From an uncultured Oscillospiraceae bacterium (GTDB lineage: Bacteria > Bacillota > Clostridia > Christensenellales > CAG-138): a stretch of DNA of 64,000 nucleotides. The position numbers were made by a program, and so were the translations under genes. The notes beneath the pieces were generated by a model, which was not told the DNA's origin, searched no databases, and saw only the letters and a list, made by a program, of their open reading frames with translations. This document shows positions 1-64,000 of the stretch, one piece after another. Numbering within the stretch: position 1 is the first letter of the stretch; the number at the start of each line of letters is the position of its first letter. The stretch covers positions 1,558-65,557 of the forward strand of contig CAYWTY010000002.1 of the NCBI GenBank assembly GCA_964461335.1, read 5' to 3'.

Positions 1-380
1 GTGAAATAGAGCCTGTCCTTATCTATGCCGAGCCAACGGTCGGATGTTAGAAACTCCCACGAATATGCAATAGCTTCTTTTTTGAAGTAGTCCCCAAGCG
101 ACCAGTTGCCAAGCATCTCAAAGAATGTACAGTGCGAAGCATCGCCAACATCGTCAATATCACCAGTTCGCACACATTTTTGTACGTTTACAAGTCGTTT
201 CCCTGCAGGGTGCTTTTCGCCCATTAAATAGGGTACGAGCGGGTGCATTCCTGCAGTCGTAAAAAGCACAGTAGGGTCGTTTTCGGGTATAAGTGAGGCG
301 CTGCTTATAATTGCATGCCCCTTTTCTTTAAAGAAGTCCAGGTAGAGCTGCCTTAATTCCTTTGAGTTCAGCTTGCGCAT
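1..380 (-). CDS. alaS: alanyl-tRNA synthetase, N-terminal part (gene runs off the left edge)
   Basis: Minus-strand translation from the ATG at 380 gives [79 protein letters not shown]..., the conserved AlaRS N-terminus. It is absent from the ORF track because it is open at the window edge. Confidence 0.85.
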
Positions 381-633
381 TATGCCAAGCCCCCTTTCTC
401 TATAAAAGCGCGCATTTATGCGCGTATATGGCTAAATGTGATTTTACAGTTTTTTTCGCGCTATGGCAAGCGTTTGTGCTTAAGCCTCATAAGGCGGGGG
501 GTATGCGGCGCAGTTTGCGTTGCTTAGTAAAGGCCTGTATTGTACAATAAAAGAGCGTTTAGTTTATGCGTATATATTAAGGGCTAAAGCGCTGCATGTT
601 TAAGCTTAAAGCCCAAGCTAAAAAGGAGCAAAA

Positions 634-1455
634 ATGTCAGAATATAAAGCGGTAGAAAAAGTTGCGCTCATAATTGGCGCCTCCTCTGGAATTGGCGCTG
701 TTACTGCGCCGCTTTTTGAAAAGGGGGGCTATACTGTTTATGCTGCTTCCCGCAGGGCAAAGGCGCCTTACGAAAGCCCAAGCCTAATTCCGCTTAAAAT
801 GGATGTTACAAACGAGCAAAGTGTAATTTCAGGCGTTTCTTCCATACTTGAAGCAAAGGGGCGCATAGATGTACTCGTATATGCTGCAGGCAATGGAATA
901 GCAGGCCCTGTTGAAGGCACAAGCGTAGAAGATGCGCTAAGCCAGTTCGACGTTAACTTTTTCGGCTGCCTTAAGGCGTTAAACGCTGTGCTGCCCCATA
1001 TGCGAAAGGTGCGAAGAGGCAGCATAGTTTTAATAGGCTCTGTTGGCGGCAGGGTTACAGTTCCTTTTCAAACGCTTTACTCAAGCTCAAAAGCAGCGCT
1101 CGCTGCCTTAAGCGATGGGCTTAGGGCAGAGCTTAAGCAGTTTAACATAAATGTTACTCTTGTAGAGCCTGGCGATGTTAATACTGCATTCCCTGACGCC
1201 CGCCGCGTTTTAAATGCAGAAGATGAATACAAAGCCGAGTTTAAAAGCGCGCTCTACAATATGGAGCATGATGAGCGAACAGGCATGAAGCCTGAAGTTG
1301 TTGCAAAAGCGATTTATAAAGCAGCAGAAAAGGCCAACCCGCCTAGCCGCAAGGTTGTGGATTTTGGTTATAGGGTCTTGACGTTTTTATTGCGGCTTAT
1401 ACCTGCTTGCCTTGTAGAACGAATTGTAAGAAGCATGTATATAAGGAAAAGCTGA
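634..1455 (+). CDS. short-chain dehydrogenase/reductase (SDR family oxidoreductase)
   Basis: Has the GASSGIGAVTA cofactor-binding motif and the YSSSKAAL catalytic YxxxK. RBS aaaggag lies upstream. The stop codon TGA lies inside the repeat element at 1445-1604. Confidence 0.8.
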   Translation: MSEYKAVEKVALIIGASSGIGAVTAPLFEKGGYTVYAASRRAKAPYESPSLIPLKMDVTNEQSVISGVSSILEAKGRIDVLVYAAGNGIAGPVEGTSVEDALSQFDVNFFGCLKALNAVLPHMRKVRRGSIVLIGSVGGRVTVPFQTLYSSSKAALAALSDGLRAELKQFNINVTLVEPGDVNTAFPDARRVLNAEDEYKAEFKSALYNMEHDERTGMKPEVVAKAIYKAAEKANPPSRKVVDFGYRVLTFLLRLIPACLVERIVRSMYIRKS

Positions 1456-1604
1456 TTAATTCACAGCGCAGCCCTGGCGGCTACTTTTGTGCCCTGCTGT
1501 GTCGCTAAAATCTCAAAATAGCGCTGCTATTCTTTCGATTTTGCTCCGTGCATGACACAAAACTTTCTCGCCAGCCCGTCATTGTTCATTTAATCAGTAT
1601 TTCC
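1445..1604. repeat. MITE-like foldback repeat, copy 1 (~160 bp, terminal inverted repeats)
   Basis: The ends ggaaaagctgattaattc / gaatttaatcagtatttcc-type are inverted repeats. The interior aligns almost base for base with 27460-27620 (gtgccctgctgtgtcgctaaaatctcaaaatagc...ctattctttcgattttgctcc). The whole unit is an imperfect long palindrome. Confidence 0.65.
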
Positions 1605-1630
1605 ATAAGGAAAAAAGGAGGCATCGAAAA

Positions 1631-2170
1631 TTGAAAACAGAAATGAATGCAATAGATGCGATTTTAACAAGAAGGAGCGTACGAAGCTTCTTAAATACAC
1701 CTGTAAGTGAAGAAGAGCTTAAGGCAATCCTTCGTGCAGGCATGTTTGCGCCCTCAGCGCATAACCGCCGCACATGGGAGTTTATAACTGTTACAGAACG
1801 GCCTTTGCTAAATGAGCTTAGCGTTATGAGCCGTTACTGGGGTATGCTTAAAGAGGCGCCCCTTTGCATAGTTACATGCGGCTATTCCCCGGGTATAAAG
1901 CCAGAGGATGAAGAGTTCCTCATCCAAAACAGCTCAGCAGCAACCGAAAATATGCTTCTTATGGCGCATAGCCTTGGGCTTGGCGCAGTTTGGCTCGGCA
2001 TTTGCAGAGAAAGGCCCTACTATAATTCCGTTAAGGCGCTTCTTAAAATACCTGCTGATGTAAGGGTTGTGAGCCTTATGGCAGTAGGCCGCCCAAAAGC
2101 GGAGCTTGCTCCACGCGCTTTGCCGCTTGAGCGCTTTGAGGCCGAAAAATGGCATAGGGAGCGTTATTGA
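1631..2170 (+). CDS. nitroreductase family protein
   Basis: LTRRSVRSF N-terminal motif, about 180 aa, typical NADH/flavin nitroreductase fold signature. TTG start 10 nt after aggagg. Confidence 0.75.
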   Translation: MKTEMNAIDAILTRRSVRSFLNTPVSEEELKAILRAGMFAPSAHNRRTWEFITVTERPLLNELSVMSRYWGMLKEAPLCIVTCGYSPGIKPEDEEFLIQNSSAATENMLLMAHSLGLGAVWLGICRERPYYNSVKALLKIPADVRVVSLMAVGRPKAELAPRALPLERFEAEKWHRERY

Positions 2171-2946
2171 GTATGGCAGAAGGGGAGCTTCTATATAAGC
2201 TTTTAATAATATGCCCAATGCTCTTTCTTGCTGGGTTTGCAGACTCCATTGCAGGCGGAGGCGGCGTAATTTCGCTGCCTGCGTTTGTGTTTGCTGGGCT
2301 GCCGCTGCACATGGCTTATGGCACAAACAAATTTTCAATGTCTCTTGGTACATCTGTAAGCGCATACAAATACTATAAAGCCGGGCATCTGCGCCTTGCA
2401 ACTGCGCTTTTTGCAGTAGGGGGTGCGTTAATAGGCGCAAACATAGGCGCAAGCCTTGCGCTTTTGCTTAGCGAAAAGTATTTAAGCTATATCCTAATGG
2501 TGCTTTTGCCTATTGCTGCAGTGTTTATTATGGCAAATCGTAACTTCGGCGAGGCAGAAACAGCCCGCGAGCAGACAAAGGCTAAGGAGTATACTTTAAG
2601 TGCGCTGATAGGGCTTTTTGTAGGCGCATATGACGGCTTCTTCGGGCCAGGGGCAGGTATGTTTTACACGCTGCTTTTTGCATCCCTTTTAGGTTACAGC
2701 CTGCTAAGCGCCTCAGCAAATGCGCGTGTTGTAAACCTTGCGTCAAATATAGGCGCGCTTTTTGCATTTATCAGCGGGGGTAAAGTACTTTACGCAGTTG
2801 GCATACCTGCAGCCTTATGCACAATTTTAGGCAACTATTTGGGCGCAAGGCTTGCCATTAAAAACGGGGCGCGCTTTATAAAGCCTATAATGGTAGCTGT
2901 AATTGTGCTACTTATTCTTAAAATTGCAATTGACTATATCTTTTAG
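2167..2946 (+). CDS. TauE/SafE (TSUP) family membrane transporter
   Basis: 259 aa polytopic membrane protein with a two-half repeat and G-rich TM helices (AGGGGVISLP, YDGFFGPGAG). Confidence 0.75.
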   Translation: MSMAEGELLYKLLIICPMLFLAGFADSIAGGGGVISLPAFVFAGLPLHMAYGTNKFSMSLGTSVSAYKYYKAGHLRLATALFAVGGALIGANIGASLALLLSEKYLSYILMVLLPIAAVFIMANRNFGEAETAREQTKAKEYTLSALIGLFVGAYDGFFGPGAGMFYTLLFASLLGYSLLSASANARVVNLASNIGALFAFISGGKVLYAVGIPAALCTILGNYLGARLAIKNGARFIKPIMVAVIVLLILKIAIDYIF

Positions 2947-2976
2947 CGCATAGTTTATAAATAAATATGGCAAAAG

Positions 2977-3010
2977 AAAACGAGCCGTTGTTTTGGCTCG
3001 TTTGCTTTTG
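2977..3010 (+). terminator. intrinsic terminator after the TSUP gene
   Basis: aacgagcc-gttgtttt-ggctcgtt followed by tttgctttt. Confidence 0.6.
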
Positions 3011-3042
3011 CTTTTAAATTATTTTGGGGCTTAACAGCGCTT

Positions 3043-4548
3043 TTAAGTATTCCTGTGCCTTCTTTGCGGGCTTGAGAGTATTAAAATCTGCGTGCCTTCG
3101 CTTATCGGCTCCTTAAGCCCTTCATTCCAGCGCAAGAGCTGTTCAGGCGTAACATTAAAGCGCTTTGCAATGTTCCACACTGTGTCCCCTTCTGATGCAA
3201 GCGCAACCATAATCCCGCTCTCACGGCTTGTTGGCTCAACATTGAGTGCACCTGAAGCAAGCGCAAGCTCCTGCAAATTAAATGTGCGCGTAAGGATTTC
3301 AAGCAAATACTCTACATTAAGCGTTCTGCCTGTGCCGCTTGAGCGAACTTCTAGCGGCCGGATTATTGCAACAGCTTGTGGAGAATAGGGGATATCAAGC
3401 GTGCATTTTGCAGGTATATCTTCAGTAAACACGAACAACGCGCCTTCGCTTGTTGCATAAACAACCTCTGTTGCAAGCAGAGCATTTAGGGCAAGCTTGC
3501 CGTTATCATCAAAAAGGTTGAGCACAACAGGCCTGCAGCTTGTATAAACAACACGGCTAACTTCAGGGAGCTGCTCAGGAACCATCAGTTTCTCGCTAAT
3601 CGTACACAGCTCACTTGTGTTTCTTTCCGGTGAGAGCAGCTCAACATTTTCTTGGATACTCTCAACAGCTCCATCACTGCAATAGAAATCTTCGAGTATT
3701 CTTTGCTGATTTGCAACTATACAATTCGCCCTAAGCTCAATGCTTGCATCAAGGTCAAGCATCCCCTCTTGTGCGCTTATACCGAGCGAATAGTCTTTTA
3801 GCTCAGGTTTTACGCATATTGAGCCGCATGAGTTGTCAAGCTCAACTGCCATAAACTCCTCAAAAGGCAGGCGCTCGTTAAGTTGTGCAAGCGCACCTTC
3901 CGCATCCTCATAAAGCACAGTCACATACAGAATGCCGCTTATGTCAATGCCGTTTTCAGAAAGCCGTACATTGTTTATATGCGGCACTATATTGGCTCTG
4001 TGCACATGTGCTGCATTAGGTGCGCTAAGCGTATCGTTTAGGCGCAGTGTGGTTGAGCCAAGTTCGCGTGTGCTGGTAAAATCCGCATCATTGTGGCGCT
4101 TGTGGAGCTCACCCACGCCTGCAACATCAGTAAGTACCTGCATAGGTTCGTTGTCGCGTGCAACTGTATTAAGCTCAGCAACAGCTTCAACATGAACCCG
4201 CCTGTCTTTTAGGTCAGTGCGCAAATCAAAAAGTTGGGGCACAATTTCTGCTTCCATTCCGTCTTGTACGTTTTCAAGCGGAACATTGTGGTTGTAGCGC
4301 GTAGAGGCATGCACATCAAAGGGCTGCTCTTGCGCGTCAAGGCAAAGTATGTTCAGCGTGAGCGTTCCCTCAGCCTGTACGCCGCCTTCCACACAGCGGG
4401 CTGCTTCGTTGCGGATATGGCTCTCCACCCCAAGTATGCGCCCCGCCTCACGCCCCGCCGGCATAGGGATATCCCCCTCGATGAACGCCTGTACAATGCT
4501 TTTGCCTACAAGCCGTTCCAGATTAAGCTCATTATAGATGGGTTCCAT
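3043..4548 (-). CDS. SpoVID-like protein (DUF3794/SPOCS-type repeats plus C-terminal LysM)
   Basis: C-terminal LysM (GDTVWNIAKRFNVTPEQLLRWN). The N-terminal region resembles the SPOCS domain of spore-coat morphogenetic proteins. Start moved to the ATG at 4548 (MEPIYNELN, RBS agagaggtg), which removes the overlap with the upstream gene. Confidence 0.55.
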   Translation of the reverse strand: MEPIYNELNLERLVGKSIVQAFIEGDIPMPAGREAGRILGVESHIRNEAARCVEGGVQAEGTLTLNILCLDAQEQPFDVHASTRYNHNVPLENVQDGMEAEIVPQLFDLRTDLKDRRVHVEAVAELNTVARDNEPMQVLTDVAGVGELHKRHNDADFTSTRELGSTTLRLNDTLSAPNAAHVHRANIVPHINNVRLSENGIDISGILYVTVLYEDAEGALAQLNERLPFEEFMAVELDNSCGSICVKPELKDYSLGISAQEGMLDLDASIELRANCIVANQQRILEDFYCSDGAVESIQENVELLSPERNTSELCTISEKLMVPEQLPEVSRVVYTSCRPVVLNLFDDNGKLALNALLATEVVYATSEGALFVFTEDIPAKCTLDIPYSPQAVAIIRPLEVRSSGTGRTLNVEYLLEILTRTFNLQELALASGALNVEPTSRESGIMVALASEGDTVWNIAKRFNVTPEQLLRWNEGLKEPISEGTQILILSSPQRRHRNT

Positions 4549-4651
4549 ATTGCACCTCTCTTGACTGTGTATTTCTTTATCAATATATGAGTGGACATAC
4601 CCATACAGACTAACGGATTTCAATAATACGCGGCTTTGTTGCACTAACTGC

Positions 4652-5776
4652 TTAACTTTCACAGCCGAGCTTTGTTAAGAGCGCGAAAAGCTGCTCTTTG
4701 CTGCCCTCTACACCTGAAAGCGCAGCGTCACAAAGTGCATTAAGCTCCTCTTTAAAGTCAAAATAAAGGTCTGGCTCTGGGCTGCAGGGGGAGCTATATG
4801 CTTCAAAGAAAAGCTGGAGATAGCTGTCTTGGTACTTGGGCATTTCATCAAAGTCAGCTGCAGGGAGCGCACCTAGTGCTGTAAGCTTAAGCTGCTGCTT
4901 TTTTGTAAGAAGAAGCTCAATAAACCCTTTGCCATGTTCTAAAAACCCGCCTTTTGAACGTGCCTCAACTCCAATGTAGAGCACCTGTTCTGTAAAGCCG
5001 CCAAGCGGCAAGGCATCAAATGTAAAGCCGCCTGCAGCCATCTTCCGGTTAAGGTCCCCAAAGGCGCGGCCGTCCCCAATCATAAACGGCACCTGCCCTG
5101 CCTTAAAGTCACCCTCTAATGCAAGCGAACCTGTTAAGCCGAGCATTGCAGCATAAAGTTTCGGGCTGCAAAGCGCGCCATAGCGGCCTGTTGCACGCGA
5201 AGCCATTGCATCTTTAAGTGCATTGTAAAGCGCATCGCGCCTATTTGCTGCGTTGTTTGTTTCAGGCCAAGTCAGCCCAAGCTCCTGTATTAAAACTGTA
5301 TTGCCGAGCAGGAAATATCCGCTGTACATATAGGGCACAGCATACACAGCCCCATTATTAGAAAGTGCAGTTATGTTCCCCCGAAACTTTGGCAGCTCTA
5401 GCTCAAGAAGGCTAAACTGCTCTGCATTGAACGCACCCATAGGGAAGCTCCATATATGCGGCTTTTCTCCTGAAGCTATGCGCTCTATTGCCTGAGCGGG
5501 CGAAAGGCCGGTTACCTCTATATACACGCCCGGGTTTGCTCTCTCGTAAGAAGAGGCTGCGTTTTCAAGGTAGGATGTCAGGCTGCCCTTCTCGCTTTTG
5601 AACTCAGCAATATGCCAAAGGGTTAAGACCCCGCTCCAAGTATTTTGCTTGCCGCTAAGCCATTCCCTGTAAAAATTGCGGCCAAGCGCCTCATCAAGGT
5701 GCTTTGGCGCAACAATAAGGAAGGCAATAAGCATTGCCGAAACTATGCACCTTAGGCTGAATACAAGCTTTTTCAT
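4652..5776 (-). CDS. hypothetical membrane-anchored extracytoplasmic protein (solute-binding-protein-like)
   Basis: N-terminal signal/anchor MKKLVFSLRCIVSAMLIAFLIV. No diagnostic motif recognised. Start taken at the ATG at 5776. Confidence 0.3.
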   Translation of the reverse strand: MKKLVFSLRCIVSAMLIAFLIVAPKHLDEALGRNFYREWLSGKQNTWSGVLTLWHIAEFKSEKGSLTSYLENAASSYERANPGVYIEVTGLSPAQAIERIASGEKPHIWSFPMGAFNAEQFSLLELELPKFRGNITALSNNGAVYAVPYMYSGYFLLGNTVLIQELGLTWPETNNAANRRDALYNALKDAMASRATGRYGALCSPKLYAAMLGLTGSLALEGDFKAGQVPFMIGDGRAFGDLNRKMAAGGFTFDALPLGGFTEQVLYIGVEARSKGGFLEHGKGFIELLLTKKQQLKLTALGALPAADFDEMPKYQDSYLQLFFEAYSSPCSPEPDLYFDFKEELNALCDAALSGVEGSKEQLFALLTKLGCES

Positions 5777-5926
5777 AGCGCACCTAAAAATCATATCTCT
5801 ATCAGCATATGAGTGAGCGCTAACGTACAGAAGATGCTAATTAAATTTGAAGCAGCTGAATATTTTAACTACGTTAAGGGCATACTTCATATGCGGGAGT
5901 CCGTCTTTTTATAAACTTATGACCAT

Positions 5927-5933
5927 TTCGACA
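5927..5933 (-). promoter_or_regulatory. candidate Spo0A box (TGTCGAA) upstream of spoIIAA
   Basis: ttcgaca on the plus strand is a perfect 0A-box consensus TGTCGAA on the minus strand, about 195 nt upstream of spoIIAA. spoIIA operons are Spo0A-activated in model organisms. Confidence 0.3.
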
Positions 5934-6126
5934 ATAATAGTGCAGTGCTGACAGGACTTCCCGTTTTTTAACAAAGGTAATGCGCAGCCAAAACGCGAAA
6001 TATAAGCCAAGAAAAAGAACAGGCGGAAGTTTGGCGCTTGGGTCTACCGCTTGCCTTAAAAATATAACAACTCAAAGAGTGATTTAAACTATGTACGGCT
6101 TAAGGCCGGCTTAAGGAGGCGGGAAA

Positions 6127-6432
6127 ATGCAAATCAACGCCACCCGCAAAGGGCAGCGGATTAAGGCAATGCTTGCGGGCGAACTCGACCACCACAGTGC
6201 GCAGTATGTGCGCGAAGCGCTGGACTCGCTTATTGCGGACCCGCAAATTCGCGAACTTGTGCTTGATATGTCAAAAGTGGAATTTATGGATAGCTCAGGC
6301 CTTGGGGTCATCCTCGGGCGCTACCGCACGCTTACAGCAAGGGGAGGGAAGCTGCTTTTAGCAGGCGTTCCTGCGTCAATAGACCGGATATTTAGAATCT
6401 CCGGCATATATGCGTTGGTAGAACGGGCATAG
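6127..6432 (+). CDS. spoIIAA: anti-sigma F factor antagonist SpoIIAA (STAS domain)
   Basis: 101 aa with the FMDSSGLGVILG phospho-serine motif. It is the first gene of the spoIIAA-AB-sigF triad. Confidence 0.9.
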   Translation: MQINATRKGQRIKAMLAGELDHHSAQYVREALDSLIADPQIRELVLDMSKVEFMDSSGLGVILGRYRTLTARGGKLLLAGVPASIDRIFRISGIYALVERA

Positions 6433-6460
6433 AAAAAGCTTAAGGCAGGGGAGGGGTAAT

Positions 6461-6892
6461 ATGTTTAAAAACCAAATGCATTTGCAGTTTTCGAGCCTTT
6501 CACAAAATGAGGCGTTTGCGCGCTCAGTGGCAGGCGCGTTCTTTACTCAGCTCAACCCAACGCTTGAACAACTGACGGATGTGCGTACTGCAGTCTCAGA
6601 AGCAGTAACTAATGCAATAATCCACGGTTATAGAAGCAAAGAGGGTTTTGTTTCGCTTGAAGCCTATGTAAACGGAAACTGCATTAAATTTATTATTCGT
6701 GATAATGGTGCAGGTATAGAGGATGTGGAGCTTGCGCGCCAGCCCTTTTATACATCGCACCCTGAGCTTGAACGCTCGGGCATGGGGTTTACAGTTATGG
6801 AGACTTTTATGGATGAGGTTAGAGTAGAGTCAACCCTTGGCAAGGGTACAACAGTAACAATGGAGAAAACTCTCCGAAGAGCCGGGCAATGA
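6461..6892 (+). CDS. spoIIAB: anti-sigma F factor / serine kinase SpoIIAB
   Basis: GHKL ATPase motifs EAVTNAIIHGY and RDNGAGI, followed by GMGFTVM. Confidence 0.9.
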   Translation: MFKNQMHLQFSSLSQNEAFARSVAGAFFTQLNPTLEQLTDVRTAVSEAVTNAIIHGYRSKEGFVSLEAYVNGNCIKFIIRDNGAGIEDVELARQPFYTSHPELERSGMGFTVMETFMDEVRVESTLGKGTTVTMEKTLRRAGQ

Positions 6893-7626
6893 ATGACGCT
6901 AGCCCATTACCGCATGAAGAAGTTTTAGTTCTTTTAGAAAAAGCGCATAAAGGTGCTCAAGATGCAATGGATATGCTTGTGCGCCACAATACTGCGCTTG
7001 TAAAATCCATTGTTAAAAAATATCTTGGCAGAGGCGTAGAATTTGACGACCTTTACCAAATCGGCTGCCTCGGGCTTGTAAAAGCAATACAAAACTATGA
7101 CGCAGAGTTTTCTGTGCGCTTTTCAACATATGCAGTACCTATGATTGCAGGGGAGATTAAGCGCTTCCTGCGCGATGATGGGATGATTAAGGTAAGCCGC
7201 TCTGTTAAAGAGCTTGCAGTGCGCGCAGTAGCAGCACAGGAGCGCCTAAGGCGCACATTAGGCAGCGACCCGGGTATTTTGGAGCTTGCAAAAGAAGTTG
7301 ACGCAGAGCCTGAAGAAATTGCTGTTGCGCTTGAGGCAATGCGCCCGCATCTGTCTATTTATGAACATGTGTATGACGATGGTTCTGAGGCAACGCTTCT
7401 TGACCGCATGGAGCATACAGGCGGAGAGGATAGTAGCGTGGTAGATAGGATACTTTTAAAAGAGCTTCTTTGCAAGCTCGAAGCGCGAGAACGCCAGCTT
7501 ATTGTGCTGCGCTATTTTCAGGATAAAACGCAGTCTGAAATTGCGAAGCTCTTAGGCGTTTCCCAGGTGCAGGTGTCGCGCCTTGAAAGCAGGATTCTTA
7601 ACAAGCTGCGCGAAGCTGCTCGTTAA
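6889..7626 (+). CDS. sigF: RNA polymerase sporulation sigma factor F
   Basis: Sigma-70 region 2 (DLYQIGCLGLVKAIQNYD) and region 4 HTH (TQSEIAKLLGVSQVQVSRLE). Translationally coupled to spoIIAB. Confidence 0.9.
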   Translation: MNDASPLPHEEVLVLLEKAHKGAQDAMDMLVRHNTALVKSIVKKYLGRGVEFDDLYQIGCLGLVKAIQNYDAEFSVRFSTYAVPMIAGEIKRFLRDDGMIKVSRSVKELAVRAVAAQERLRRTLGSDPGILELAKEVDAEPEEIAVALEAMRPHLSIYEHVYDDGSEATLLDRMEHTGGEDSSVVDRILLKELLCKLEARERQLIVLRYFQDKTQSEIAKLLGVSQVQVSRLESRILNKLREAAR

Positions 7627-8516
7627 TCCTGTTCTTTTATTCTGCGCACGCGTATAAAAACATCTACTCCGTCAGATACATCGGTTTGCTCAAGGCTTAC
7701 TTGCATACCTGCATCGCTAAGCTGTTTTACTGCAACTGAAATAGAGTTTAAAAAGAGCCTGTAATCTCTTAAATACCTAAGGATTTTGGGGCGGGGCGCT
7801 GCACCGTCCTGTTTTTCGTCATATAGGCGGTTAAGCGTCTTTTCTACAAGCTTTTCCGTATCTTTAACAGAAAGCGAACGGTTCTTTACGCGCTCAACTA
7901 CCTGAAGCTGCGTAGCCTCATCCTTAAGCTTTAAAAGCGCGCGCGCATGGCGCTCTGTCATTCGCGCGTTTTGCATTGCATCCTTAACTTTTTGCGGAAG
8001 CCTTAAAACGCGCAGCTTGTTTGCAACAGCGGATTGGCTTTTTCCAAGGCGGGTTGCAAGCTCCTCCTGCGTAAGGTTGTAGTTTGAAATAAGGGTTTCG
8101 TAACACTCCGCCTCTTCAAGGTAGTGCAGGTTTTCACGCTGCAGGTTTTCAATAAGCGCAACAAGCGTACTCTCTTGTTCAACCATTACTGCTTCAACAA
8201 GGCAGGGCACTTCGCTCATCCCAAGGCGCTTGCAAGCGCGAAGCCTGCGCTCTCCTGCAACAAGCTCATACCCTTCGCCTACGCGCCTTACTACAAGCGG
8301 CTGAATAAGGCCGACTTGGCGGATGGATTCTGCAAGCTCGTCAAGCCCTTCTTCATCGAAGTTTTTTCTTGGCTGGTTGGGGTTTGGGCGGATTTCATCA
8401 AGCTGGAGCCGCATAAGCTTGCGGCTGCTTTCGCCCGGAAACTCCATACCTATATTGCGCTGCTTGCTGCTTTTAGCAGGCTCGGGCTTGTCCTTTAAAA
8501 AATCAAATACTGCCAT
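7623..8516 (-). CDS. noc: ParB-family nucleoid occlusion protein (Noc-like)
   Basis: ParB box IRPNPNQPRKNFDEEGLDELAESIRQVGLIQPLVVR and GERRLRA. Position downstream of mnmG-rsmG. Start at the ATG at 8516. Confidence 0.8.
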   Translation of the reverse strand: MAVFDFLKDKPEPAKSSKQRNIGMEFPGESSRKLMRLQLDEIRPNPNQPRKNFDEEGLDELAESIRQVGLIQPLVVRRVGEGYELVAGERRLRACKRLGMSEVPCLVEAVMVEQESTLVALIENLQRENLHYLEEAECYETLISNYNLTQEELATRLGKSQSAVANKLRVLRLPQKVKDAMQNARMTERHARALLKLKDEATQLQVVERVKNRSLSVKDTEKLVEKTLNRLYDEKQDGAAPRPKILRYLRDYRLFLNSISVAVKQLSDAGMQVSLEQTDVSDGVDVFIRVRRIKEQD

Positions 8517-8648
8517 TGTGCTCCCTCCCATGCGAGTCATTCTACATAAAACTTAAGAATCCTGCATTAAAACAAAAGTAGGCGTGTTTCACCAAAAATA
8601 CCTGTTATTCTCAAGGCTTGGATTATTTCCCGGGCAACTATTAGGCAG

Positions 8649-9329
8649 TTAAAGCGGCCTGCGGCTTGGTTCGCCCGGCTTTCTCGGGTAGAGTTGATGC
8701 GTCTTTTTGTACTTTTTAGCAAGTACAAGGCTGCGCTCGCCGTATTCAAGAGACATTTCTTTTATATTGAGCGTACAAAAGAGCTTTTCACACGCTTCAT
8801 TTGCAAGCGCAGCTTCCTCTTTTGCAGCTTTCCCCTTGTAGCAAATTGCGCTTCCGCCTACTTTAACAAAGGGCAGGGTAAGCTCAAGGAGCGTATTAAG
8901 CTTTGCAACTGCACGCGAGAGCGCAATATCATACTGTTCTCTATGGGTAGGCTGCCTTGCAGCTTCCTCAGCGCGGCTATGCAATACGCTTGCATTAAGG
9001 TCAAGCGCATTAAGAACTTCTTTTAAGAACTCGATGCGCTTACTTTGGCTTTCAAGGAGCGTAAGCTTAATATCAGGCCTTGCAATTAAAAGCGGTATCC
9101 CTGGGAAACCTGCGCCTGTGCCAATATCAATGCAAGAAGCGCCAACTTCAATATAGGGGAGAGCAAGAAGGGAGTCTATATAATGCTTTTCAACAACCTC
9201 AAGTGGCTCTGTTATGCGCGTTAAGTTCACTTTTTCGTTTGCTTTAATAAGCAGGTTGTAATACTTTAAAAGCTGCTCGTGCGCTAAAGGCGTAAGTTCG
9301 GGCAGGTGTTTTTCAAGAAGCGCCTTCAT
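8649..9329 (-). CDS. rsmG: 16S rRNA (guanine527-N7)-methyltransferase
   Basis: SAM motif DIGTGAGFPGIPL. ATGA overlap with the mnmG stop. Confidence 0.85.
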   Translation of the reverse strand: MKALLEKHLPELTPLAHEQLLKYYNLLIKANEKVNLTRITEPLEVVEKHYIDSLLALPYIEVGASCIDIGTGAGFPGIPLLIARPDIKLTLLESQSKRIEFLKEVLNALDLNASVLHSRAEEAARQPTHREQYDIALSRAVAKLNTLLELTLPFVKVGGSAICYKGKAAKEEAALANEACEKLFCTLNIKEMSLEYGERSLVLAKKYKKTHQLYPRKPGEPSRRPL

Positions 9330-11206
9330 GCATGCCTTGCCTGCGCCTTGCGCCAAATTAAAAGCACTGCTACATCAGCAGGTGATACCCCAGGGATGCG
9401 CCCTGCAGCGCCAATGCTTTTCGGCCTTCGCGCTGCAAGCTTCTGCCGTGCCTCTGTTCTTAAGCCGCTTATACTTAAATAATCCGCATCCTGCGGAAGC
9501 GACGCGCCCTCAAGCGCTTGCATGCGCTTAACCTGTTCAAACTGTTTTTCGATATACCCGCCGTAATGCGCCATAATTTCAAGCTGCTCAAGCGCATTGG
9601 CTTCAAGCTCAGGTAGGAAATTATAAAGCGAGAGCAGCTCAGTATAGCGTACGCCCTTGCGCTTTAAAAGCTCAAAAAGCCGTATTCCGCTTTTAGCTGG
9701 TGGCTCGCCTTTTTGTTTAAGGTAAAGTTGAAGCAGAGCATCAGGCGGCACAACTTTTTCAAGGCGCTTTAGCGCATTTTCGAGCTCTTCGCGTTTTCTT
9801 AACAAAAGCGTATAGCGCTCTTGTGAAATAAGCCCTGTATCTTTTGCAAGCTCAGTCAGGCGCAAATCCGCATTATCCTGCCTTAGGATGAGCCGAAACT
9901 CAGCGCGCGATGTCATCATGCGATAGGGTTCATCAACGCCTTTTATTGTAAGGTCGTCAACCATAACTCCTATGTAAGCATCAGAGCGCGAGAGCAAAAA
10001 CTGCGCTTTGCCTAAAAGCCAGTTAGCTGCATTTATAGCTGCATAAAGCCCTTGGCCTGCTGCTTCCTCATAGCCTGAGGTGCCGTTAATTTGCCCTGCG
10101 CAATAAAGCCCCTCTATGTCCTTCTTTGAAAGCGTTGCAGTAAGTGCAGTAGGGTCAATGCAGTCGTATTCAATTGCATAGCCCGGCCGCGCAACCTCGC
10201 ATTCTTCAAGCCCTTTGATTGTGCGAAGCGCCTTAAGCTGCACATCAGCAGGCAGGCTTGTGCTCATGCCTTGGACATACATTTCGCTCGTTGAAAGGCC
10301 TTCAGGCTCTATAAAAACCTGGTGGCGCTCCTTATCTTTAAAGCGCACGATTTTATCTTCTATTGAGGGGCAGTACCTAGCGCCTGTACCCTCTATAATG
10401 CCTGCATACATAGGCGAGCGGTGAAGGTTAGCGCGAACAATTTCATGTGTTGCTTCGTTTGTGTATGTAAGGTGGCAGGGGGTCTGCACCATTTCACGCT
10501 CTTTTGTAAGGAAGGAAAACGCCTGCATAGGGGTATCGCCATCCTGCCGCTGCATTTTGGAATAATCAATGCTCTTGCCCAAAATGCGGGCAGGCGTGCC
10601 TGTTTTAAACCGCATAAGCGTAAAGCCGAGTTCCTCAAGCGCGCTTGATAGCCCCTCTGCACGCATATAGCCTGCTGGGCCGCTAGCTTGCTGCCAGTCG
10701 CCTATTAAGATGCGGCTTTTAAGGTATACGCCTGTGCAAAGAAGAAGCGCACGCGTATTTATTTTTGCGCCAGCAGTTGTGAGTATGCCTGTAACCTTGC
10801 CGCCCTTTACAAGTATGCGCTCACATTCGCCCTGCATAAGCGTAAGGCGCGGCTCTGTTTCAAGCGTTAGCTTCATGCGCTCGTGGTAGCGGCGCTTATC
10901 CATTTGGCCGCGCAGCGAATATACGGCAGGCCCTTTGCCTGTGTTTAGCATTCTAAGCTGAATTAAAGTATCGTCTGCAGCAAACCCCATTTCACCGCCA
11001 AGCGCATCTATTTCGCGCACAAGGTGCCCCTTGCTTGTTCCGCCTATTGCAGGGTTGCAGGGCATAAGGCCTATGCTATCAAGGTTAAGTGTAATTAAAA
11101 GCGTGGAAAACCCCATGCGGCTTAAGGCAAGCCCTGCTTCGCAGCCTGCGTGGCCGCCGCCAACAACAAGCGCGTCATAGCTTCCAGCGCTGTAATAGCT
11201 TTGCAT
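9326..11206 (-). CDS. mnmG: tRNA uridine 5-carboxymethylaminomethyl modification enzyme MnmG (GidA)
   Basis: FAD motif VVGGGHAGCEA and GQINGTSGYEEAAGQG. Start set to the ATG at 11206 (MQSYYSAGSYD, RBS aggagggcc). The 97-aa N-terminal extension in the ORF track is rejected. Confidence 0.92.
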   Translation of the reverse strand: MQSYYSAGSYDALVVGGGHAGCEAGLALSRMGFSTLLITLNLDSIGLMPCNPAIGGTSKGHLVREIDALGGEMGFAADDTLIQLRMLNTGKGPAVYSLRGQMDKRRYHERMKLTLETEPRLTLMQGECERILVKGGKVTGILTTAGAKINTRALLLCTGVYLKSRILIGDWQQASGPAGYMRAEGLSSALEELGFTLMRFKTGTPARILGKSIDYSKMQRQDGDTPMQAFSFLTKEREMVQTPCHLTYTNEATHEIVRANLHRSPMYAGIIEGTGARYCPSIEDKIVRFKDKERHQVFIEPEGLSTSEMYVQGMSTSLPADVQLKALRTIKGLEECEVARPGYAIEYDCIDPTALTATLSKKDIEGLYCAGQINGTSGYEEAAGQGLYAAINAANWLLGKAQFLLSRSDAYIGVMVDDLTIKGVDEPYRMMTSRAEFRLILRQDNADLRLTELAKDTGLISQERYTLLLRKREELENALKRLEKVVPPDALLQLYLKQKGEPPAKSGIRLFELLKRKGVRYTELLSLYNFLPELEANALEQLEIMAHYGGYIEKQFEQVKRMQALEGASLPQDADYLSISGLRTEARQKLAARRPKSIGAAGRIPGVSPADVAVLLIWRKAQARHA

Positions 11207-11378
11207 TAGGGCCCTCCTTTCGCTTATTTCGCTGCGTGTATGCAGATAATTTTGAATAAGTCCAGCAACGAGTATAGCAGAATAACGCCATTTTAACAAG
11301 CGTACAGGGTTCGGGTCTGTTGCTTTTGGCAGTTTGCATGTATACTGTAAATTGTATAAAGAATAAGTAAAGGGGCAA

Positions 11379-12482
11379 ATGATGGTTTCAAACGTATACT
11401 TTAGCGATATGCGCACACAGATTGGCGAAAGCCTGCTGACAAAGCTCAATGCACTTATGCTTGCAGCAGGTATAGAAAAGATAGACTTCAAACACAAATA
11501 TGCTGCAATAAAGCTGCATTTTGGCGAGCCAGGGAACCTTGCGTTTTTAAGGCCGAACTATGCAAGGGTTGTTGCATCGCTTGTTGAAAAGCTTGGAGGG
11601 AGACCCTTTTTAACAGACTGCAACACGCTCTATGTAGGTGGGCGAAAGAATGCGCTAGACCACCTTGAGGCAGCGTATCAAAACGGCTTTACGCCCTATT
11701 CAACAGGCTGCCATGTAATAATTGGCGATGGGCTTAAGGGAACTGACGAAATTATAGTGCCTATACCAGGGGGCGAGCTTTTACACGAGGCGCGCATAGG
11801 CCGCGCAATTATGGATGCGGATATTTTTATATCGCTCAACCATTTCAAAGGGCACGAGTCTACAGGCTTTGGAGGCGCGCTCAAAAATATAGGCATGGGC
11901 TCAGGCTCGCGCTCAGGGAAGATGGCTATGCACTCAAACGGCAAAGTAAAGGTGAGCAAGCGCAGCTGCATAAAATGCAAAGTCTGCAGCCGAGTTTGCG
12001 CGCATGACGCGCAGTCGTTTGATACAGGCGTTTGCGTAGTTGATTTAGAAAAATGCGTTGGCTGCGGCCGCTGCCTTGGCGTATGCCCTGTTGATGCGAT
12101 TTACCCGGCAACAGATAGCGCAAAAGAGCTGCTCAATAAAAAAATTGCAGAATACTCAGCTGCTGTGCTTTACGGCAGGCCGCATTTTCATATAAGCCTT
12201 GTTGTGGATGTTTCGCCCTATTGCGATTGTCACAGCGGAAATGATGCTGCAATTGTGCCTGACCTTGGCATGTACGCCTCGTTTGACCCTGTTGCGCTTG
12301 ATGTTGCATGCGCTGATGCAGTAAATAACGCTAAGCCCATTTTAAACAGCATGCTTGGCGAAGTTGAGCGCAAAGGCGATTGTTTTACGGATCTCTTCCC
12401 GATTACGGATTGGCGCACATGCATTGAACACGCAGTTAAGCTTAATATAGGCTCAGCTGAGTATAAGCTTATTAAGGTATAG
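11379..12482 (+). CDS. DUF362 domain protein with 2x[4Fe-4S] ferredoxin-type insert
   Basis: Cys clusters CIKCKVCSRVC and CVGCGRCLGVCP. The flanking regions are typical of the DUF362 family. Confidence 0.6.
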   Translation: MMVSNVYFSDMRTQIGESLLTKLNALMLAAGIEKIDFKHKYAAIKLHFGEPGNLAFLRPNYARVVASLVEKLGGRPFLTDCNTLYVGGRKNALDHLEAAYQNGFTPYSTGCHVIIGDGLKGTDEIIVPIPGGELLHEARIGRAIMDADIFISLNHFKGHESTGFGGALKNIGMGSGSRSGKMAMHSNGKVKVSKRSCIKCKVCSRVCAHDAQSFDTGVCVVDLEKCVGCGRCLGVCPVDAIYPATDSAKELLNKKIAEYSAAVLYGRPHFHISLVVDVSPYCDCHSGNDAAIVPDLGMYASFDPVALDVACADAVNNAKPILNSMLGEVERKGDCFTDLFPITDWRTCIEHAVKLNIGSAEYKLIKV

Positions 12483-12505
12483 CAGCACTTTAAGCGGAAC
12501 CAAAC

Positions 12506-12529
12506 AAAAGCGCCGAATGGCGCTTTTTA
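12506..12529 (+). terminator. intrinsic terminator
   Basis: agcgcc-gaat-ggcgct followed by ttttt. Confidence 0.65.
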
Positions 12530-12554
12530 TTTGGGGTTTTATAAAGATGCCTGC

Positions 12555-13250
12555 TTAAAACGGAAGCTCAATAGTTTTCCCAACAGGCGGTGGCGGTAAA
12601 AGCGTTGTATAAGGGGATATTTCATCATAAAAGCGCTGTGGCGGGTTAAACTCCTCCCCAAAGTGCATTGGCATAAAATACTTAGGCTTAAGCGCTTCTA
12701 AAAACATCACTGCGCCCCTAAAATAGTCGCTGCCCATTCTTTTATCAACAGGGAAGAAGGCAAGCTGAAGCTCTTTAACGCCTGCTTGAATACGCGAAAG
12801 CTCGTTTAAAAAATCCGCCTTTGCGCTAAGCACATATTCTTTTGTGCTCTCATCAGCCCAATGCCAGAAATTAAGGTCGCCAGCATGGAATATGGAGTGT
12901 TCGCCCCATTTTATATGGAAGCTTATGCCCTCGTCAGTACTTCCGCATGCATTAATCTGCATGCCGTTTACATTTGCATGTTCGCCTGGGTTTAGCGTAA
13001 CAGCTTCTTTTTTAGCAGGCACATCAAACGATACTGCAAATTTTGCGCCTAAAAGCTCCCAAATATCTTTTGAGTAATGGTCGCTGTGGCTGTGGCTTAC
13101 AAGCGCTGTAATGCTGTGCTTTTCACTAAGCGCCTTAGCGCCAAGCATTGAGTGTGCTTTAGGGTTAAAGCAGTCAAGTATGAGCATATCGTTATTTTGC
13201 ATAAGCGCGAAGCCGCTGTTTTTAAGGTAAGTTAGCTGCATTTTATTCAC
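12555..13250 (-). CDS. MBL-fold metallo-hydrolase
   Basis: HSHSDH metal-binding motif, 231 aa. Confidence 0.6.
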   Translation of the reverse strand: MNKMQLTYLKNSGFALMQNNDMLILDCFNPKAHSMLGAKALSEKHSITALVSHSHSDHYSKDIWELLGAKFAVSFDVPAKKEAVTLNPGEHANVNGMQINACGSTDEGISFHIKWGEHSIFHAGDLNFWHWADESTKEYVLSAKADFLNELSRIQAGVKELQLAFFPVDKRMGSDYFRGAVMFLEALKPKYFMPMHFGEEFNPPQRFYDEISPYTTLLPPPPVGKTIELPF

Positions 13251-13256
13251 CTTAGG

Positions 13257-14135
13257 CTATTGGTTTAAGTCGAAGCTTATTAAGGGGTTTGAGCCGCTTT
13301 GTACCTGCGGCAGCTTGCCATCCCATTTTTTTATTGTTTCGTAGTTAATAAGTTCTTTTGAGAGCGACTCTGCAAGCTTGCGGTTCGCTTCAGACTGTGC
13401 CGCGGCTTCAACAGCAATTCGCTTTGCACGCGCCTCTGCTTCAATAACTGCAGCTTCTGCTTCAGCTTCTGCTGCAATAAGTTTTTGCCTTGCAGCAGCT
13501 TGTGCAATAACAATTGCCTGCTCCTGTTCTGTGCGCGCTTTAATGAGGTTCTGCTCTGCGACCTGCTTTTGCTCAATCGCATTAATATACTCGTCTGAAA
13601 AATCCCAGTCAATTATATTTAAGTCTTCAACAATTATTCCAGAGGGCTGCATTTTTGCCTTTATATACTCATCAAGCATAACAGAGACCATGCTGCGCTC
13701 TGATACTAAAGTGCTTGCTGTATACTGGGCAACAACTGCTTTTAGCACCTCGTGAATTGCGGGTACAACAAGCACGTTTTCATATGCTGCGCCTAAGTTC
13801 TTATAAATAGAATAGCCCATGCCTCTGTCAATGCGGTAGTTGACTGCAATTACTGCTGAAATCGTCTGCAAATCCTTTGAAAACGCCTGCGTGTTGACTT
13901 CAAGCTTAACAATGCGGTTGTCGATTTGAACAACCCTCTGTGCAAAGGGTATTTTAACATGCATGCCTTCTTGGAGCACAAGCTCGCTTACTTTGCCAAG
14001 TGTAACAAGTACGCCTGTATGCCCTGCAGGTATAATTACAACGCTCCCTAATGCAAGCACAGCAAGTATGAGCAGAGAAAGAACAGAAGCAGTAAGTTTT
14101 TTTATAGAAAGCGTACCATCTTTATTTTTAAACAT
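13257..14135 (-). CDS. SPFH/band 7 (prohibitin-like) membrane protein
   Basis: N-terminal TM, then an SPFH core, then an Ala/Glu-rich coiled-coil tail (AEAEAEAAVIEAEARAKR). Confidence 0.8.
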   Translation of the reverse strand: MFKNKDGTLSIKKLTASVLSLLILAVLALGSVVIIPAGHTGVLVTLGKVSELVLQEGMHVKIPFAQRVVQIDNRIVKLEVNTQAFSKDLQTISAVIAVNYRIDRGMGYSIYKNLGAAYENVLVVPAIHEVLKAVVAQYTASTLVSERSMVSVMLDEYIKAKMQPSGIIVEDLNIIDWDFSDEYINAIEQKQVAEQNLIKARTEQEQAIVIAQAAARQKLIAAEAEAEAAVIEAEARAKRIAVEAAAQSEANRKLAESLSKELINYETIKKWDGKLPQVQSGSNPLISFDLNQ

Positions 14136-14331
14136 CTTGACCTCCTAGATATAGAAGCTGCGGAATAAAACCCGGCATGCTCAGTATATCATAGTCATGG
14201 GCGGCAAATAAGAAATAGTTTTTTTGCTGTATTGCCTTCAAGGTTGGCAAACCCCGAAAATCTGCTATACTGTATGGAGCAAAGCAGGCGCTTACTTTAA
14301 GCGTTTTTGCGCCTACATTTAGGGAGCATTA

Positions 14332-15957
14332 ATGGAAAAACGGACTTTCGTGCGCGGCGCGGCTGTGCTTGCAATAGCCGGGCTGCTTGTTAAATTTATA
14401 GGCGCTATATACCATATCCCGCTTGCAAACCTTGTAGGCGTAGGTGCAATGCGCTATTACGACATTGTATACCGCTACTATGCATGGCTTTTGGTAATTT
14501 CCTCAGCAGGGCTGCCTACTGCAATTTCAAAGCTTGTTTCAGAACGCGTAACGCTCCATGATTATAGGGGCGGGCGGCAAGTTTTTAAAACTGCATTCAG
14601 GCTGCTTCTTATTGTAGGCGTGCTTACATCGCTCTTAATGTATTTTGGCGCAGGGCTGCTCTCAGGCATTTCCTACCCTGCAAATGCATCAGCTGAAATT
14701 GCAAAACAAGCGCTCTCGTTTAGGGCGCTTGCACCTGCACTGCTTTTTGTTTCGCTTATGTGCGCATATCGCGGCTATCTCCAGGGGATGCAGCAAATGA
14801 CAGGCACAGCAGTCTCCCAGGTTGCAGAGCAGCTTTTTAAGCTTGCAGCCGGCTTTGCGCTTGCAAAACTGCTTCTTCCACGCGGGCCTGAATATGCGGC
14901 AATGGGCGCGCTAATTGGCGTAAGCATATCAGAGTTTATTGCGCTTATAATTATCTTTATATTTTATATAAGGCGCAGGCAAAGCTTTATTGAGCCACAA
15001 AGCGCAAAGGTAAAGCCGGAGACATCCGCACTTCCTATAAGCAGGCAGATTTTACTTATTGCTGTGCCTGTTACAATTGGCGCATCTATTATGCCCTTAA
15101 CAGGCATACTCGACAGCGCGCTTATTATTAGAACTCTTGAAGGTATAGGCTTTAGTGTAGATGCTGCAGGCGAAGCGTACTCGCTTTTATACTCCTATGT
15201 AACGCGCGTAATCAACATGCCTGCTGTGCTTACAGTTGCGCTTGCAATGAGTTTAGTGCCTGCAATTTCTTCCTATGTTGCAAAAAAGGAGTTCAAGCTT
15301 GTAAAAAATGCAGCATTAACAGGTATGAAGCTTGCTCTAATAATTGGTACGCCATGTGCAGTAGGGCTTTATGTGCTTGCAGAGCCAATACTCAGCATGC
15401 TTTATTCTTCGCTTACACAAGTGCAGCTTAGTGTTGCTGCTGACCTTATGCGAACAGCCTGCGTAGGCATTGTGTTCCTTTCGCTTGTTCAGGCGCTCAC
15501 AGGCATTATCCAGGGGATAGGCAAGCCATATGTGCCTGTAATAAATTTGGTTTTTGGCAGCATACTCAAGGTTATTACTCTGCTCGTGCTTATGCGGCGG
15601 CCGGAGATTAACATTCAAGGGGCTGCTGTTTCAACAGTTGTGTGCTATGCAGTAGCAGGCATACTCGACATTATATACCTTGTGCGAAAAACCGGCCTAG
15701 CGCTTAATATATTTGATGTGTTTATAAAACCTGTGTTTTCCTCAGCGCTTATGGGTGTTGCTGTATATGCGCTCTATACTTTCCTTGTTGCGCGAATAAG
15801 CCCTACGCTTGCAACACTATTTGCAGTTGCAATTGGTGTAGCGCTTTATGCAGCTCTGTTTTTAGGCCTAAAGATGATGAATGCGAATGACCTTGCGTTT
15901 ATCCCCGGCGGCAGCAGGCTTAAAGCATTAATGGGTCAGCCCAAAAGGAGGCGTTAA
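14332..15957 (+). CDS. MOP-superfamily flippase (SpoVB/YabM-like polysaccharide biosynthesis protein)
   Basis: 541 aa with about 14 TM segments. Synteny with yabN(mazG)-hup, as in the Bacillus yabM-yabN region. Confidence 0.75.
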   Translation: MEKRTFVRGAAVLAIAGLLVKFIGAIYHIPLANLVGVGAMRYYDIVYRYYAWLLVISSAGLPTAISKLVSERVTLHDYRGGRQVFKTAFRLLLIVGVLTSLLMYFGAGLLSGISYPANASAEIAKQALSFRALAPALLFVSLMCAYRGYLQGMQQMTGTAVSQVAEQLFKLAAGFALAKLLLPRGPEYAAMGALIGVSISEFIALIIIFIFYIRRRQSFIEPQSAKVKPETSALPISRQILLIAVPVTIGASIMPLTGILDSALIIRTLEGIGFSVDAAGEAYSLLYSYVTRVINMPAVLTVALAMSLVPAISSYVAKKEFKLVKNAALTGMKLALIIGTPCAVGLYVLAEPILSMLYSSLTQVQLSVAADLMRTACVGIVFLSLVQALTGIIQGIGKPYVPVINLVFGSILKVITLLVLMRRPEINIQGAAVSTVVCYAVAGILDIIYLVRKTGLALNIFDVFIKPVFSSALMGVAVYALYTFLVARISPTLATLFAVAIGVALYAALFLGLKMMNANDLAFIPGGSRLKALMGQPKRRR

Positions 15958-15965
15958 GTAAAAGA

Positions 15966-17411
15966 ATGCCTATGCTTACACTTGTAGCCCTAAGCACTCC
16001 TAAAAATATTTCACTTTCTGCACTTTCATGCTGCAAAAATGCAAAAACGCTCTTTGTGCAGACTGCTAAGACACCCTGCGTGCAGCCCCTTGTTGAGGTA
16101 GGGCTCGACTTTTTAAGTATGGACGAGCTCTATGCAGAAAGTGCGGATTTCCCCTCTTTAAACGAAGCAATATGTAAAACGCTTTTAAAAGCATGTGAAA
16201 AGGGCGATGTTGTATATGCAGTGCCTGGCAGCGGCATAAGCGAGGCGCTTATGGGGCTAAGCTTAAAAGCGAAAGCGCATGGCATATGCGTAAAGTTTAT
16301 TGCAGGTGCGGGCTTTGCGCAGTCTTGCATAAGCGAAGCTGCACTCGGCTTTGACGAATATAGGGTTTCAGCTGCTTCAGCCTTAACTGCACCAATAAAC
16401 CCTGCTGTTGCGCTTGCAATAGAAGAGCTTGACTCGAGCTTATCTGCAGGCGAGGTTAAGCTTATGCTTCTTGAATACTACCCGAGCAGCCACAGCGTTG
16501 AGTTTTGCACATTGCAAAACAACGGCTGCTACAATATTAAAACTATTCCGCTTTTTGAGCTTGACAGGCAGGCGCACTACAATGCACCAACAGTTGTTTT
16601 AGTTAAGCCGCTTCCATTGCTTTCGCTTGAGCGCTTTGGCTTTAATGAGCTTGAAGCGATTATTGCGTATTTGCGCGGGCCTAAGGGCTGCCCTTGGGAT
16701 AGGGAGCAGACGCATGAAAGCCTTAAAAAGAACATGGTTGAAGAATGTTATGAGGCGCTTGAAGCAATAGAAAATAAAGATGACAGCGCGCTGTGCGAGG
16801 AGCTTGGGGATGTGCTTTTGCAATGCGTGCTCCATGCAGAAATAGCCAGAGAGCGGGGCAGCTTTTGTGCAAGGGATATCATAAGCACACTTGTAGAAAA
16901 GCTTATTTACAGGCATCCCCATGTGTTTAAAGGCACAAATGCAGCTTCAGCAGAAGCTGTAATAGAAAAATGGGAGCAGCTTAAAAAAGCGGAAAAGCAG
17001 TTTTTAACACATGGCGATGTACTTAGCGCTGTGCCAAAGAACCTGCCAAGCCTAATGCGCGCGAATAAGCTCCAGTTAAAGGCGAGCCAAGCAGGCTTTG
17101 ACTGGGATAATGCAGCTTTGGCGCTTAACAAGCTTGAAGAAGAGCTTTTAGAGCTTAAAGAAGCGCTAAACGGCTCTGGTGATGAAGCTAGTGAGCTTGG
17201 GGATTTGCTTTTTGCAGCAGTTAATGTTGCAAGGCTCTTAAAGCTTGAGCCTGAGGAGCTTCTATCAAAAGCCTCTGAGAAGTTCACCCGCCGTTTCATA
17301 GCTATGGAAGCGCTTGCCCTAAGCCGCAATGGGGAGTTTCTAAAACTCAGCCTTTTAGAAAAGGACAAGCTTTGGGATGAAGTCAAAATCACCGAAAATA
17401 GCCAAATATAA
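15966..17411 (+). CDS. mazG: YabN-like bifunctional protein (methylase-like N-domain plus tandem MazG NTP pyrophosphohydrolase)
   Basis: Two MazG repeats (EECYEALEAIE..ELGDVLLQ and EEELLELKEAL..ELGDLLFA). Confidence 0.8.
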   Translation: MPMLTLVALSTPKNISLSALSCCKNAKTLFVQTAKTPCVQPLVEVGLDFLSMDELYAESADFPSLNEAICKTLLKACEKGDVVYAVPGSGISEALMGLSLKAKAHGICVKFIAGAGFAQSCISEAALGFDEYRVSAASALTAPINPAVALAIEELDSSLSAGEVKLMLLEYYPSSHSVEFCTLQNNGCYNIKTIPLFELDRQAHYNAPTVVLVKPLPLLSLERFGFNELEAIIAYLRGPKGCPWDREQTHESLKKNMVEECYEALEAIENKDDSALCEELGDVLLQCVLHAEIARERGSFCARDIISTLVEKLIYRHPHVFKGTNAASAEAVIEKWEQLKKAEKQFLTHGDVLSAVPKNLPSLMRANKLQLKASQAGFDWDNAALALNKLEEELLELKEALNGSGDEASELGDLLFAAVNVARLLKLEPEELLSKASEKFTRRFIAMEALALSRNGEFLKLSLLEKDKLWDEVKITENSQI

Positions 17412-17423
17412 GCAATAAAGGTA

Positions 17424-17452
17424 TTGAATAACGCAGAAAAGGCTGATACAAT
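17424..17452 (+). promoter_or_regulatory. sigma-A type promoter of hup
   Basis: TTGAAT, 17 nt, TACAAT, about 58 nt upstream of the hup ATG. Confidence 0.5.
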
Positions 17453-17510
17453 AGTTTCGCAATAGTGCAATTTTGGTTTCCGAAAGATAAAATGAGGAGG
17501 ATTCTCGGGT

Positions 17511-17783
17511 ATGAACAAAGCTGATTTAGTCGCAGCAATCGCAGAAAAGAGCGGCCTGCCAAAAAAAGATGCAGATAAGGCGCTAAGCGCATTCATTGCT
17601 GCAGTAACAGAAGCGCTTCAAGCCGACGATAAGGTCCAAATAGTTGGGTTTGGCGTATTTGAGGCAAAGCACCGCGAAGCGCGCAAAGGCCACAACCCCA
17701 TGACTGGGGCTGAAATTGATATTCCGGCATCTGTTGCGCCTTCCTTTAAGGCTGGCAAAGCGCTAAAGGATGCGTTGAATTAA
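17511..17783 (+). CDS. hup: DNA-binding protein HU
   Basis: MNKADLV...GFGVFE...ARKGHNPMTG...PSFKAGKALK, 90 aa. Confidence 0.92.
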   Translation: MNKADLVAAIAEKSGLPKKDADKALSAFIAAVTEALQADDKVQIVGFGVFEAKHREARKGHNPMTGAEIDIPASVAPSFKAGKALKDALN

Positions 17784-17799
17784 TCTAAGTCGTAAGCCA

Positions 17800-17837
17800 A
17801 AAAAGCTCCGCGCCTTATTCAGGGTGCGGAGCTTTTG
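17800..17837. terminator. bidirectional intrinsic terminator between hup and serS
   Basis: aaaa-agctccgc...gcggagct-tttt, flanked by an A-run and a T-run. Confidence 0.7.
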
Positions 17838-17853
17838 TGGCTTAAGTTACGTT

Positions 17854-19134
17854 TTACAACACAGGTTCAATGATGTTTGCGCCCATATACGGCACGAGCA
17901 CTTTGGGGATTTTTATAGAGCCATCCTGCTGCTGGAAGTTTTCTAAAATTGCGGCAACTGTGCGGCCTATTGCAACGCCTGAGCCATTTAACGTATGCAA
18001 AAACTCCGGCTTTGATTTATTTTCCCTGCGGAAGCGGATATTCGCGCGCCTTGATTGAAAATCCTCAAAGTTTGAGCAGGAGCTGATTTCTACATATCTT
18101 CCATAGCTTGGCATATACACTTCTATATCGTATGTTTTTGCGGATGCAAAGCCTAAGTCGCCTGTGCAAAGCGATACAACCCTGTATGCAAGCCCAAGCT
18201 TTTTTAGCACAAGCTCAGCGTCTTTTGTGAGCGCTTCAAGCTCAGCGTAGGAAGTTTCGGGGCTTGCGAATTTAACGAGCTCTACCTTGTTAAACTGGTG
18301 CTGGCGGATAAGCCCGCGCGTATCCCTGCCTGCGCTGCCTGCTTCAGCCCTAAAGCATGCGCTGTATGCGCAGTATTTAACAGGGAGCTCCTCCAGTAAA
18401 AGAATGTCGTCGCGGAACATATTTGTAACAGGCACTTCAGCAGTTGGTATTAAAAAATAGTCTGAATTTGTGAGCTTAAACGCATCATCTTCAAACTTGG
18501 GTAGCTGGCCTGTACCAACCATGCTTGCCCTGTTTACTATAAACGGAGGGAAGATTTCCGTATAGCCACTCTCGCATGTGTGCGTATCTAAATAAAAGTT
18601 TATTATTGCGCGCTCAAGCCTTGCGCCAAGCCCTTTGTAAAAAGTAAAGCGTGAGCCTGTTACTTTGGCTGCAGTAGCAAAGTCGAGTATGCCCAAGCTT
18701 TCGCCAAGCTCCCAGTGCGGCTTTGGCTCAAAGTTGAACAGAGGAGGGTCGCCACAAATGCGAAGCGCTTTATTTTCGGTTTCGTTTATACCTATTGGCA
18801 CACTTTCATGCGGGATATTTGGGAGGGTATATAAAAGCGAACTAAGCTCTGTTTCAAGCTCTAAAAGTTCTGCGTCAAGCTCTTTAATATTTTGTGCAAG
18901 AAGCTTCATTTCTTCCATAAGCAGAGTTGTATCTTCATTGCTGCGTTTTAAGGCTGGGATTTTTGCGCTTGCTTCATTGCGGCGGCTCTTAAGTGACTCT
19001 GCTTCAAAAAGCAGTTTTTTGCGCTTTAAGTCAACTTCTAAAAGCGCGTCAATATCTGCGCCTTTTTCCTGCCTGTTTTTAAGCGCAGTTTTTATAAACT
19101 CCGGGTTTTCGCGTATTCGCTTTATATCGAGCAT
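17854..19134 (-). CDS. serS: seryl-tRNA synthetase
   Basis: N-terminal coiled coil [13 protein letters not shown] and class II motifs ([39 protein letters not shown]). Start at the ATG at 19134. Confidence 0.93.
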
Positions 19135-19230
19135 GCTTCCTTGTATGATATACAGATGGCAAAAGCCGTGTGTAGTCATACGCTCCTTCCAAAGTTTTTG
19201 CTATAGTTTGGATAGGTGCTGTTGCCTGTT

Positions 19231-20919
19231 CTACATTCGTTCAGGCGCTTCAAGCCCAATAAGGTTTAGCCCCTGTAAAAGAACAGACTTAACAGCTTCT
19301 GTAAGCGCAAGCCGCGCGTTTTCTAAGGCAGCAGCTTCGCCCAAAATCCGCTGGTTGTAATAAAACTTATTATATGCCTTAGCAAGCGCAATAACAGCGC
19401 GGCTAATGTAGTAAGGCTCATACTTTACGCTAGCTTCGAGGATTGCTTTAGGAAATGCGCTAAGCTGGCGCAGCACATTTAGAGAATCCTCATCGCTGAG
19501 CAAAGTATAGTCGACTTCTGTTCGCTCAAGCCCCTCTGCCTTTCTAAGTACAGCAGAGCAGCGCGCATGGGTGTATTGGGCATAGGGGCCTGTTTCCCCA
19601 TCAAAATTGAGCGCATTTTCATAGCTGAAGACATTATCCTTAATTCGGCTGTTATAGAGTGCGTTGAACACAACTGCGCCTACTCCTACCATTTGCGCAA
19701 CCTTGGGTTTATCCTCAAGCTCAGGAGACTTTTCGCTTATTATTGAAAGCGTTTTTTCAATTGCCCTGTTTAGGACATCCTCAAGGAAAACAACCATGCC
19801 CTTTCGCGTAGAGATTGTACCATTTTGCATGCTTACCATACCAAAAGGCACATGCACGAGTGAGTTTGCCCACTCATAGCCCATAAGCTCTATAACTTTA
19901 AAGCATTGCTTAAAGTGCAGGTTTTGCTGGTAGGCAACAACATAAAGGCATTTTTCAAAATTATATGTATCCTTGCGGTAGAGCGCTGCAGCAATATCAC
20001 GCGTTGCATAAAGCGTTGCACCGTCAGAGCGCAGCACTATACATGGGGGCATATCATAATCTGAAAGCTCTACCAAGTATGCGCCATTATCAAGGCGGAG
20101 CAGGTTTTTATCTTCAAGCTCCTCAATAACCCTGTTCATTTTATCATTATAAAAACTTTCGCCAGCATAGCTGTCAAACTCTATGCCAAGCATTGAATAT
20201 ACACGGCCAACTTCATGGAGCGTAAGCGCCTTAAACCATTCAAAGAGCTTTAGCGCCTCGTCGTCACCATCTTCAATGCGCTTAAACCAAACGCGTGCTT
20301 CATCGTTAAGGCGTTCGTCCTCTTTTGCTTCTTTGTGAAAGCGTACATAAAGCTCAAGCAGCGCGCGTATGGAGTTGCGCTCTACTTCTTCTTTATTGCC
20401 CCAGCGCCTGTAAGCAACAATAAGCTTGCCAAACTGCGTGCCCCAGTCGCCAAGGTGGTTTATGCCTATGCATTTATAGCCCAAATACTCGTAAATGCGG
20501 TAGAGCGAATGCCCTATTACTGTTGAGCTTAAATGGCCTATATGGAACGGTTTTGCAATATTTATTGAGGAGTAGTCTATGCAGATAAACTTGCCCTTGC
20601 CAATGTCTTTTGAGCCATAGCCAGGTTTTCTTATAGCCTCAAGCACAGCTTTTGCAAACTCCTCTTGTTTTATAAAGAAGTTCACATACCCGCCTACAAC
20701 TTCTGTTTTTAAAACAAACTCAGGCAGAGGCGCATGGCAAGCAAAATCCGCTGCAATAGAATTTGGTGATTTCTTAAGTGTTTTTGCAAGCCGAAAACAC
20801 GGAAGCGCAAAATCGCCCATCTCTTGTTCAGGCGGGGTTTCAAGCAAATTTTCTGCTTCTTCAATATCAATTGAGCAATACGCGGCAATCGCTTCGCCAA
20901 GCTTTTTTGAAAAATCCAT
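19231..20919 (-). CDS. argS: arginyl-tRNA synthetase
   Basis: HIGH motif (KPFHIGHLSS) and the C-terminal DALR anticodon-binding region. Start at the ATG at 20919. Confidence 0.93.
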   Translation of the reverse strand: MDFSKKLGEAIAAYCSIDIEEAENLLETPPEQEMGDFALPCFRLAKTLKKSPNSIAADFACHAPLPEFVLKTEVVGGYVNFFIKQEEFAKAVLEAIRKPGYGSKDIGKGKFICIDYSSINIAKPFHIGHLSSTVIGHSLYRIYEYLGYKCIGINHLGDWGTQFGKLIVAYRRWGNKEEVERNSIRALLELYVRFHKEAKEDERLNDEARVWFKRIEDGDDEALKLFEWFKALTLHEVGRVYSMLGIEFDSYAGESFYNDKMNRVIEELEDKNLLRLDNGAYLVELSDYDMPPCIVLRSDGATLYATRDIAAALYRKDTYNFEKCLYVVAYQQNLHFKQCFKVIELMGYEWANSLVHVPFGMVSMQNGTISTRKGMVVFLEDVLNRAIEKTLSIISEKSPELEDKPKVAQMVGVGAVVFNALYNSRIKDNVFSYENALNFDGETGPYAQYTHARCSAVLRKAEGLERTEVDYTLLSDEDSLNVLRQLSAFPKAILEASVKYEPYYISRAVIALAKAYNKFYYNQRILGEAAALENARLALTEAVKSVLLQGLNLIGLEAPERM

Positions 20920-20998
20920 CTTTTCCCCATAGAAAAATATTAATAAAAGTCGCAAGTTTTAGTATAGCAGAGTAAATAAAAAAGCGCAAAACAATTGC

Positions 20999-21838
20999 CT
21001 ACATAAGCGCGTTATAAAGGCTTAGTAGAGTTTTAGGCAAAAGCGCCTCTGCACGGCAGGCAGTATCAAGCCCAAGCAAAGAAAGTGCTTGCTGAATTTG
21101 CTCTTCGCTGTAGTAATTTATAAGGTTGTTGAATAGAGTCTTTCTTCGCATTGAAAAGGCAAGTTTAAGAAAAGCGAGAAAACCCTTTTGCGGCAGGGGA
21201 GGGGGCTTTTGTTCAAGGAGCACAACTGCAGAGCGAACCTTGGGCTGCGGGTAAAAAGAGGATGGCGGAAGCTGCATAAGGCGCCTTGCGTTGTAGGCGC
21301 TATTAGCGGCTATTGTAAGCGGGCCATATGCGCGCTCAGTCGGGTTTGCAAAAAAGCGGTCTGCAGCTTCAAGCTGGAGCATAAGCGCCATGCGGCAAAT
21401 TGGAAGCTCTGAACTTAAAAGCTTATACATAATAGGCGAAGTGATTGCATAGGGCAGGTTGCCCGCAACAAGAAACGGGCGGTTCCCAAGCTCTTTATAA
21501 AGGCATGAAAAGTCTTGTTTAAGGAAGTCGCCTGTAAGCACTTTTAGGTTTTTATGCGGATAAGCTGCTTTTAGCGCGCATGAGAGCACATCATCAAGCT
21601 CAACAGCAACAACTCTTTCTGCGCGTAAAATAAGCGCTTCTGTAAGGCTCCCAAGCCCAGGGCCGATTTCAAGCACAGCTTGCCCAGCCGGGTTAAGCGC
21701 ATTAATAATTTCATCGCGCTTAGCTTCATCAATTAGGAAGTTTTGTGAAAGCGAGCGCTTTGGCATAATGCCAAGGCAGCTTAGGCGCTCGCGCACACCA
21801 GCTGCGCTTACAAGTTTTGTGCTAAAAACATCTGTCAT
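20999..21838 (-). CDS. rsmA: 16S rRNA (adenine1518/1519-N6)-dimethyltransferase
   Basis: QNFLID and the SAM motif VLEIGPGLGSLT. Confidence 0.9.
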   Translation of the reverse strand: MTDVFSTKLVSAAGVRERLSCLGIMPKRSLSQNFLIDEAKRDEIINALNPAGQAVLEIGPGLGSLTEALILRAERVVAVELDDVLSCALKAAYPHKNLKVLTGDFLKQDFSCLYKELGNRPFLVAGNLPYAITSPIMYKLLSSELPICRMALMLQLEAADRFFANPTERAYGPLTIAANSAYNARRLMQLPPSSFYPQPKVRSAVVLLEQKPPPLPQKGFLAFLKLAFSMRRKTLFNNLINYYSEEQIQQALSLLGLDTACRAEALLPKTLLSLYNALM

Positions 21839-23031
21839 TTGAGTATTTGAATTGCAACATTATATTTTCTGCCCCATTTAAGGCATTCGCGTTTAGTGTT
21901 CATAAAAACATCAACTTGGTTTCTGTCGCCTTTGTGTGCGCCAAAAGCGCCCGTATCCTGTGCAATGCAATAGCCGTAGCCCGGGATATAGAGCTTTGTG
22001 CCGTAGGGTATAAGGTTTGTGTTTACTGCAACATAGCCGATTTTTGGCCACCTGCCTGTTGCTGTGCGGCGGCCTGTGTGCGTGTATGCTGTAATTTCAC
22101 TAATTTGAATAGTTGAATGTACCTGCTCCTTTGTAGGCGCAGGGCGCCACTCGCGCTCATCGCCAGTTAGACTCGTTTGGAATTTTGTTTTTGTGCCTAC
22201 AACCGTTACTCTGTCTACAGCTGCTTTTAGTATAATTTGGTTCATAACTTCGCGTGACGTTAGCTCGCCGTCTTTATATACAAGCTCGCGCACAACGAGC
22301 TTTTCGCCGTCTTCGCCTTCAGTTTTAAGTATCGGCTCCTGATAGGGTGGCTTATAGCGCGAATTGTCGCGGATAATCTGCTCTTTGCATACAATGGTTT
22401 TGTTTACTGTTTCGTATTCCTTACGCACATCTAGGTGGCGGATGCGCATCCCAGGCGCAACATCTTCAAACGGCAAGCGCGTAAGCTCATCCTCAGCATC
22501 ATAGCTTACCCCTGCACGCTCAAGCGCCTCGCCTACTGTACCCTCATGCATTGACAAAAGCGTGACTTTGCCTGCTGAAGCAACAGCAACAGGGAAGCTG
22601 CTTTTTATTGTGAGCCTCATATCTTTAATAAGCGCAGATGTTGGCTCATAATTCATAGAATCCGACTCTAAAAGCGTAATTGCATTATTTTTTAAAAGCG
22701 CTGAAACTGAATCTGCTTTTGTAAGAACCTTATGCTCGCGGCCTTTATAAACTAAGGTAACAGGTATAGATGTGTCGCTAAATAAAAGCGCCCACCCCAA
22801 AAATGCGGCAGAAAGCAAAATTGAGGAAATTAGAAGCAAAGCTACATGCTGCGGCATAGCTTCATATGCGGGCGCTGTCTCTACGCCTTTAGCTGAAGGC
22901 TTAAAGATATTTAATATATACGCCTTAAGCATTTTTGCGCTTTTAAACAAAGGCTCTATGCCTTGTTGCCTTAGCTTTACCTTTTTAGGTTTTAATGGCG
23001 CTTTTACGCGCCCAAAATGCGGTGCTTTCAT
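21835..23031 (-). CDS. YabE-like protein (DUF348 / G5 / 3D domains)
   Basis: TM anchor, a G5-like segment, and a C-terminal 3D domain (GTKLYIPGYGYCIAQDTG). Synteny with rsmA. Confidence 0.7.
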   Translation of the reverse strand: MKAPHFGRVKAPLKPKKVKLRQQGIEPLFKSAKMLKAYILNIFKPSAKGVETAPAYEAMPQHVALLLISSILLSAAFLGWALLFSDTSIPVTLVYKGREHKVLTKADSVSALLKNNAITLLESDSMNYEPTSALIKDMRLTIKSSFPVAVASAGKVTLLSMHEGTVGEALERAGVSYDAEDELTRLPFEDVAPGMRIRHLDVRKEYETVNKTIVCKEQIIRDNSRYKPPYQEPILKTEGEDGEKLVVRELVYKDGELTSREVMNQIILKAAVDRVTVVGTKTKFQTSLTGDEREWRPAPTKEQVHSTIQISEITAYTHTGRRTATGRWPKIGYVAVNTNLIPYGTKLYIPGYGYCIAQDTGAFGAHKGDRNQVDVFMNTKRECLKWGRKYNVAIQILK

Positions 23032-23066
23032 ATATTGCCTGCTTCTTTTAAACTTGGCTTAATGCT

Positions 23067-23594
23067 TCACTCATGCAAAAGCCTGTCTAAAAGCTCCTGA
23101 TAAACCCCCTGCGCTTTATTTGGCCAGGCGTCGCATGCAGCTTGAGCAAGCGCTGCAGTCGGGAACTCAAGCGAGAGGCTCAGCATGTTCTTTTGCTTGT
23201 CCATCAGCTTAAAAAGCGCTAAATACCCGCCGTCAGGGAGCCTTGTCTGGCTTGCATGAAACTGCGCCCTTTCTTTAATAAGCGTGCGGTTTCCGCTTGC
23301 TAAAGCTTCGAGCTTTTTGCGGAGCGAGTGGGGGAGATTTTCACGAAAGAGCGAGAGCATCTCAGCCCCTTTTTGCGATACACGGTACCCCTGGCCAAAT
23401 GCCATAGGGATTGCCGCAACATGCGCATCCTCTTCAAGCTCTGATAAAAGCGATTGAAAATCGAAGTAATCCATAAGCCCTTGTTCAGCAAATACTTTAA
23501 AGAATTCGTTGCGCGTAAGCTCAAAATCCACTTCATTTAGGAAATACAGGAGCATGAGTTTTTTTCGTTCGTCTCCGTGTGAAAAGTATGGCAT
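23067..23594 (-). CDS. DUF4364-like protein (putative regulator)
   Basis: 175 aa. The N-terminus KLMLLYFLNEVDFELTRNEF resembles the clostridial DUF4364 family. Recognised from memory only. Confidence 0.4.
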   Translation of the reverse strand: MPYFSHGDERKKLMLLYFLNEVDFELTRNEFFKVFAEQGLMDYFDFQSLLSELEEDAHVAAIPMAFGQGYRVSQKGAEMLSLFRENLPHSLRKKLEALASGNRTLIKERAQFHASQTRLPDGGYLALFKLMDKQKNMLSLSLEFPTAALAQAACDAWPNKAQGVYQELLDRLLHE

Positions 23595-23662
23595 ATAATC
23601 ACCGCCCTGTTAAAGTATAGCATATGAAGGGCTGCTTAGCGAGAGCAGCCTCAATTTACCGC

Positions 23663-23690
23663 TTGCAAAAAGGGCCTCTTTATGTATAAT
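23663..23690 (+). promoter_or_regulatory. strong sigma-A promoter of the tRNA-Val / sRNA / tRNA-Gln unit
   Basis: TTGCAA, 16 nt, (aTG)TATAAT. The -10 box ends about 35 nt before tRNA-Val. Confidence 0.55.
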
Positions 23691-23725
23691 AGAAAGTGCA
23701 CCTTGCGTAATATAAAACAGGTCAA

Positions 23726-23802
23726 GGGGTTATAGCTCAGCTGGTCAGAGCGCTACGTTGACATCGTAGAGGCCGTTGGTTCGATCCCAACTAATCCCAC
23801 CA
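23726..23802 (+). tRNA. tRNA-Val (anticodon GAC)
   Basis: Cloverleaf read by hand: acceptor ggggtta/taatccc, anticodon arm ctacg-ttGACat-cgtag, T-loop ggttcgatcc, encoded CCA. Confidence 0.9.
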
Positions 23803-23803
23803 T

Positions 23804-23978
23804 AATCCTATGGTGTGCGTCACGTCCCGGTTATAAACCCACAGAGTGACGTCGGGAGCACGCGTCGGCGCTCCCAGCTCAGGCGGTTTTCCGCAAAGAG
23901 CTGCAACGCCGCAGCGCACCCACCTGCCGAGAGGCGGGTGTTATAACAAGGCGAACGGCACCACGGGATTATTTTTTT
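23804..23978 (+). ncRNA. GC-rich structured RNA between two tRNAs (6S-like rod; unclassified)
   Basis: The 5' end aatcctatggtgtgc pairs with the 3' end ggcaccacgggatt. Internal hairpins are gggagc..gctccc, agctc-a-ggcgg-tttt-ccgc-aaa-gagct and acctgcc-GAGA-ggcgggt. It ends in T7. No ORF. See the findings. Confidence 0.45.
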
Positions 23979-23989
23979 AGATTTTTTAT

Positions 23990-24063
23990 TGCGGAATTGT
24001 GTAATGGTAGCACCTACGACTCTGACTCGTATTGTCTAGGTTCAAATCCTAGTTCCGCAGCCA
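23990..24063 (+). tRNA. tRNA-Gln (anticodon CTG)
   Basis: U1-A72 acceptor tgcggaa/ttccgca, discriminator G, anticodon arm tacga-ctCTGac-tcgta, T-loop ggttcaaatcc, encoded CCA. Confidence 0.9.
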
Positions 24064-24277
24064 AAATGTAAGTCTTGAAACCTTTGTGTTTTAGGGCTTT
24101 TTTTATGCTTCCCCATATGTATTTTGGGTTACACTTATCTGCCCTTTTTGTTGATGTTCTTTATAAGTTTGCGCATACGGACGGTGCATTTTACTTGTTA
24201 GATTTTTTGAGGTATCGAAAAAGCAGAAATAAAGGCATAGCCGATACAGCTATACCTTTTTGGCAGCGGGTAGTAGT

Positions 24278-24598
24278 TTAATTGCCCAATGTAACAATAT
24301 TATACCGTTCTGGCAACGATGCATCCGCTTGAACCATGGACATTATGCGCCTTGCGGGGCCATCCGGCATGTTGCGCCCAGACTCCCAAGCTTCAACCGT
24401 CTTTTGAGATACGCCCATAAAACCAGCAAAAGATGCTTGCGTCATTTTTAAGCTATTCCTAATCTGCTTGATTTCTTCGGATTTATATTCCTTTATTGGA
24501 GCTATGGCAATCTTCGTTGTCTTTAGTTTTCGCTTGCCCTCAGCATGTTCCAGGGCTTGTGTTAAACCTTCCATAATTCCATTATATACGTTTTCCAT
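24278..24598 (-). CDS. higA: HigA-2-type antitoxin (XRE-family HTH)
   Basis: IKQIRNSLKMTQASFAGFMGVSQKTVEAWESGRNMPDGPARRIM closely follows the HigA-2 pattern (..LSQ..FA..LGVS..T...WEQGRR.P.GPA). It lies 2 nt downstream of the toxin gene. Confidence 0.75.
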   Translation of the reverse strand: MENVYNGIMEGLTQALEHAEGKRKLKTTKIAIAPIKEYKSEEIKQIRNSLKMTQASFAGFMGVSQKTVEAWESGRNMPDGPARRIMSMVQADASLPERYNIVTLGN

Positions 24599-24600
24599 AT

Positions 24601-24945
24601 TTACACCTCCTGTTCCAATGCCCTTTCAAGCGCTTCTATTATTTTTTTGAAGTCATTCGCTTGTTTTTTTGTTAGGTTATCCTTCTCACCTTTTGTGTAT
24701 GCATATATTAGATAGATGGTTTCCACCATTAGAAAATCTACATAGGTTACCCGGGCGCTTCCGCGCTTTCCCTGCCCTTCAAACGCAAATCGCATTTTTC
24801 TAAGCCGACCAGTACCAGGAATCACTTTGCCGATTTTAGGATTATCAAGGATCTCTTGCTGCAATCGGTTAAGATCATTATCCGTTAGCCCCATGTTCTT
24901 CCACTGCTGCTCAAAAGCTTCCGCCATAACAAACTCACGTTGCAT
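24601..24945 (-). CDS. higB: HigB-2 / RelE-superfamily toxin
   Basis: LDNPKIGKVIPGTGRLRKMRFAFEGQGKRGSARVTYV...IYLIYAYTKGEKDNL matches the HigB-2 signature (NP.LGDVI.GTGGLRK.R....GKGKRGG.R.IYY...YLLT.Y.K.E..DL). Toxin-first gene order. Confidence 0.75.
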   Translation of the reverse strand: MQREFVMAEAFEQQWKNMGLTDNDLNRLQQEILDNPKIGKVIPGTGRLRKMRFAFEGQGKRGSARVTYVDFLMVETIYLIYAYTKGEKDNLTKKQANDFKKIIEALERALEQEV

Positions 24946-25143
24946 GCAGCCACCTATCTTCCTATATTTATATTACCCTACCAGATAGGGTGTGTCAATC
25001 AAATTTTCTACCTTCAATAAACATTTTCATTTGATACGGGTTATAGATGTATACCCACACCAGCGTGAACGATGAGGTAGAGATTACATGGGTATGAATT
25101 GAGGTGGGATGGAAGGGATAACTCATCAGCCCGTGTAAACACG

Positions 25144-25167
25144 GAAAAGCCCCAGCTTAGGGGCTTT
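25144..25167 (-). terminator. probable terminator of tdh-kbl
   Basis: aagcccc-taagct-ggggctt followed by tttt on the minus strand, 20 nt after the kbl stop. Confidence 0.5.
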
Positions 25168-25185
25168 AAGCGTTTATAGGCTCGA

Positions 25186-26367
25186 CTACACCCCAAGCTC
25201 CTCTTTTACTTCTTTAAAGCATTTTAGGGCAAAGTCAAGCTCATCTATGCTGTGGGCAGCTGAAACCTGTGTGCGTATACGCGCCTTGCCCATTGGCACA
25301 ACAGGGTAGCTAAAGCCAATTACATATACGCCCTTTTCCAACATTCGCTCTGCAAATGCAGAAGCGAGCTTTGCCTCATAAAGCATAACAGGCACAATTG
25401 GGTGCTCGCCTTTAAGCACATCAAGCCCTATGTTTTCAAGCCCTTTGCGAAAATGCGCTGTATTGGTTTTAAGCTTATTTATAAGCGTCTTATCCTCTTC
25501 AAGAAGTTCAAGCGCTTTAAGAGAAGCTTCGCAAATTGCAGGCGCGAGCGCGTTTGAAAACAGATATGGTCTTGAGCGCTGCCTTAAAAGTTCAGTTATA
25601 ACCTTGTTGGCTGCTGTAAAGCCGCCGCTTGCTCCGCCTAACGCCTTGCCGAGGGTACTTGTTAAAATATCTATTCTGCCTATAACGCCGCAGTGTTCAG
25701 GTGTGCCGCGGCCATCTTCGCCCATAAAGCCTGACGCGTGGCTATCATCAACCATAACAAGCGCGCCAAACTCATCCGCAAGGTCAGAAATACCTTTTAG
25801 GTTTGCAATATAGCCATCCATGCTAAAGACGCCATCAGTAACAATAAGCATAAGGCGGCTTTCTTTTGCTGCTTCAAGCTGTTCGCGTAGCGAGTGCATA
25901 TTATTGTTTTTATAGCGGAACCGCTTTGCCTTGCTAAGCCGAATGCCATCTATTATGCTTGCGTGGTTAAGCTCGTCTGATATTATTGCATCCTCCTCGC
26001 CCAAAAGCGTTTCAAAAAGGCCGCCGTTTGCATCAAAGCAGCTTGAATAGAGCACAACATCCTCCATTTTGAGGAAGCCTGCAAGCTTATGCTCAAGCTC
26101 TTTGTGTACGCCTTGAGTTCCGCATATAAAGCGGACGGATGAAAGCCCGAACCCCCATTTGTCGTAGCTTTGCTTAGCTGCTTCAATAAGCGCTATATGG
26201 TCGCTTAGCCCTAAATAATTGTTCGCGCACATATTTATAACAGCATTTGTATTAGTTGTGTTTATGCGGCTGTTTTGCGCAGATGTTAGCACGCGCTCAG
26301 TTTTATATGTGCCTGCCTCGCGGATTTCTTCAAGAACGGATTTAAAGACTTCGTATGCCTTTTTCAT
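25186..26367 (-). CDS. kbl: glycine C-acetyltransferase (2-amino-3-ketobutyrate CoA ligase)
   Basis: Alpha-oxoamine synthase motifs [11 protein letters not shown] and [10 protein letters not shown] (PLP lysine). Paired with tdh. Start at the ATG at 26367. Confidence 0.9.
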
Positions 26368-26377
26368 GGTTTTCCTC

Positions 26378-27418
26378 CTAATCAAAGCTGAGTATTACCT
26401 TGCCGCTGTTCCCCTCGTTCATAGCTTCAAACCCCTTTTCAAACTCCGTATAATGGAAGCGGTGGGTTATAACAGGCGTTAAATCAAGCCCTGCTTGAAT
26501 CATTGCAAGCATCCTGTACCACGTTTCGTACATACGCCTGCCGTATATGCCCTGAAGCGTAAGCCCCTTGAATATAACATCGTTCCAGTCAATTATAGTA
26601 TTTGGCCCTAAAATACCAAGAAGCGAGACCTTGCCGCCATTTCGCATAGATTTTAAAAGCTGATTTAGCGCAGCAGAACTACCGCTCATTTCAAGGGCAA
26701 CATCAAAGCCTTCAACAAGGTGCTGCTCGTGCATAGCATCCTCTAAACTATCGCGCTTTAAGTTCACAGCTGCGTGCGCGCCCATGCGCTTTGCGATATT
26801 TAGCCTATAATCGTTAATATCAGTAATTATTACCCTGCGCGCCCCGTTTTGCCTGCAGATTGCAACAGCCATCAAACCTATTGGGCCTGCGCCTGTTATT
26901 AAAACATCCTCGCCTACAACATCAAACATTGTAGCTGCATGCGTTGCATTGCCGTATGCGTCAAAAAAGGATATGGTTTCTTCATCATAGCCGCGGTTTT
27001 CTGGTATGACTATTACATTTGTAGCAGGTATGCAAAGGTATTCTGCAAACGCACCATCCCTATTTACGCCCACACCACTTGTAAACTTGCACCATTGCCC
27101 ATTGCCTGCCCTGCAGTTGCGGCACCTGCCGCAAACAATATGCCCTTCGCCGCTTACAAGCTCGCCTTCATATAAGCCTTTAACACCAGGACCAAGCTCT
27201 GCAATTTCGCCTACATACTCATGCCCTATAACAAGCGGCGGCTTAATAGTGTGCTTACTCCATTCATCCCAATTGTAAATATGCAAATCTGTTCCGCAAA
27301 TTGCAGCTTTGCGGATTTTAATGAGCACTTCGCCTATCCCGGGCTCTGGTACCTTAACCCTGCCAAGCGAAAGCCCCCTTTCCGGGCGCTCCTTAATCAG
27401 CGCGTCCATCATGCGCAT
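26378..27418 (-). CDS. tdh: L-threonine 3-dehydrogenase
   Basis: Zn-ADH motifs GHEYVGEI and the structural-Zn Cys cluster [10 protein letters not shown], plus a Rossmann motif ITGAGPIGL. Confidence 0.9.
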
Positions 27419-27459
27419 TTATAACCCCCCTTTGCGCAAAAATACGAAGCTTTTGTTAA

Positions 27460-27620
27460 GGAGACGCTGATTAATTCGGAAACGCCGCCTTGGCGGCTAT
27501 TTTTGTGCCCTGCTGTGTCGCTAAAATCTCAAAATAGCTCTACTATTCTTTCGATTTTGCTCCTTGCAGGACTCAAAATTTTCTCGCCAATACGTCACTC
27601 CTCATTTAATCAGTGTCTCC
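27460..27620. repeat. MITE-like foldback repeat, copy 2 (161 bp)
   Basis: TIRs ggagacgctgattaa / ttaatcagtgtctcc (14 of 15 complementary). Near-identical interior to copy 1. It lies 42 nt upstream of the tdh start codon. Confidence 0.65.
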
Positions 27621-27707
27621 CTTTAAATAATATATTTAACTGTTTGTAATAGTATCCCACCTTGTACGCCTCTCGTCAATCAAAGGTAAGTTGAAAAAGT
27701 TGGTGCA

Positions 27708-27810
27708 GCCGCCGGCTGCATGCTCGCGCATGCCCCCGGCAAACAGGCGCCCAAGGCTCCCGCCTTGGGCGACCGTTTGCCGGGGCTTCCCTTCGGGAAG
27801 AGCCGGCGGC
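27708..27810 (-). other. GC-rich four-way-junction element directly after the ogg stop codon
   Basis: On the minus strand an outer 9-bp helix GCCGCCGGC/GCCGGCGGC encloses three hairpins: CUUCC-CGAAG-GGAAG-type; a 21-bp CCCCGGCAAAC..CGCCCAAGGC-GGGA-GCCUUGGGCG..GUUUGCCGGGG; and GCAUGC-GCGA-GCAUGC. U5 follows 9 nt after the outer helix. Confidence 0.5.
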
Positions 27811-27811
27811 C

Positions 27812-28636
27812 CTACACACCCTGCTCTTTAAAAAGCCCCATTCTTGCTCCGTGGAAAAGCATATGCGTAACAAGGCCAGCCTGCTGCCCAAAATATTCGC
27901 GGCCTTTAGCTCTAAGGCTTAAGTTTGTGCCACAAAGCCCATAAAGCAGTTCAAGCACACGCTTAACCCATAAATCAACAGGGAGCGCCTCTGCATAGCT
28001 GCATGAAAAGAGCAGCACGCAGTCTGCAACTTTCGGTCCAACGCCTTTAAGGTGCAAAAGCGACTTATGCGCTTGTTCATAGCCGAGTAAGGGGAGCGAC
28101 TTTAAGTCAAAACCATTTTGTACGAGCTTTGCAGTTTCATAAAGATACGGTGCGCGGTAGCCAAGGCCAAGCTTATAAAGCGCCTCTTCGCCTGCGTTTA
28201 TAATAGCTAGAGGTTCAGGGAACATAAAAAGGCTGTGCCCTGCAATTTGGCGCACTTTTCCAAGCGCCTCGCTAAGCGCAAAAAGAATACCTGTTATTCG
28301 TTTAATATTATTGTTGGCAGATACTATAAATGCAGCAAGCGTTTCCCAAATAGGCTGGTTTAAAACGCGAAGCCCTGCGTAATGTGAAAACGCTTTCGCA
28401 ATAAATTCATCATGTGAAAACTCACTAGCTAAAGCAGGGTAGTCGCGGGCAATGTCAAAATAACGCGCCCAGTAAGCTTCATCTGCAAACCCTTCCCAGC
28501 TTAAATTGCCGCGCTCGCTAAGAAATGCGGCATTACCTTCAATGCAGGCAATATAGCCGCCTTCAACGCGCTTCCAGGCAAAGGTCTGCCCACAAAAGAG
28601 CGTTGCTTCAAAATCAATGCCTTCATTAAGGTGCAT
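27812..28636 (-). CDS. ogg: 8-oxoguanine DNA glycosylase (HhH-GPD family, Ogg-type)
   Basis: HhH-GPD motif LLHLKGVGPKVADCVLLFS..PVDLWV. Size and N-terminal domain match clostridial Ogg. Confidence 0.75.
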   Translation of the reverse strand: MHLNEGIDFEATLFCGQTFAWKRVEGGYIACIEGNAAFLSERGNLSWEGFADEAYWARYFDIARDYPALASEFSHDEFIAKAFSHYAGLRVLNQPIWETLAAFIVSANNNIKRITGILFALSEALGKVRQIAGHSLFMFPEPLAIINAGEEALYKLGLGYRAPYLYETAKLVQNGFDLKSLPLLGYEQAHKSLLHLKGVGPKVADCVLLFSCSYAEALPVDLWVKRVLELLYGLCGTNLSLRAKGREYFGQQAGLVTHMLFHGARMGLFKEQGV

Positions 28637-28749
28637 ACAAACCCCCTTTTAGCAAGTATATCATAAGGGGTTTTATCAAAAAAGGCGCGCTGAACAGCGA
28701 ATCTATGGTATTCTTATTTTAAGGGTAAATAAAATGCGGAGGGTCACAA

Positions 28750-29211
28750 ATGCGAAGAAAAGACCGTGAACAGGAGCGTGAGTTTGCACTTAAGGTAGTT
28801 GACGAGTGTGAATATGCAGCGCTTGCAACGCTAAATGAGGATGGCACGCCTTATTGCGTACCAATGACAATTGTGCGCGAAAATGACAGCATCTACTTAC
28901 ATGCTGCAAAAGAGGGTAAAAAGCTCGACAACATTAGGCGCAATAAGCAGGTAAGCCTTGCCTGCGTTTCAAAAAGCCGAACTATTGAAGATTCTTTTAC
29001 TGTCGAATATGCAAGCGCAATAATAAGTGGCATTGCAGAGGAAGTAAATTCGCAAAGCGAAAAGGCGCGCATATTATATCTTTTGTGTGAGCGCCATACG
29101 CCAAGCGCATTAGAAAACGCAAAAGCAGCAATCGAAAAAGAGCTTGACCATGTATGCGTTGTAGAAATAAAGATAGAAAGCATTTCAGGCAAGGCAAACA
29201 TAAGGAGGTAA
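28750..29211 (+). CDS. pyridoxamine 5'-phosphate oxidase family (flavin-binding split-barrel) protein
   Basis: MRRKDRE..EFALKVVDECEYAALATLNEDGTPYCVPM is typical of the PNPOx/NimA-like family. Confidence 0.7.
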   Translation: MRRKDREQEREFALKVVDECEYAALATLNEDGTPYCVPMTIVRENDSIYLHAAKEGKKLDNIRRNKQVSLACVSKSRTIEDSFTVEYASAIISGIAEEVNSQSEKARILYLLCERHTPSALENAKAAIEKELDHVCVVEIKIESISGKANIRR

Positions 29212-29302
29212 AGCTCAGGTATAATAGAGTAAAAGCGCATTGCTACGCTTTTACTCTCTGTGCCTTATATCTGGTTTCACGCGTATATGAGGATACATAC
29301 GC

Positions 29303-30094
29303 TTATGCGATGTTGGATGAAAGCATGTCGTCGCGCCCCTGCTCAATTAACAGTTTATCTGCAACAAGCGCAATAAACTCGCCGTTTGTCGGCTTATCGT
29401 TTTTAGAGTAAATATTGTAGCCGAAAAGCTGATTTATATTTTCAATTTTCCCTCTTGACCAGGCTACCTCAATTGCATGGCGAATTGCACGCTCAACCTT
29501 GCTTGCAGTTGTTGAAAAGCGTGCTGCAATGCCCGGGTACAACTCCTTTGTAATGCGGTTAATAAGCGATGGAGATGCATACACCATTCTTATACCCTCG
29601 CGAAGGTAATGGTAGCCTTTTATATGCGCGGGTATTCCGGCAACAAGGAAAACGGATGTTATCTTTTCATCAAGTGTGCGCGGCGGCTGTAAAACAGGGG
29701 GCGCAATACTGCTTAGAGTAGTTGCGCTTAGGGTTTCAATAATGCGCTTAAAGAGCGTTTCCGGCTCAACAGGCTTAACCATGAAGTATTTAGCGCCAAG
29801 CGCACAGGCGTTTCGTATCATGGCTTCGTTTCGAATTGCAGAGGCAATAACTACAGCAGGCTGCTCTCCTCCGCTAATATGCATGTGTTCGAGTACGCCA
29901 AGCCCGTCGAGTTTAGGTATAATGAGATCCATTACAACTGCGTCGTATTTTGTGCTTCGCAGTTTGTCAAGAGCTTGTCGACCGTCAGTTGCAACGTCCA
30001 CTTGGCGTACCTGTTCCTGCGCTGAAAAATAGCTGCGCATAAGGGCAAGGAACTGCGGGTCGTCATCTACTAGAAGCATTCTGTGTTTAGACAT
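29303..30094 (-). CDS. spo0A: sporulation master regulator Spo0A
   Basis: Receiver domain ([23 protein letters not shown]) and the Spo0A-specific C-terminal DNA-binding domain ([18 protein letters not shown]). Start at the ATG at 30094. Confidence 0.93.
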
Positions 30095-30437
30095 TTTTTT
30101 CCCCCCACGTATTATTTGGCTCTGGATACTCTTTGAGCCATTAATCTTTATATAAAACAAGACCCCGATTTTGGCTTATTCTTCGGGTTCGGTTTTTGTG
30201 GTTTCTAAAGTTATGCGGGTGCATTTATGTGTGGAATAAGTAGAGCTTGTGCATTTTTTGCGGCATTTTAACAGTATTGTGCGGCTATTGCCATTGTTTA
30301 GACCCATTGCGGCGCCGATTTGATATTCTTCGAGCCGTTAGAGTGGGAAAAGTGTAAAATCAGGGTCTGGGAAACTATGGGTTAATTGGCTGTTTGTATT
30401 GTATCACCGAAATAAGCGAAAGCGTAGGGGGGAAAAT

Positions 30438-30444
30438 CATATAA
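30438..30444 (+). promoter_or_regulatory. candidate Spo0A box (TGTCGAA) in the spo0A upstream region
   Basis: Perfect TGTCGAA about 345 nt upstream of the spo0A start. Its function is not demonstrable from sequence. Confidence 0.25.
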
Positions 30445-30680
30445 TGCTGTCGAAAAAACAGGCGGTTGACAGGGTAACGCCAACATTCGCCTGCTTGCTC
30501 ATTTAATGCTGTAAATCGTAAGACATACAACTGATATGTATCGGATAAGCAAAATTCCCAATATATTGGGATAATGGAAATGATGTCTATAAAAATAACA
30601 AGCGCTTGCGTTAATTTAGCAATAAGGGCTGCTTATAGCGTAGAAAACCCTTTCGCCCCAAATTCGCCCTTATGGAACCC

Positions 30681-31229
30681 TTACAAACCTAAATCAGGCG
30701 CAGCTTTTCGCATACCTTCAATTGAGCGCTCAATAAGCTTATCAAGCTCAAGGCCGAGCATTTCTGCGCCTTTGAGTATAACCTCGCGGTTAACGCCCCC
30801 TGCAAAGGCCTTGTCTTTAAACTTTTTCTTAACGCTCTTTACTTCAAGGTCCATAACTGAGCGAGACGGCCGCATTAAGGCAGTTGCAAAAATAAGGCCT
30901 GTAAGTTCATCAATTGCGTAAAGCACCTTTTCCATGTAGAGTACAGGCTCAACATCAGCGCAAAGCTCAAAGCCATGGCTTACAACAGCATGTATAAAGG
31001 CATCGTCATACCCTGCTTCTTTTAAAAGCTCAGGGGACTTTTTGCAGTGAAGCTCAGGGTAAAGTTCATAGTCCAAATCGTGGAGCAAGCCGACAGCGCC
31101 CCAATATTCTTCATTTTCGCCTGCTTCTTTTGCAAACTCGCGCATAACCGCTTCTACTGAAAGCGCATGGCGAACAAGCGCCTCGCTTTTATTATATTGA
31201 TTTAGCACTTGCAGCGCCTTTTCACGCAT
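30681..31229 (-). CDS. HD-domain (HDIG-type) phosphohydrolase
   Basis: H...HD motif (HALSV, LLHDLDYE), 182 aa. Confidence 0.7.
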   Translation of the reverse strand: MREKALQVLNQYNKSEALVRHALSVEAVMREFAKEAGENEEYWGAVGLLHDLDYELYPELHCKKSPELLKEAGYDDAFIHAVVSHGFELCADVEPVLYMEKVLYAIDELTGLIFATALMRPSRSVMDLEVKSVKKKFKDKAFAGGVNREVILKGAEMLGLELDKLIERSIEGMRKAAPDLGL

Positions 31230-31393
31230 AATTTGAACCCTTTCCGAAAAAACTTAATAATTGGACAACCTGACTATACCCTACAAAAAGCAGTTTTGCA
31301 AGCTGGGCTAGGCGGTATATAAGATTATGTTTGTTAAATATTCCGTGTGCGTTCTGTATACAATGAGTGTAACAGGCAAAGGGAGGCCGGCAT

Positions 31394-32848
31394 ATGAAAC
31401 CTAAGCTGGAAGAAAAAAAGGGTAAGGGCAGTCAGCGTAAAACGCTGAAGCTGCTTGCGCTTATATTTCTTTGCGCTGCGCTTATTGTTGCGGGCAACTA
31501 TGCGTATATTGTGTTTTTAAACCCTATGCGCGCTTTTGAAAAACCCCCTTCACAAACGAGCAGAGTAGAAAAGCCAAAGCCCACAGAAAAGCTTCAGCTT
31601 TTACCTAAGCTTACGCCTACACCCGAACCAACGCCAGAACCAACGCCGGACCCTGATGAGGAGCTTAGGCTCCAGGCAGATGCGGATTTTATGGAAAACA
31701 AGGTCAATATCCTTTTGCTTGGTTATGACCAAAGCCCTGAGCGTGAAGATAAAAGCAGCCCGCTCTACCGTGATAAGCGCAATAACTATCGCTCAGATGT
31801 AATTATGCTCCTATGTGTGGATTTTGAAAGCGGAGCCGCACATATGATTTCTGTTCCGCGTGACACCTATGCCCCCATATACAACAAAAAGGGGCGCTGG
31901 AAAATAAACTCCGCATTTGCCCACGGGGGAAGTGCACAAGGGGATGGGTTCACTTATGCTATGAAAACTGTCTCAAACCTGTTCGGCGTGCCAATAGAGT
32001 ATTATGCAGGCGTTGATATGGGCGGGCTTAAGTCAGTTGTAGATGTGATGGGCGGTGTAGAGTATGATGTGGATGTGCGCATAAAGCTTAATGGTCGTGT
32101 GCTTGAGCGCGGCTTGCAGCACCTAAACGGGCAGGAGGTGCTCGACTATATGCGTGCGCGCAAAGGCATAAGCACTGATGTGGGCAGGGTAGATAGGCAG
32201 CAGCGCATGCTCTTTGCAATTTTTTCGCAGCTAAAGCAAAGAAACCAGCTTGTCAACCTGCCAAAAATATACCTTTCAGTTTCAGATAAGCTAAAAACAA
32301 ACCTAAGCTTGGAGCAGATTGCAGCGCTTGCAGTCTTTGGCATGGGGCTTGAACTTGAGGATATCAGCCGCCATACGCTTTCAGGCGAATATATAAGCGA
32401 TGTATACAATGCGTCATTTTATGTTTTGCACAACTCAAAACTAAAGGCGCTTGTAAAAGAAATTTACGGCATTTCAATAAAGCCCAACCCGCGTTATGAT
32501 GCAAGCTATGTGCGTGCAGATAAGGCTGCACACGAAGCGCTAAGCTATGCAGAAGGTGCTGAGCATTTGCTTACCGTAGTTTGCGGCACAGGGCAGGATG
32601 TAAATGAGCTTAAAGCTATGCTTGAGGTTGTGCTTGAAGTCGCACAAAGGAGCATACCTGCAAACGCGAGCGAGCAAACAATAGAAAAGCTTACAGCCTC
32701 TCAACTTGATAGGGGCAGCATTCTTACTGCCAAGCTCAACCTTGCTAAAGCTATGTATACGCTTTGCTTTAATCACGGCATAACTCAGCTTGATGTAAAC
32801 AGGCGCCTGCTGCCTGATGTGTTTTATAAAGCATTGCCTGCTGCATAA
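31394..32848 (+). CDS. LytR-CpsA-Psr (LCP) family cell-wall glycopolymer transferase
   Basis: N-terminal TM, a Pro/Thr/Glu linker, and an LCP core NILLLGYDQ..RSDVIMLLCVD..ISVPRDTY. Confidence 0.8.
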   Translation: MKPKLEEKKGKGSQRKTLKLLALIFLCAALIVAGNYAYIVFLNPMRAFEKPPSQTSRVEKPKPTEKLQLLPKLTPTPEPTPEPTPDPDEELRLQADADFMENKVNILLLGYDQSPEREDKSSPLYRDKRNNYRSDVIMLLCVDFESGAAHMISVPRDTYAPIYNKKGRWKINSAFAHGGSAQGDGFTYAMKTVSNLFGVPIEYYAGVDMGGLKSVVDVMGGVEYDVDVRIKLNGRVLERGLQHLNGQEVLDYMRARKGISTDVGRVDRQQRMLFAIFSQLKQRNQLVNLPKIYLSVSDKLKTNLSLEQIAALAVFGMGLELEDISRHTLSGEYISDVYNASFYVLHNSKLKALVKEIYGISIKPNPRYDASYVRADKAAHEALSYAEGAEHLLTVVCGTGQDVNELKAMLEVVLEVAQRSIPANASEQTIEKLTASQLDRGSILTAKLNLAKAMYTLCFNHGITQLDVNRRLLPDVFYKALPAA

Positions 32849-32859
32849 TGCGTTTTAGC

Positions 32860-34215
32860 TTACTGCCCCATAAACCCTGCTGAGCTATTTTTACCCTCAC
32901 TAAGCGGGTCATATAGCTTTTCCGGCCGTATATTCGCCCTAATGCTTTTAGTAGGCCTTGACATAAGCCCATAGCGCAGCGCTTCTGCTGCATGGTCCTC
33001 GCCATCTGCTGCATCTTCACAGTTTGAGCTGTCGTGGAGCAAAAGCGGAAGCGTTCTTATTAAGTTTTTGCAGCAGGGGAAAATCTGCAGCAGCGGGCCG
33101 CCCTCTCTTTGTGCAAGGTATTCGCGTACCCTTTGCCAGCCGGCTATACGCGATGGGTCAGCGCGCAAAAGCGGCGCCCCGCATTTTGAAAACACCTCTG
33201 CAATGCTCTCACCTACAACTCCATCAGCTATTCTGTGGCTAAGCCCCCTGTTCTGCCAGGCATCGGGCGAGGCTACTGTATATGCGATATTTTCGTTTAT
33301 AGAGTTTTTGCAAATCCGCGCTGCCATTTCTGAGGAAAGCACATGCCTTGCATATTCTTCTTTATATACAAACACGCGCCCATCTGGCCCTATGGCAAAC
33401 CACAGCACGCAGCAGGGGTCGTTATAGCCCCAATCCATAGCGCGAAAGCGTTTCCACCAAGTAGGGATTAGAAACTGCTCGCACACATGGCTTTGTACCC
33501 TAAACTCAGGGAAAAACTGCCCAAAGAGCACGTTCCAGTCGCCCTCAAGGTGTGCGCGCCTAAGGTGTTCGGGCAGGTTTTCAAGTATGCGCACATAGTC
33601 AGGGTCGTTTTCTAAAAGTATGGGGTTGTCATAAACTGATGCAGGGATAAAGCTATAATCCTGCGCACACTCGTGCTTTGTATAATCGCAATCAATAAAG
33701 AGCCGCTTTACCCAGGCATGCCCAATGCCGCCAGGGTTGCATGTAAAGTACATGCGCGGGCTAAACCCCTGCTTTGATGTTCTGTTGCATGTAGATAAAA
33801 ACTGCATTTGTTCATATGTAAAATGGGTAGCCTCCTCAAGGCCTATAACATCGTATTCCTGCCCCTGATACTGGTAAACATCCTTTTCTTTGTCGCAGTA
33901 GCCAAGGCGGATTCTTGAGCCGTTTGGGAATAAAAACGCGCGTGAAGTGGAGTTGTACTTTGCAATAGAATAAAGCTCGCGCAAAAGCGGCCTGCCGTGG
34001 TTTTCAATAAGCTCATTAAGTGTGCGGCGCAAAAGCAAAAGCTCAAGGCTGTTGTAGCGCAGGGCAAGCAGCACGAACTTGCGGCGCATTGCCCAGCTCT
34101 TGCCGCCGCCGCGCGCACCGCCGTATGCGCTAAAGCACGTTTTACACATGAAGAACTGCCGCTGCTTAGGGTTTGGGGTACCCTTAAGCATATGGGCCTT
34201 GCTTTTCTTCCCCAA
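32860..34215 (-). CDS. phage terminase large subunit (orphan)
   Basis: Walker A GGARGGGKS, Walker B/coupling VIGLEEATHF, and a RNaseH-like nuclease half (AMDWGYNDPCCVLW, EDHAAEALRYG). TTG start 1 nt after the terS stop. Confidence 0.85.
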   Translation of the reverse strand: MGKKSKAHMLKGTPNPKQRQFFMCKTCFSAYGGARGGGKSWAMRRKFVLLALRYNSLELLLLRRTLNELIENHGRPLLRELYSIAKYNSTSRAFLFPNGSRIRLGYCDKEKDVYQYQGQEYDVIGLEEATHFTYEQMQFLSTCNRTSKQGFSPRMYFTCNPGGIGHAWVKRLFIDCDYTKHECAQDYSFIPASVYDNPILLENDPDYVRILENLPEHLRRAHLEGDWNVLFGQFFPEFRVQSHVCEQFLIPTWWKRFRAMDWGYNDPCCVLWFAIGPDGRVFVYKEEYARHVLSSEMAARICKNSINENIAYTVASPDAWQNRGLSHRIADGVVGESIAEVFSKCGAPLLRADPSRIAGWQRVREYLAQREGGPLLQIFPCCKNLIRTLPLLLHDSSNCEDAADGEDHAAEALRYGLMSRPTKSIRANIRPEKLYDPLSEGKNSSAGFMGQ

Positions 34216-34216
34216 T

Positions 34217-34666
34217 TTAGCAGCTCAACCCCTCAGGGTCTTCAAGCACAACCTTAATTTCGCTTAACGCAGCGCTGCTTAACCCCTGCCCATAGCCCCA
34301 ATCTTTTAAAAGCACAGAAGCTACTGCTGAGTTAAGCTCCCCAAGGAGCGCCCGCTCAACTGTGTACTGCTCAACTTTAAGCGCTGCCCAGCTTAAAACT
34401 GCGCGTTCAGCCTCTTTTAAGCCTGTGGTTGCCCCGTCTTTTGCATTTTTCACATATTCCTTTTCAAGCCCAAGCGCAGCGCAAAGCCCTGCTAAGGTGT
34501 ATGGCACCTGGTGGTAGGCAAGTTCTCCGTTTTTAAGCTGAAGCCGTTCGCGCGTTGCATCGCATGAGGCGAAATATTCATTAGCAGCTGCCCTAAGTTT
34601 TTCTGCTGATGATGCCTTAACACTTCTCCCCGTAATAAGCACCCCCTTTTTACTTAAGGGTAGCAT
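34217..34666 (-). CDS. phage terminase small subunit (orphan)
   Basis: 149 aa, translationally coupled to terL. HTH-like N-terminal part (TLAGLCAALGLEKEYVKN). Confidence 0.6.
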   Translation of the reverse strand: MLPLSKKGVLITGRSVKASSAEKLRAAANEYFASCDATRERLQLKNGELAYHQVPYTLAGLCAALGLEKEYVKNAKDGATTGLKEAERAVLSWAALKVEQYTVERALLGELNSAVASVLLKDWGYGQGLSSAALSEIKVVLEDPEGLSC

Positions 34667-34701
34667 TAAAAACGCCTATTGCGGCCTGCCATAAGCATTC
34701 T

Positions 34702-34724
34702 AAAAAAGCGGGGCTGCACCCGCT
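34702..34724 (-). terminator. intrinsic terminator downstream of the MBL gene and its repeats
   Basis: Minus strand: agcggg-tgcagc-cccgct followed by tttttt. Confidence 0.65.
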
Positions 34725-34733
34725 CTTAAGTTT

Positions 34734-34934
34734 TAGCTTTTATTTTGTATAGTCGAGCACAAGAAGCCTGTTTTCGCCTAAGCTTTCTCTTCTAAAGCAT
34801 TAGCTTTTATTTTGTATAATCGAGCACAAGAAGCCTGTTTTCGCCGAGGCTTTCTTTTCTAAAGCATTAGCTTTTATTTTGTATAATCGAGCACAAGAAG
34901 CCTGTTTTCGCCTAGGCTTTCTTTTGTAATTACA
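34734..34934. repeat. 3 x 67-bp tandem direct repeat covering the 3' end of the MBL gene
   Basis: Units start at 34734, 34801 and 34868 (tagcttttattttgtataRtcgagcacaagaagcctgttttcgcc...). The copies differ by a few SNPs. The third copy carries the real stop codon and last 13 codons of CDS 34874-35548. Confidence 0.9.
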
Positions 34935-35548
34935 GCCTGGCTTTGGTTGAGCTTGTGAATATGCCAGCCCTTTGCAACAGAAAGCATTGACTCAACCCCA
35001 AGGAGCGTTTTACCAAGCGTAAGCAATTGTGTTTGGTAGTGCATTGGTATAAATATGCTTGCCCCTGTTTTGCAGGCGATTTCACATGCTTTTGCAGGGC
35101 CTATTGTATATGTGCCTCCAACAGGCGCAAGCAGCACGTCAAGCTTGCCAAGGCTTTCGTAGGCTTCATCCGATGGTGTTTCGCCAAGGTCGCCAAGGTG
35201 CGCTATGCGAAGCCCTTCAAGCTCAAAAAGGAAAATAAGGTTTGTGCCCCTTTCACTTCCCGAGCTTTCGTCATGATAGCTTGGGATGCCGGTTATCCTT
35301 ATGCCCTTAAACTCTATTAGACCCTCAGTTTTAATTACTTGGGGCGTATTCGAAAACGCCTCAAGGTAATTATGGTCGCTGTGGTCATGGCTTATAGTTA
35401 CTGCATCTGCATAAATGTCAGAGAGCACATAGCCTGTTGAAGGGCCGCAAGGGTCAGTAAACAGCCGTACTCCGGATTCTGCTTTAATAAGAAAGCTGCT
35501 GTGACCATACCATTTAATTTTCATATTTAACCTCCAGTCAGGTAGCAA
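34874..35548 (-). CDS. MBL-fold metallo-hydrolase
   Basis: ISHDHSDHN motif, 224 aa. Confidence 0.65.
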   Translation of the reverse strand: MLPDWRLNMKIKWYGHSSFLIKAESGVRLFTDPCGPSTGYVLSDIYADAVTISHDHSDHNYLEAFSNTPQVIKTEGLIEFKGIRITGIPSYHDESSGSERGTNLIFLFELEGLRIAHLGDLGETPSDEAYESLGKLDVLLAPVGGTYTIGPAKACEIACKTGASIFIPMHYQTQLLTLGKTLLGVESMLSVAKGWHIHKLNQSQAVITKESLGENRLLVLDYTK

Positions 35549-35557
35549 CCGTATGCG

Positions 35558-36208
35558 CTAACATAAATTAACAAGGCATAGCGCAAAGACCCGGGCTGCA
35601 CAATCCCCCACATGTGCGCTTGCTGTGCAAAGTGCAGGGCGTTCTCTTTGGAGCACGCCTCGCGTCATTCTAAGGAGGACATCTGAAGCCTTAAGAAGCC
35701 TTAGAGTAAGCGCACGGTTATTGTCAAGACGCTCTATTGCACCAAGCGTTAAGAGCAGGGCTCTTTGCACATCAGTGTTATTTGGGCAGCTTGGCTCGCC
35801 CTCTGCCTTGCGCCCAAGCATCCACATACGCCGCATTGTATACTCAAGCCGTGATAATGCCGCGCTGCAGTGAAGAAATTCAGGGCATTGCACAAGCGGT
35901 TCAAGCTCATTTAGTGCGCATTTAAGCGCCTCTGTATAAAACTCGTCAGTAAGGCTAAAAAGCAGATGCCCTTCGTTTGCCTCAACGCTTTTTACAAGCT
36001 GCACCCCGAAAAGCGTAAACTCCGCTGCTCCTTCATTTAGCACATTTGCCCACTCGTTTGCATCTGCGCCAAGAGTGAGCGGCGCTGCGCTCCTTGCAGC
36101 ACAGCCTTCTGGCGCGCAATCTATATATGTGCTGTATATGCTTTCACCGAGCAAAGAACTTGATGTGCCTGCAAGGCTGTTTCGAAGCAGCTCGTAAAGG
36201 CTTTCCAT
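35558..36208 (-). CDS. hypothetical protein
   Basis: ORF with an RBS-compatible start at 36208. No motif recognised with confidence. Confidence 0.3.
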   Translation of the reverse strand: MESLYELLRNSLAGTSSSLLGESIYSTYIDCAPEGCAARSAAPLTLGADANEWANVLNEGAAEFTLFGVQLVKSVEANEGHLLFSLTDEFYTEALKCALNELEPLVQCPEFLHCSAALSRLEYTMRRMWMLGRKAEGEPSCPNNTDVQRALLLTLGAIERLDNNRALTLRLLKASDVLLRMTRGVLQRERPALCTASAHVGDCAARVFALCLVNLC

Positions 36209-36357
36209 GGGTAATGCCCCTTTATATATTATTATAGGATACTCCAAGGCGGCTGTCCTGTCAAACCAATTTAAGGATATAGCGCTATTAAACGCATTTC
36301 CTTGTGTAGCTTATGCGATTTGGGTACAATAATACTATTATTCTATTAGGGAAAGGT

Positions 36358-36394
36358 TGATTAAATGAGGAATGCCGAATTAATCAGCGTTTCC
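36358..36394. repeat. internally deleted remnant of the MITE-like repeat (both termini only)
   Basis: The reverse complement ggaaacgctgattaattcgg+cattcctcatttaatca equals the first ~20 nt plus the last ~17 nt of copy 2. It lies 20 nt upstream of the lplA ATG. Confidence 0.45.
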
Positions 36395-36413
36395 TTAGGA
36401 AAGAAGTTAGCGC

Positions 36414-37388
36414 ATGCAAAACACGGTATTTTTAAGCAACATGCACGACCCGTATTATAATCTAAGCCTTGAGACTGTGCTTTTTGAATCTTGCACAGAA
36501 GGCTGCATACTCTACATTTGGCAAAACCAAAATACGGTTGTTATCGGCAAAAACCAAAACGCATGGAAGGAATGCGCATTTTCCCTGCTCGAACAGGAAG
36601 GCGGGGTGCTTGCACGCCGTACATCTGGCGGTGGTGCTGTGTACCACGACCTTGGCAATTTGAATTTTACTTTTATAGTAAAGCGCAGCGAGTATGACCT
36701 TATGCGCCAGCTTGCTGTTATTTTAGAAGCATGCAAAAGTTTTGGCATTGAAACCGAGTTTTCAGGCAGGAACGACTTATTGGTAAGCAAAGGGCTTGCG
36801 AAGTTTTCAGGCAATGCTTTTAGGTTTTCAAAGGATATTGCGCTCCACCACGGCACTGTCCTTGTAAGTGCGGATTTGCAAAAGCTTAGCCGCTACCTTG
36901 TGCCATCGCAAGAAAAGCTTAGGGCAAAAGGTATTGAAAGCGTAAGGCAGCGTGTTGTAAACCTTTGTGAGCTTAACCCTGAAGTAAATATAGAGCGCAT
37001 GAAAAAAGCGCTTCTTAATGCGTTTATAAAAAGCTATGGGCCTGCACGCGTAGGGCAGGTTGCTGCGCTTAACCAGGAGCGTCTTTTGGAGCTTAGAGCG
37101 CTTTATGCTTCATGGCAGTGGCGCATGGGCGATTCTCCAAGCTTTGATGTTGCTCTTCTGCGCAGGTTTGAATGGGGTGGAGTCGAGCTGCAGCTCTCGC
37201 TTTCAGGCGGTATTATAGTAAGTGCAGATGTTTATTCAGATGCAATGGATGAAGAATTTATAGAGCGCATACGGCCTGTGCTGCTTTGCTCGAAGTTCAA
37301 TTCGCTTGAAATGGCAGAGCGCTTAAGAAGCCTGCGCCATGCAGAGGCAAATGAGCTTGCAGCTTGGGTTGAGGAAAAGGGCTTTTAG
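36414..37388 (+). CDS. lplA: lipoate-protein ligase A
   Basis: RRTSGGGAVYHDLGNLNFTF and the catalytic-lysine motif KFSGNAF. Confidence 0.85.
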   Translation: MQNTVFLSNMHDPYYNLSLETVLFESCTEGCILYIWQNQNTVVIGKNQNAWKECAFSLLEQEGGVLARRTSGGGAVYHDLGNLNFTFIVKRSEYDLMRQLAVILEACKSFGIETEFSGRNDLLVSKGLAKFSGNAFRFSKDIALHHGTVLVSADLQKLSRYLVPSQEKLRAKGIESVRQRVVNLCELNPEVNIERMKKALLNAFIKSYGPARVGQVAALNQERLLELRALYASWQWRMGDSPSFDVALLRRFEWGGVELQLSLSGGIIVSADVYSDAMDEEFIERIRPVLLCSKFNSLEMAERLRSLRHAEANELAAWVEEKGF

Positions 37389-37689
37389 GTAGAATTGCTG
37401 AAAGCTATAAGGAAGAAGCCAGTTCAGCCCAGCTAACGAGTGCGAAGAATCTAATTTTCAAATGTTGTTATAGATTCATATCTACTACATTGCATAGCTA
37501 TTGAATATACCATAATGTCGTGCTATAGTGTGTGAGCAACAAGACTTCGAGAAAAATCTTGAAGATTAAAATACAGAATAGCAGGTTTAGATGCGAAACC
37601 TGCTATTCATGGCGCATGTTTATGGTTACCCTATAGGCAAGATGCAAACAGTCACTAAGTGACTATGTAGTATAAAGGTGGGTTAGGCC

Positions 37690-38979
37690 TTGAAAGAAAG
37701 ACGGTTAAGCCCGGGAAGGATTATCGCGCTAGGGTTCGCCGGTGTGATCCTTTTGGGTACAATATTATTGCTTCTGCCTGTTTCTGCGAATCTGGGCATT
37801 ACCATTCGCCCTGTGGACGCATTGTTTACTTCAACCAGCGCAGTTTGTGTAACCGGCTTGATAGCCATAGATACAGCCGATTATTTTAGCATTTTCGGGC
37901 GAACCGTAGTTGGGTTTCTGATTCAAATAGGCGGGTTGGGGATAACCTCTATAGGAGTTTCCTTTATCCTCCTCTCACATAAAAGGGTCGGATTAAAAGA
38001 ACGCATCCTTGTACGGGAATCCCTGAATTTGAATACCCTCCAAGGCATGGTACGACTGGTAAAATCCATTATGCTCGTAACACTATGCTTTGAAAGCATA
38101 GGCATGATACTCAGCTACATCGTGTTTTCACGGGAATACCCGCCGCTGTCTGCTTTAGGTATCAGCGCCTTCCATTCCGTAGCCGCATTTAATAACTCTG
38201 GATTTGATATTCTCGGGGGTTATCGGAATTTGATTCCCTATCGGGATAATGTATTGTTGAACTTGACAACATGCGGTTTAATTATCTTTGGCGGGCTGGG
38301 GTTCTATGCAATCCGGGAGATATTGCAAAAGCGTAACTGGCGAGATCTAAGCATGAATACAAAAATCGTTGTAACTATGACGCTTAGTCTGCTGACAATT
38401 GGCACAGTTTTATTAAAGCTTACAGATGATGTAACTTGGCTTGGTGCGTTCTTCCAAAGCACTTCTGCAAGAACAGCTGGATTCAGCACTTATTCAATTG
38501 GAGAATTTACCGCAGCAGGACAGTTTGTATTGATTATTCTCATGTTTATCGGTGCTTCACCTGGGTCAACAGGCGGCGGTATAAAGACTACGACTGCATT
38601 CACACTTCTTAAAAGCCTTTTTGCATTTTCCACAAATCAAGAATGTGTGGCTTTTAGGCGCAGGATTCCTTCTGAAAGCATCATGAAAGCGTTTACTATT
38701 ACCCTCTTGGCAGCAATCCTCATATGCTTCATGACTCTCGCGATTTGCATAACCGAGCCACACTTCACATTTGTGCAGATTCTTTTTGAAGTCGTATCAG
38801 GGTTTGGTACAGTTGGGCTTTCAACAGGCATTACTCCGCATTTGATGGATATTAGCAAAATCCTTTTATGTCTGACTATGTTCATCGGGCGGGTTGGGCC
38901 GCTTACCATTGCAAGTATTTGGGTATATAAAGCATCGTCGAACCTTTCTCATCCAGAGGAAAGAGTAACGATAGGATAG
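37690..38979 (+). CDS. ktrB: K+ uptake protein, TrkH/KtrB-type membrane subunit
   Basis: Four selectivity-filter-like segments (VCVTGL, NNSGFD, ARTAGFS, GFGTVGLSTG). TTG start after aaggtggg. Confidence 0.85.
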   Translation: MKERRLSPGRIIALGFAGVILLGTILLLLPVSANLGITIRPVDALFTSTSAVCVTGLIAIDTADYFSIFGRTVVGFLIQIGGLGITSIGVSFILLSHKRVGLKERILVRESLNLNTLQGMVRLVKSIMLVTLCFESIGMILSYIVFSREYPPLSALGISAFHSVAAFNNSGFDILGGYRNLIPYRDNVLLNLTTCGLIIFGGLGFYAIREILQKRNWRDLSMNTKIVVTMTLSLLTIGTVLLKLTDDVTWLGAFFQSTSARTAGFSTYSIGEFTAAGQFVLIILMFIGASPGSTGGGIKTTTAFTLLKSLFAFSTNQECVAFRRRIPSESIMKAFTITLLAAILICFMTLAICITEPHFTFVQILFEVVSGFGTVGLSTGITPHLMDISKILLCLTMFIGRVGPLTIASIWVYKASSNLSHPEERVTIG

Positions 38980-38991
38980 GAGAAGTATAAT

Positions 38992-39657
38992 ATGTCGGAA
39001 TATAGAGCGAGCATTAATTTTGGAGTTATTGGGCTTGGCCGTTTTGGAATGGCGCTTGCAGAAAAGCTTGCAGAAAACGGGAAAGAGGTTTTAGCACTAG
39101 ACACCAATGAAAGCAAGGTCAGACTTATTCAGGATAAGGTGCAACAAGCCTTTGTTGTATCACAATTGAATAAGGCAACTCTTGCCGAGGTTGGAATACA
39201 TAATTGCGGCACAGTAATTGTATGCATTGGTGAGCAGGTGGAAGCGAGTATTTTAACAACACTTAATGTCATCGAAATGGATGTTCCGAGGGTGATTGCA
39301 AAAGCAAACAGCGCTGAGCACGGCAAGGTGCTGCAGAAAATCGGCGCAGAAGTGGTGTATCCTGAGCGGGATCGTGCTATTCGTCTGGCTGCATCGCTGT
39401 CAATGAGCGGGAGTTTAGACTCCATTGATCTGCCAAGCGAATATATAATATCAGAGTTTCGGTTAGGCGATAGACACCACGGAGAAACCATCTCGAAATT
39501 GGATCTTAACAGAAGATTCAATCTCAACATAATTGCGATTGTTAGAGGGTCTGAAACCATTATTGAAATCGATTCCGGCCTTGAATTGAATACCAATGAT
39601 TTAATTATTGTGATAGGGAAAAAAGAAAACACAGCGAAACTTCAGCATATTTTATAG
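38992..39657 (+). CDS. ktrA: K+ uptake protein, KtrA/TrkA RCK subunit
   Basis: Rossmann motif GVIGLGRFG and a C-terminal RCK_C domain. Confidence 0.85.
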   Translation: MSEYRASINFGVIGLGRFGMALAEKLAENGKEVLALDTNESKVRLIQDKVQQAFVVSQLNKATLAEVGIHNCGTVIVCIGEQVEASILTTLNVIEMDVPRVIAKANSAEHGKVLQKIGAEVVYPERDRAIRLAASLSMSGSLDSIDLPSEYIISEFRLGDRHHGETISKLDLNRRFNLNIIAIVRGSETIIEIDSGLELNTNDLIIVIGKKENTAKLQHIL

Positions 39658-39840
39658 TCCTGCATGCAGGGGTGATGTCTTTAGCTGCAGTTAGCATATG
39701 CTTTGCTGTACGTAGGCCACTTATAAGTTGGTGCGACTAAATGCACAATCTGTTCGGTTTTGCGAAATCTTCCCCCTGCTGCTCTTGTTTTCCCCATCTG
39801 TCTATAGACGGAGAGCATAGCTGTTTCTAATGAAAAAGGA

Positions 39841-40680
39841 GTGTTTATGCGAATAATACCTGCCTCAACTATAAAAGAGACTGTTGCCGGGCTTTTTATT
39901 GATGCTGTATGCAGCCTGCCAAAAGATGTGCTAAATGCAATAGAAAAGGCGCAAAAAGTTGAAGTAGGCGCAGCAGCTATTGCACTAAGCCAAATCCTTG
40001 AAAACGAGCGGCTTGCAAGGGTTTCGCGGCGCCCCTGCTGCCAGGATACTGGGCTTGCAGTAGTTTTTATAGATTTAGGCGAACAAGTGTATATTGATGG
40101 AAGCTTAACAGAGGCTGTTGACGAGGGCGTAGCCTTTGCATATGAACGCGCATATTTACGAAAGTCAGCGCTTAGCGCACTCACGCGTGAAAACACTTTA
40201 ACAAACACACCCGCAATTTTGCACCTGCGCTTAGTAGAAGGGGATAAGCTCAATATTTCGGTTATGCCAAAGGGCTTTGGCAGCGAAAATATGAGCGCCC
40301 TAAAAATGCTTAAGCCGTCAGATGGTATTGAAGGTGTGCTTGGCTTTATTGTAGAAACTGTTAAGGCAAATGCAGCAAATGCCTGCCCTCCTGTTATTCT
40401 CGGCATTGGCATAGGCGGCACAATGGAAGCTGCAGCGCTTTTAGCTAAGCGCCAGCTTTTGCGCGAAACAGGCAAAAAGGCAGATTCCGCGCTTTTAAGC
40501 GGGCTTGAAGAAGAGGCGCTTAAACGGGTAAATGCGCTTGGTATAGGGCCTATGGGTTTAGGCGGCAAAACAACTGCGCTTGCCTGCCATATTGCTGAAC
40601 AGCCCACGCATATAGCAGGGCTTCCTGTTGCACTAAATATGCAATGCCATTGTTCCCGCCACAAAAGCGCAGAACTTTAA
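39841..40680 (+). CDS. class I (Fe-S) fumarate hydratase / tartrate dehydratase, alpha subunit
   Basis: CCQDTG Fe-S ligand motif and GIGIGGT, 279 aa. Confidence 0.85.
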   Translation: MFMRIIPASTIKETVAGLFIDAVCSLPKDVLNAIEKAQKVEVGAAAIALSQILENERLARVSRRPCCQDTGLAVVFIDLGEQVYIDGSLTEAVDEGVAFAYERAYLRKSALSALTRENTLTNTPAILHLRLVEGDKLNISVMPKGFGSENMSALKMLKPSDGIEGVLGFIVETVKANAANACPPVILGIGIGGTMEAAALLAKRQLLRETGKKADSALLSGLEEEALKRVNALGIGPMGLGGKTTALACHIAEQPTHIAGLPVALNMQCHCSRHKSAEL

Positions 40681-40690
40681 GGGGGTTAAA

Positions 40691-41299
40691 ATGCAGATAA
40701 AAGAAGTTAAGCTCCCGCTTTCTAAACAAGAAGAAGCTATGAACACTGAACTTAAAGTATACAAGTTAAAAGAAGTTAAGCTCCCGCTTTCTAATAAGGA
40801 GGCAGCGTTGCTTCGCACAGGCGAAGTAGTAAGCCTTTTCGGCACAGCTTATTTAGCGCGCGATGCAGCGCATAAGCGCCTTGTTGAATGTCTTGAGCAA
40901 AATATAGAGCCCCCATTTGAACTTCGTGGCGCTTGTATTTTTTATGCAGGCCCATGCCCTGCTGCGCCTGGCGAGCTCATTGGCCCATGCGGCCCTACAT
41001 CGAGCAGCCGTATGGATAAATACACCCTCCCCCTTTTGGATTGCGGGTTAAGTGCAATGATTGGCAAAGGCAAGCGCTCTCACGCAGTTGTTGAGGCAAT
41101 GCTCGGGCGTGCAGTTTATTTTGCTGTTACAGGCGGAACTGCGCTATTGATTTCAAAGCATATAGTTGAAGTTAAAGAAGTGGCATATCCGGAGCTTGGT
41201 ACTGAGGCTGTGCTTGCAGTTAAATTTAACGGCCTTACTGCAGTAGTTGCAGTTGACGCGCACGGCAATGACATTTTCGACCATGGGGGTAAAGAATGA
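40691..41299 (+). CDS. class I fumarate hydratase / tartrate dehydratase, beta subunit (23-aa N-terminal in-frame repeat insertion)
   Basis: GTAYLARDAAHKRL, GPCGPTSSSRMD and IGKGKR. The N-terminus contains KEVKLPLS twice (a 26-nt perfect direct repeat 69 nt apart). Confidence 0.8.
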   Translation: MQIKEVKLPLSKQEEAMNTELKVYKLKEVKLPLSNKEAALLRTGEVVSLFGTAYLARDAAHKRLVECLEQNIEPPFELRGACIFYAGPCPAAPGELIGPCGPTSSSRMDKYTLPLLDCGLSAMIGKGKRSHAVVEAMLGRAVYFAVTGGTALLISKHIVEVKEVAYPELGTEAVLAVKFNGLTAVVAVDAHGNDIFDHGGKE

Positions 41300-41538
41300 G
41301 CGGAATAGTTGAGCTTGACATTCACGGCATGACAAAGCTCCAGGCAAAGGCCTGCCTTGAGAGCGCCTTAAAAAGAGCTACACCTTCCACATACCGCATT
41401 CGTGTAATCCACGGGTATACGCGCGGCACAGAGCTAAGAGATATGGTGCGTAAAGATTACAGGGGGCATAAAAAGGTGCTGAGGCTGGAGCTTGGGCTAA
41501 ACCAAGGCCAAACTGAGCTTGTGCTTAGGGAGTACTAA
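41296..41538 (+). CDS. Smr domain protein
   Basis: ELDIHGMT...RVIHGYTRG, 80 aa. Confidence 0.7.
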   Translation: MSGIVELDIHGMTKLQAKACLESALKRATPSTYRIRVIHGYTRGTELRDMVRKDYRGHKKVLRLELGLNQGQTELVLREY

Positions 41539-41539
41539 T

Positions 41540-41701
41540 TTATAGCCTACTAACTATGTGAATAAGCTCCTGTGCGCTTAGAGCGCTTTCTGCTCTTTTT
41601 ATAACTTCCGCTTTTTTTTCATCATCAAGTGCTGAAAACCGCTTCATAGCGCATTTATCGGTTGAGAGTGCAAAAAGCAGCCCTTCCGGCATATCTGCCA
41701 T
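41540..41701 (-). CDS. small hypothetical protein (53 aa, below ORF-track cut-off)
   Basis: MADMPEGLLFALSTDKCAMKRFSALDDEKKAEVIKRAESALSAQELIHIVSRL. RBS aaggaag 8 nt upstream. Same strand as, and immediately distal to, the Tad locus. Confidence 0.3.
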   Translation of the reverse strand: MADMPEGLLFALSTDKCAMKRFSALDDEKKAEVIKRAESALSAQELIHIVSRL

Positions 41702-41769
41702 ATTATCACTTCCTTTATAAACTTAGATTGTGCAAAGAAGTGCAGCATATACAGAGGCAGGCTTCAGTT

Positions 41770-42600
41770 TTAGGGTTTGCCGTTTATCGGGAACTGCTTA
41801 ATGCAGCTTTGGCTTGGCTCTTTAGCAACAGGCGCCTCAAAAAGCGCTTCAAGCTGCAAAACGCGTTCGCGCAAAGCTAAAAGATGTTCTGCATGCTTTA
41901 TGCGCAGGTTTTCTAAAAATGCCTGAGACTCTTTAAGTGCAATATTAAGCGTTTGAATTGTTTCTTCAGCTGCAGCATTTTGTTTTCCTGCAGCGCGAAG
42001 TGCAGCTTTATATTCATAAAGCTTAGAATAAAGCTCCTCTTTGCTAAGCTCGCCCTCATTCGGGCTAAACTCAAGCGTCTTTATAGCTTTGTACAGGTTT
42101 GCCTCGTTTTCAAGCTCATTAAGGAGTTTTTCATGTTCCTTTTTCAGGCTGTTAAGTGCAGCTTCTGCTGCGCTTTTGCGCGCAAGCAGTGCGCCTGATT
42201 TTGCGCGCATTTCGTTTAGTGCGCTTTCTGTTGTTAAAAGCCTTGCCTGAAGGCTCCGGTATTCAAGGCGCAGGGCTTCCATTTCCAGAGAGTGCTTGCT
42301 TTGCAGCTTCTCAACAATAGGCCTTAGCTTTTCGCGCATATCTGCTTCTTGGTGCAGGTTTAGGGCTGCTTCTCTTGTCTTTTGCGCAAGCGTTTCTTTT
42401 AAGAAGCTGTTTTCTGTGTTAAGCACCATGAGCCTGTCTCTAAGTTCATTTGTTTCAGTGTAGAGCACGCGCTTCATTGCAGCAAGCGTGCTGTGCTGTT
42501 CTTCAAGCATGCTTACAAGCTGCGCTTTTTTATATGCGGAAAACTGCGCCTTTTCTACTTGCATTTTATTCGTTTTTATAAGCTCGTCATTGCGTTCCAT
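41770..42600 (-). CDS. coiled-coil protein (last large gene of the Tad operon)
   Basis: 276 aa, heptad-rich and Ala/Glu/Leu/Lys-rich. Overlaps the stop of the DUF192 gene. Confidence 0.4.
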   Translation of the reverse strand: MERNDELIKTNKMQVEKAQFSAYKKAQLVSMLEEQHSTLAAMKRVLYTETNELRDRLMVLNTENSFLKETLAQKTREAALNLHQEADMREKLRPIVEKLQSKHSLEMEALRLEYRSLQARLLTTESALNEMRAKSGALLARKSAAEAALNSLKKEHEKLLNELENEANLYKAIKTLEFSPNEGELSKEELYSKLYEYKAALRAAGKQNAAAEETIQTLNIALKESQAFLENLRIKHAEHLLALRERVLQLEALFEAPVAKEPSQSCIKQFPINGKP

Positions 42601-42943
42601 AATTATTGCCTTGCTCTATTTCAATTCGAAGCGCAGTTGGGGAGTTTAGCGCCCTATAACCACCTATTTGCAGCTCAAGCACATAAAAGCTGCCTTTAAC
42701 ACATTTGCCTGTTTTGTTGGGAGCGAGCGCTTCAAGGCATAAAAGCACATGCCCCGTTTTATCCATATAAATAACATCAATTGGCTCTGCCATAAAATGA
42801 GTGTGAATTTGGCTGCAAGGGTAAAGCAGAAGGCCGTCGATTTTGCGTTTGCACATAAGCCCGAAAAGGCGCAGAAAGAAGGTGTGCGCAACGCGCACTT
42901 TAAGGCTAAGCCCGTTTTCAGCATAAAGCGTGGCATACTTCAT
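42587..42943 (-). CDS. DUF192 domain protein
   Basis: LKVRVAHTFFLRLFGLM...IDVIYMDKTGHVL pattern of DUF192. One-nucleotide overlap between the tadC stop codon and this gene's start codon (TAATG). Confidence 0.6.
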   Translation of the reverse strand: MKYATLYAENGLSLKVRVAHTFFLRLFGLMCKRKIDGLLLYPCSQIHTHFMAEPIDVIYMDKTGHVLLCLEALAPNKTGKCVKGSFYVLELQIGGYRALNSPTALRIEIEQGNNYGTQ

Positions 42944-43866
42944 TATTGCTCACCAAAGACTTTTATTATGTTAAACACAGTAGGCCCCATAAGTATAATA
43001 AAAAGCACAGGGAAGATGCACAGCACCATTGGCAGGAGCATTTTTACAGAGGCCTTCATGCCCTTTTCCTGGGCTGCCTGCTTCCGAATAAGCCGCATAT
43101 GCGATGCCTGAGTCTTAAGCACGCTTTTTATTGGAGTTCCCATTTGTTCGGATTGGATAATTGCAGCAACAAGCGTCTTAAGCTCAGCAACGCTGTTATT
43201 TTCGCCAAGGTCATAGAGCGCCTCACGCCTGGGCTTGCCCATTTGGATTTCCATTGATGTTATTGTAAGCTCCTCCTTAAGTGCGCCTGTGAACTTATCG
43301 AGCGCGCGCTTTAATGCTAAGTCAAAGCTAAGCCCTGCATCAATGCTTACAGAGAGAATATCCATCATATCAGGAAGCTGCATTCTTATTGAACTCTGCC
43401 TTACTCTGCTTTTTAAAATTAAAAAGTAGGCAGGGAAGAGGAGCGAGATGAAAAGCCCGCATGCAATAGTAAGCAGCATTTCTTTTGTTTCAAGCTCCAT
43501 ATAAAGCGCAAACAATGTGCAAAGTAGCATTAAGCCTATTGTTATTGCAAGGCGGAGCGCGGAATATGCCTCAACACTTATGTAAAAGCCTGCTAAGCGG
43601 AGCTTTCGCTCAAGCTTGCTGTTTGCTTGGCTCTTTCTTAAAGCGCGCGATGCTGCACGCTCAATCTTTTGCTTAAACCTTGCAACAAGCGGCTTTATAA
43701 AGCGCTTTGAAAAATCCTCCTCAAGCTCATCAGAAAAGAGCTTATCCCCTTCCTGTATGCGCTTAATGCGAATTTGTTTTGCTTTATAGCGTGTGCGCGG
43801 GCGGTCGAAAAGCAATAGGATTATAATAAACGCAAAGCCTGATGAGCTCAATATAATAAAAGCCAT
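42943..43866 (-). CDS. tadC: Tad pilus inner-membrane platform protein TadC (T2SS-F family)
   Basis: T2SSF domain with 3-4 TMs. Start moved to the ATG at 43866 (RBS aaggaggg). Confidence 0.75.
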   Translation of the reverse strand: MAFIILSSSGFAFIIILLLFDRPRTRYKAKQIRIKRIQEGDKLFSDELEEDFSKRFIKPLVARFKQKIERAASRALRKSQANSKLERKLRLAGFYISVEAYSALRLAITIGLMLLCTLFALYMELETKEMLLTIACGLFISLLFPAYFLILKSRVRQSSIRMQLPDMMDILSVSIDAGLSFDLALKRALDKFTGALKEELTITSMEIQMGKPRREALYDLGENNSVAELKTLVAAIIQSEQMGTPIKSVLKTQASHMRLIRKQAAQEKGMKASVKMLLPMVLCIFPVLFIILMGPTVFNIIKVFGEQ

Positions 43867-43882
43867 ATGCCCTCCTTCTCCC

Positions 43883-44809
43883 TTAATACTTAATTGAAAC
43901 GATTTTGCGGATGATTGCGTAACCGATAAATTCAAGCGCTCCTGCTAAAACAAGCAGCATACGCCCATTGTGTGTTGTAAAGAACACCTGCATATAGTCG
44001 GGGTTCATAAGCATTAAAACAAGGCCTATAACAACAGGCATAAACCCTATTACCATGCCTGAAATTCTGCCTGTTGATGTTATTGTGTGAATTTCAGCCT
44101 TAACTTTAAGGCGGTCTGTAACTGTCTGCGCAATGCTCTCAAGCACAGCTGAGAGGTTCCCGCCAACCTGCTGCGCAATTAAAATTGCTGTTACCATGAG
44201 TTTTACATCAGCGCTTGCAACACGGTGAGTAAGGTTTGTAAGCGCACGCTCAGCAGTGCTGCCAAGCTGCATTTCACGAAGCACACGCGCAAACTCGCGG
44301 CTTATAGGTTCGCTCATATGCTCTGAAACATGCTGCATCCCCTGCTGGAATGTAAGCCCGCTTTTAAGGCAGTTGCTTATGCTCGTAATTGCATCCGCAA
44401 GCTGCTTTTCAAACGCTAAGAGGCGCTTCCTGCGGCTGTGCCTCACATAGAGCGGCGGCAGGCAAAGCCCTATTAGCGTAAGCGTTGGGGGTATGAGCAT
44501 ATGCGCTTCAAGCAGGAAGCTTATTGCAGGCGGAACAAGCGCAAGCACAACCCAAAGTATTAAGAACTCCTCAGCGCGCATAGGCACGCCTGCGCTTGCA
44601 AGCTGCTCAATGAGCACTGCTGAGATTTTTATTGACGGTTTGCGCTGCCTTAAAAGTTCCTTTTTTGTAAGCTCACGCAAACGCTCGCCGCCAAGCGTTT
44701 TAAGGCGAGTTTGCGCTTTTAGCCTGTCGCGAAGGAGCGTTGCGCCAATAAGCGCAGCTGTTAGAAAAACCAGCGCAACAATGCTTATGCTAAGCAGCAG
44801 CTTTTCCAT
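43883..44809 (-). CDS. tadB: Tad pilus inner-membrane platform protein TadB (T2SS-F family)
   Basis: T2SSF domain. Follows the CpaF ATPase gene. Confidence 0.75.
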   Translation of the reverse strand: MEKLLLSISIVALVFLTAALIGATLLRDRLKAQTRLKTLGGERLRELTKKELLRQRKPSIKISAVLIEQLASAGVPMRAEEFLILWVVLALVPPAISFLLEAHMLIPPTLTLIGLCLPPLYVRHSRRKRLLAFEKQLADAITSISNCLKSGLTFQQGMQHVSEHMSEPISREFARVLREMQLGSTAERALTNLTHRVASADVKLMVTAILIAQQVGGNLSAVLESIAQTVTDRLKVKAEIHTITSTGRISGMVIGFMPVVIGLVLMLMNPDYMQVFFTTHNGRMLLVLAGALEFIGYAIIRKIVSIKY

Positions 44810-44824
44810 TGCCCCTCCTTAATA

Positions 44825-46165
44825 TTATTTAAACCAGTCTTCCTGTACAGGTACACCGTTTGTGCGAATCTTTTCCGCACAGCGCGGGAACACGCCTGTT
44901 GTGCGAAAGCGCCCGTAGAAGCGCCCCTCTCCGTCAAACGCACCATCTGTTTCAAAAACAAAAATATCCTGCATTGTGACTGTATCGCCCTCCATGCCTG
45001 TTATTTCTGCAATGCTTGTTACCCTGCGCGAGCCGTCGCGAAGCCTGCTCTGATGTACAATTACATCAACAGCACTTGCAATTTGCCCGCGGATAGCAAG
45101 CGCAGGCAGCTCTACTCCTGCCATAAGCACCATTGTTTCTACACGCGCAATCATATCGCGCGGGGAGTTTGCGTGGCAGGTAGAAAGTGAGCCGTCATGG
45201 CCTGTGTTCATTGCCTGGAGCATATCAAGCGCTTCGCCTCCGCGCACTTCACCTACAATTATTCTATCAGGCCGCATACGAAGTGCGTTTCTAACAAGCT
45301 CACGAATTGTTATTTCGCCCCTGCCTTCAAGGTTTGCAGGCCTGCTCTCAAGGGTTATAACATGCTGCTGGTGCAGTTGTAGCTCTGCTGCATCCTCAAT
45401 TGTGACTATTCTTTCATCCTGCGAAACAAAGCCGGAAAGCACGTTTAAAAGTGTTGTTTTGCCGCTTCCTGTTCCGCCAGAAACCATTATATTAAGCCGC
45501 CCTTTAACGCACGCATCAAGGAAGCTTGCCATGCGTTGGGAGAGTGAGCCGAAGTCAACAAGGTCATGCACTTTAAAGGGCGTTTTCGCAAACTTTCGAA
45601 TTGTTACTGTTGGCCCTATAAGAGAAAGCGGGGGTATAATTATATTAACGCGGGAGCCATCCTTAAGTCGCGCATCAACCATTGGGCTTGATTCGTCAAC
45701 ATGCCGCCCTATGCCTGCGACTATTTTTTCAATTATCTGCATAACAGCTTCATCATCGCGAAAAGTTACATTCGAAAGGTGTAGCTTGCCATTGCGCTCA
45801 ACAAATACTTGGCTTGGCCCATTAACCATAATTTCGCTTATACTTGGGTCGTTTAAAAGCTCCTCAATAGGGCCTAAGCCCATTACTTCGTTGTAGAGCA
45901 TTGTAGCAATGCGCGCCCGCTCTAAGCGAGTTATTGCATTTGCATATTCCATTAGCACATCGTCAATTACGCTTTGCACCTGTGTGCAGCTTGGCTCGCC
46001 ACCCTGCGTGCGCAGGCGGTCAATTACGCGGTAGCGTACACGCTCGCGTATAGCTTCGTACTGCTCATGAGATGCATCGGATATTACAAGCGCAGCCTGC
46101 GCTTGTACATCTGTTTTAGGTGCGCTTACTTCATCGGCTTTGTTAAGCCTTACTCTTAGGCTCAT
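44825..46165 (-). CDS. tadA: Tad pilus secretion ATPase CpaF/TadA
   Basis: Walker A VSGGTGSGKTTLLN, Asp box IVTIEDAAEL, Walker B RPDRIIVGEVRG, His box. Confidence 0.9.
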   Translation of the reverse strand: MSLRVRLNKADEVSAPKTDVQAQAALVISDASHEQYEAIRERVRYRVIDRLRTQGGEPSCTQVQSVIDDVLMEYANAITRLERARIATMLYNEVMGLGPIEELLNDPSISEIMVNGPSQVFVERNGKLHLSNVTFRDDEAVMQIIEKIVAGIGRHVDESSPMVDARLKDGSRVNIIIPPLSLIGPTVTIRKFAKTPFKVHDLVDFGSLSQRMASFLDACVKGRLNIMVSGGTGSGKTTLLNVLSGFVSQDERIVTIEDAAELQLHQQHVITLESRPANLEGRGEITIRELVRNALRMRPDRIIVGEVRGGEALDMLQAMNTGHDGSLSTCHANSPRDMIARVETMVLMAGVELPALAIRGQIASAVDVIVHQSRLRDGSRRVTSIAEITGMEGDTVTMQDIFVFETDGAFDGEGRFYGRFRTTGVFPRCAEKIRTNGVPVQEDWFK

Positions 46166-47280
46166 TTTGCAAACACCTCCGCTGCCATATCTTTAAGCTG
46201 CCTGCCTAAAAGGCTGCGCGGCTCCTCAAGCACAATTGGTCTTCCTATGCACTGAGAGCGGTCTGCAAGTTTATCATCGCGTGTAAGTATAAACTCCGGT
46301 TTTGTGCCTAAAACACGCTCAACATCTTTTAGCGAAAGGAATGCCTTGCAGTCTTTATTGTAAATATAGCCGACCTTTTCGCGAAGCTGCAGCGATGTAA
46401 GCACAGTTGTTGCAAGGTGCGCTGCGCGTATGCTTGCAAGGTCGGGCTGCAAGACTATGTAAATCTGGTTGCTGTTTTCAAGCGCTGTAATTGTCGTATC
46501 TGTAAAGTTTGCTGGTAAATCCATAAAAATGCAGTCAAAAAACGGGCGCATTACAGAAAGTACGCTTTCAATATGGCGGCCTTCCACATATTCGCCGCTA
46601 TCCGGCGTATTAGGCCCAGCAAGCACAGTAAGCCCTGAGTAATGCTGCACAGTAAAGCCGCGCAGCACATCCATAGTTAGGTTTGCGCGCTCCTGCGCAA
46701 GCTCTGCAATTGTGTCCTTTGCTTGAATATCCAAATAAAGCGCTGTACACGCATAATCAAGGTTTAAGTCTAATAGCGCAACCTTTTTACCCTGTTTTGC
46801 AAGCGCAGCAGCCATATTTACTGCAAGCGTTGTTTTGCCTGTGCCGCCCTTGCCCGAGTATATGCTTATTACGCGCGTTTTCCCTGGCGAGGCTTCCCTG
46901 CCTCCTGGCCGCGCCTGCTCAAGCGCACCTGCGCGGCGCACTGTATCAAGCACAGATGCACCACCCTCTTCAAACGAAGCAAGCAGCCGAATGCCGGAGT
47001 TTAGCGCTTCTTTTGCAAGCTCAAGGTTCAGCTCCTCGCTAAGGAGCACAATTGCGCAGCCCTCTACGCTTTGATAAATCCTCTGCGCTATATCGTATGT
47101 AGCAGGGGACTCATAGCAAATAAGCGCAACATCCGGCAAAAGCCCCTGCGCTTTTTGCACAGCTAAAGGTGATACATCGCTGTAACCCACAATCGCTATA
47201 TCGCTTGCATCGAGGATTCCCTTTATTTTGTAGCGCAATGTCTTATCGCTGCTTAATACGAGCACCTTAAGCTTTTCCAT
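46162..47280 (-). CDS. TadZ/CpaE-like protein (receiver-like N-domain plus ParA/MinD ATPase)
   Basis: Deviant Walker A SGKGGTGKTTLA. The N-terminal CheY-like fold begins KVLVLSSD. Start at the ATG at 47280 (RBS aaggaga). Confidence 0.7.
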   Translation of the reverse strand: MEKLKVLVLSSDKTLRYKIKGILDASDIAIVGYSDVSPLAVQKAQGLLPDVALICYESPATYDIAQRIYQSVEGCAIVLLSEELNLELAKEALNSGIRLLASFEEGGASVLDTVRRAGALEQARPGGREASPGKTRVISIYSGKGGTGKTTLAVNMAAALAKQGKKVALLDLNLDYACTALYLDIQAKDTIAELAQERANLTMDVLRGFTVQHYSGLTVLAGPNTPDSGEYVEGRHIESVLSVMRPFFDCIFMDLPANFTDTTITALENSNQIYIVLQPDLASIRAAHLATTVLTSLQLREKVGYIYNKDCKAFLSLKDVERVLGTKPEFILTRDDKLADRSQCIGRPIVLEEPRSLLGRQLKDMAAEVFAK

Positions 47281-47290
47281 GCGTTTCTCC

Positions 47291-48031
47291 TTATCGGCCA
47301 AGTACAGGCAGAGGTATGAACAGTTCCGAAGGGCCTGCGCTTGTATCGCTTGGGTTTCTAAGCGTGAAATAAATATGCGCTCCGCTTGTTATAGCGTAGT
47401 GGAGCGCAAGTGCGTCATCAGCATTAAGGCTAAGCGTAATTAAGCCATAGCCTGTTACCTGCTGGCCTGAAATGTTCGCTGAAAGCGGGCCAAGTTCAAG
47501 CACACGCACGCGTTCTATTAAAAGGCCTGAAGCATAGGTTTTTGTTATTTCCTTTGTGCCGTCAGGCGCTTCTTCTTCATCGTAAATTGTATACGCGCAC
47601 ATAATATCCACAAAGTCGCTCTTAGAGATATAGCCGCCAACACCTGCAGCTTCATCAATTGAGAGCGTAATAGCGCGCATTCCCTCCTCAACAACATACG
47701 AAAGCTGCCCGCCTTGGCTGCCGCTTGTAATGTCGCTAAGCTGCTCATGCGAAAGCTGCTGGCCAAGGGGCAGGTAGTAGCGGCTTATTTTGCCAACTGC
47801 ATCATTAAGCGATGTAATTGCATTTGGCGCAACCCACTCAAGCGCAGTTTCTTTAAGTGCAACCATATCAGAAGTAATAACCATGTTTTCGCCAATTGGC
47901 ACAGCTGCTACAACAACCTGACCCATGGGTGTAATTACAGTTGCCTTCTTTTCAAGCGCTGAAGCGAAAAAATAGGCTGCTACGCCTGTTAAAACTGCGA
48001 AAATAGCTGCGAGTATATAAATCTTCTTCAT
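47291..48031 (-). CDS. cpaB: Flp pilus assembly protein CpaB (SAF domain)
   Basis: N-terminal TM plus a SAF/RcpC-like body. Position in the locus. Confidence 0.7.
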   Translation of the reverse strand: MKKIYILAAIFAVLTGVAAYFFASALEKKATVITPMGQVVVAAVPIGENMVITSDMVALKETALEWVAPNAITSLNDAVGKISRYYLPLGQQLSHEQLSDITSGSQGGQLSYVVEEGMRAITLSIDEAAGVGGYISKSDFVDIMCAYTIYDEEEAPDGTKEITKTYASGLLIERVRVLELGPLSANISGQQVTGYGLITLSLNADDALALHYAITSGAHIYFTLRNPSDTSAGPSELFIPLPVLGR

Positions 48032-48118
48032 TAAGCCCGCCTTTCATGTGGATGTTTTCGGCGTATAATTAAGGTAATATGTAAAGCATGTTTGCGTATC
48101 TTCAAAAAATAAAAACAC

Positions 48119-48514
48119 TCAGGCAATTTTCATTTGCGTAAAGGCGCTTAGGCTGTACATGCCGCCTTGTGCATTAGTAAAAAGCGATGCAATTGGCGTT
48201 AGAGTTGGCACACTTTTATTTACTGTAACTTTTATGTCGTCACCTATAAGGCTTACAAGCACATCCGTTGCTCCAGGGCCTTTGATCATATTTTGAACAA
48301 GCACTTCAACATCTATTGTAAGCGTTGCTGACTCGCTATTTACAATTGCGTAGCGCGCACCTTCGCGGCTCCCGTTTTCAATGCTCATTTGGTTGTAAAA
48401 ATACCAGCCAAACTCCATAATGCCAAAAAGCAGCAGCAAAAGCACAGGCAGCGAAACCGCAAGCTCAACAAGCGCTTGGCCGCTTTCAAAATGTGCATTC
48501 TGCCGCTTTTTCAT
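48119..48514 (-). CDS. TadE-like pseudopilin
   Basis: ESGQALVELAVSLPVLLLLLFGIMEFGWYF is a TadE/G N-terminal motif. Start at the ATG at 48514 (RBS ggagg). Confidence 0.7.
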   Translation of the reverse strand: MKKRQNAHFESGQALVELAVSLPVLLLLLFGIMEFGWYFYNQMSIENGSREGARYAIVNSESATLTIDVEVLVQNMIKGPGATDVLVSLIGDDIKVTVNKSVPTLTPIASLFTNAQGGMYSLSAFTQMKIA

Positions 48515-48528
48515 TTTGCCTCCGTTTT

Positions 48529-48559
48529 GCATATCCGCCCGCTTAGCGGGCGGATATGC
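48529..48559 (-). other. 14-bp perfect stem-loop between flp and tadE
   Basis: gcatatccgcccgc-tta-gcgggcggatatgc. No U-tract follows on the coding (minus) strand. Confidence 0.5.
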
Positions 48560-48612
48560 ATGTGTAGGAAGGGTTGTATTAACTTTGTTGTGAATTGCTC
48601 TGTTCGCACATA

Positions 48613-48786
48613 TTATGGGGCAGGCACTACAAGCTTGTCACTGGCTGCTGTGAACAGGGCGGAAATCTTCGGCCCTAAAAGAACCAAGGCCCCAATTGCA
48701 GCTATTGCGACAAGTGCGAGTATAAGCCCGTATTCGACCATGCCTTGGCCGTTTTCATCCTTTAGGATGTCCATGAACTTTTTCAT
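48613..48786 (-). CDS. flp: Flp/Fap family pilin (57 aa, missing from ORF track)
   Basis: MKKFMDILKDENGQGMVEYGLILALVAIAAIGALVLLGPKISALFTAASDKLVVPAP. It has the Flp processing motif G-xxxx-EY followed by a hydrophobic helix. RBS aaaggagaaa. Confidence 0.85.
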   Translation of the reverse strand: MKKFMDILKDENGQGMVEYGLILALVAIAAIGALVLLGPKISALFTAASDKLVVPAP

Positions 48787-48798
48787 ATTATTTCTCCT

Positions 48799-49455
48799 TT
48801 AAAATTTAAAGTTTAGCATTGTTTCAAGCAGCGGGAAGACCATAGCTGAAGCTGCACCTAACGAAATGTACGGCCCCATTGCTGCAAGCGACTTCCGTGT
48901 GCCCTTTTTGTGGATGTAAAGGTAAACTAAATGTCCGACCATTGCAACCCCCATAACAAGCATGATTTGCAAAAGCCCGATTAACCCGAAGCAGAAGCCT
49001 AAAATTATAGCGTATTTAACATCCCCCCAGCCAATGTTTAGGCCAAATTTTGAGGGGAGGATAAACACAGCGCCTGCAGCTAATGCGCCAAGCAGGCTTG
49101 AAGTAAGCTCCCACCCTGCGCTTGCAGTCTTATATAGCGCAAATACTAAGAGCATTGCAAGAAGCAGCTCATTTGGGATGCGCCTAATAAGAAGGTCAAC
49201 TGCGCTTAAGGCGAGCATTAGCTCAAAAAGCAATAGTGCAAAAAGCACGCTAAGCGCACCTTGAGGCAGAAGAAGCAGAGAGATTAACATAAAGGCAGCG
49301 GAATTTAGCGCGCACCAGCCGTATACAGCGTATTTCGCGCTTATAAGCGGGCTTGTAGAGGGCGCCTCAACGCGCTTTGCAATGAGCGTTCGCGTTAAGT
49401 TTAGCATGGGTACGCCTAAGAGGGCGCCTGCAAGTGCTGCTATGGGTATCCACAT
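48799..49455 (-). CDS. A24-family prepilin peptidase (TadV/CpaA-like)
   Basis: Polytopic, with the GWGDVKY aspartyl motif. Start at the ATG at 49455 (MWIPIAALAG, RBS ggagga). Confidence 0.8.
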   Translation of the reverse strand: MWIPIAALAGALLGVPMLNLTRTLIAKRVEAPSTSPLISAKYAVYGWCALNSAAFMLISLLLLPQGALSVLFALLLFELMLALSAVDLLIRRIPNELLLAMLLVFALYKTASAGWELTSSLLGALAAGAVFILPSKFGLNIGWGDVKYAIILGFCFGLIGLLQIMLVMGVAMVGHLVYLYIHKKGTRKSLAAMGPYISLGAASAMVFPLLETMLNFKF

Positions 49456-49595
49456 AAATCCTCCGAGCGTAGTACTTTGCCCCAAAAGGGGCATGTCGTG
49501 ACGCTTCACCGAATGCCGGCTAATTCGTCTACGCTGCATCTTTTGATGCGGCAGATACTTTGCTCTGCCATATTCGTAAACAAAAGCAGCTCAAT

Positions 49596-49678
49596 CCGGC
49601 GGCTGGCTGCCGTGGGCTTATCGCCTTTAGGCCCTTTAGCTTTGCGTGAGCAGCCTTTCGGCTGCCTTGCCCTTTTCA
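49596..49678 (-). promoter_or_regulatory. c-di-GMP-I (GEMM-I)-like riboswitch aptamer, copy A
   Basis: Minus strand: AAGGGCAAGGCAGCCGAAAGGCUGCUCACGCAAAGCUAAAGGGCCUAAAGGCGAUAAGCCCACGGCAGCCAGCCGCC. It carries the GGCAA / GAAA-capped hairpin / ACGCAAAGC / GGCCUAAA / AGCCAG signature. Confidence 0.65.
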
Positions 49679-49882
49679 ATTAAGAGATACTTTTGTAAGC
49701 GCTTCATAGTTTTCTATGCGGTGCTTACCGGGAACTTAGGTATTTGCTAAAAATTGGCTGTACGCAAACTGCTCTTTTGCAGCGAAGCATATTTTAAAAC
49801 CACCTCCAACAATGTATTGCCTGCGCACAAGATTGCGCCTTACTATTAGTTTCGTGCAAATTGCGCGAAAGTTAATACAGCC

Positions 49883-51295
49883 TTAGCGAATAAGCTTAAC
49901 TCGCTCAACAAGCTCATTCCCCATAAAGTCCGGTTCCCCCTCAAGCGGGAAGATTGAGACTTTCCCCGGGATTGTAACCTGTTTGCCGATTATATGCCCA
50001 TAATACGAGCCGCCGTAGCCTTGCCATGTAATCTTTCCATTAGGCGCAAACAGCACGCCCCTGCCTGTTTGGTATTTTATATCGATGTTGCCGTTTGCCG
50101 AAACAACACAAATCATATCTCCTGCATTTAGGTTTGCCTCATAGCTGTTGAATGCAATATTCCCTTTGGCAAATAAATTCCCCTTGCCATGAGCAGCAGC
50201 GCCTGAGGTAAGCGAACCTCCGGCAAATATATTGCACCCGTCTAAGGTGCAGGTATAGCCTGAAATCGCTATATTTCCGCCTGCGTAAATGCTCCCCTTG
50301 CTTATAAAGGCGTTCCCAAGGCTAATATCATTTAGCGCGTAAATTATGCCGTCATTGTCTATATAGCTGCCTACAAATGTAATGCTCCCGCCTGAAAACA
50401 CATTGCCCTTGCCCCTGAAGCTGTTCCCAAACGAAATGTCGCCTGTTGCGTAAATTGTGCCGTTTAGCTCACAAACAGGTGCTGTGCCCTGTATTTTAAG
50501 GTTCCCGTCAACATAGAGGTTGCCGTTTACAGTAGTTTCGTTTGTGAAGGTGCAGCTGCCTGTTATATAGGTATTGCCTGTAAAAACCTGCTTAACGCCT
50601 GGCACAATATCTGCGGGGTTAAGCACTGTATATGTCGCAAGGTCGCCTGGAAGCTTGGGCTGGCTTGGCTTAAGATTCTGCTCGATTTTGTTTATATCCG
50701 GCATTTCCTCCTTTGGAGCGCTGCCAGAAACGCCGCCTAAAACCTTATAGCTGTTGTGAATTGTGGCTGTATGTACTGCGCTTGCTCTGCCTCTAATTGT
50801 GCTGTAACCTGCAGGGTGCCAAGAAGACGAGAAGTTAAGCGAGCCGTTTGCGTGAACATTGCCCCAAATATTTAGCGGGTCGCTTGATTTTAGCGTAAAG
50901 CCAGCATCATCTGTAAAAAGCAGGTAGTCAAACGAAAAGCCGTTGCTTGAAAATGTTTTTTCTGCGCTTGCAAGTGCATTAACTGAATTTTCCTTCCTGC
51001 CGAATACGCTTGAAAACCCGGCGCCTACTGCCTTTGTGCCTGAAGCTGTAATAACCATGTTGTTGTTTTCAAAGTCAAACTCCACCCCGTCTGCACTAAA
51101 GCCGTTTGCATTTAGGTATTTTTCCGCTTCAAGGCGCGCAAGCCCTGTATCAGGCAGGAGCGTAGCCCCTGCAAGCACGCTTGCATCAAGCGCTGTCTGC
51201 AGGCGCGTGTTTTCAAGGTAGAGCATGCTCATATCAATAGCGAGCGCGCCAAACCCCAAAAGAACTGCCATTGCTACTGCTATTACAACTATCAT
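49883..51295 (-). CDS. TadG-like pilus-associated protein with C-terminal beta-helix-type repeats
   Basis: N-terminus IAVAMAVLLGFGALAIDMSMLYLENTRLQTALDASVLAGA is a Tad/TadG N-terminal motif. The C-terminal half has three ~33-aa G-N-I/G-D-I repeats (IYATGDISFGNSF.., IYALNDISLGNAF.., IFAGGSLTSGAAA..). Confidence 0.65.
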   Translation of the reverse strand: MIVVIAVAMAVLLGFGALAIDMSMLYLENTRLQTALDASVLAGATLLPDTGLARLEAEKYLNANGFSADGVEFDFENNNMVITASGTKAVGAGFSSVFGRKENSVNALASAEKTFSSNGFSFDYLLFTDDAGFTLKSSDPLNIWGNVHANGSLNFSSSWHPAGYSTIRGRASAVHTATIHNSYKVLGGVSGSAPKEEMPDINKIEQNLKPSQPKLPGDLATYTVLNPADIVPGVKQVFTGNTYITGSCTFTNETTVNGNLYVDGNLKIQGTAPVCELNGTIYATGDISFGNSFRGKGNVFSGGSITFVGSYIDNDGIIYALNDISLGNAFISKGSIYAGGNIAISGYTCTLDGCNIFAGGSLTSGAAAHGKGNLFAKGNIAFNSYEANLNAGDMICVVSANGNIDIKYQTGRGVLFAPNGKITWQGYGGSYYGHIIGKQVTIPGKVSIFPLEGEPDFMGNELVERVKLIR

Positions 51296-51327
51296 GCGCC
51301 TCTCCTAAAAATAAGAGATTCCAGAGA

Positions 51328-51357
51328 AACAAAAAATCGCAGCTTCCCAGCTGCGAT
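51328..51357 (-). terminator. leader terminator (expression platform of riboswitch copy B)
   Basis: Minus strand: AUCGCAGCU-GGGA-AGCUGCGAU followed by U6, 35 nt upstream of the ATG at 51295. Confidence 0.7.
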
Positions 51358-51389
51358 AATAACGCATACGGCTTTTGCCGCTATTGCGG

Positions 51390-51470
51390 TACTGCAACTG
51401 GCTGCCTTTGGCTTTTGCCTTTAGGCCCTGTAGTTTTGCGCCACCGGCTTTCACCGGCTTTGCCCTTAAA
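51390..51470 (-). promoter_or_regulatory. c-di-GMP-I (GEMM-I)-like riboswitch aptamer, copy B
   Basis: Minus strand: AAGGGCAAAGCCGGUGAAAGCCGGUGGCGCAAAACUACAGGGCCUAAAGGCAAAAGCCAAAGGCAGCCAGUUGCAG. Confidence 0.7.
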
Positions 51471-51509
51471 ACCCTAAAATATTGCCATACATCATATGGA
51501 GTATTAAAT

Positions 51510-51538
51510 ATTATATATCAGTTGCATTTGTTTGTCAA
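51510..51538 (-). promoter_or_regulatory. consensus sigma-A promoter of the Tad locus leader
   Basis: Minus strand: TTGACA (51538-51533), 17 nt, TATAAT (51515-51510). Confidence 0.65.
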
Positions 51539-51622
51539 ACAGTTAATTTTGGGGAGTTGGATAGATTTTGCTTTGTTTGCAGAGTATGCTCTAAGTCTAA
51601 ACCTACGCTTAACTGCGTAGTT

Positions 51623-52564
51623 TTATATACGGTTAATTAAATAACCGTAACCTTCCTTTTCCATTTGCGCTTTTTCAATAAAGCGCAGCGAAGCCCCGTT
51701 TATGCAGTAGCGCAGCCCGCCATTAGGCCCATCAGCAAAGACATGGCCAAGGTGCGCACCTCCGGCTCTGCTTATGACCTCTGTGCGCTGCATTAAAAAC
51801 GAATTGTCCTCGCGCTCTTTTACTGTAAACGGGTCAATGGGCTTTGTAAAGCTCGGCCAGCCGCAGCCTGCATCGAATTTATCTTTTGAGGAAAAGAGCG
51901 GCTCGCCAGTTGTAATATCAACATATATGCCTTCTGAGTATTCTAAGTTGTATTCGCTTGAAAAGGGGGGTTCGGTTGCTTTATTAACTGTAACATCATA
52001 CTGCATTTTTGTAAGGCGCGCCTTTAGGGCATTATTATCTTCCTTTGGGTAAAATGCAGGGTCTACTGTTGCATTGGCTGCCTTTTTAATAAGCGTACGG
52101 CTTATATGGCAATAGCCTGTTGGGTTTTTATCAAGATAGTTCTGGTGGTAATCTTCTGCTATGTAAAAGTTTTGAAGCAGCCCATGTTCTATTGCAACTG
52201 CCCTGTTGAGTCTTTTCTCAAGGCTCATAAGTGCGCTTTCAACGACTTCCTTATCAGCCATAGATGCGTAGTAAACCCCTGAGCGATACTGTGTTCCAAC
52301 ATCCCCACCCTGCCGATTATGCGAAAACGGGTCAATGGATTCGAAAAAGAGCTCAAGCAAAAACGAGAGCTTTATGACATTTGGGTCATACTCTGCCCTT
52401 ACAGCCTCAACATGGCCTGTATTCTTGTAGCAAACATCCTCATATGTCGGGTTTTCAGTTTTGCCGTTTGCATAGCCGACCTCAGTAAAAAGCACCCCTG
52501 GTATTGCCGCTACATACTTTTGTGTGCCCCAGAAGCAGCCGCCTGCTAAGTAAATTTCTGCCAT
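51623..52564 (-). CDS. msrAB: bifunctional methionine sulfoxide reductase MsrA/MsrB
   Basis: MsrA GGCFWG at the N-terminus. MsrB GCGWPSF and RYCINGASL in the C-terminal half. Start at the ATG at 52564. Confidence 0.9.
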
Positions 52565-52706
52565 AGTCCACCCCCTTGTGCTCTTATGTCGAGTATACCC
52601 GCGGCTTTCTGCCATAGTCAATATTTTACTAAAAGTTGTCTCCTTAAAGCTGCTGTGCTAAAATATTTGTTGTGGCTATTAATAAATAATATTGAGGTAA
52701 CAGGTA

Positions 52707-53438
52707 ATGAAAAGAATTTTTGCGCTGCTTCTTGCATGCGCTTTAGTATTTACCCTTGCCCCCTTTGCATCAGCAAGCGAGCAAAAAAGGTATGAGGCAT
52801 ACGCAGCTAAGTTCCCTAAGCTTAGCGCAAATGAAGTTGAAACTGCTATAAAGCTAAGGCTTGATGAAGAAAACTACAAAAACCCTGTGCTTTGTTTGGA
52901 TGCTTCAAGTACGAGTGTTTTTGTAAGCAAGCACTTTTGCCTCCCAAAAGGATATAAGAGCGAAAACTTAGTTTATGTGGATAAGCAATATGCTAGAAAA
53001 GGGGTGCGGCTTAGGGAGGATTGCCTAAACGCCTTTTTGACAATGGCGCTTGATATGCAAAAGGAAGGGCTTTCTCCATATATAAAATCAGGTTACAGGG
53101 TAAACAGAAAGCGCGGCGGCCCCGACAATATCTGGTATGCGTGGCCTGGGCATTCCGAACACCAAACAGGGCTTGCGTTTGACTTGTGCTTAAAAGGGCC
53201 TAAGAAAAAGACGCTTTCAGCCTATAAATACCAAACAACGAAAGAATACGACTGGCTTTGCAAAAACGCCTATAAATACGGCTTTATTCTAAGCTACCCA
53301 GAGGGGAAGACTGAAATTACAGGCTTTGCGTTTGAGCCGTGGCATTGGCGCTATGTTGGGGCAAATATAGCAACCGATATGAAGCAAAATGGGTTTTCTA
53401 CATTCCACGAATACTGGGCGAAATATTTATGTGACTAA
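52707..53438 (+). CDS. M15B (VanY-type) D-alanyl-D-alanine carboxypeptidase
   Basis: Signal peptide, then SGYR, HSEHQTGLAFD and EPWHWRYVG zinc-peptidase motifs. Confidence 0.8.
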   Translation: MKRIFALLLACALVFTLAPFASASEQKRYEAYAAKFPKLSANEVETAIKLRLDEENYKNPVLCLDASSTSVFVSKHFCLPKGYKSENLVYVDKQYARKGVRLREDCLNAFLTMALDMQKEGLSPYIKSGYRVNRKRGGPDNIWYAWPGHSEHQTGLAFDLCLKGPKKKTLSAYKYQTTKEYDWLCKNAYKYGFILSYPEGKTEITGFAFEPWHWRYVGANIATDMKQNGFSTFHEYWAKYLCD

Positions 53439-53666
53439 ACCCTGTTTTTAGACACAGCCGCATACAGCAAATAAGCTATTGCAATAACAGGCGTTTGCTT
53501 ATGGGAACGCATGCTTTTTTATGCATAAGCTTGTTCTTGGTTGCAAATTAGATATATTTCTTTTGTTTGCGCTGTTATATTTCTCCTTTTTGGGTTTACT
53601 ATATCCATATAGGAATAGTAGGTATTCCCATGAGCATTTTGCTCAATTCGAAAGGAGAGAAATACT

Positions 53667-54584
53667 ATGCGTAATAGAAAATATTTTGGTTTAGCCGCTC
53701 TTCTGCTCGCATTTGCGATGTTTAGCGGCACAGCGCTCGCTGTTAGCGGCGCATATGGTGGCAAGCAGGGTGGCGGTGGCTCCCCGGGCAGCAGCAGCTA
53801 TCCCGGTGGCGGCAGCAGCTATCCAGGCGGCGGTAACCCCGGTGGTGGAGGCTATCCAGGTGGCGGTAACCCCGGCGGCGGTAACCCCGGTGGTGGGGGC
53901 TATCCAGGCGGCGGCAATCCCGGTGGCGGTAACCCCGGTGGTGGAGGCTATCCCGGCGGTGGAGGCAATCCCGGTGGAGGCAATCCCGGTGGCGGTAACC
54001 CCGGTGGTGGCGGTAACCCCGGTGGTGGCGGTAACCCCGGTGGTGGCGGTAACCCCGGCGGCGGCGGTAATCCCGGCGGCGGCGGTAACCCCGGCGGTGG
54101 TAATCCCCACGGTGGCGGCGGCTTGCCCGGCGGCGGTTTCCCCGACTTCCCCGGTTTCCCAGGCGGTGGTGACGGCTTACCCGACTTCCCCGGCTTCCCA
54201 GGCGGCGGCTCCCATGGTGGCGGTCATTCCCACGGTGGCGGCGGGTGGCACGATTACCCGTGTGATAACCCGGGTAACCCCGATGACCCAAATGACGACC
54301 CAACCGACCCAACAGACCCGACCGACCCAACAGACCCGACCGACCCGACCGACCCGACAGATGACCCCACAGGGCCTAACGACAATGTACCCACAAACCC
54401 CGATATTCCAACAGGCGGCGGTGGCAGCACAGATTCGTATGACGACCCAATCCCAACAGGCGCTGGCGAAAACATTCCCTTAGGGGCGCCGAAAACAGGC
54501 GGTGCAGAATTTGGCCTTATTTACGGGTTAATCTCGCTGCTTGGGCTTGCAGGCCTTTACAAGGTTAAAAAATCGGCTCGTTAA
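53667..54584 (+). CDS. Gly/Pro-repeat surface protein with sortase-type C-terminal sorting signal
   Basis: Signal peptide MRNRKYFGLAALLLAFAMFSGTALA, about 25 GGNPGG/GGYPGG repeats, (PTD)n repeats, then APKTGG, a hydrophobic stretch and KVKKSAR. Confidence 0.7.
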   Translation: MRNRKYFGLAALLLAFAMFSGTALAVSGAYGGKQGGGGSPGSSSYPGGGSSYPGGGNPGGGGYPGGGNPGGGNPGGGGYPGGGNPGGGNPGGGGYPGGGGNPGGGNPGGGNPGGGGNPGGGGNPGGGGNPGGGGNPGGGGNPGGGNPHGGGGLPGGGFPDFPGFPGGGDGLPDFPGFPGGGSHGGGHSHGGGGWHDYPCDNPGNPDDPNDDPTDPTDPTDPTDPTDPTDPTDDPTGPNDNVPTNPDIPTGGGGSTDSYDDPIPTGAGENIPLGAPKTGGAEFGLIYGLISLLGLAGLYKVKKSAR

Positions 54585-54757
54585 GCTAATGTTTATAAGA
54601 ACCGCCTTTTGGCGGTTTTTTTAATGCGCCAAAATATACTTGTGTACTGAGATTTAGGCATTCTCACAAGCCCGCGTTTTTGACAGGTTATAGCTATTGG
54701 TATATTATATAAGAATCACATTTGCTCAAGATATTAGTTATGAAGGAGGCCGGGAAT

Positions 54758-55519
54758 ATGAAAATTGCCCTTTGCGGGTTGGGTAAGGCTGGCGTGCAGC
54801 TTGTAAGGCTTGCTGCAGAGCGCCCAGGTGTTGAGCTAAGCATGGCGTTTTGCCGTGACGGAAGCGAAAAGGCAGGCAGGACGATTTCAGATGTGTTGCC
54901 CTATAAGGGGTTTTCGAGCCCGATTTATGAGCTTAAAAATGCAGGCGAAGTGTTTTTAAGGGACAAGCCTGATGTGCTTGTGGATTTTTCAAGCCCTGAC
55001 GCAACTATGGAGCTTTTGCCCCTTTGTGCTGCAAATGGCGTAAAGATGGTAATCTGTACAACTAATTTTACAACTGAAGAGCTTAAGCTTCTTGAAGAAA
55101 CTGCAAAAGATACCCAAGGGTTCGGGCTTGTGTATGCGCCCAATATTACGCTTGGTGTAAATGTGCTTATGGAGCTTGTTGAAGAAACCAGCTGTTACCT
55201 TCCTGAGTTTGACTATGCGATAACTGAAAAGCACCATAACCGCAAGGAGGATATTTCTGCAACAGCGCGCAAAATTGCACAAAGGCTTGAGGAAGTGCTT
55301 AAAAAGCCTGTGCCTGTAAACTCTATTCGTGTAGGCGGCTATGTTGGGCTCCACGAAGTCATGGCTGTTGGCGAGTTTGAGCGCATTACGCTCATTCACG
55401 AATCCTTCTCGCGCCAGGCGTTTGCAAACGGCGCCTTGCTTGCAGCTGACTATATTAAAACGCGTTTTGGGTATTATATAATGCGCGATGTAGTGATGGA
55501 TTACTTCAACAAACGCTGA
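54758..55519 (+). CDS. DapB-like (4-hydroxy-tetrahydrodipicolinate reductase family) protein, divergent active-site motif
   Basis: N-terminal Rossmann MKIALCGLGKAG. Has EKHHNRKEDISATA where canonical DapB has E(L/A)HHxxKxDAPSGTA. Confidence 0.55.
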   Translation: MKIALCGLGKAGVQLVRLAAERPGVELSMAFCRDGSEKAGRTISDVLPYKGFSSPIYELKNAGEVFLRDKPDVLVDFSSPDATMELLPLCAANGVKMVICTTNFTTEELKLLEETAKDTQGFGLVYAPNITLGVNVLMELVEETSCYLPEFDYAITEKHHNRKEDISATARKIAQRLEEVLKKPVPVNSIRVGGYVGLHEVMAVGEFERITLIHESFSRQAFANGALLAADYIKTRFGYYIMRDVVMDYFNKR

Positions 55520-55626
55520 TTTTAGCTCTATTACGAATAAACTGCATACAGGTTGCCCCTTAAAAGCGCATAAGCTGCGGTACGCTCTCATAAGCTTAAC
55601 CAAGCTTGTTCGAGGGGGTAGGGTGC

Positions 55627-55926
55627 ATGCGCAAAAAGGGGAGCGACAAGCCTGCGTATGGAAGGCAGCCTGACGCTTATATAGAAGAGCGTGTTTTAAA
55701 CGCAGCGTGCTATATTGCAGAAAACGGCGCAACAGTGCGCGAAACAGCCAAGGTCTATTGCGTAAGCAAATCAACAGTACATAAAGATGTCACGGAAAGG
55801 CTCCGTATAATAAACCCTGCTCTTTTTATGGATGTGCGCAAGGTGCTCGATATAAACAAAGCAGAACGCCATATTAGAGGCGGCAGGGCTACATGCAGAA
55901 AATACGGCAAACTGGCTCTAAAGTAA
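55627..55926 (+). CDS. spoIIID: sporulation transcriptional regulator SpoIIID
   Basis: IEERVLNAACYIAENGATVRETAKVYCVSKSTVHKDVTERL..INP...AERHIRGGRAT matches the SpoIIID HTH. Confidence 0.85.
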   Translation: MRKKGSDKPAYGRQPDAYIEERVLNAACYIAENGATVRETAKVYCVSKSTVHKDVTERLRIINPALFMDVRKVLDINKAERHIRGGRATCRKYGKLALK

Positions 55927-55962
55927 AACGCGGCAAATGCCGCTTTTTTTATGCCTTAAGTA

Positions 55963-56613
55963 TTATTTTATAAGGGGCGCAGCACATGCGCATGCAGCAT
56001 ATATTTTTGCTGCACCTTTTTCATTAAGCGCTTGAGCACACGCAGTTAATGTGCTTGCTGTTGTTACAACATCGTCAATAAGCAAAATAGAGCTGCCTGA
56101 AACATTATTTACTGCGCTAAAGGCAAATTGCAGGTTTTCCCTGCGCTTAGCGCTGCTTAAGCCTGCCTGCGGCTTGGTGTATATGCTGCGGCTTAAAAGG
56201 CCTTCATTAACAGGTATTAATAGGCGCTTTGAAAGAAGCGCAGCAAGCAGTGCGCTTTGGTTATAGCCGCGCTCCTTTAGCTTTTCTTGGTGAAGCGGCA
56301 CAGGAACTATCACATCAAACTGCCAGTGCTTAGGAAGCGTAATAGCTTTTGCAAAATAACGCGCAATATAGCGAGCGTTTAAGTATTTAAAGCTGTGCAT
56401 TGCCCTGTGCAGAGGCTCCTCGTAGAAAAACGCAGCATAAAGCCCCAAAAGTCCATCAGGCGCAGTAAGCTCACCTGCACGCTGAATTGAGGTTTCACAT
56501 GCTTTGCAAAGGCAGTCCTCATTAAGAGGGGCTTCTAAGCCGCATGCAAAGCATTTTGCATCATAAGGGTAAAGCGCCAAAAGGCAGCTGTTAAGCAAAC
56601 TTTTTAGGTGCAT
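55963..56613 (-). CDS. comFC: ComF family protein (ComFC-like phosphoribosyltransferase)
   Basis: N-terminal Cys4 (CFACG..CKAC) and the PRT motif ILLIDDVVTTAST. Confidence 0.75.
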   Translation of the reverse strand: MHLKSLLNSCLLALYPYDAKCFACGLEAPLNEDCLCKACETSIQRAGELTAPDGLLGLYAAFFYEEPLHRAMHSFKYLNARYIARYFAKAITLPKHWQFDVIVPVPLHQEKLKERGYNQSALLAALLSKRLLIPVNEGLLSRSIYTKPQAGLSSAKRRENLQFAFSAVNNVSGSSILLIDDVVTTASTLTACAQALNEKGAAKIYAACACAAPLIK

Positions 56614-58832
56614 GATTTTTTAACAATCAGCTTCTGCGCAAGCTCATTAATGCGCAGCCAAAGCGAGCTGTAACGCCTGCGCATACGCTTGTTTTCAACC
56701 ATCTGGTATACGCTTGCCCATTTGCCTACAATAACAACCTGCGCTCTTGCGCGTGTTACAGCAGTATAAAGGAGGTTTCGCGTCATTAGCATTGGCGGGC
56801 CGCTAAAAAGCGGCAGCACAACAATCGGGAACTCGCTGCCTTGGCTTTTATGTATGGATATGCAGTATGCAAGCTCAAGCTCCTCAAGCTTGCTAAACGG
56901 GTAGCTTGCCATGCGTTCATCGTCAAAAAGCACATCAAGCGTTTCTTTTTGTTTATCCAGCCGAAAAACTGTCCCAAGGTCGCCATTATAAACGCCGCTT
57001 CCAAGCTCAGGTATGCCTCCGCTGTTTATGCGCATCCAGTCCATACGGTAGTCATTTTTTATTTGCATTACCTTGTCGCCCTCACGAAAGAGCGTTTCGT
57101 TAAATTCATGCTGCGCTTTATGGGGCGCAGGGGGGTTAAGCGCACCTTGCAGGCGGATATTTAGCGTATTTACGCCAAGCTGCCCCTTTCTTGTAGGGGA
57201 AAGCACCTGAATATTGCGCTGTGGGTCTTGCGTAAGAGCATTTGATGTTTTGCCTTCGCATAGCGCAAGCACCTCAAGGAGCGCCAACTCCGCATCTTGG
57301 CACGAAATAAACACAAAATCCGAGGCAGGCTCTGGTTTGGGCATTTTCCCTGCGTTTATACGCTGTGCGTTTTTCGCTATGCCGCTTCTATCCGCCTGTC
57401 TAAAGATTTCAGTTAAGCGAATTACAGAAAACGCGCCGCTTTTTATAATGTCGCTAAGCACAGTGCCAGCACCAACTGGCGGGAGCTGGTCAGCATCCCC
57501 AACCATTATAAGCCGCGTATTTTTAGGCAGCGCTAAAAGGAGCGCGTAAAAGAGCGGCAAATCCACCATGCTCATTTCATCAACAATTACCATGTTGTAT
57601 TCGAGCGTGTTTTCCTCGTTGCGCAAAAAGCGAAGCTGACCCTCGCCTCCGTATTCGAGCAAACGGTGGATTGTTGAGGCTTCAAACCCTGTTGCCTCAG
57701 TCATGCGCTTTGCAGCGCGGCCTGTTGGTGCGCATAAGCAAAAATCAAGCCCAAGGCGCGTAAGTATGTGGAGAATAAATTGCAGAATTGTTGTTTTGCC
57801 TGTGCCAGGGCCGCCTGTTATAACCATTGCGCCTTCATTAAGCGCAGCAACAACTGCCTCGCGCTGCTCATGTGCAAGCTCAATTTCTAAATTCTGCTCA
57901 AGCCTTAAAAGCGCCTCTTGTATATCAAGGCCAAGCGTTTGCTCACAGGCGCAAAGCGCAAGCAGCCGTTTTGCGCATTCTTTTTCCATATAATAAAGCG
58001 CGGGCAGGTAAATTGCATTAAACTCATCTGTTTGCGCACTTATAAGGCTGCCTTCAAGAAGGAGGTCGCTAAGCTCATAAGTAACTGTATCCTCATCAAC
58101 GCCAAGCATTTCTGAGCTAAGGCTTATAAGCGAATCTTCGGGAAGATATGTATGCCCCTCCTGCCTGCCATAAAGGAGCATGTAGCGAAGCCCAGCGCGG
58201 AGCCTGCGTTTTGAGTTATGCTCAATGCCAATTGCAGCTGCGAGTTTATCAGCAGTTTTAAAGCCTATTCCCTCAACATCTTCTATTAAGCTATATGGGT
58301 TTTCGTTAACTCTTGCAAGTGAGCCTGTCCCATAAAGCTCATAGAGCTTAAACGCCTGGCGTACACTTAGGCCATAGCTTGTAAGCCCCATCATAACATC
58401 GCGCTGTACGCGCTGCTCAAAGAAGGAATCTGCAATTCTTTTATATCTAACGCGCCCTATTCCTGGCAGCTCCATTAGTCGCTTTGGCTCTTCTTCAAGC
58501 ACCTTAAGCGTTTCCATGCCAAAATGCTCAACAATAAGCTTAGCTGTTGCAGCGCCGACACCTTTTATAAGCCCGCTTCCAAGGTAGCCTTCAAGCGCTC
58601 CAAGCGAGGCGGGTGCAAGCGTAATGCAAGACTCCGCTTTAAACTGCCTGCCATAAGTCTTGTGTTCAACATAAATTCCGTTTAATTCTACACGCTCGCC
58701 TTGCGTGCATAAAGGGAGCGTGCCAACAGCTGTTGTAGCTTCCCCTGCTGCATCTGTTACTTCAATAACAGACCAGCCGTTTTCCGCATTGCGGTATATA
58801 ACCCGGCTGATTTCGCCGACTAATTGTTCCAT
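56604..58832 (-). CDS. recD2: RecD2-type ATP-dependent DNA helicase (YrrC-like)
   Basis: Walker A ITGGPGTGKTT, VDEMSMV and SIHKSQGSEF. N-terminal HhH region. Start at the ATG at 58832. Confidence 0.88.
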   Translation of the reverse strand: MEQLVGEISRVIYRNAENGWSVIEVTDAAGEATTAVGTLPLCTQGERVELNGIYVEHKTYGRQFKAESCITLAPASLGALEGYLGSGLIKGVGAATAKLIVEHFGMETLKVLEEEPKRLMELPGIGRVRYKRIADSFFEQRVQRDVMMGLTSYGLSVRQAFKLYELYGTGSLARVNENPYSLIEDVEGIGFKTADKLAAAIGIEHNSKRRLRAGLRYMLLYGRQEGHTYLPEDSLISLSSEMLGVDEDTVTYELSDLLLEGSLISAQTDEFNAIYLPALYYMEKECAKRLLALCACEQTLGLDIQEALLRLEQNLEIELAHEQREAVVAALNEGAMVITGGPGTGKTTILQFILHILTRLGLDFCLCAPTGRAAKRMTEATGFEASTIHRLLEYGGEGQLRFLRNEENTLEYNMVIVDEMSMVDLPLFYALLLALPKNTRLIMVGDADQLPPVGAGTVLSDIIKSGAFSVIRLTEIFRQADRSGIAKNAQRINAGKMPKPEPASDFVFISCQDAELALLEVLALCEGKTSNALTQDPQRNIQVLSPTRKGQLGVNTLNIRLQGALNPPAPHKAQHEFNETLFREGDKVMQIKNDYRMDWMRINSGGIPELGSGVYNGDLGTVFRLDKQKETLDVLFDDERMASYPFSKLEELELAYCISIHKSQGSEFPIVVLPLFSGPPMLMTRNLLYTAVTRARAQVVIVGKWASVYQMVENKRMRRRYSSLWLRINELAQKLIVKKSCT

Positions 58833-59018
58833 GCATCCCTCCATGGCGGATTTTGCATAGCCATACTTCACTATTATAGAGGTTTTTCGCAAAGTATAAA
58901 AGCAAAAGCAGTTTAAAAACCAAATTTTGCGAAATGAGGTGTGATTTAGCTAGCGTAAGGTGTGTGTTTTGGGGTTAGTATAGCAAATGATGCAGTTGAT
59001 TTTTAGGAGTGTATATAT

Positions 59019-59642
59019 TTGAGGCTGAGTGTTGTACTTATATGCTGTTTGTTTATTCTTTGCGTTACGCGTGCTATTGAGAAGCCCCTTTTGCGGCTTG
59101 GCCACAATGCAGAGTCATGGGCTGCGCTAACTCTCCTGCTTCTTGCATTAAATGCAATAACTTTCCGGCCTATGGTAGAGCTTTCAATAAACCCTGCCTC
59201 AATTTTGCTATGTATTGTTACAGCTGCAGTTGCGCTTAAATGCTCAGGGTTTTCCTGCTTAGCTCAAGCAGTTGCGCTTGCAGTACCTAGCGGGCTTTGT
59301 ATGCTTGCTGTTTCACGCCTTATGGCATCGGGCTTTATAGATTTAGCTGAGCCTGGCTTAGTGCTTGCACTTTGCAGTGTGGTTTTTATGCTTGGGTTGA
59401 GGCATAGCCCAGCAGCTGCGCTCTTTGGGGTTGCGCTTGCACCTGTGCTCCTTGCTGTTTTTGAAGCAGGGCTAGACCTATATGCGTTTGGTTATGCTGT
59501 TATACAGCTTGGCGCACCTCTTGCATTTGACGCACAGCTTGCAGGTTTATTTATAATAGGGATACTCTTTGCCTTTGTCTTTAACAGGGGCAAGAGAAGT
59601 GTTGGCATAAAAAAAGCAGGGCGCGCTTCTGCACGCCCATAA
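59019..59642 (+). CDS. hypothetical polytopic membrane protein
   Basis: Six predicted hydrophobic helices. TTG start. No recognised motif. Confidence 0.3.
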   Translation: MRLSVVLICCLFILCVTRAIEKPLLRLGHNAESWAALTLLLLALNAITFRPMVELSINPASILLCIVTAAVALKCSGFSCLAQAVALAVPSGLCMLAVSRLMASGFIDLAEPGLVLALCSVVFMLGLRHSPAAALFGVALAPVLLAVFEAGLDLYAFGYAVIQLGAPLAFDAQLAGLFIIGILFAFVFNRGKRSVGIKKAGRASARP

Positions 59643-59653
59643 ACTTCTATTAT

Positions 59654-59896
59654 TCAGTCTAAAACGTAGGGAAGAAGGGCGACTACGCGAGCGCGCTTAA
59701 TTGCTATTGCAAGCTCGCGCTGGTGTTTTGCGCACACGCCAGACATGCGTCTTGGCATGATTTTGCCCCGCTCAGTTATGCACTTGCGAAGGCGCGAAAC
59801 ATCTTTATAGTCGATATACTCCGTCTTATCCACGCAGAACTGACATACCTTGCGCCGTCTGCGAAAACCGCGCGGCCGCTGTTTGCGTTCTTCCAT
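59654..59896 (-). CDS. rpsR: 30S ribosomal protein S18
   Basis: [31 protein letters not shown]. Confidence 0.92.
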
Positions 59897-59926
59897 TGGA
59901 TATCCTCCTGTAATCAGCTTATCTTC

Positions 59927-60340
59927 TTAAAAGGGCAGCTCATCGTTGACATTTTCAAAGCCAAACTCTTCAAATGCTGCTTTTGGGGAACCTGCAGTAT
60001 ACGTAGGTGCATCTTCTTGGTGGCTCTTGGGCGTTAGGAACTCAACTTCATCTGCATTAACCTCAAGCGAGAGGCGTGTTGTGCCATCGCTTGCTTCATA
60101 GAGGCGTGGCTGCAGCTCGCCAACAACTGCTACTTTCCGCCCCTTTGCAAGGTATTTCTGGCAGGTTTCTCCGAGTTGGCGCCAAGCGCTTACACGGAAA
60201 AAGTCTGTCTGCCGCTCACCGCCTGAAGAAGAGTAGCGGCGCGAGACAGCAACTGAGAAGGAACATACTGAAACTCCGCTTGTTGTTGTGCGTGTTTCAG
60301 GGTCACGAGTCAGGTTGCCTATGATAAAAAGTTTGTTCAT
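59927..60340 (-). CDS. ssb: single-stranded DNA-binding protein
   Basis: MNKLFIIGNLTRDPE OB-fold with an acidic tail ending DELPF. Confidence 0.92.
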   Translation of the reverse strand: MNKLFIIGNLTRDPETRTTTSGVSVCSFSVAVSRRYSSSGGERQTDFFRVSAWRQLGETCQKYLAKGRKVAVVGELQPRLYEASDGTTRLSLEVNADEVEFLTPKSHQEDAPTYTAGSPKAAFEEFGFENVNDELPF

Positions 60341-60381
60341 TGCTCAACCGCCTTTCCGTAGCCTTTTTGCGTTATGATGCC

Positions 60382-60669
60382 TTAGTGCGTTCTTCTTGTT
60401 ACCATGTAGCGCAGTATGGCTTCATCGATGCCCAAATTGCGCTCAAGCTCTTTTGGGAGCTCAGGAGCGCTCGAGAAATTCATCAGTACATAATAGCCTT
60501 CGGTTTTATAATCGATAGGATATGCAAGGCGGGTCTTTCCCCATTCATCGAGTTTTTCCACCTCGCCGCCATTGGCGCTTACTATGTCGGAATACTTTTG
60601 GATTGTTGCTTTTAAGCTTGACTCCTCAAGTTCCGTAGTGATGATGTAGAGCACTTCATATGCGTTCAC
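60382..60669 (-). CDS. rpsF: 30S ribosomal protein S6
   Basis: (V)NAYEVLYII...WGKTRLAYPI. GTG start at 60669, 8 nt after aaggaggtg. Confidence 0.9.
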   Translation of the reverse strand: MNAYEVLYIITTELEESSLKATIQKYSDIVSANGGEVEKLDEWGKTRLAYPIDYKTEGYYVLMNFSSAPELPKELERNLGIDEAILRYMVTRRTH

Positions 60670-60742
60670 GCATTTCACCTCCTTATGGTCTAAAGTGGCC
60701 CGGCAAAACACATGCCGAGCAAGAAGGACATTGGCAAGAGCA

Positions 60743-60771
60743 ATTGTAGCACATAGCTAAAGTCTTGGCAA
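60743..60771 (-). promoter_or_regulatory. sigma-A promoter of rpsF-ssb-rpsR
   Basis: Minus strand: TTGCCA (60771-60766), 17 nt, TACAAT (60748-60743). Confidence 0.5.
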
Positions 60772-60866
60772 GTATTGCAAAAGGCAGGGTGCTTTTTTAA
60801 CTAAAGGGTCATTGCAAAACACAATCTAATGATATGCAATTTGCAGCCCCTTCTATTGTGCTGTTC

Positions 60867-61256
60867 TCATTTAGTAAATGAACCTGTCTCAATTAAATTA
60901 CCCTCAGGGTCTGCAACATAGCAAGTCCGCTGTCCCCACGGTTCTGTTGTAGGCTCTAAGACAGGCGTTGCACCTTTTGAAACGACTCTTTTAAATGAAT
61001 CATCTACTGCAGCGTAATTTTCAACACTCATAGCAATTTCATAATGACCATTTATGCCATTAGCATAAGAAAATGGTCTTTTTGCCATCTTCTCAAAATC
61101 ACTTCTGCGGAAAAGCAGAAATAGAGTCCCGTCTTTCACCAGATAAACATTGCTTGTATTTTCTTCTTCTTTGATTTCAAAGCAAAGCACATCACGATAA
61201 AACCGCACCATAGAAGGCATATCTTGCACAAAAATCCCGAAACCATCTAATTTCAT
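60867..61256 (-). CDS. VOC family (glyoxalase/bleomycin-resistance fold) protein
   Basis: 129 aa with the paired beta-alpha-beta-beta-beta pattern (FGIFVQDM.., YEIAMSVEN.., DPEGNLIE). Confidence 0.7.
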   Translation of the reverse strand: MKLDGFGIFVQDMPSMVRFYRDVLCFEIKEEENTSNVYLVKDGTLFLLFRRSDFEKMAKRPFSYANGINGHYEIAMSVENYAAVDDSFKRVVSKGATPVLEPTTEPWGQRTCYVADPEGNLIETGSFTK

Positions 61257-61268
61257 AAGTTTTTCTCC

Positions 61269-61421
61269 CTATTTTCTTTTTACAGGATGGCGCAATACAG
61301 TTTTCATCTTTTCAACATCAACTTTTCGTGGGTCAGAAATGTAAATTTCATGGTGACGGCGAGTGTCTGATAAATCGCTTTGCAAGCCGAACGCCTTTAG
61401 GCGGCCGGCCTGCGCTTTCAT
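61269..61421 (-). pseudogene. possible C-terminal remnant of a GyrI-like/effector-binding domain gene
   Basis: The 50-aa frame MKAQAGRLKAFGLQSDLSDTRRHHEIYISDPRKVDVEKMKTVLRHPVKRK ends like GyrI-like domains (..HHEIYLSDPRK....K.KT.LR.PV). No RBS and no upstream continuation. Confidence 0.3.
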
Positions 61422-61442
61422 CTTAAATATATTCAGGGTTTA

Positions 61443-63563
61443 CTAACCCCTGCCTTTTTTATACATGTTGCCATGAGGTTCAAGCTCAAGCTCTATATTG
61501 CGCGATACCATATTAACTGAGCTAACGCGCACCTTAACTTCATCCCCAAGCCTGAAGCTTTGCCCGCTGTTTCTCCCGACCATACGGTAGTTCTTTTCAT
61601 CGTGGACATAGTAGTCGTCGTCAATTGTGCTTACGCGTACCAGTCCTTCTGCCGTATTGTCGAGCTCTACGAAAAAACCGAAGGACACTACCCCGGAAAT
61701 TATGCCTGCAAAGCTTTCGCCTATGCGCTCCTTCATATATTCGCATTTTTTCAGCTCCTCAACTGCGCGCTCAGCTTCCATTGCAAGCCGCTCACTCTTG
61801 CTCGTACTTTGCGCAATTGCACTAAGGCGCTCATTAAGCTTTGCAGTTTGTTTCTCGTTTAGGCCGCCGTGAAGCATAAGTTTTATTATGCGGTGGCAAA
61901 GCAAGTCCGGGTATCGCCTTATTGGCGCAGTAAAGTGGCAGTAGCGCGTGCAGGCAAGGCCAAAGTGGCCAAGGCATCTTTCGCTGTAACGCGCTTTTTG
62001 CATTGCGCGCAGCACAACCTTATTAACAACATTTTCTTCTTTTGTGTTTTTAGCTGCGCTTAGCACCTTCTCTATATTGCGCGGCTGCACATCTTTAAGG
62101 TTTCGAATACTGTAACCGAGCGTTTGAAGGAAGGTATTAAGCTCAATGAGCTTCTCCCTTTCAGGCTGTTCATGCACACGGTATAAAAAGGGGCTTTTAA
62201 GGTCGTACATATGCTCTGCTACTGTTTCATTTGCAATTAGCATACATTCTTCAATAATGCTCTCTGAAATACCGCGTTCCGCTTTCCCAAGGGTTATGGG
62301 CTTGCCCGTTTCATCAAGTTCAAGGTCTGCCTCTGCAATGTCAAAGTCAATGCTTCCGCGCTTATGGCGCTTTGCTTTAAGTAAGCCTGCAAGAAGCTCA
62401 AGCTCAGTTAAAGCAGGCACGAGTTCAGCGTATTTTTGCTTTAGCGCCTCATCGCCTGCAAGAAGCGCACTCACATCCTCATATACAAGCCTGTATTTTG
62501 AGCGGATTAGAGTTTCCGCAAGCCTGTGGCGGAGCACTCTTGCGTTTGCGTCAATTTCCATAAAGCAGGAGAGCGCAAGCCTGTCCTCACCCGGGTTAAG
62601 TGAGCATATGCCGTTTGAAAGCTCAATAGGCAGCATTGGGATTACCCTATCAGCTAAATATACGCTCGTGCCGCGAAGAAGCGCATCTCTATCTAAGCCG
62701 CTCCCTTCTTTTACATAATGCGCTACATCCGCAATATGCACCCCAAGATAAATGTTGCCGTTTTCTAGCCGTTCAAGGCTTATTGCATCGTCAAAATCTT
62801 TGGCATTCTGCCCGTCAATTGTAAAGACGAGCTTCTCCAAAAGGTTTTCGCGCGTAATGCGCTCATCTGCTTGCACATCCTGCGCTATAAGCTTCGCATT
62901 CTTTTGCGCTGCTTTGGAAAACGCCTCAGGGAGCTCATATTGGCGTATTATTGAAAGCACATCTGTGCCTGTATCAGATTTATTCCCGAGGATTTCGGTT
63001 ATTTGCCCGAGCATTGGGCGGCGGCCGTCAGGGTAGTCTATTATTTCTGCTACTACCTTGTCGCCTGCTTTAGCTTTGCGCGTTTTATCGCGCGGAATTA
63101 GCATATCCACAGGTATGCGCCCATCATCCGGCACAACATAGCCGCCTGCTGCATCATCCCTCTCAAAGGTGCCTACAAGTCTCGTAAAAGCACGTTTTGC
63201 AATAAGCATAACGCATGCCTCAGGCGAGCCGTTTCTGCTAACCTGCTCTGTATAGCGCACATAGACTTCATCATTATGCATTGCACCGTGCATTGCTTCT
63301 GCAGGAACAAATGCATCCCTGCTGCCATCATGCGGCAAAAAAAAGCCAAACCCCGCAGCATGCCCTTGAATTCTGCCAAACACAAGCCCTATCTGTTCAG
63401 GGAGCGCGAGCCTGCGCTTGCGTGTAAAGAGAATGCGGTGTTCGCTCAAGAGGTCATTTATTGCAGGTTTCGCGTCTTTATCTGTTTCAAGCTTGCTTAT
63501 GAGCTGCTCTATTGTAAGCGGCTTGCCGCTTGTTTGAAGCACAGAAATAATTTCATCATGCAT
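61443..63563 (-). CDS. rnr: ribonuclease R
   Basis: RNB catalytic domain (DFDDAISL, HIADVAHYV), HFGLA, and a C-terminal S1 domain (GIISGVVSFGFFVEL). Confidence 0.9.
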   Translation of the reverse strand: MHDEIISVLQTSGKPLTIEQLISKLETDKDAKPAINDLLSEHRILFTRKRRLALPEQIGLVFGRIQGHAAGFGFFLPHDGSRDAFVPAEAMHGAMHNDEVYVRYTEQVSRNGSPEACVMLIAKRAFTRLVGTFERDDAAGGYVVPDDGRIPVDMLIPRDKTRKAKAGDKVVAEIIDYPDGRRPMLGQITEILGNKSDTGTDVLSIIRQYELPEAFSKAAQKNAKLIAQDVQADERITRENLLEKLVFTIDGQNAKDFDDAISLERLENGNIYLGVHIADVAHYVKEGSGLDRDALLRGTSVYLADRVIPMLPIELSNGICSLNPGEDRLALSCFMEIDANARVLRHRLAETLIRSKYRLVYEDVSALLAGDEALKQKYAELVPALTELELLAGLLKAKRHKRGSIDFDIAEADLELDETGKPITLGKAERGISESIIEECMLIANETVAEHMYDLKSPFLYRVHEQPEREKLIELNTFLQTLGYSIRNLKDVQPRNIEKVLSAAKNTKEENVVNKVVLRAMQKARYSERCLGHFGLACTRYCHFTAPIRRYPDLLCHRIIKLMLHGGLNEKQTAKLNERLSAIAQSTSKSERLAMEAERAVEELKKCEYMKERIGESFAGIISGVVSFGFFVELDNTAEGLVRVSTIDDDYYVHDEKNYRMVGRNSGQSFRLGDEVKVRVSSVNMVSRNIELELEPHGNMYKKGRG

Positions 63564-63698
63564 GTTTTATTTCTCCTTTCGTATATATCAGTATATCCCC
63601 TCATGGGGAGTTTAAGTGCGCAGCTTTATTATTTCCATAAAGCATAAAAAAGGCATGCTCCTGCATGCCTTTAAGATTACTTACCTTTTAAGTTGTGC

Positions 63699-63941
63699 TT
63701 ATGCAGGCAAAGCCACCATAACAAGCGCAAGCACACCCATAATAATTGCGAGCACTACCGTAATTTTCTGGAGCTTTGCTTCTTTTGTAACTGCCTTGCC
63801 TTTTAGCGAGAGCGAAGATGTCTCGCCGCCAAAGGCTGCGCCAAGCCCGCCTTCTTTGCTCTTTTGCATTAAGACTACAATAATCAACACAATAGAGACA
63901 ACAAGCAAAAAAACGGTAAGTAGCTTGCGGATTGTATCCAT
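63699..63941 (-). CDS. secG: preprotein translocase subunit SecG
   Basis: VVLMQKSKEGGLGAAFGG, two TMs, upstream of rnr as in many Firmicutes. Confidence 0.85.
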   Translation of the reverse strand: MDTIRKLLTVFLLVVSIVLIIVVLMQKSKEGGLGAAFGGETSSLSLKGKAVTKEAKLQKITVVLAIIMGVLALVMVALPA

Positions 63942-64000
63942 TATTACATACCTCCACTAAAGACTGCCAAAAACAATTCTACCACGCCTAAGCGCATAGC

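Follow-up and report, generated by a model that had tools for sequence, protein, structure and literature searches.

The leader of the prepilin peptidase-flp-tad operon in the window, the whole 64,000-nucleotide stretch of DNA that was analysed, very probably contains a working c-di-GMP-I riboswitch (copy A) that controls this operon, judging from its sequence. Copy A is orthologous to the last of the three c-di-GMP-I riboswitches that related Tad loci of uncultured Clostridia carry, and it did not arise by recent duplication of copy B, an aptamer of the same class at the same locus. In the window lineage, the first three strands of the expression platform (P, A, and T) were kept and the distal U-tract was lost. 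The leading hypothesis, unproven and held with slightly less than even confidence, is that copy A would act as an ON switch through a predicted proximal hairpin. The parts of the locus are the following.

51336-51538, minus strand: context of copy B, with a consensus promoter (51538-51510), the aptamer (51474-51390), and a terminator (51357-51336).
51295-49883, minus strand: TadG-like gene of 470 aa, between copies B and A.
49595-49681, minus strand: c-di-GMP-I aptamer of copy A (RF01051), with two hairpins, the first capped by GAAA, and an AAA linker between them.
49453-49464, minus strand: Shine-Dalgarno sequence GGAGGA and ATG (49455) of an A24 prepilin peptidase of the cpaA/tadV type.
42943-49455, minus strand: regulated operon encoding the prepilin peptidase, Flp pilin, TadE, RcpC/CpaB, a TadZ/CpaE-like ATPase, CpaF/TadA, TadB, and TadC (Pfam).

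The cpaA-type peptidase gene starts 140 nt downstream of copy A on the same strand, and the flp-tad genes follow in an order that is the same in related loci. Copy A thus has the cis-regulatory 5' leader position usual for its class, whose members typically precede genes with motility, membrane, or environmental functions. The peptidase belongs to Pfam Peptidase_A24, and its N-terminus MWIPI is common to homologues. The gene starts at the ATG at 49455. The start given in the ORF list, at 49539, is a further ATG upstream in the same frame that has no ribosome-binding site.

The identity of the aptamer was assessed with cmscan at the gathering threshold. Copy A (49595-49681, minus strand) matched the Rfam c-di-GMP-I family RF01051, whose gathering score is 35, with 61.8 bits, which is below the scores of the relatives (64-84 bits). 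The match covered covariance-model positions 1-87 of 87 with E = 1.2e-9 across the 64-kb window and E = 1.1e-11 in a re-search restricted to 49380-49960, and RF01051 was the top-scoring family of its clan at this site. The class is recognized by two adjacent hairpins with a GNRA tetraloop on the first and an AAA joint (PMC1950547). In copy A, the two hairpins were GGCAGCC-GAAA-GGCUGCU and then ..CGC-AAA-GCU.., with the AAA joining both. Standard pairing was found at 18 of 19 pairs (alignment A2), the exception being the basal A.C of the second hairpin, and the cmscan alignment included one further non-standard apical pair (G.A).

The 19 pairs were also compared among 50 distinct aptamers from this and related loci. 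Standard pairs filled 99.7% of the cells, and slid controls for the same alignment were 13-41% paired. The sequence-only reading had proposed a c-di-GMP-I-like aptamer from a minus-strand sequence that occurs exactly as quoted, and the Rfam score together with the covariation over these 50 aptamers bears it out. The count of covarying pairs that it had suggested, taken over the same 50 aptamers, gave both-side changes at 9 of 19 pairs, and the observed covariation was reached by 0 of 500 shuffles. Model position 11, which we take to be the equivalent of the G20 pocket nucleotide in Vc2 numbering, was G in copy A and copy B; several related-locus aptamers had A, not G, at this position. The pocket G or A separates c-di-GMP from c-AMP-GMP selectivity, with A indicating c-AMP-GMP (PMC9481103).

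Conservation was examined among the members of the clade to which the window belongs. Clade members differed by 3-4% over the 226-nt leader. The corresponding values were 25-28% in the neighbouring gene, counted at third codon positions, and 28-29% for the spacer upstream. The ligand-contact positions and both alternative pairings of copy A were about 7-fold better conserved than neutral sites, which is expected of a working switch and not of a relic. Two other causes of this conservation, the antisense ORF 49477-49683 and the in-frame upstream ATG at 49539, were considered and rejected: neither a conserved start nor a ribosome-binding site is present, and third positions are conserved too at the nucleotide level. 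There is next to no chance that copy A is not a riboswitch at all, being a chance match or the plus-strand ORF 49477-49683 (68 aa) as a coding sequence: the plus-strand frame across the leader is open and stays open in clade members, but the Rfam score is far over the gathering threshold, covariation backs an RNA fold, the antisense frame is open only through near-identical sequence with a start that is unconserved in clade members, and the leaders of more distant relatives differ by many indels.

Copy B (51390-51474, minus strand) matched RF01051 with 70.7 bits in cmscan. The overall identity between the two copies was 71%, and over the 19 model pairs both sides differed at 3 and one side at 2. 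The GAAA-capped hairpin was GGCAGCC/GGCUGCU in copy A and GCCGGU/GCCGGU in copy B, and the apical part of the second hairpin was GGC-GAUAA-GCC and GGC-AAAA-GCC, respectively, as had been noted from the letters. The earlier interpretation of these differences as compensatory divergence instead of a recent duplication agrees with the wider comparison, in which the aptamers closest to copy A were third-position aptamers elsewhere and not copy B. The third-position aptamers of other genomes (L084, L002, L004, L096, L098, and L003) shared 75-80% identity with copy A, and copy B clustered with the first- and second-position aptamers of related loci. One further metagenome pattern match (L086) was a chance match within a coding region.

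The related Tad loci contain three c-di-GMP-I riboswitches per locus, all with OFF designs and two of them in tandem, and one of the three was lost in the window clade. No decayed third aptamer was found in the 428-nt spacer with permissive Rfam settings, and no remnant of a second aptamer in 49380-49960. The two copies in the window are 1.7 kb apart with the TadG-like gene between them and do not form a tandem in the sense of sharing a leader without an intervening ORF. The two expression platforms differ, as the sequence-only reading had stated. The copy B terminator is self-contained and strong (-14.4 kcal/mol, z = -6.5), and its 5' arm is complementary to the 3' strand of its own aptamer, so that the platform is of the OFF design.

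The leader of copy A contains the following strands and hairpins around and downstream of the aptamer.

49705-49718, minus strand: small hairpin CAUAG-AAAA-CUAUG, immediately 5' of the P strand.
49678-49696, minus strand: 5' closing strand (P), ACAAAAGUA and CUUAAUU, which pair with the aptamer 3' tail into an extended closing helix.
49585-49611, minus strand: proximal hairpin GGCAGCCAGCC-GCC-GG.AUUG.AGCUGCU, candidate terminator stem for ON logic.
49575-49601, minus strand: switching strand (A), the aptamer 3' tail CGCCGGAUUGAGCUGCUUUUGUUUACG.
49578-49585, minus strand: U-run UUUUGUUU, candidate U-tract of the proximal terminator.
49536-49569, minus strand: two local hairpins, of the GGCAGAGC..GCUCUGCC type and GCAUC-AAAA-GAUGC, from MFE folds and enclosed by the long-range A:T helix.
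49507-49533, minus strand: T strand CGUAGACGAAUUAGCCGGCAUUCGGUG, able to form about 24 bp with the A strand.
49490-49517, minus strand: hairpin X (GGCAUUCG..CGA-C-AUGCC), homologous to the distal terminator of the relatives.
49478-49493, minus strand: hairpin Y (UGCCCC-UUUU-GGGGCA), whose sequence overlaps with X's 3' arm, which it would sequester.

Three alternative partners are available to the A strand: P (49678-49696), the 3' half of the aptamer itself, and T (49507-49533). The P:A and A:T helices share the segment UUUUGU. The P:A duplex was calculated at -18.1 kcal/mol in the window and at -12 to -19 in 11 of 11 orthologous leaders tested (RNAduplex). ACAAAAG in the P strand is near-invariant among these leaders, and the inner part of P:A is lineage-variable yet complementary (CUUC/GAAG versus CUUAAUU/GAUUGAG). 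Tail changes that are specific to the lineage are matched by compensating changes in the P strand, which implies that the closing helix has stayed under selection. The A:T duplex was calculated at -28.3 kcal/mol in the window and at -21 to -31 in all orthologs, and its distal three pairs covary (ACG/CGU, ACC/GGU, GCG/CGC, and CCG/CGG). The U-run UUUUGUUU belongs to an ancestral motif, GCUUUUGUUUAC, whose alternative pairing partners are ACAAAAG on the upstream side and GUAGAC/GUAAAC on the downstream side. The U-run is not new, but an ancestral, near-invariant pairing strand common to all orthologous leaders. In the eight leaders of the window clade, the small CAUAG/CUAUG hairpin has an invariant stem with the loops AAAA, AUAA, UAAA, and AAAC. 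The insert with the two local hairpins varies in sequence and length among relatives, with a 3-nt loop indel within the clade.

In 13 of 15 relatives, distal terminators are present and the copy A orthologs look like a Cd1-type OFF switch. In their strand logic, P:A closes the aptamer, A:T is the antiterminator, and free T with a fourth strand, H, is the terminator. Since free T forms this terminator with H, c-di-GMP would switch the operon OFF in the relatives. In the window, the pairing of A with P or T was found, and the T:H hairpin with its U-tract was not. At the distal site, most relatives had a terminator-type score of +1 to +16, and the window clade one of -53 to -74. Past hairpin X comes CCUUUUGG in place of a U-tract, and the U-rich stretch there is not conserved within the clade. 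Hairpin Y (-12.2 kcal/mol, z = -2.6) is more stable than X, and within the clade its stem is kept, with one C to U change giving G.U, while its loop changes from UUUU to GUUUA.

For the window lineage, we propose that the distal terminator is dead and that the decision would have moved to the tail of the aptamer. Without ligand, the tail would invade the second aptamer hairpin and form the 11-bp proximal hairpin with UUUUGUUU next to it, and transcription would stop near 49578-49585. With c-di-GMP bound, the aptamer and the P:A helix would hold both arms of the proximal hairpin. RNA polymerase would then read on into the pilus genes, giving ON logic. ON designs in which the 5' part of a terminator overlaps the 3' side of the second hairpin account for 78 of 322 GEMM RNAs (PMC1950547). 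The same arrangement was found at 49611-49585, where the 5' arm of the proximal hairpin is the 3' strand of the second aptamer hairpin and the U-run UUUUGUUU directly adjoins the stem.

The proximal hairpin (49611-49585) comprises 11 bp with two bulges and was calculated at -11.4 kcal/mol. The sequence-only reading had described a weak GGCAGC/GCUGCU helix here; this helix exists and is longer and stronger than described. The U-tract that it had placed at 49579-49585 is also present, one base off, at 49585-49578. Its ON logic, offered as speculation, has become the leading hypothesis, with the added support of a stronger, lineage-specific hairpin that coincides with the loss of the distal terminator.

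In a transcript ending at GCUGCU, the end expected while polymerase is on the U-run, the proximal hairpin was the MFE fold, at -39.6 versus -34.4 kcal/mol with the aptamer enforced. This gap of about 5 kcal/mol could plausibly be covered by ligand binding. The co-transcriptional MFE series was uninformative because the nearest-neighbour model prefers a spurious GGGC/GCCC pairing over the aptamer. The proximal hairpin was invariant in eight window-clade members and absent in 14 other orthologous leaders; because of its invariance within a shallow clade, it carries no covariation. The lineage-specific substitutions all add pairs to it. One of them, U to C at 49601, disrupts pairing at the base of the second aptamer hairpin and accounts for the only unpaired cells in the alignment. 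Together with the U-run, the hairpin had a borderline terminator-type score of -5, compared with -43 to -107 or no hairpin at this site in other orthologs, and it was the only terminator-like site in the window-clade leader. Its stability was z = -1.25, with 26 of 200 shuffles folding equally well in this G+C-rich sequence, and the tail-shuffle p was 0.03. The P:A helix with the U-run was also considered as a ligand-dependent terminator and is unlikely, because next to the U-run the stem has no more than 3 bp before it becomes A/U-rich.

Several observations stand against ON logic. Among them are the unremarkable shuffle statistics of the proximal hairpin, its borderline score, and its lack of covariation. 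The folding energies come from nearest-neighbour calculations, which ignore the tertiary contacts of the aptamer, and the energy landscape is rugged. All orthologs and copy B at the same locus read as OFF designs. The T strand and hairpin X had zero substitutions within the clade, and strong constraint persists on the downstream portion of the OFF platform inherited from the ancestor. A pure ON model gives neither T nor X a role and does not explain this constraint. In two scans, no promoter with at least 9 of 12 matches was found for copy A between the TadG-like gene and copy A, so the operon may be co-transcribed behind the OFF switch of copy B, an arrangement that may be awkward with an ON switch. 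In one subclade, TTGACA-16-AAAAGT occurs upstream of the third riboswitch and would make ACAAAAGT a -10 element and not an RNA strand. This was rejected as a general -10 element because the -35 and the spacing are unconserved elsewhere, and L084 has AAAAGG.

These observations lend some weight to an alternative that is unlikely but deserves consideration, namely that the ancestral OFF logic was retained. Here, c-di-GMP would stabilize P:A and free T, and T with H would form hairpin X and lower operon expression. As output, one would expect either a terminator at CCUUUUGG that is weak or aided by a factor of the NusA/NusG type, or an effect that the sequence does not show, e.g., access of Rho or RNase, and the proximal hairpin would be incidental and inefficient. 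The full retention of P, A, T, and the A:T complementarity, the lack of T or X substitutions against 25-29% at neutral sites, the OFF designs in 13 of 15 orthologs and in copy B, and the statistical weakness of the proximal hairpin are all consistent with this alternative, and OFF-then-OFF would be coherent if the operon is transcribed together with copy B from the one consensus promoter, which lies upstream of that copy. However, no usable U-tract follows X, and CCUUUUGG, CCGUUUAGG, and UCGUUUAGG lie in the least conserved part of the leader (49486-49456, 42-45% differences between clade members). The distal scores given above and the clade-conserved, more stable hairpin Y, which takes the 3' arm of X, also argue against it, and in the ligand-free ON state of such a switch, transcription would end too early at an 11-bp hairpin with a U-run next to it. 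Translational control was also considered and rejected: with the aptamer and P:A enforced, the predicted accessibility of the Shine-Dalgarno sequence GGAGGA was about equal to that with A:T enforced, and no conserved anti-Shine-Dalgarno sequence was found by eye.

A further reading, also unlikely, is that the aptamer still binds c-di-GMP but its platform makes no termination decision any more, the pilus operon being regulated mainly via copy B after the loss of the middle riboswitch and the distal U-tract. The leader would then serve, for example, as a binding site for a small RNA or protein, or in processing the long A:T duplex or stabilizing the mRNA. The loss of one of three riboswitches with no detectable remnant, a dead distal and a borderline proximal terminator, and a distal leader that is constrained without a recognizable output would all fit. 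The roughly 7-fold conservation of ligand contacts and both alternative pairings, and the compensation of tail changes in the P strand, speak against it.

Neither the riboswitch class nor its association with cpaA-type genes nor its occurrence in several copies is new. In the window lineage, the output module has been rebuilt, with a response that may be opposite to that of the relatives. Returning to the ON hypothesis, its fullest form is an inversion within one family, in which the ancestral OFF switch (P-A-T-H, distal terminator) would have become ON by a handful of substitutions that build a terminator from the aptamer 3' half and the inherited U-run, with the old U-tract lost. With OFF copy B upstream and no visible promoter between, this would give either a band-pass, with pilus machinery made only at intermediate c-di-GMP, or opposite responses of the TadG-like protein and the machinery. 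This whole scenario is speculative and on the doubtful side. If the logic has flipped, it would be a clean natural sign change of a riboswitch by few substitutions with the aptamer unchanged, and copy A in series with copy B could provide band-pass or divergent control. The Tad/Flp pilus locus of this uncultured clostridial lineage has two direct links to c-di-GMP, which tie adhesion-pilus production to the main lifestyle-switching second messenger without a protein regulator. A motif scan found no GGDEF motif in the window, and its EAL-like matches are probably due to chance. Within the library of papers searched, there was no dedicated study of c-di-GMP riboswitches and Tad/Flp.

Compared with the c-di-GMP-I class (RF01051, e.g., Vibrio cholerae Vc2), copy A is alike in its full-length fit, both hairpins, the junction nucleotides, and the 5' leader. 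It differs by the A.C mismatch at the base of the second hairpin and by an unusually long closing helix, which is split into several segments with about 20 bp in total and extends 40 nt upstream. As early as 2007, cpaA, the gene family of the Tad prepilin peptidase, appeared among the genes with an upstream GEMM RNA (PMC1950547, Table 2).

Cd1 of the Clostridioides difficile flgB operon is a transcriptional OFF switch with P-A-T-H strand logic (PMC9262584). It shares the aptamer class and the four-strand logic with the copy A orthologs, and the window keeps P, A, T, and a remnant of H. In contrast to Cd1, copy A has two hairpins inserted between A and T, which places T about 60 nt downstream of A, and the U-tract after T:H is lost in the window, so no OFF output can be seen. 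An example of the ON design is the pilM c-GAMP switch of Geobacter (PMC9262584). Copy A resembles the GEMM ON design in that the 5' arm of the proximal hairpin is the 3' strand of the second hairpin with the U-run directly after it. Its stem, however, has two bulges and a borderline score and occurs in one shallow clade only, and its U-run is inherited from an OFF-type ancestor, where it is a pairing strand.

Multi-copy c-di-GMP-I arrangements include 347 doublets, 12 triplets, the Bacillus thuringiensis triplet, and the seven-riboswitch locus of Desulfobacca acetoxidans (PMC9481103). The Tad loci are similar in having several riboswitches of the same class per locus, some separated by ORFs. 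Since copies A and B are 1.7 kb apart, with a gene between them and different platforms, they do not constitute a pseudo-cooperative tandem. In C. difficile, Bordeleau et al. reportedly described in 2015 a c-di-GMP riboswitch upstream of pilA1, a gene for type IVa pili. The pilA1 riboswitch is of class c-di-GMP-II and has ON logic. Both cases place a cyclic-di-GMP riboswitch on pilus genes in Clostridia, and the logic would be the same if copy A is ON, whereas copy A belongs to a different aptamer class and serves a different pilus type (Tad/type IVc).

The whole window was scanned with Rfam 15 at gathering thresholds. Four matches were obtained in total: two tRNA genes (23726-23799 and 23990-24060, plus strand), which are unrelated to the riboswitch finding, and two c-di-GMP-I (RF01051) aptamers, named copy A and copy B. 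The genes of the locus, assigned by Pfam, all lie on the minus strand.

Features of the Tad locus, in gene order
52621-51623, minus strand, msrAB, the first gene
51538-51510, minus strand, promoter with a perfect TTGACA-17-TATAAT, between msrAB and copy B
51390-51474, minus strand, copy B, c-di-GMP-I aptamer (RF01051), 70.7 bits, full model
51357-51336, minus strand, strong terminator after copy B
51295-49883, minus strand, TadG-like protein of 470 aa, N-terminus TadE/G-like, body beta-solenoid-like
between the TadG-like gene and the peptidase, spacer of 428 nt containing copy A
49595-49681, minus strand, copy A, c-di-GMP-I aptamer (RF01051), E = 1.2e-9, full model
after the spacer, minus strand, operon for A24 prepilin peptidase, Flp pilin, TadE, RcpC/CpaB, TadZ/CpaE-like ATPase, CpaF/TadA, TadB and TadC, in that order

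The sequence-only reading had described copy A as a c-di-GMP-I-like aptamer. The minus-strand sequence that it quoted matches 49595-49681 exactly, and the covariance-model match of 61.8 bits against a gathering score of 35 bears the description out; that copy A is not a riboswitch at all is highly improbable. In a permissive search of the spacer alone, nothing else of note was found. Copies A and B share 71% overall identity and, over the 19 model pairs, differ on both sides at three and on one side at two. As had been noted earlier, the GAAA hairpin is rebuilt from different sequences with complementarity kept, and the apical hairpin differs in its loop only. Among 50 distinct aptamers, 99.7% of cells were paired, two-sided changes occurred at 9 of the 19 pairs, and none of 500 shuffles reached the observed covariation. 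Therefore, the earlier interpretation, selection on RNA structure rather than a recent duplication, was the right one.

The peptidase starts at ATG 49455, with GGAGGA just before it. A listed ORF start at 49539 was rejected, as this is an in-frame upstream ATG without a ribosome-binding site. A 68-aa ORF (49477-49683, plus strand) runs antisense to the whole leader; it and the upstream ATG are both likely to be artefacts that stem from the conserved RNA leader. Public data call the peptidase start differently, giving versions of 217, 228 and 148 aa. The body of the TadG-like protein, whose gene is under copy B, is a FapA/bactofilin/DUF7305-like beta-solenoid, and its homologues are very few (20 matches in 5.8 billion sequences, all uncultured Bacillota).

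Related loci were gathered by a genome scan, a metagenome pattern scan and contig look-ups, and Rfam was then run on each. Homologues of the TadG-like protein and of the peptidase were few, all in metagenome-assembled genomes or metagenome contigs of uncultured Bacillota/Clostridia. Each locus of the closer relatives carries three c-di-GMP-I aptamers. Position 1, the counterpart of copy B, lies upstream of the TadG-like gene; position 2 comes immediately after this gene; and position 3 is a further 150-450 nt on, directly before the peptidase, with no conserved ORF between positions 2 and 3. This layout, in which a single riboswitch precedes the TadG-like gene, a tandem pair precedes the peptidase and every copy has an OFF-type terminator, was found in loci L001-L004, L006, L008, L081-L084 and L096-L107 (e.g., L001 5766-5853, 7506-7592 and 7990-8080). 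In the more distant L015 and L016, two tandem aptamers precede the peptidase, and the TadG-like gene follows the flp genes. Tandem flp genes, two to four, occur in some related loci (L105 4202-5006; L103 4194-4575; L015/L016 4736-5428), and the window has one.

The window and its close relatives, hereafter the window clade (eight distinct leader sequences), all have positions 1 and 3 only; the middle riboswitch is lost, its remnant undetectable. Copy A and all position-3 RNAs have a common 3' extension (UGAAG..GCUUUUGUUUAC) and common downstream motifs, and the nearest aptamers to copy A outside its own clade are mostly position-3 copies. By these shared features, copy A is the position-3 ortholog. 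L094, a contig of the window clade, has an insertion (241-478) between msrAB and copy B that consists of a T-box leader and a PALP-domain gene.

Several aptamers of the related Tad loci, mostly the middle riboswitch, have A for G at the c-di-GMP/c-AMP-GMP pocket position (AGCAAA vs GGCAAA): L001 7506-7592, L002 7490-7574, L004 7250-7334, L096 2718-2802 and 3227-3313, L098 2793-2878, L101 2747-2832, L084 7185-7270 and L015 3854-3938. Genomes with an A-type aptamer have G-type and A-type in series within one leader, which suggests two-messenger control of the pilus operon there. Both window copies are G-type.

Four strands, P, A, T and H, recur in position-3 leaders. In P:A, the 5' strand ACAAAAGU..CUUC pairs with the aptamer tail GAAG..GCUUUUGU, extending the closing helix (-12 to -19 kcal/mol). 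In A:T, the partner of the tail is a strand lying 60-110 nt downstream, with the pairing CCGAAUG/CAUUCGG plus UUUGUUUAC/GUAAAC (-21 to -31 kcal/mol), and the last three pairs covary across subclades (ACG/CGU, ACC/GGU, GCG/CGC, CCG/CGG). T also forms a strong hairpin with the next strand, H, followed by a U-tract, in 13 of the 15 leaders outside the window clade. This arrangement has the same logic as the P-A-T-H scheme described for the C. difficile Cd1 OFF switch (PMC9262584): ligand would keep A in P:A, T:H would form and transcription would stop. Positions 1 and 2 and copy B use a simpler OFF logic, with the terminator 5' arm complementary to the aptamer 3' strand (CCAGUUGC/GCAGCUGG in copy B, -13.7 kcal/mol). 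The U-tract of L096 is degraded (UAAUUAUUU). Another ortholog, L098 (3383-3500), also lacks the distal terminator; its tail pairs with CGGACAAG, then UUUCUC follows. This is a different platform rearrangement for which ON logic could also apply, and therefore evolution of the expression platform seems to be rapid in this family.

The window clade retains P, A and T, with an A:T duplex of -28.3 kcal/mol; in the window, the inner part of P:A is CUUAAUU/GAUUGAG instead of CUUC/GAAG, both strands having changed with complementarity kept. After hairpin X (49517-49490), the terminator homolog, comes CCUUUUGG in the window; clade members have CCGUUUAGG or UCGUUUAGG there. On a d'Aubenton-Carafa-type terminator score, whose values are comparative only, the distal site scored -53 to -74 in the window clade and about 0 to +16 in most relatives, and the copy B terminator +33. 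A further hairpin, Y, is new here: (A)UGCCCC-loop-GGGGCA(U), at -12 to -13 kcal/mol and z = -2.6, which overlaps X at its 3' arm; within the clade the stem of Y is retained and its loop altered.

A proximal hairpin (49611-49585), built from the aptamer 3' half and tail, has 11 bp and two bulges (-11.4 kcal/mol) and directly adjoins the copy A U-run (49585-49578). It is invariant across the window clade, which is too shallow to provide covariation for lineage-specific structures. The other position-3 leaders all lack it or have only a negligible form (0 to -2.2 kcal/mol), and the site there scores -43 to -107 or has no hairpin. For a transcript ending at its 3' arm, which would represent RNA polymerase on the U-run, the minimum free energy fold contains this hairpin (-39.6 vs -34.4 kcal/mol with the aptamer enforced, nearest-neighbour energies that leave out aptamer tertiary contacts). 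Relative to its nearest outgroups (L003, L004, L096, L108), every substitution that sets the window clade apart adds pairs to the proximal hairpin. The U-to-C change at 49601 is among them; it accounts for the sole unpaired cells in the alignment of 50 aptamers, located at the second hairpin's base, and therefore would weaken the ligand-free aptamer.

We tentatively read copy A as an ON switch acting through the proximal hairpin, with confidence a little short of even; ligand binding, transcript ends and start sites are all inferred from sequence. The lineage that lost the distal terminator is also the one that gained the proximal hairpin, the derived substitutions share one direction, and the design has precedent. 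However, copy B and all relatives are OFF and the T/X region is free of substitutions within the clade. That copy A retains OFF logic with a weak or unseen output is unlikely but credible. The proximal hairpin itself also argues against ON: its terminator score (-5) is borderline, and for so G+C-rich a stretch it is statistically unremarkable, with z = -1.25, 26 of 200 shuffles folding as well and p = 0.03 when only the tail is shuffled. Predicted ribosome-binding-site accessibility did not differ between the two states. Another role for the leader, or no termination decision, is doubtful and slightly less probable than retained OFF logic. Promoter scans found no promoter-like site between the TadG-like gene and copy A, which also counts against ON; because of this, the pilus genes may be read from the copy B promoter. 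A near-consensus promoter accompanies every position-1 aptamer, and the position-2 aptamers of one subclade.

The 226-nt leader (49712-49487) differs by 3-4% between window-clade members, compared to 25-28% at third codon positions of the adjacent gene and 28-29% in the upstream spacer. As a measure of constraint, this difference shows function across the whole leader, including stretches to which a pure ON model assigns no role. As a speculative reconciliation, read-through mRNA losing its ligand could form the 24-bp A:T duplex, marking the transcript for processing or decay, which would reinforce ON logic. A small hairpin, CAUAG-AAAA-CUAUG (49705-49718, minus strand), lies just upstream of the riboswitch 5' closing strand. 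Its stem is invariant and its loop variable within the clade, and it may be a 5'-end structure or protein site; another possible partner for its CUAUG is UAUGG at 49570-49566 (with the initial U perhaps at 49571).

The c-di-GMP-I riboswitch class is well established, and both window copies would be picked up by any annotation that uses Rfam. What adds modest interest is that the platform is remodelled and its sign may have changed. The first GEMM description already linked this RNA to cpaA-type genes and pili and reported tandem copies; a quarter of GEMM RNAs have an ON design in which the second hairpin's 3' side and the terminator's 5' side overlap (PMC1950547), and the 5' arm of the proximal hairpin likewise lies within the aptamer 3' half. 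In a later survey, c-di-GMP-I riboswitches were counted as 347 doublets and 12 triplets, and loci were described with several ORF-separated copies, including pocket variants preferring c-AMP-GMP (PMC9481103).

Follow-up and report, generated by a model that had tools for sequence, protein, structure and literature searches.

A predicted c-di-GMP-I riboswitch of OFF design in the leader of a TadG-like gene at a Tad/Flp pilus locus of an uncultured Clostridia bacterium

The riboswitch closest in design to the leader described here is Cd1 of C. difficile (Cdi-1-3), located upstream of flgB, for which the strand logic was established by experiment and in which the ligand favors termination, making it an OFF switch (PMC9262584, PMC6200980). 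The class I riboswitches of C. difficile are uniformly OFF switches, and one of them is located ahead of a putative adhesin (PMC6200980). A riboswitch acting on pilus genes is also known from this host, because the pilA1 gene of type IVa pili is controlled through transcription termination by the c-di-GMP riboswitch Cdi-2-4, which has a class II aptamer and works in the opposite, ON direction (PMC6200980). In a broader survey, cpaA, pilM, pilO, pilQ, and pulF were among the gene families associated with GEMM, with more than one instance upstream, and tandem GEMMs were also noted (Weinberg et al. 2007, PMC1950547). That table lists gene families only, and does not extend to locus analysis, direction of control, Tad loci of Clostridia, or several aptamers per locus. 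Tandem c-di-GMP-I riboswitches are common and have been counted as 347 doublets and 12 triplets (Sherlock et al. 2022, PMC9481103), and the triple tandem Bc3-5 of Bacillus thuringiensis has been characterized (PMC4759541). In the literature on riboswitch-controlled Tad loci in Bacillota we found no analysis or test, but only the 2007 gene-family table and reviews citing C. difficile pilA1.

In the window, which is the whole 64-kb stretch of DNA that was analyzed, the leader at 51538-51296 likely constitutes a complete c-di-GMP-I riboswitch acting on transcription as an OFF switch, for which we infer the ligand binding, the direction in vivo, the co-transcription, and the physiology (this and the other window features below are on the minus strand unless stated otherwise). 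The leader resembles Cd1 in having a class I aptamer and a terminator placed tens of nucleotides downstream, in belonging to a Clostridia-class host of the Bacillota, and in an antiterminator that would consist of the 3′ strand of the aptamer and the 5′ strand of the terminator. It differs from Cd1, which precedes flagellar genes and was tested experimentally, in that it stands before a TadG-like gene and a probable Tad/Flp operon and in that its switching is predicted; the expression-platform sequences of the two elements are unrelated. The likeness to Cdi-2-4 is limited to c-di-GMP control of pilus genes by transcription termination in a Clostridia-class host, as the aptamer class, the pilus type, and the predicted direction are different. 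A preliminary description of this DNA regarded an OFF switch before a pilus or adhesin gene as contrary to the usual rule, and it knew of no characterized riboswitch-controlled Tad locus in Gram-positive spore-formers. The surprise was overstated in view of the uniform OFF direction of the C. difficile class I riboswitches (PMC6200980) and of the association of cpaA with GEMM, which dates from 2007 (PMC1950547). The element is of a known type, and the one feature that is mildly unexpected is that c-di-GMP is predicted to repress Tad genes.

The whole window was compared with 4227 Rfam families, and the data showed a match to RF01051 at 51474-51390, which covered positions 1-87 of the 87-position model with a score of 70.7 bits (gathering score, 35), and with an E-value of 7.5e-12 that refers to that scan. 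This match is far beyond chance, and it bears out the c-di-GMP-I aptamer that had been proposed at this place before the RF01051 search. The 85-nt aptamer contains a GAAA-capped hairpin 1 (GCCGGU-GAAA-GCCGGU) and a hairpin 2 with a CCUAAA tetraloop-receptor-like bulge; in the consensus alignment the receptor hairpin corresponds to GGGCCUAAAGGC...GCCAAAGGCAGCC, with one non-standard pair flagged. The closure of P1 by pairing of UUGC with GCAA, as given in the preliminary description, was not consistent with the register of the family, in which the base of hairpin 2 is formed by AGUU and AACU and the next C is the ligand-pairing nucleotide. At the positions equivalent to G20, A47, and C92 of Vc2 the aptamer carries G (AAG-G-GCAAA), A (GGCGC-A-AA), and C (AGUU-G-C), of which the A following GGCGC presumably corresponds to the intercalating A47 of the Vc2 structure. 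In Vc2, G20 makes a Hoogsteen contact to G-alpha and C92 forms a Watson-Crick pair with G-beta, and in the cGAMP-sensing relatives of this class G20 is replaced by A (PMC6140456). Both aptamers of the window, including a second one described below, carry G at this position, unlike GEMM-Ib. By its family, the leader element is classified as a genuine class I riboswitch, which would be expected to bind c-di-GMP.

The aptamer is preceded by a sigma-70-type promoter, in which TTGACA (51538-51533) and TATAAT (51515-51510) are separated by 17 nucleotides. This promoter, already pointed out in the preliminary description, obtained a consensus score of 12 out of 12, and it was the sole perfect match in the 10 kb scanned. 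Just 3′ of the predicted transcription start, constrained folds showed a small 5′-terminal hairpin, CCAUAUGAUGUAUGG (51485-51499), and related leaders have a different small hairpin at this position. Downstream of the aptamer there is an intrinsic terminator (51357-51331) with a 9-bp stem AUCGCAGCU/AGCUGCGAU, a GGGA loop, and the tail UUUUUGUUU, whose hairpin AUCGCAGCU-GGGA-AGCUGCGAU at 51357-51336 has a predicted energy of -14.4 kcal/mol. A consensus scan also returned this 9-pair hairpin, as ATCGCAGCTGGGAAGCTGCGAT at 51357-51336 followed by TTTTTGTTT. The GGGA-capped stem was as first described, but the stem is followed by U5-G-U3 rather than by the reported U6, which is obtained only when the closing U is counted, and the distance between the aptamer and the terminator is about 33-36 nt instead of 40. 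The terminator and the aptamer have no nucleotides in common. The ribosome binding site AGGAGAGG (51306-51299) is located 3 nt ahead of the ATG at 51295, which opens a 470-codon frame, in agreement with the initial assignment of both signals.

The part of the leader on which the predicted switching depends is the strand CCAGUUGC (51401-51394), which could serve either as the 3′ strand of the aptamer or as the 5′ strand of an antiterminator. In the model of the ligand-bound aptamer, CCAGUUGC provides the 3′ strand of the hairpin-2 base and the ligand-pairing C; in the structure of the covariance model six of its eight nucleotides are located in hairpin 2, and the final C is the base pairing with the ligand. 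Because CCAGUUGC serves both of these functions, ligand binding and the antiterminator would be mutually exclusive. The partner of this strand is GCAGCUGG (51354-51347), which consists of the terminator 5′ arm and loop, and the two strands form 8 bp including one G-U pair. When the nascent transcript was folded up to the terminator loop, i.e., before the terminator 3′ arm is made, the minimum-energy structure contained this antiterminator, which was lengthened by AGUA:UAUU and closed around a spacer hairpin (51389-51361), with -57.1 kcal/mol in comparison to -42.8 kcal/mol for the structure with the aptamer enforced. The spacer hairpins of related leaders are of similar size but not homologous. 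When the aptamer was enforced in a fold of the complete leader RNA, the terminator formed. Since about 14 kcal/mol favors the antiterminator when tertiary and ligand energies are ignored, the switch would have to work kinetically.

In the mechanism proposed here, transcription would start a few nucleotides past the TATAAT box, and the 85-nt aptamer would fold first. If c-di-GMP was bound, CCAGUUGC would be locked in the hairpin-2 base and by the Watson-Crick pair with the ligand, and then the terminator hairpin with its U-tract could form, causing RNA polymerase to terminate ahead of the TadG-like gene. If the ligand was not present, GCAGCUGG would capture CCAGUUGC, a long antiterminator hairpin would close, and read-through into the TadG-like gene would follow. 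Ligand binding should therefore terminate transcription, a direction that follows from the Cd1-like design.

To see how far this arrangement extends beyond the window, the contigs of relatives were scanned. Only about 20 relatives of the TadG-like protein were present in the protein collection, and with one genome per species they gave about 20 species-level loci, which came from metagenome-assembled genomes of uncultured Bacillota, Clostridia, Christensenellales, and Oscillospiraceae; the closest relative was 'Bacillota bacterium UR.bin92', with 93% protein identity. The data showed that an RF01051 aptamer precedes the TadG-like gene in all loci with full-length relatives. A promoter matching 10-12 of 12 consensus positions was found 13-35 nt 5′ of the aptamer in each of 22 related leaders, and an automated search placed a terminator 24-58 nt 3′ of the aptamer in 18 of 20, with none found under the criteria used in L028 and L029. 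In the minimum-energy fold of the nascent transcript, the 3′ strand of the aptamer was paired to the 5′ arm of the terminator in 17/20 first leaders, and also in 18/18 leaders of a second aptamer present in these loci; the nascent folds of L004 and L010 contained no antiterminator. When pairs were counted in a fixed register without gaps, 7-8 of the 8 antiterminator pairs were retained in all 37 instances of the first and second aptamers, and the single variable position was occupied by A:U (25 times), G:C (11 times), or G:U (once), and never by a mismatch.

The antiterminator, which had been proposed in the preliminary description as 8 bp with one G-U, thus not only appeared in the nascent minimum-energy fold, but was also recovered by RNAalifold as the only consensus structure of 26 related leader sequences, the middles of which could not be aligned. 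In these 26 leaders the helix was unbroken (182/182 cells paired), a value reached by none of 500 shuffles, and controls with slid strands gave 10-52% pairing. One antiterminator pair showed a compensatory change, from A-U to G-C. This covariation is thin, because the aptamer dictates the 5′ strand of the helix: it concerns one pair, which tracks two clades and so reflects few independent events, and the aptamer itself constrains the remaining six pairs. What really speaks for the antiterminator is that the segment that must match the aptamer strand is the only part in which the terminators do not differ.

These observations bear on the direction of the switch. A terminator overlapping hairpin 2, as found in 78 of 322 GEMM instances, is presumed to indicate an ON arrangement (Weinberg et al. 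2007, PMC1950547), and c-di-GMP usually promotes adhesion structures, both of which could suggest that the aptamer is real but that its ligand favors read-through. The geometry of the window leader makes such an ON switch very improbable, because its terminator begins 33 nt past the aptamer, with zero overlap, and because the only conserved alternative partner of the terminator 5′ arm is the aptamer 3′ strand, a strand that the ligand-bound fold keeps occupied. This geometry is that of an OFF switch.

The gene behind the leader (49883-51295, 470 aa) matched PF13400 with an E-value of 2e-9, and its homologues contain PF13400 together with DUF7305. The AlphaFold model of the protein (pLDDT 79) consists of a 43-residue N-terminal helix of the TadE/G type, a small alpha/beta head, and a long beta-solenoid. 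A Foldseek search of this model against the PDB gave nothing at E <= 0.001, and the weak top matches were generic beta-helices, namely those of ice-binding proteins, the Thermus ComZ pilin, and Caldicellulosiruptor tapirins. The TadG-like gene is followed by a prepilin (A24) peptidase gene, tadV (48799-49455, 218 aa, PF01478), and by the gene for a Flp pilin (48613-48786, PF04964, E = 2.7e-9). The longest peptidase reading frame (48799-49539) begins inside a riboswitch leader, at 49539, and the start was revised to the ATG at 49455, with the Shine-Dalgarno sequence GGAGG at 49464-49460, by comparison with 19 orthologues. The remaining Tad components are encoded at 42587-48532, where Pfam matches identified a TadE-like minor pilin (48119-48532, PF07811), RcpC/CpaB (47291-48031, PF16976), TadZ/CpaE (46162-47301, ParA/AAA_31), the TadA/CpaF ATPase (44825-46165, PF00437), TadB (43883-44809, PF00482), TadC (42943-43935, PF00482), and a DUF192 protein (42587-42943). 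For the TadG-like protein, the peptidase, Flp, and TadE, no matches to NCBIfam names were obtained. Judged by their domains, the genes 3′ of the TadG-like gene form a complete Tad/Flp (type IVc) pilus locus.

On the other side, msrAB is located upstream of the TadG-like gene. In one related locus (L001), a dCache-PAS-GGDEF protein, a putative diguanylate cyclase, is encoded at 2199-4091, three genes upstream of the TadG-like gene and two before msrAB, and therefore the lineage would have the means to make c-di-GMP. No GGDEF protein was found among the window flanking ORFs that were scanned. The Rfam scan of the window also returned two tRNA genes on the plus strand, at 23726-23799 and 23990-24060, which are unrelated to the riboswitch.

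The analysis showed that the window contains a second c-di-GMP-I aptamer, absent from the preliminary description, at 49595-49681 (RF01051, 61.8 bits, full-length). It is located 3′ of the TadG-like gene and 5′ of the prepilin peptidase gene, and its ligand positions are occupied by the canonical G, A, and C. The gene behind it belongs to the cpaA family, and in this respect the locus agrees with the 2007 table, in which GEMM-I elements are found 5′ of type IV and Tad pilus genes. The two window aptamers are about 1.7-1.8 kb apart with the TadG-like ORF between them. Between the stop codon of the TadG-like gene and the second aptamer there was neither a terminator nor a promoter matching at least 9 of 12 consensus positions, and for this reason read-through from the first promoter is likely. 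Hence, transcription probably continues past the TadG-like gene to the second aptamer and to tadV-flp-tadE-rcpC-tadZ-tadA-tadB-tadC as one co-transcribed unit, and the Tad pilus genes would be on at low c-di-GMP and shut off when c-di-GMP is high. This arrangement is similar to tandem riboswitches in that several complete class I riboswitches would stand in series on one transcription unit, but it is different from tandems sharing one untranslated region, because in the window the aptamers are parted by a 470-codon gene.

The second window aptamer is the homologue of an aptamer that is the third one in related loci, with which it has the flanking sequences ACAAAAGU (49689-49696, 5′) and GCUUUUGU (49580-49587, 3′) in common. 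These two blocks were invariant in 14/14 aligned leaders, they are present in most leaders of the other clade, and in L010 both are gone together. They could form a long extension of P1, which was seen in the minimum-energy fold of the window sequence, or alternatively ACAAAAGU could be a -10-like box. Folding of the second window leader with and without the aptamer enforced gave no clear terminator or SD-sequestering alternative, and a terminator search downstream of this aptamer also detected none, unlike for the third aptamers of the relatives. An Rfam search at a permissive E-value for a degenerate third aptamer in the window region 49350-49950 returned nothing besides RF01051. The possibility that a small ORF follows the TadG-like gene ahead of the second aptamer was rejected, because the candidate peptides were not conserved even in L013, which is the closest related locus with a 93% identical TadG-like protein, and because the reading frame is broken by indels in relatives.

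In the related loci the number of aptamers is higher. Three RF01051 aptamers per Tad locus were found in about 20 species of uncultured Bacillota/Clostridia (L001, L004, L007, L009, L010, L012, L014-L024, L026, L028, and L030), for example at 2766-2853, 4506-4592, and 4990-5080 of L014. The first aptamer precedes the TadG-like gene, the second directly follows this gene, and the third precedes the peptidase gene; it is the middle one that has been lost in the window and in L013. The second aptamer of the relatives has the same OFF platform as the first, and in one clade also its own consensus promoter. It is separated by 90-380 nt from the third aptamer within one intergenic region. The third aptamer has a terminator 65-100 nt downstream, the 5′ arm of which (CAUUCGG) pairs in the nascent fold with CCGAAUG located directly after the aptamer; the platform modeled for it is thus again of OFF design. 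The second and third aptamers of the relatives are closer to a tandem than the two aptamers of the window, and in one clade the stretch between them is conserved and non-coding.

The loss of one of three aptamers in the window lineage, together with a second riboswitch that has no recognizable platform there, raises the question of whether the first leader could be a decayed or constitutive attenuator, in which the aptamer has lost its switching function and the terminator simply damps the output of a very strong promoter. There are precedents for such a state, since several class I aptamers of C. difficile have no detectable function (PMC6200980). This explanation is even less probable than an ON switch, because the bit score of the window aptamer equals the level of its relatives, and because the aptamer, the promoter, the terminator, and the antiterminator have been kept across about 20 species in surroundings that diverged beyond alignment. 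An OFF riboswitch that still responds to its ligand is the preferred reading of the first leader, and its support is close to the most that computational methods can provide.

The additional aptamers also differ at positions that determine specificity. The second aptamers of 11 relatives (L001 7493-7578, L004 7353-7437, L007, L012, L014-L016, L018, L019, L021, and L026), as well as the third aptamer of L012, have A at the equivalent of G20, reading AGCAAA in place of GGCAAA. These second aptamers bear the signature of cGAMP-sensing or bispecific GEMM-Ib riboswitches, in genomes of the Clostridia type. The third aptamers of one clade (L022 4537-4625, L023 4498-4584, L024 2212-2297, L028 4557-4643, and L030 4539-4625) read GACGCGAAGC, with G at the equivalent of A47, which is the signature of the 'c-di-GMP-I-GGC' variant, and the one in L022 passes the gathering score of RF03167. 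Even with such variants in the locus family, it is least probable of all that the window leader senses another cyclic dinucleotide (3′3′-cGAMP, as GEMM-Ib) or an unknown ligand (that of the Rfam GGC/UAU variants), given the canonical G, A, and C in both window aptamers, the G and C at the equivalents of G20 and C92 in 23/23 orthologous first aptamers, and the rank of RF01051 as the best-scoring model of its clan for the window aptamer.

The OFF reading with c-di-GMP as ligand leads to a clean prediction that can be put to the test, namely that c-di-GMP shuts off the Tad pilus genes by premature termination, in a lineage without cultured members that is known from metagenomes only. If this prediction holds, the rule seen in C. 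difficile, in which class I means OFF, would reach another surface organelle, and the connection of c-di-GMP to pili would not be uniformly positive in Bacillota. The known mechanisms of riboswitches are unchanged by this element, but its conserved antiterminator with a compensatory pair makes the leader a convenient natural model for the design of OFF switches. A wider interpretation, which we regard as possible but rather doubtful, is that the Tad/Flp pilus of this clade belongs to a low-c-di-GMP programme governed by two or three chained GEMM-I riboswitches at successive checkpoints of the locus, namely on either side of the gene for the TadG-like beta-solenoid pilin and ahead of the genes for the peptidase and the pilin machinery. 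This interpretation draws on the G20A (cGAMP or bispecific) signature of the middle aptamer in relatives, on the A47G 'GGC' signature of the third aptamer in one clade, and on a conserved non-coding stretch of about 300 nt, with several candidate hairpins and no Rfam match, that separates two of the switches. If this was true, the locus would integrate more than one cyclic-dinucleotide signal, and the pili would serve, for example, DNA uptake or dispersal rather than sessile attachment. Tad pili of monoderms can serve DNA uptake, as in Micrococcus luteus, rather than attachment, but such a role for the pili encoded in the window is speculation.

The stretch that follows the terminator of the second riboswitch and precedes the third aptamer in relatives (L014 4676-4989, and also L001, L004, L007, L009, L012, L015-L021, and L026) is about 300 nt long, conserved, and apparently non-coding. 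It contains the block GAAAGGnGGUGAUA, a hairpin with the loop CCUCCCAC, and a stem located between UGCAAGGC and GCCGGGUA, the sequence of which differs by clade with the complementarity kept. RNAalifold indicated 10 pairs with compensatory change in this stretch, and no Rfam family matched it at E <= 5. In the surrounding region of L014 (4400-5350), searched at a permissive E-value, the only match besides RF01051 was a sub-threshold one to 'sok' (33 bits in comparison to a gathering score of 59), which lies over the platform of the third aptamer and was regarded as chance. The window retains a remnant of the stretch at 49882-49682, in which only GGAGGUGG (49807-49800) and a few further bases are recognizable. 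Another motif, CUCCCACACGGGCGGAC, forms a hairpin with a C-rich loop resembling an anti-SD sequence (L004 about 7925-7955, and 3′ of the third aptamer in L007, L009, L020, and L026), and its position thus varies among relatives, some having it in the inter-aptamer stretch and others past the third aptamer.
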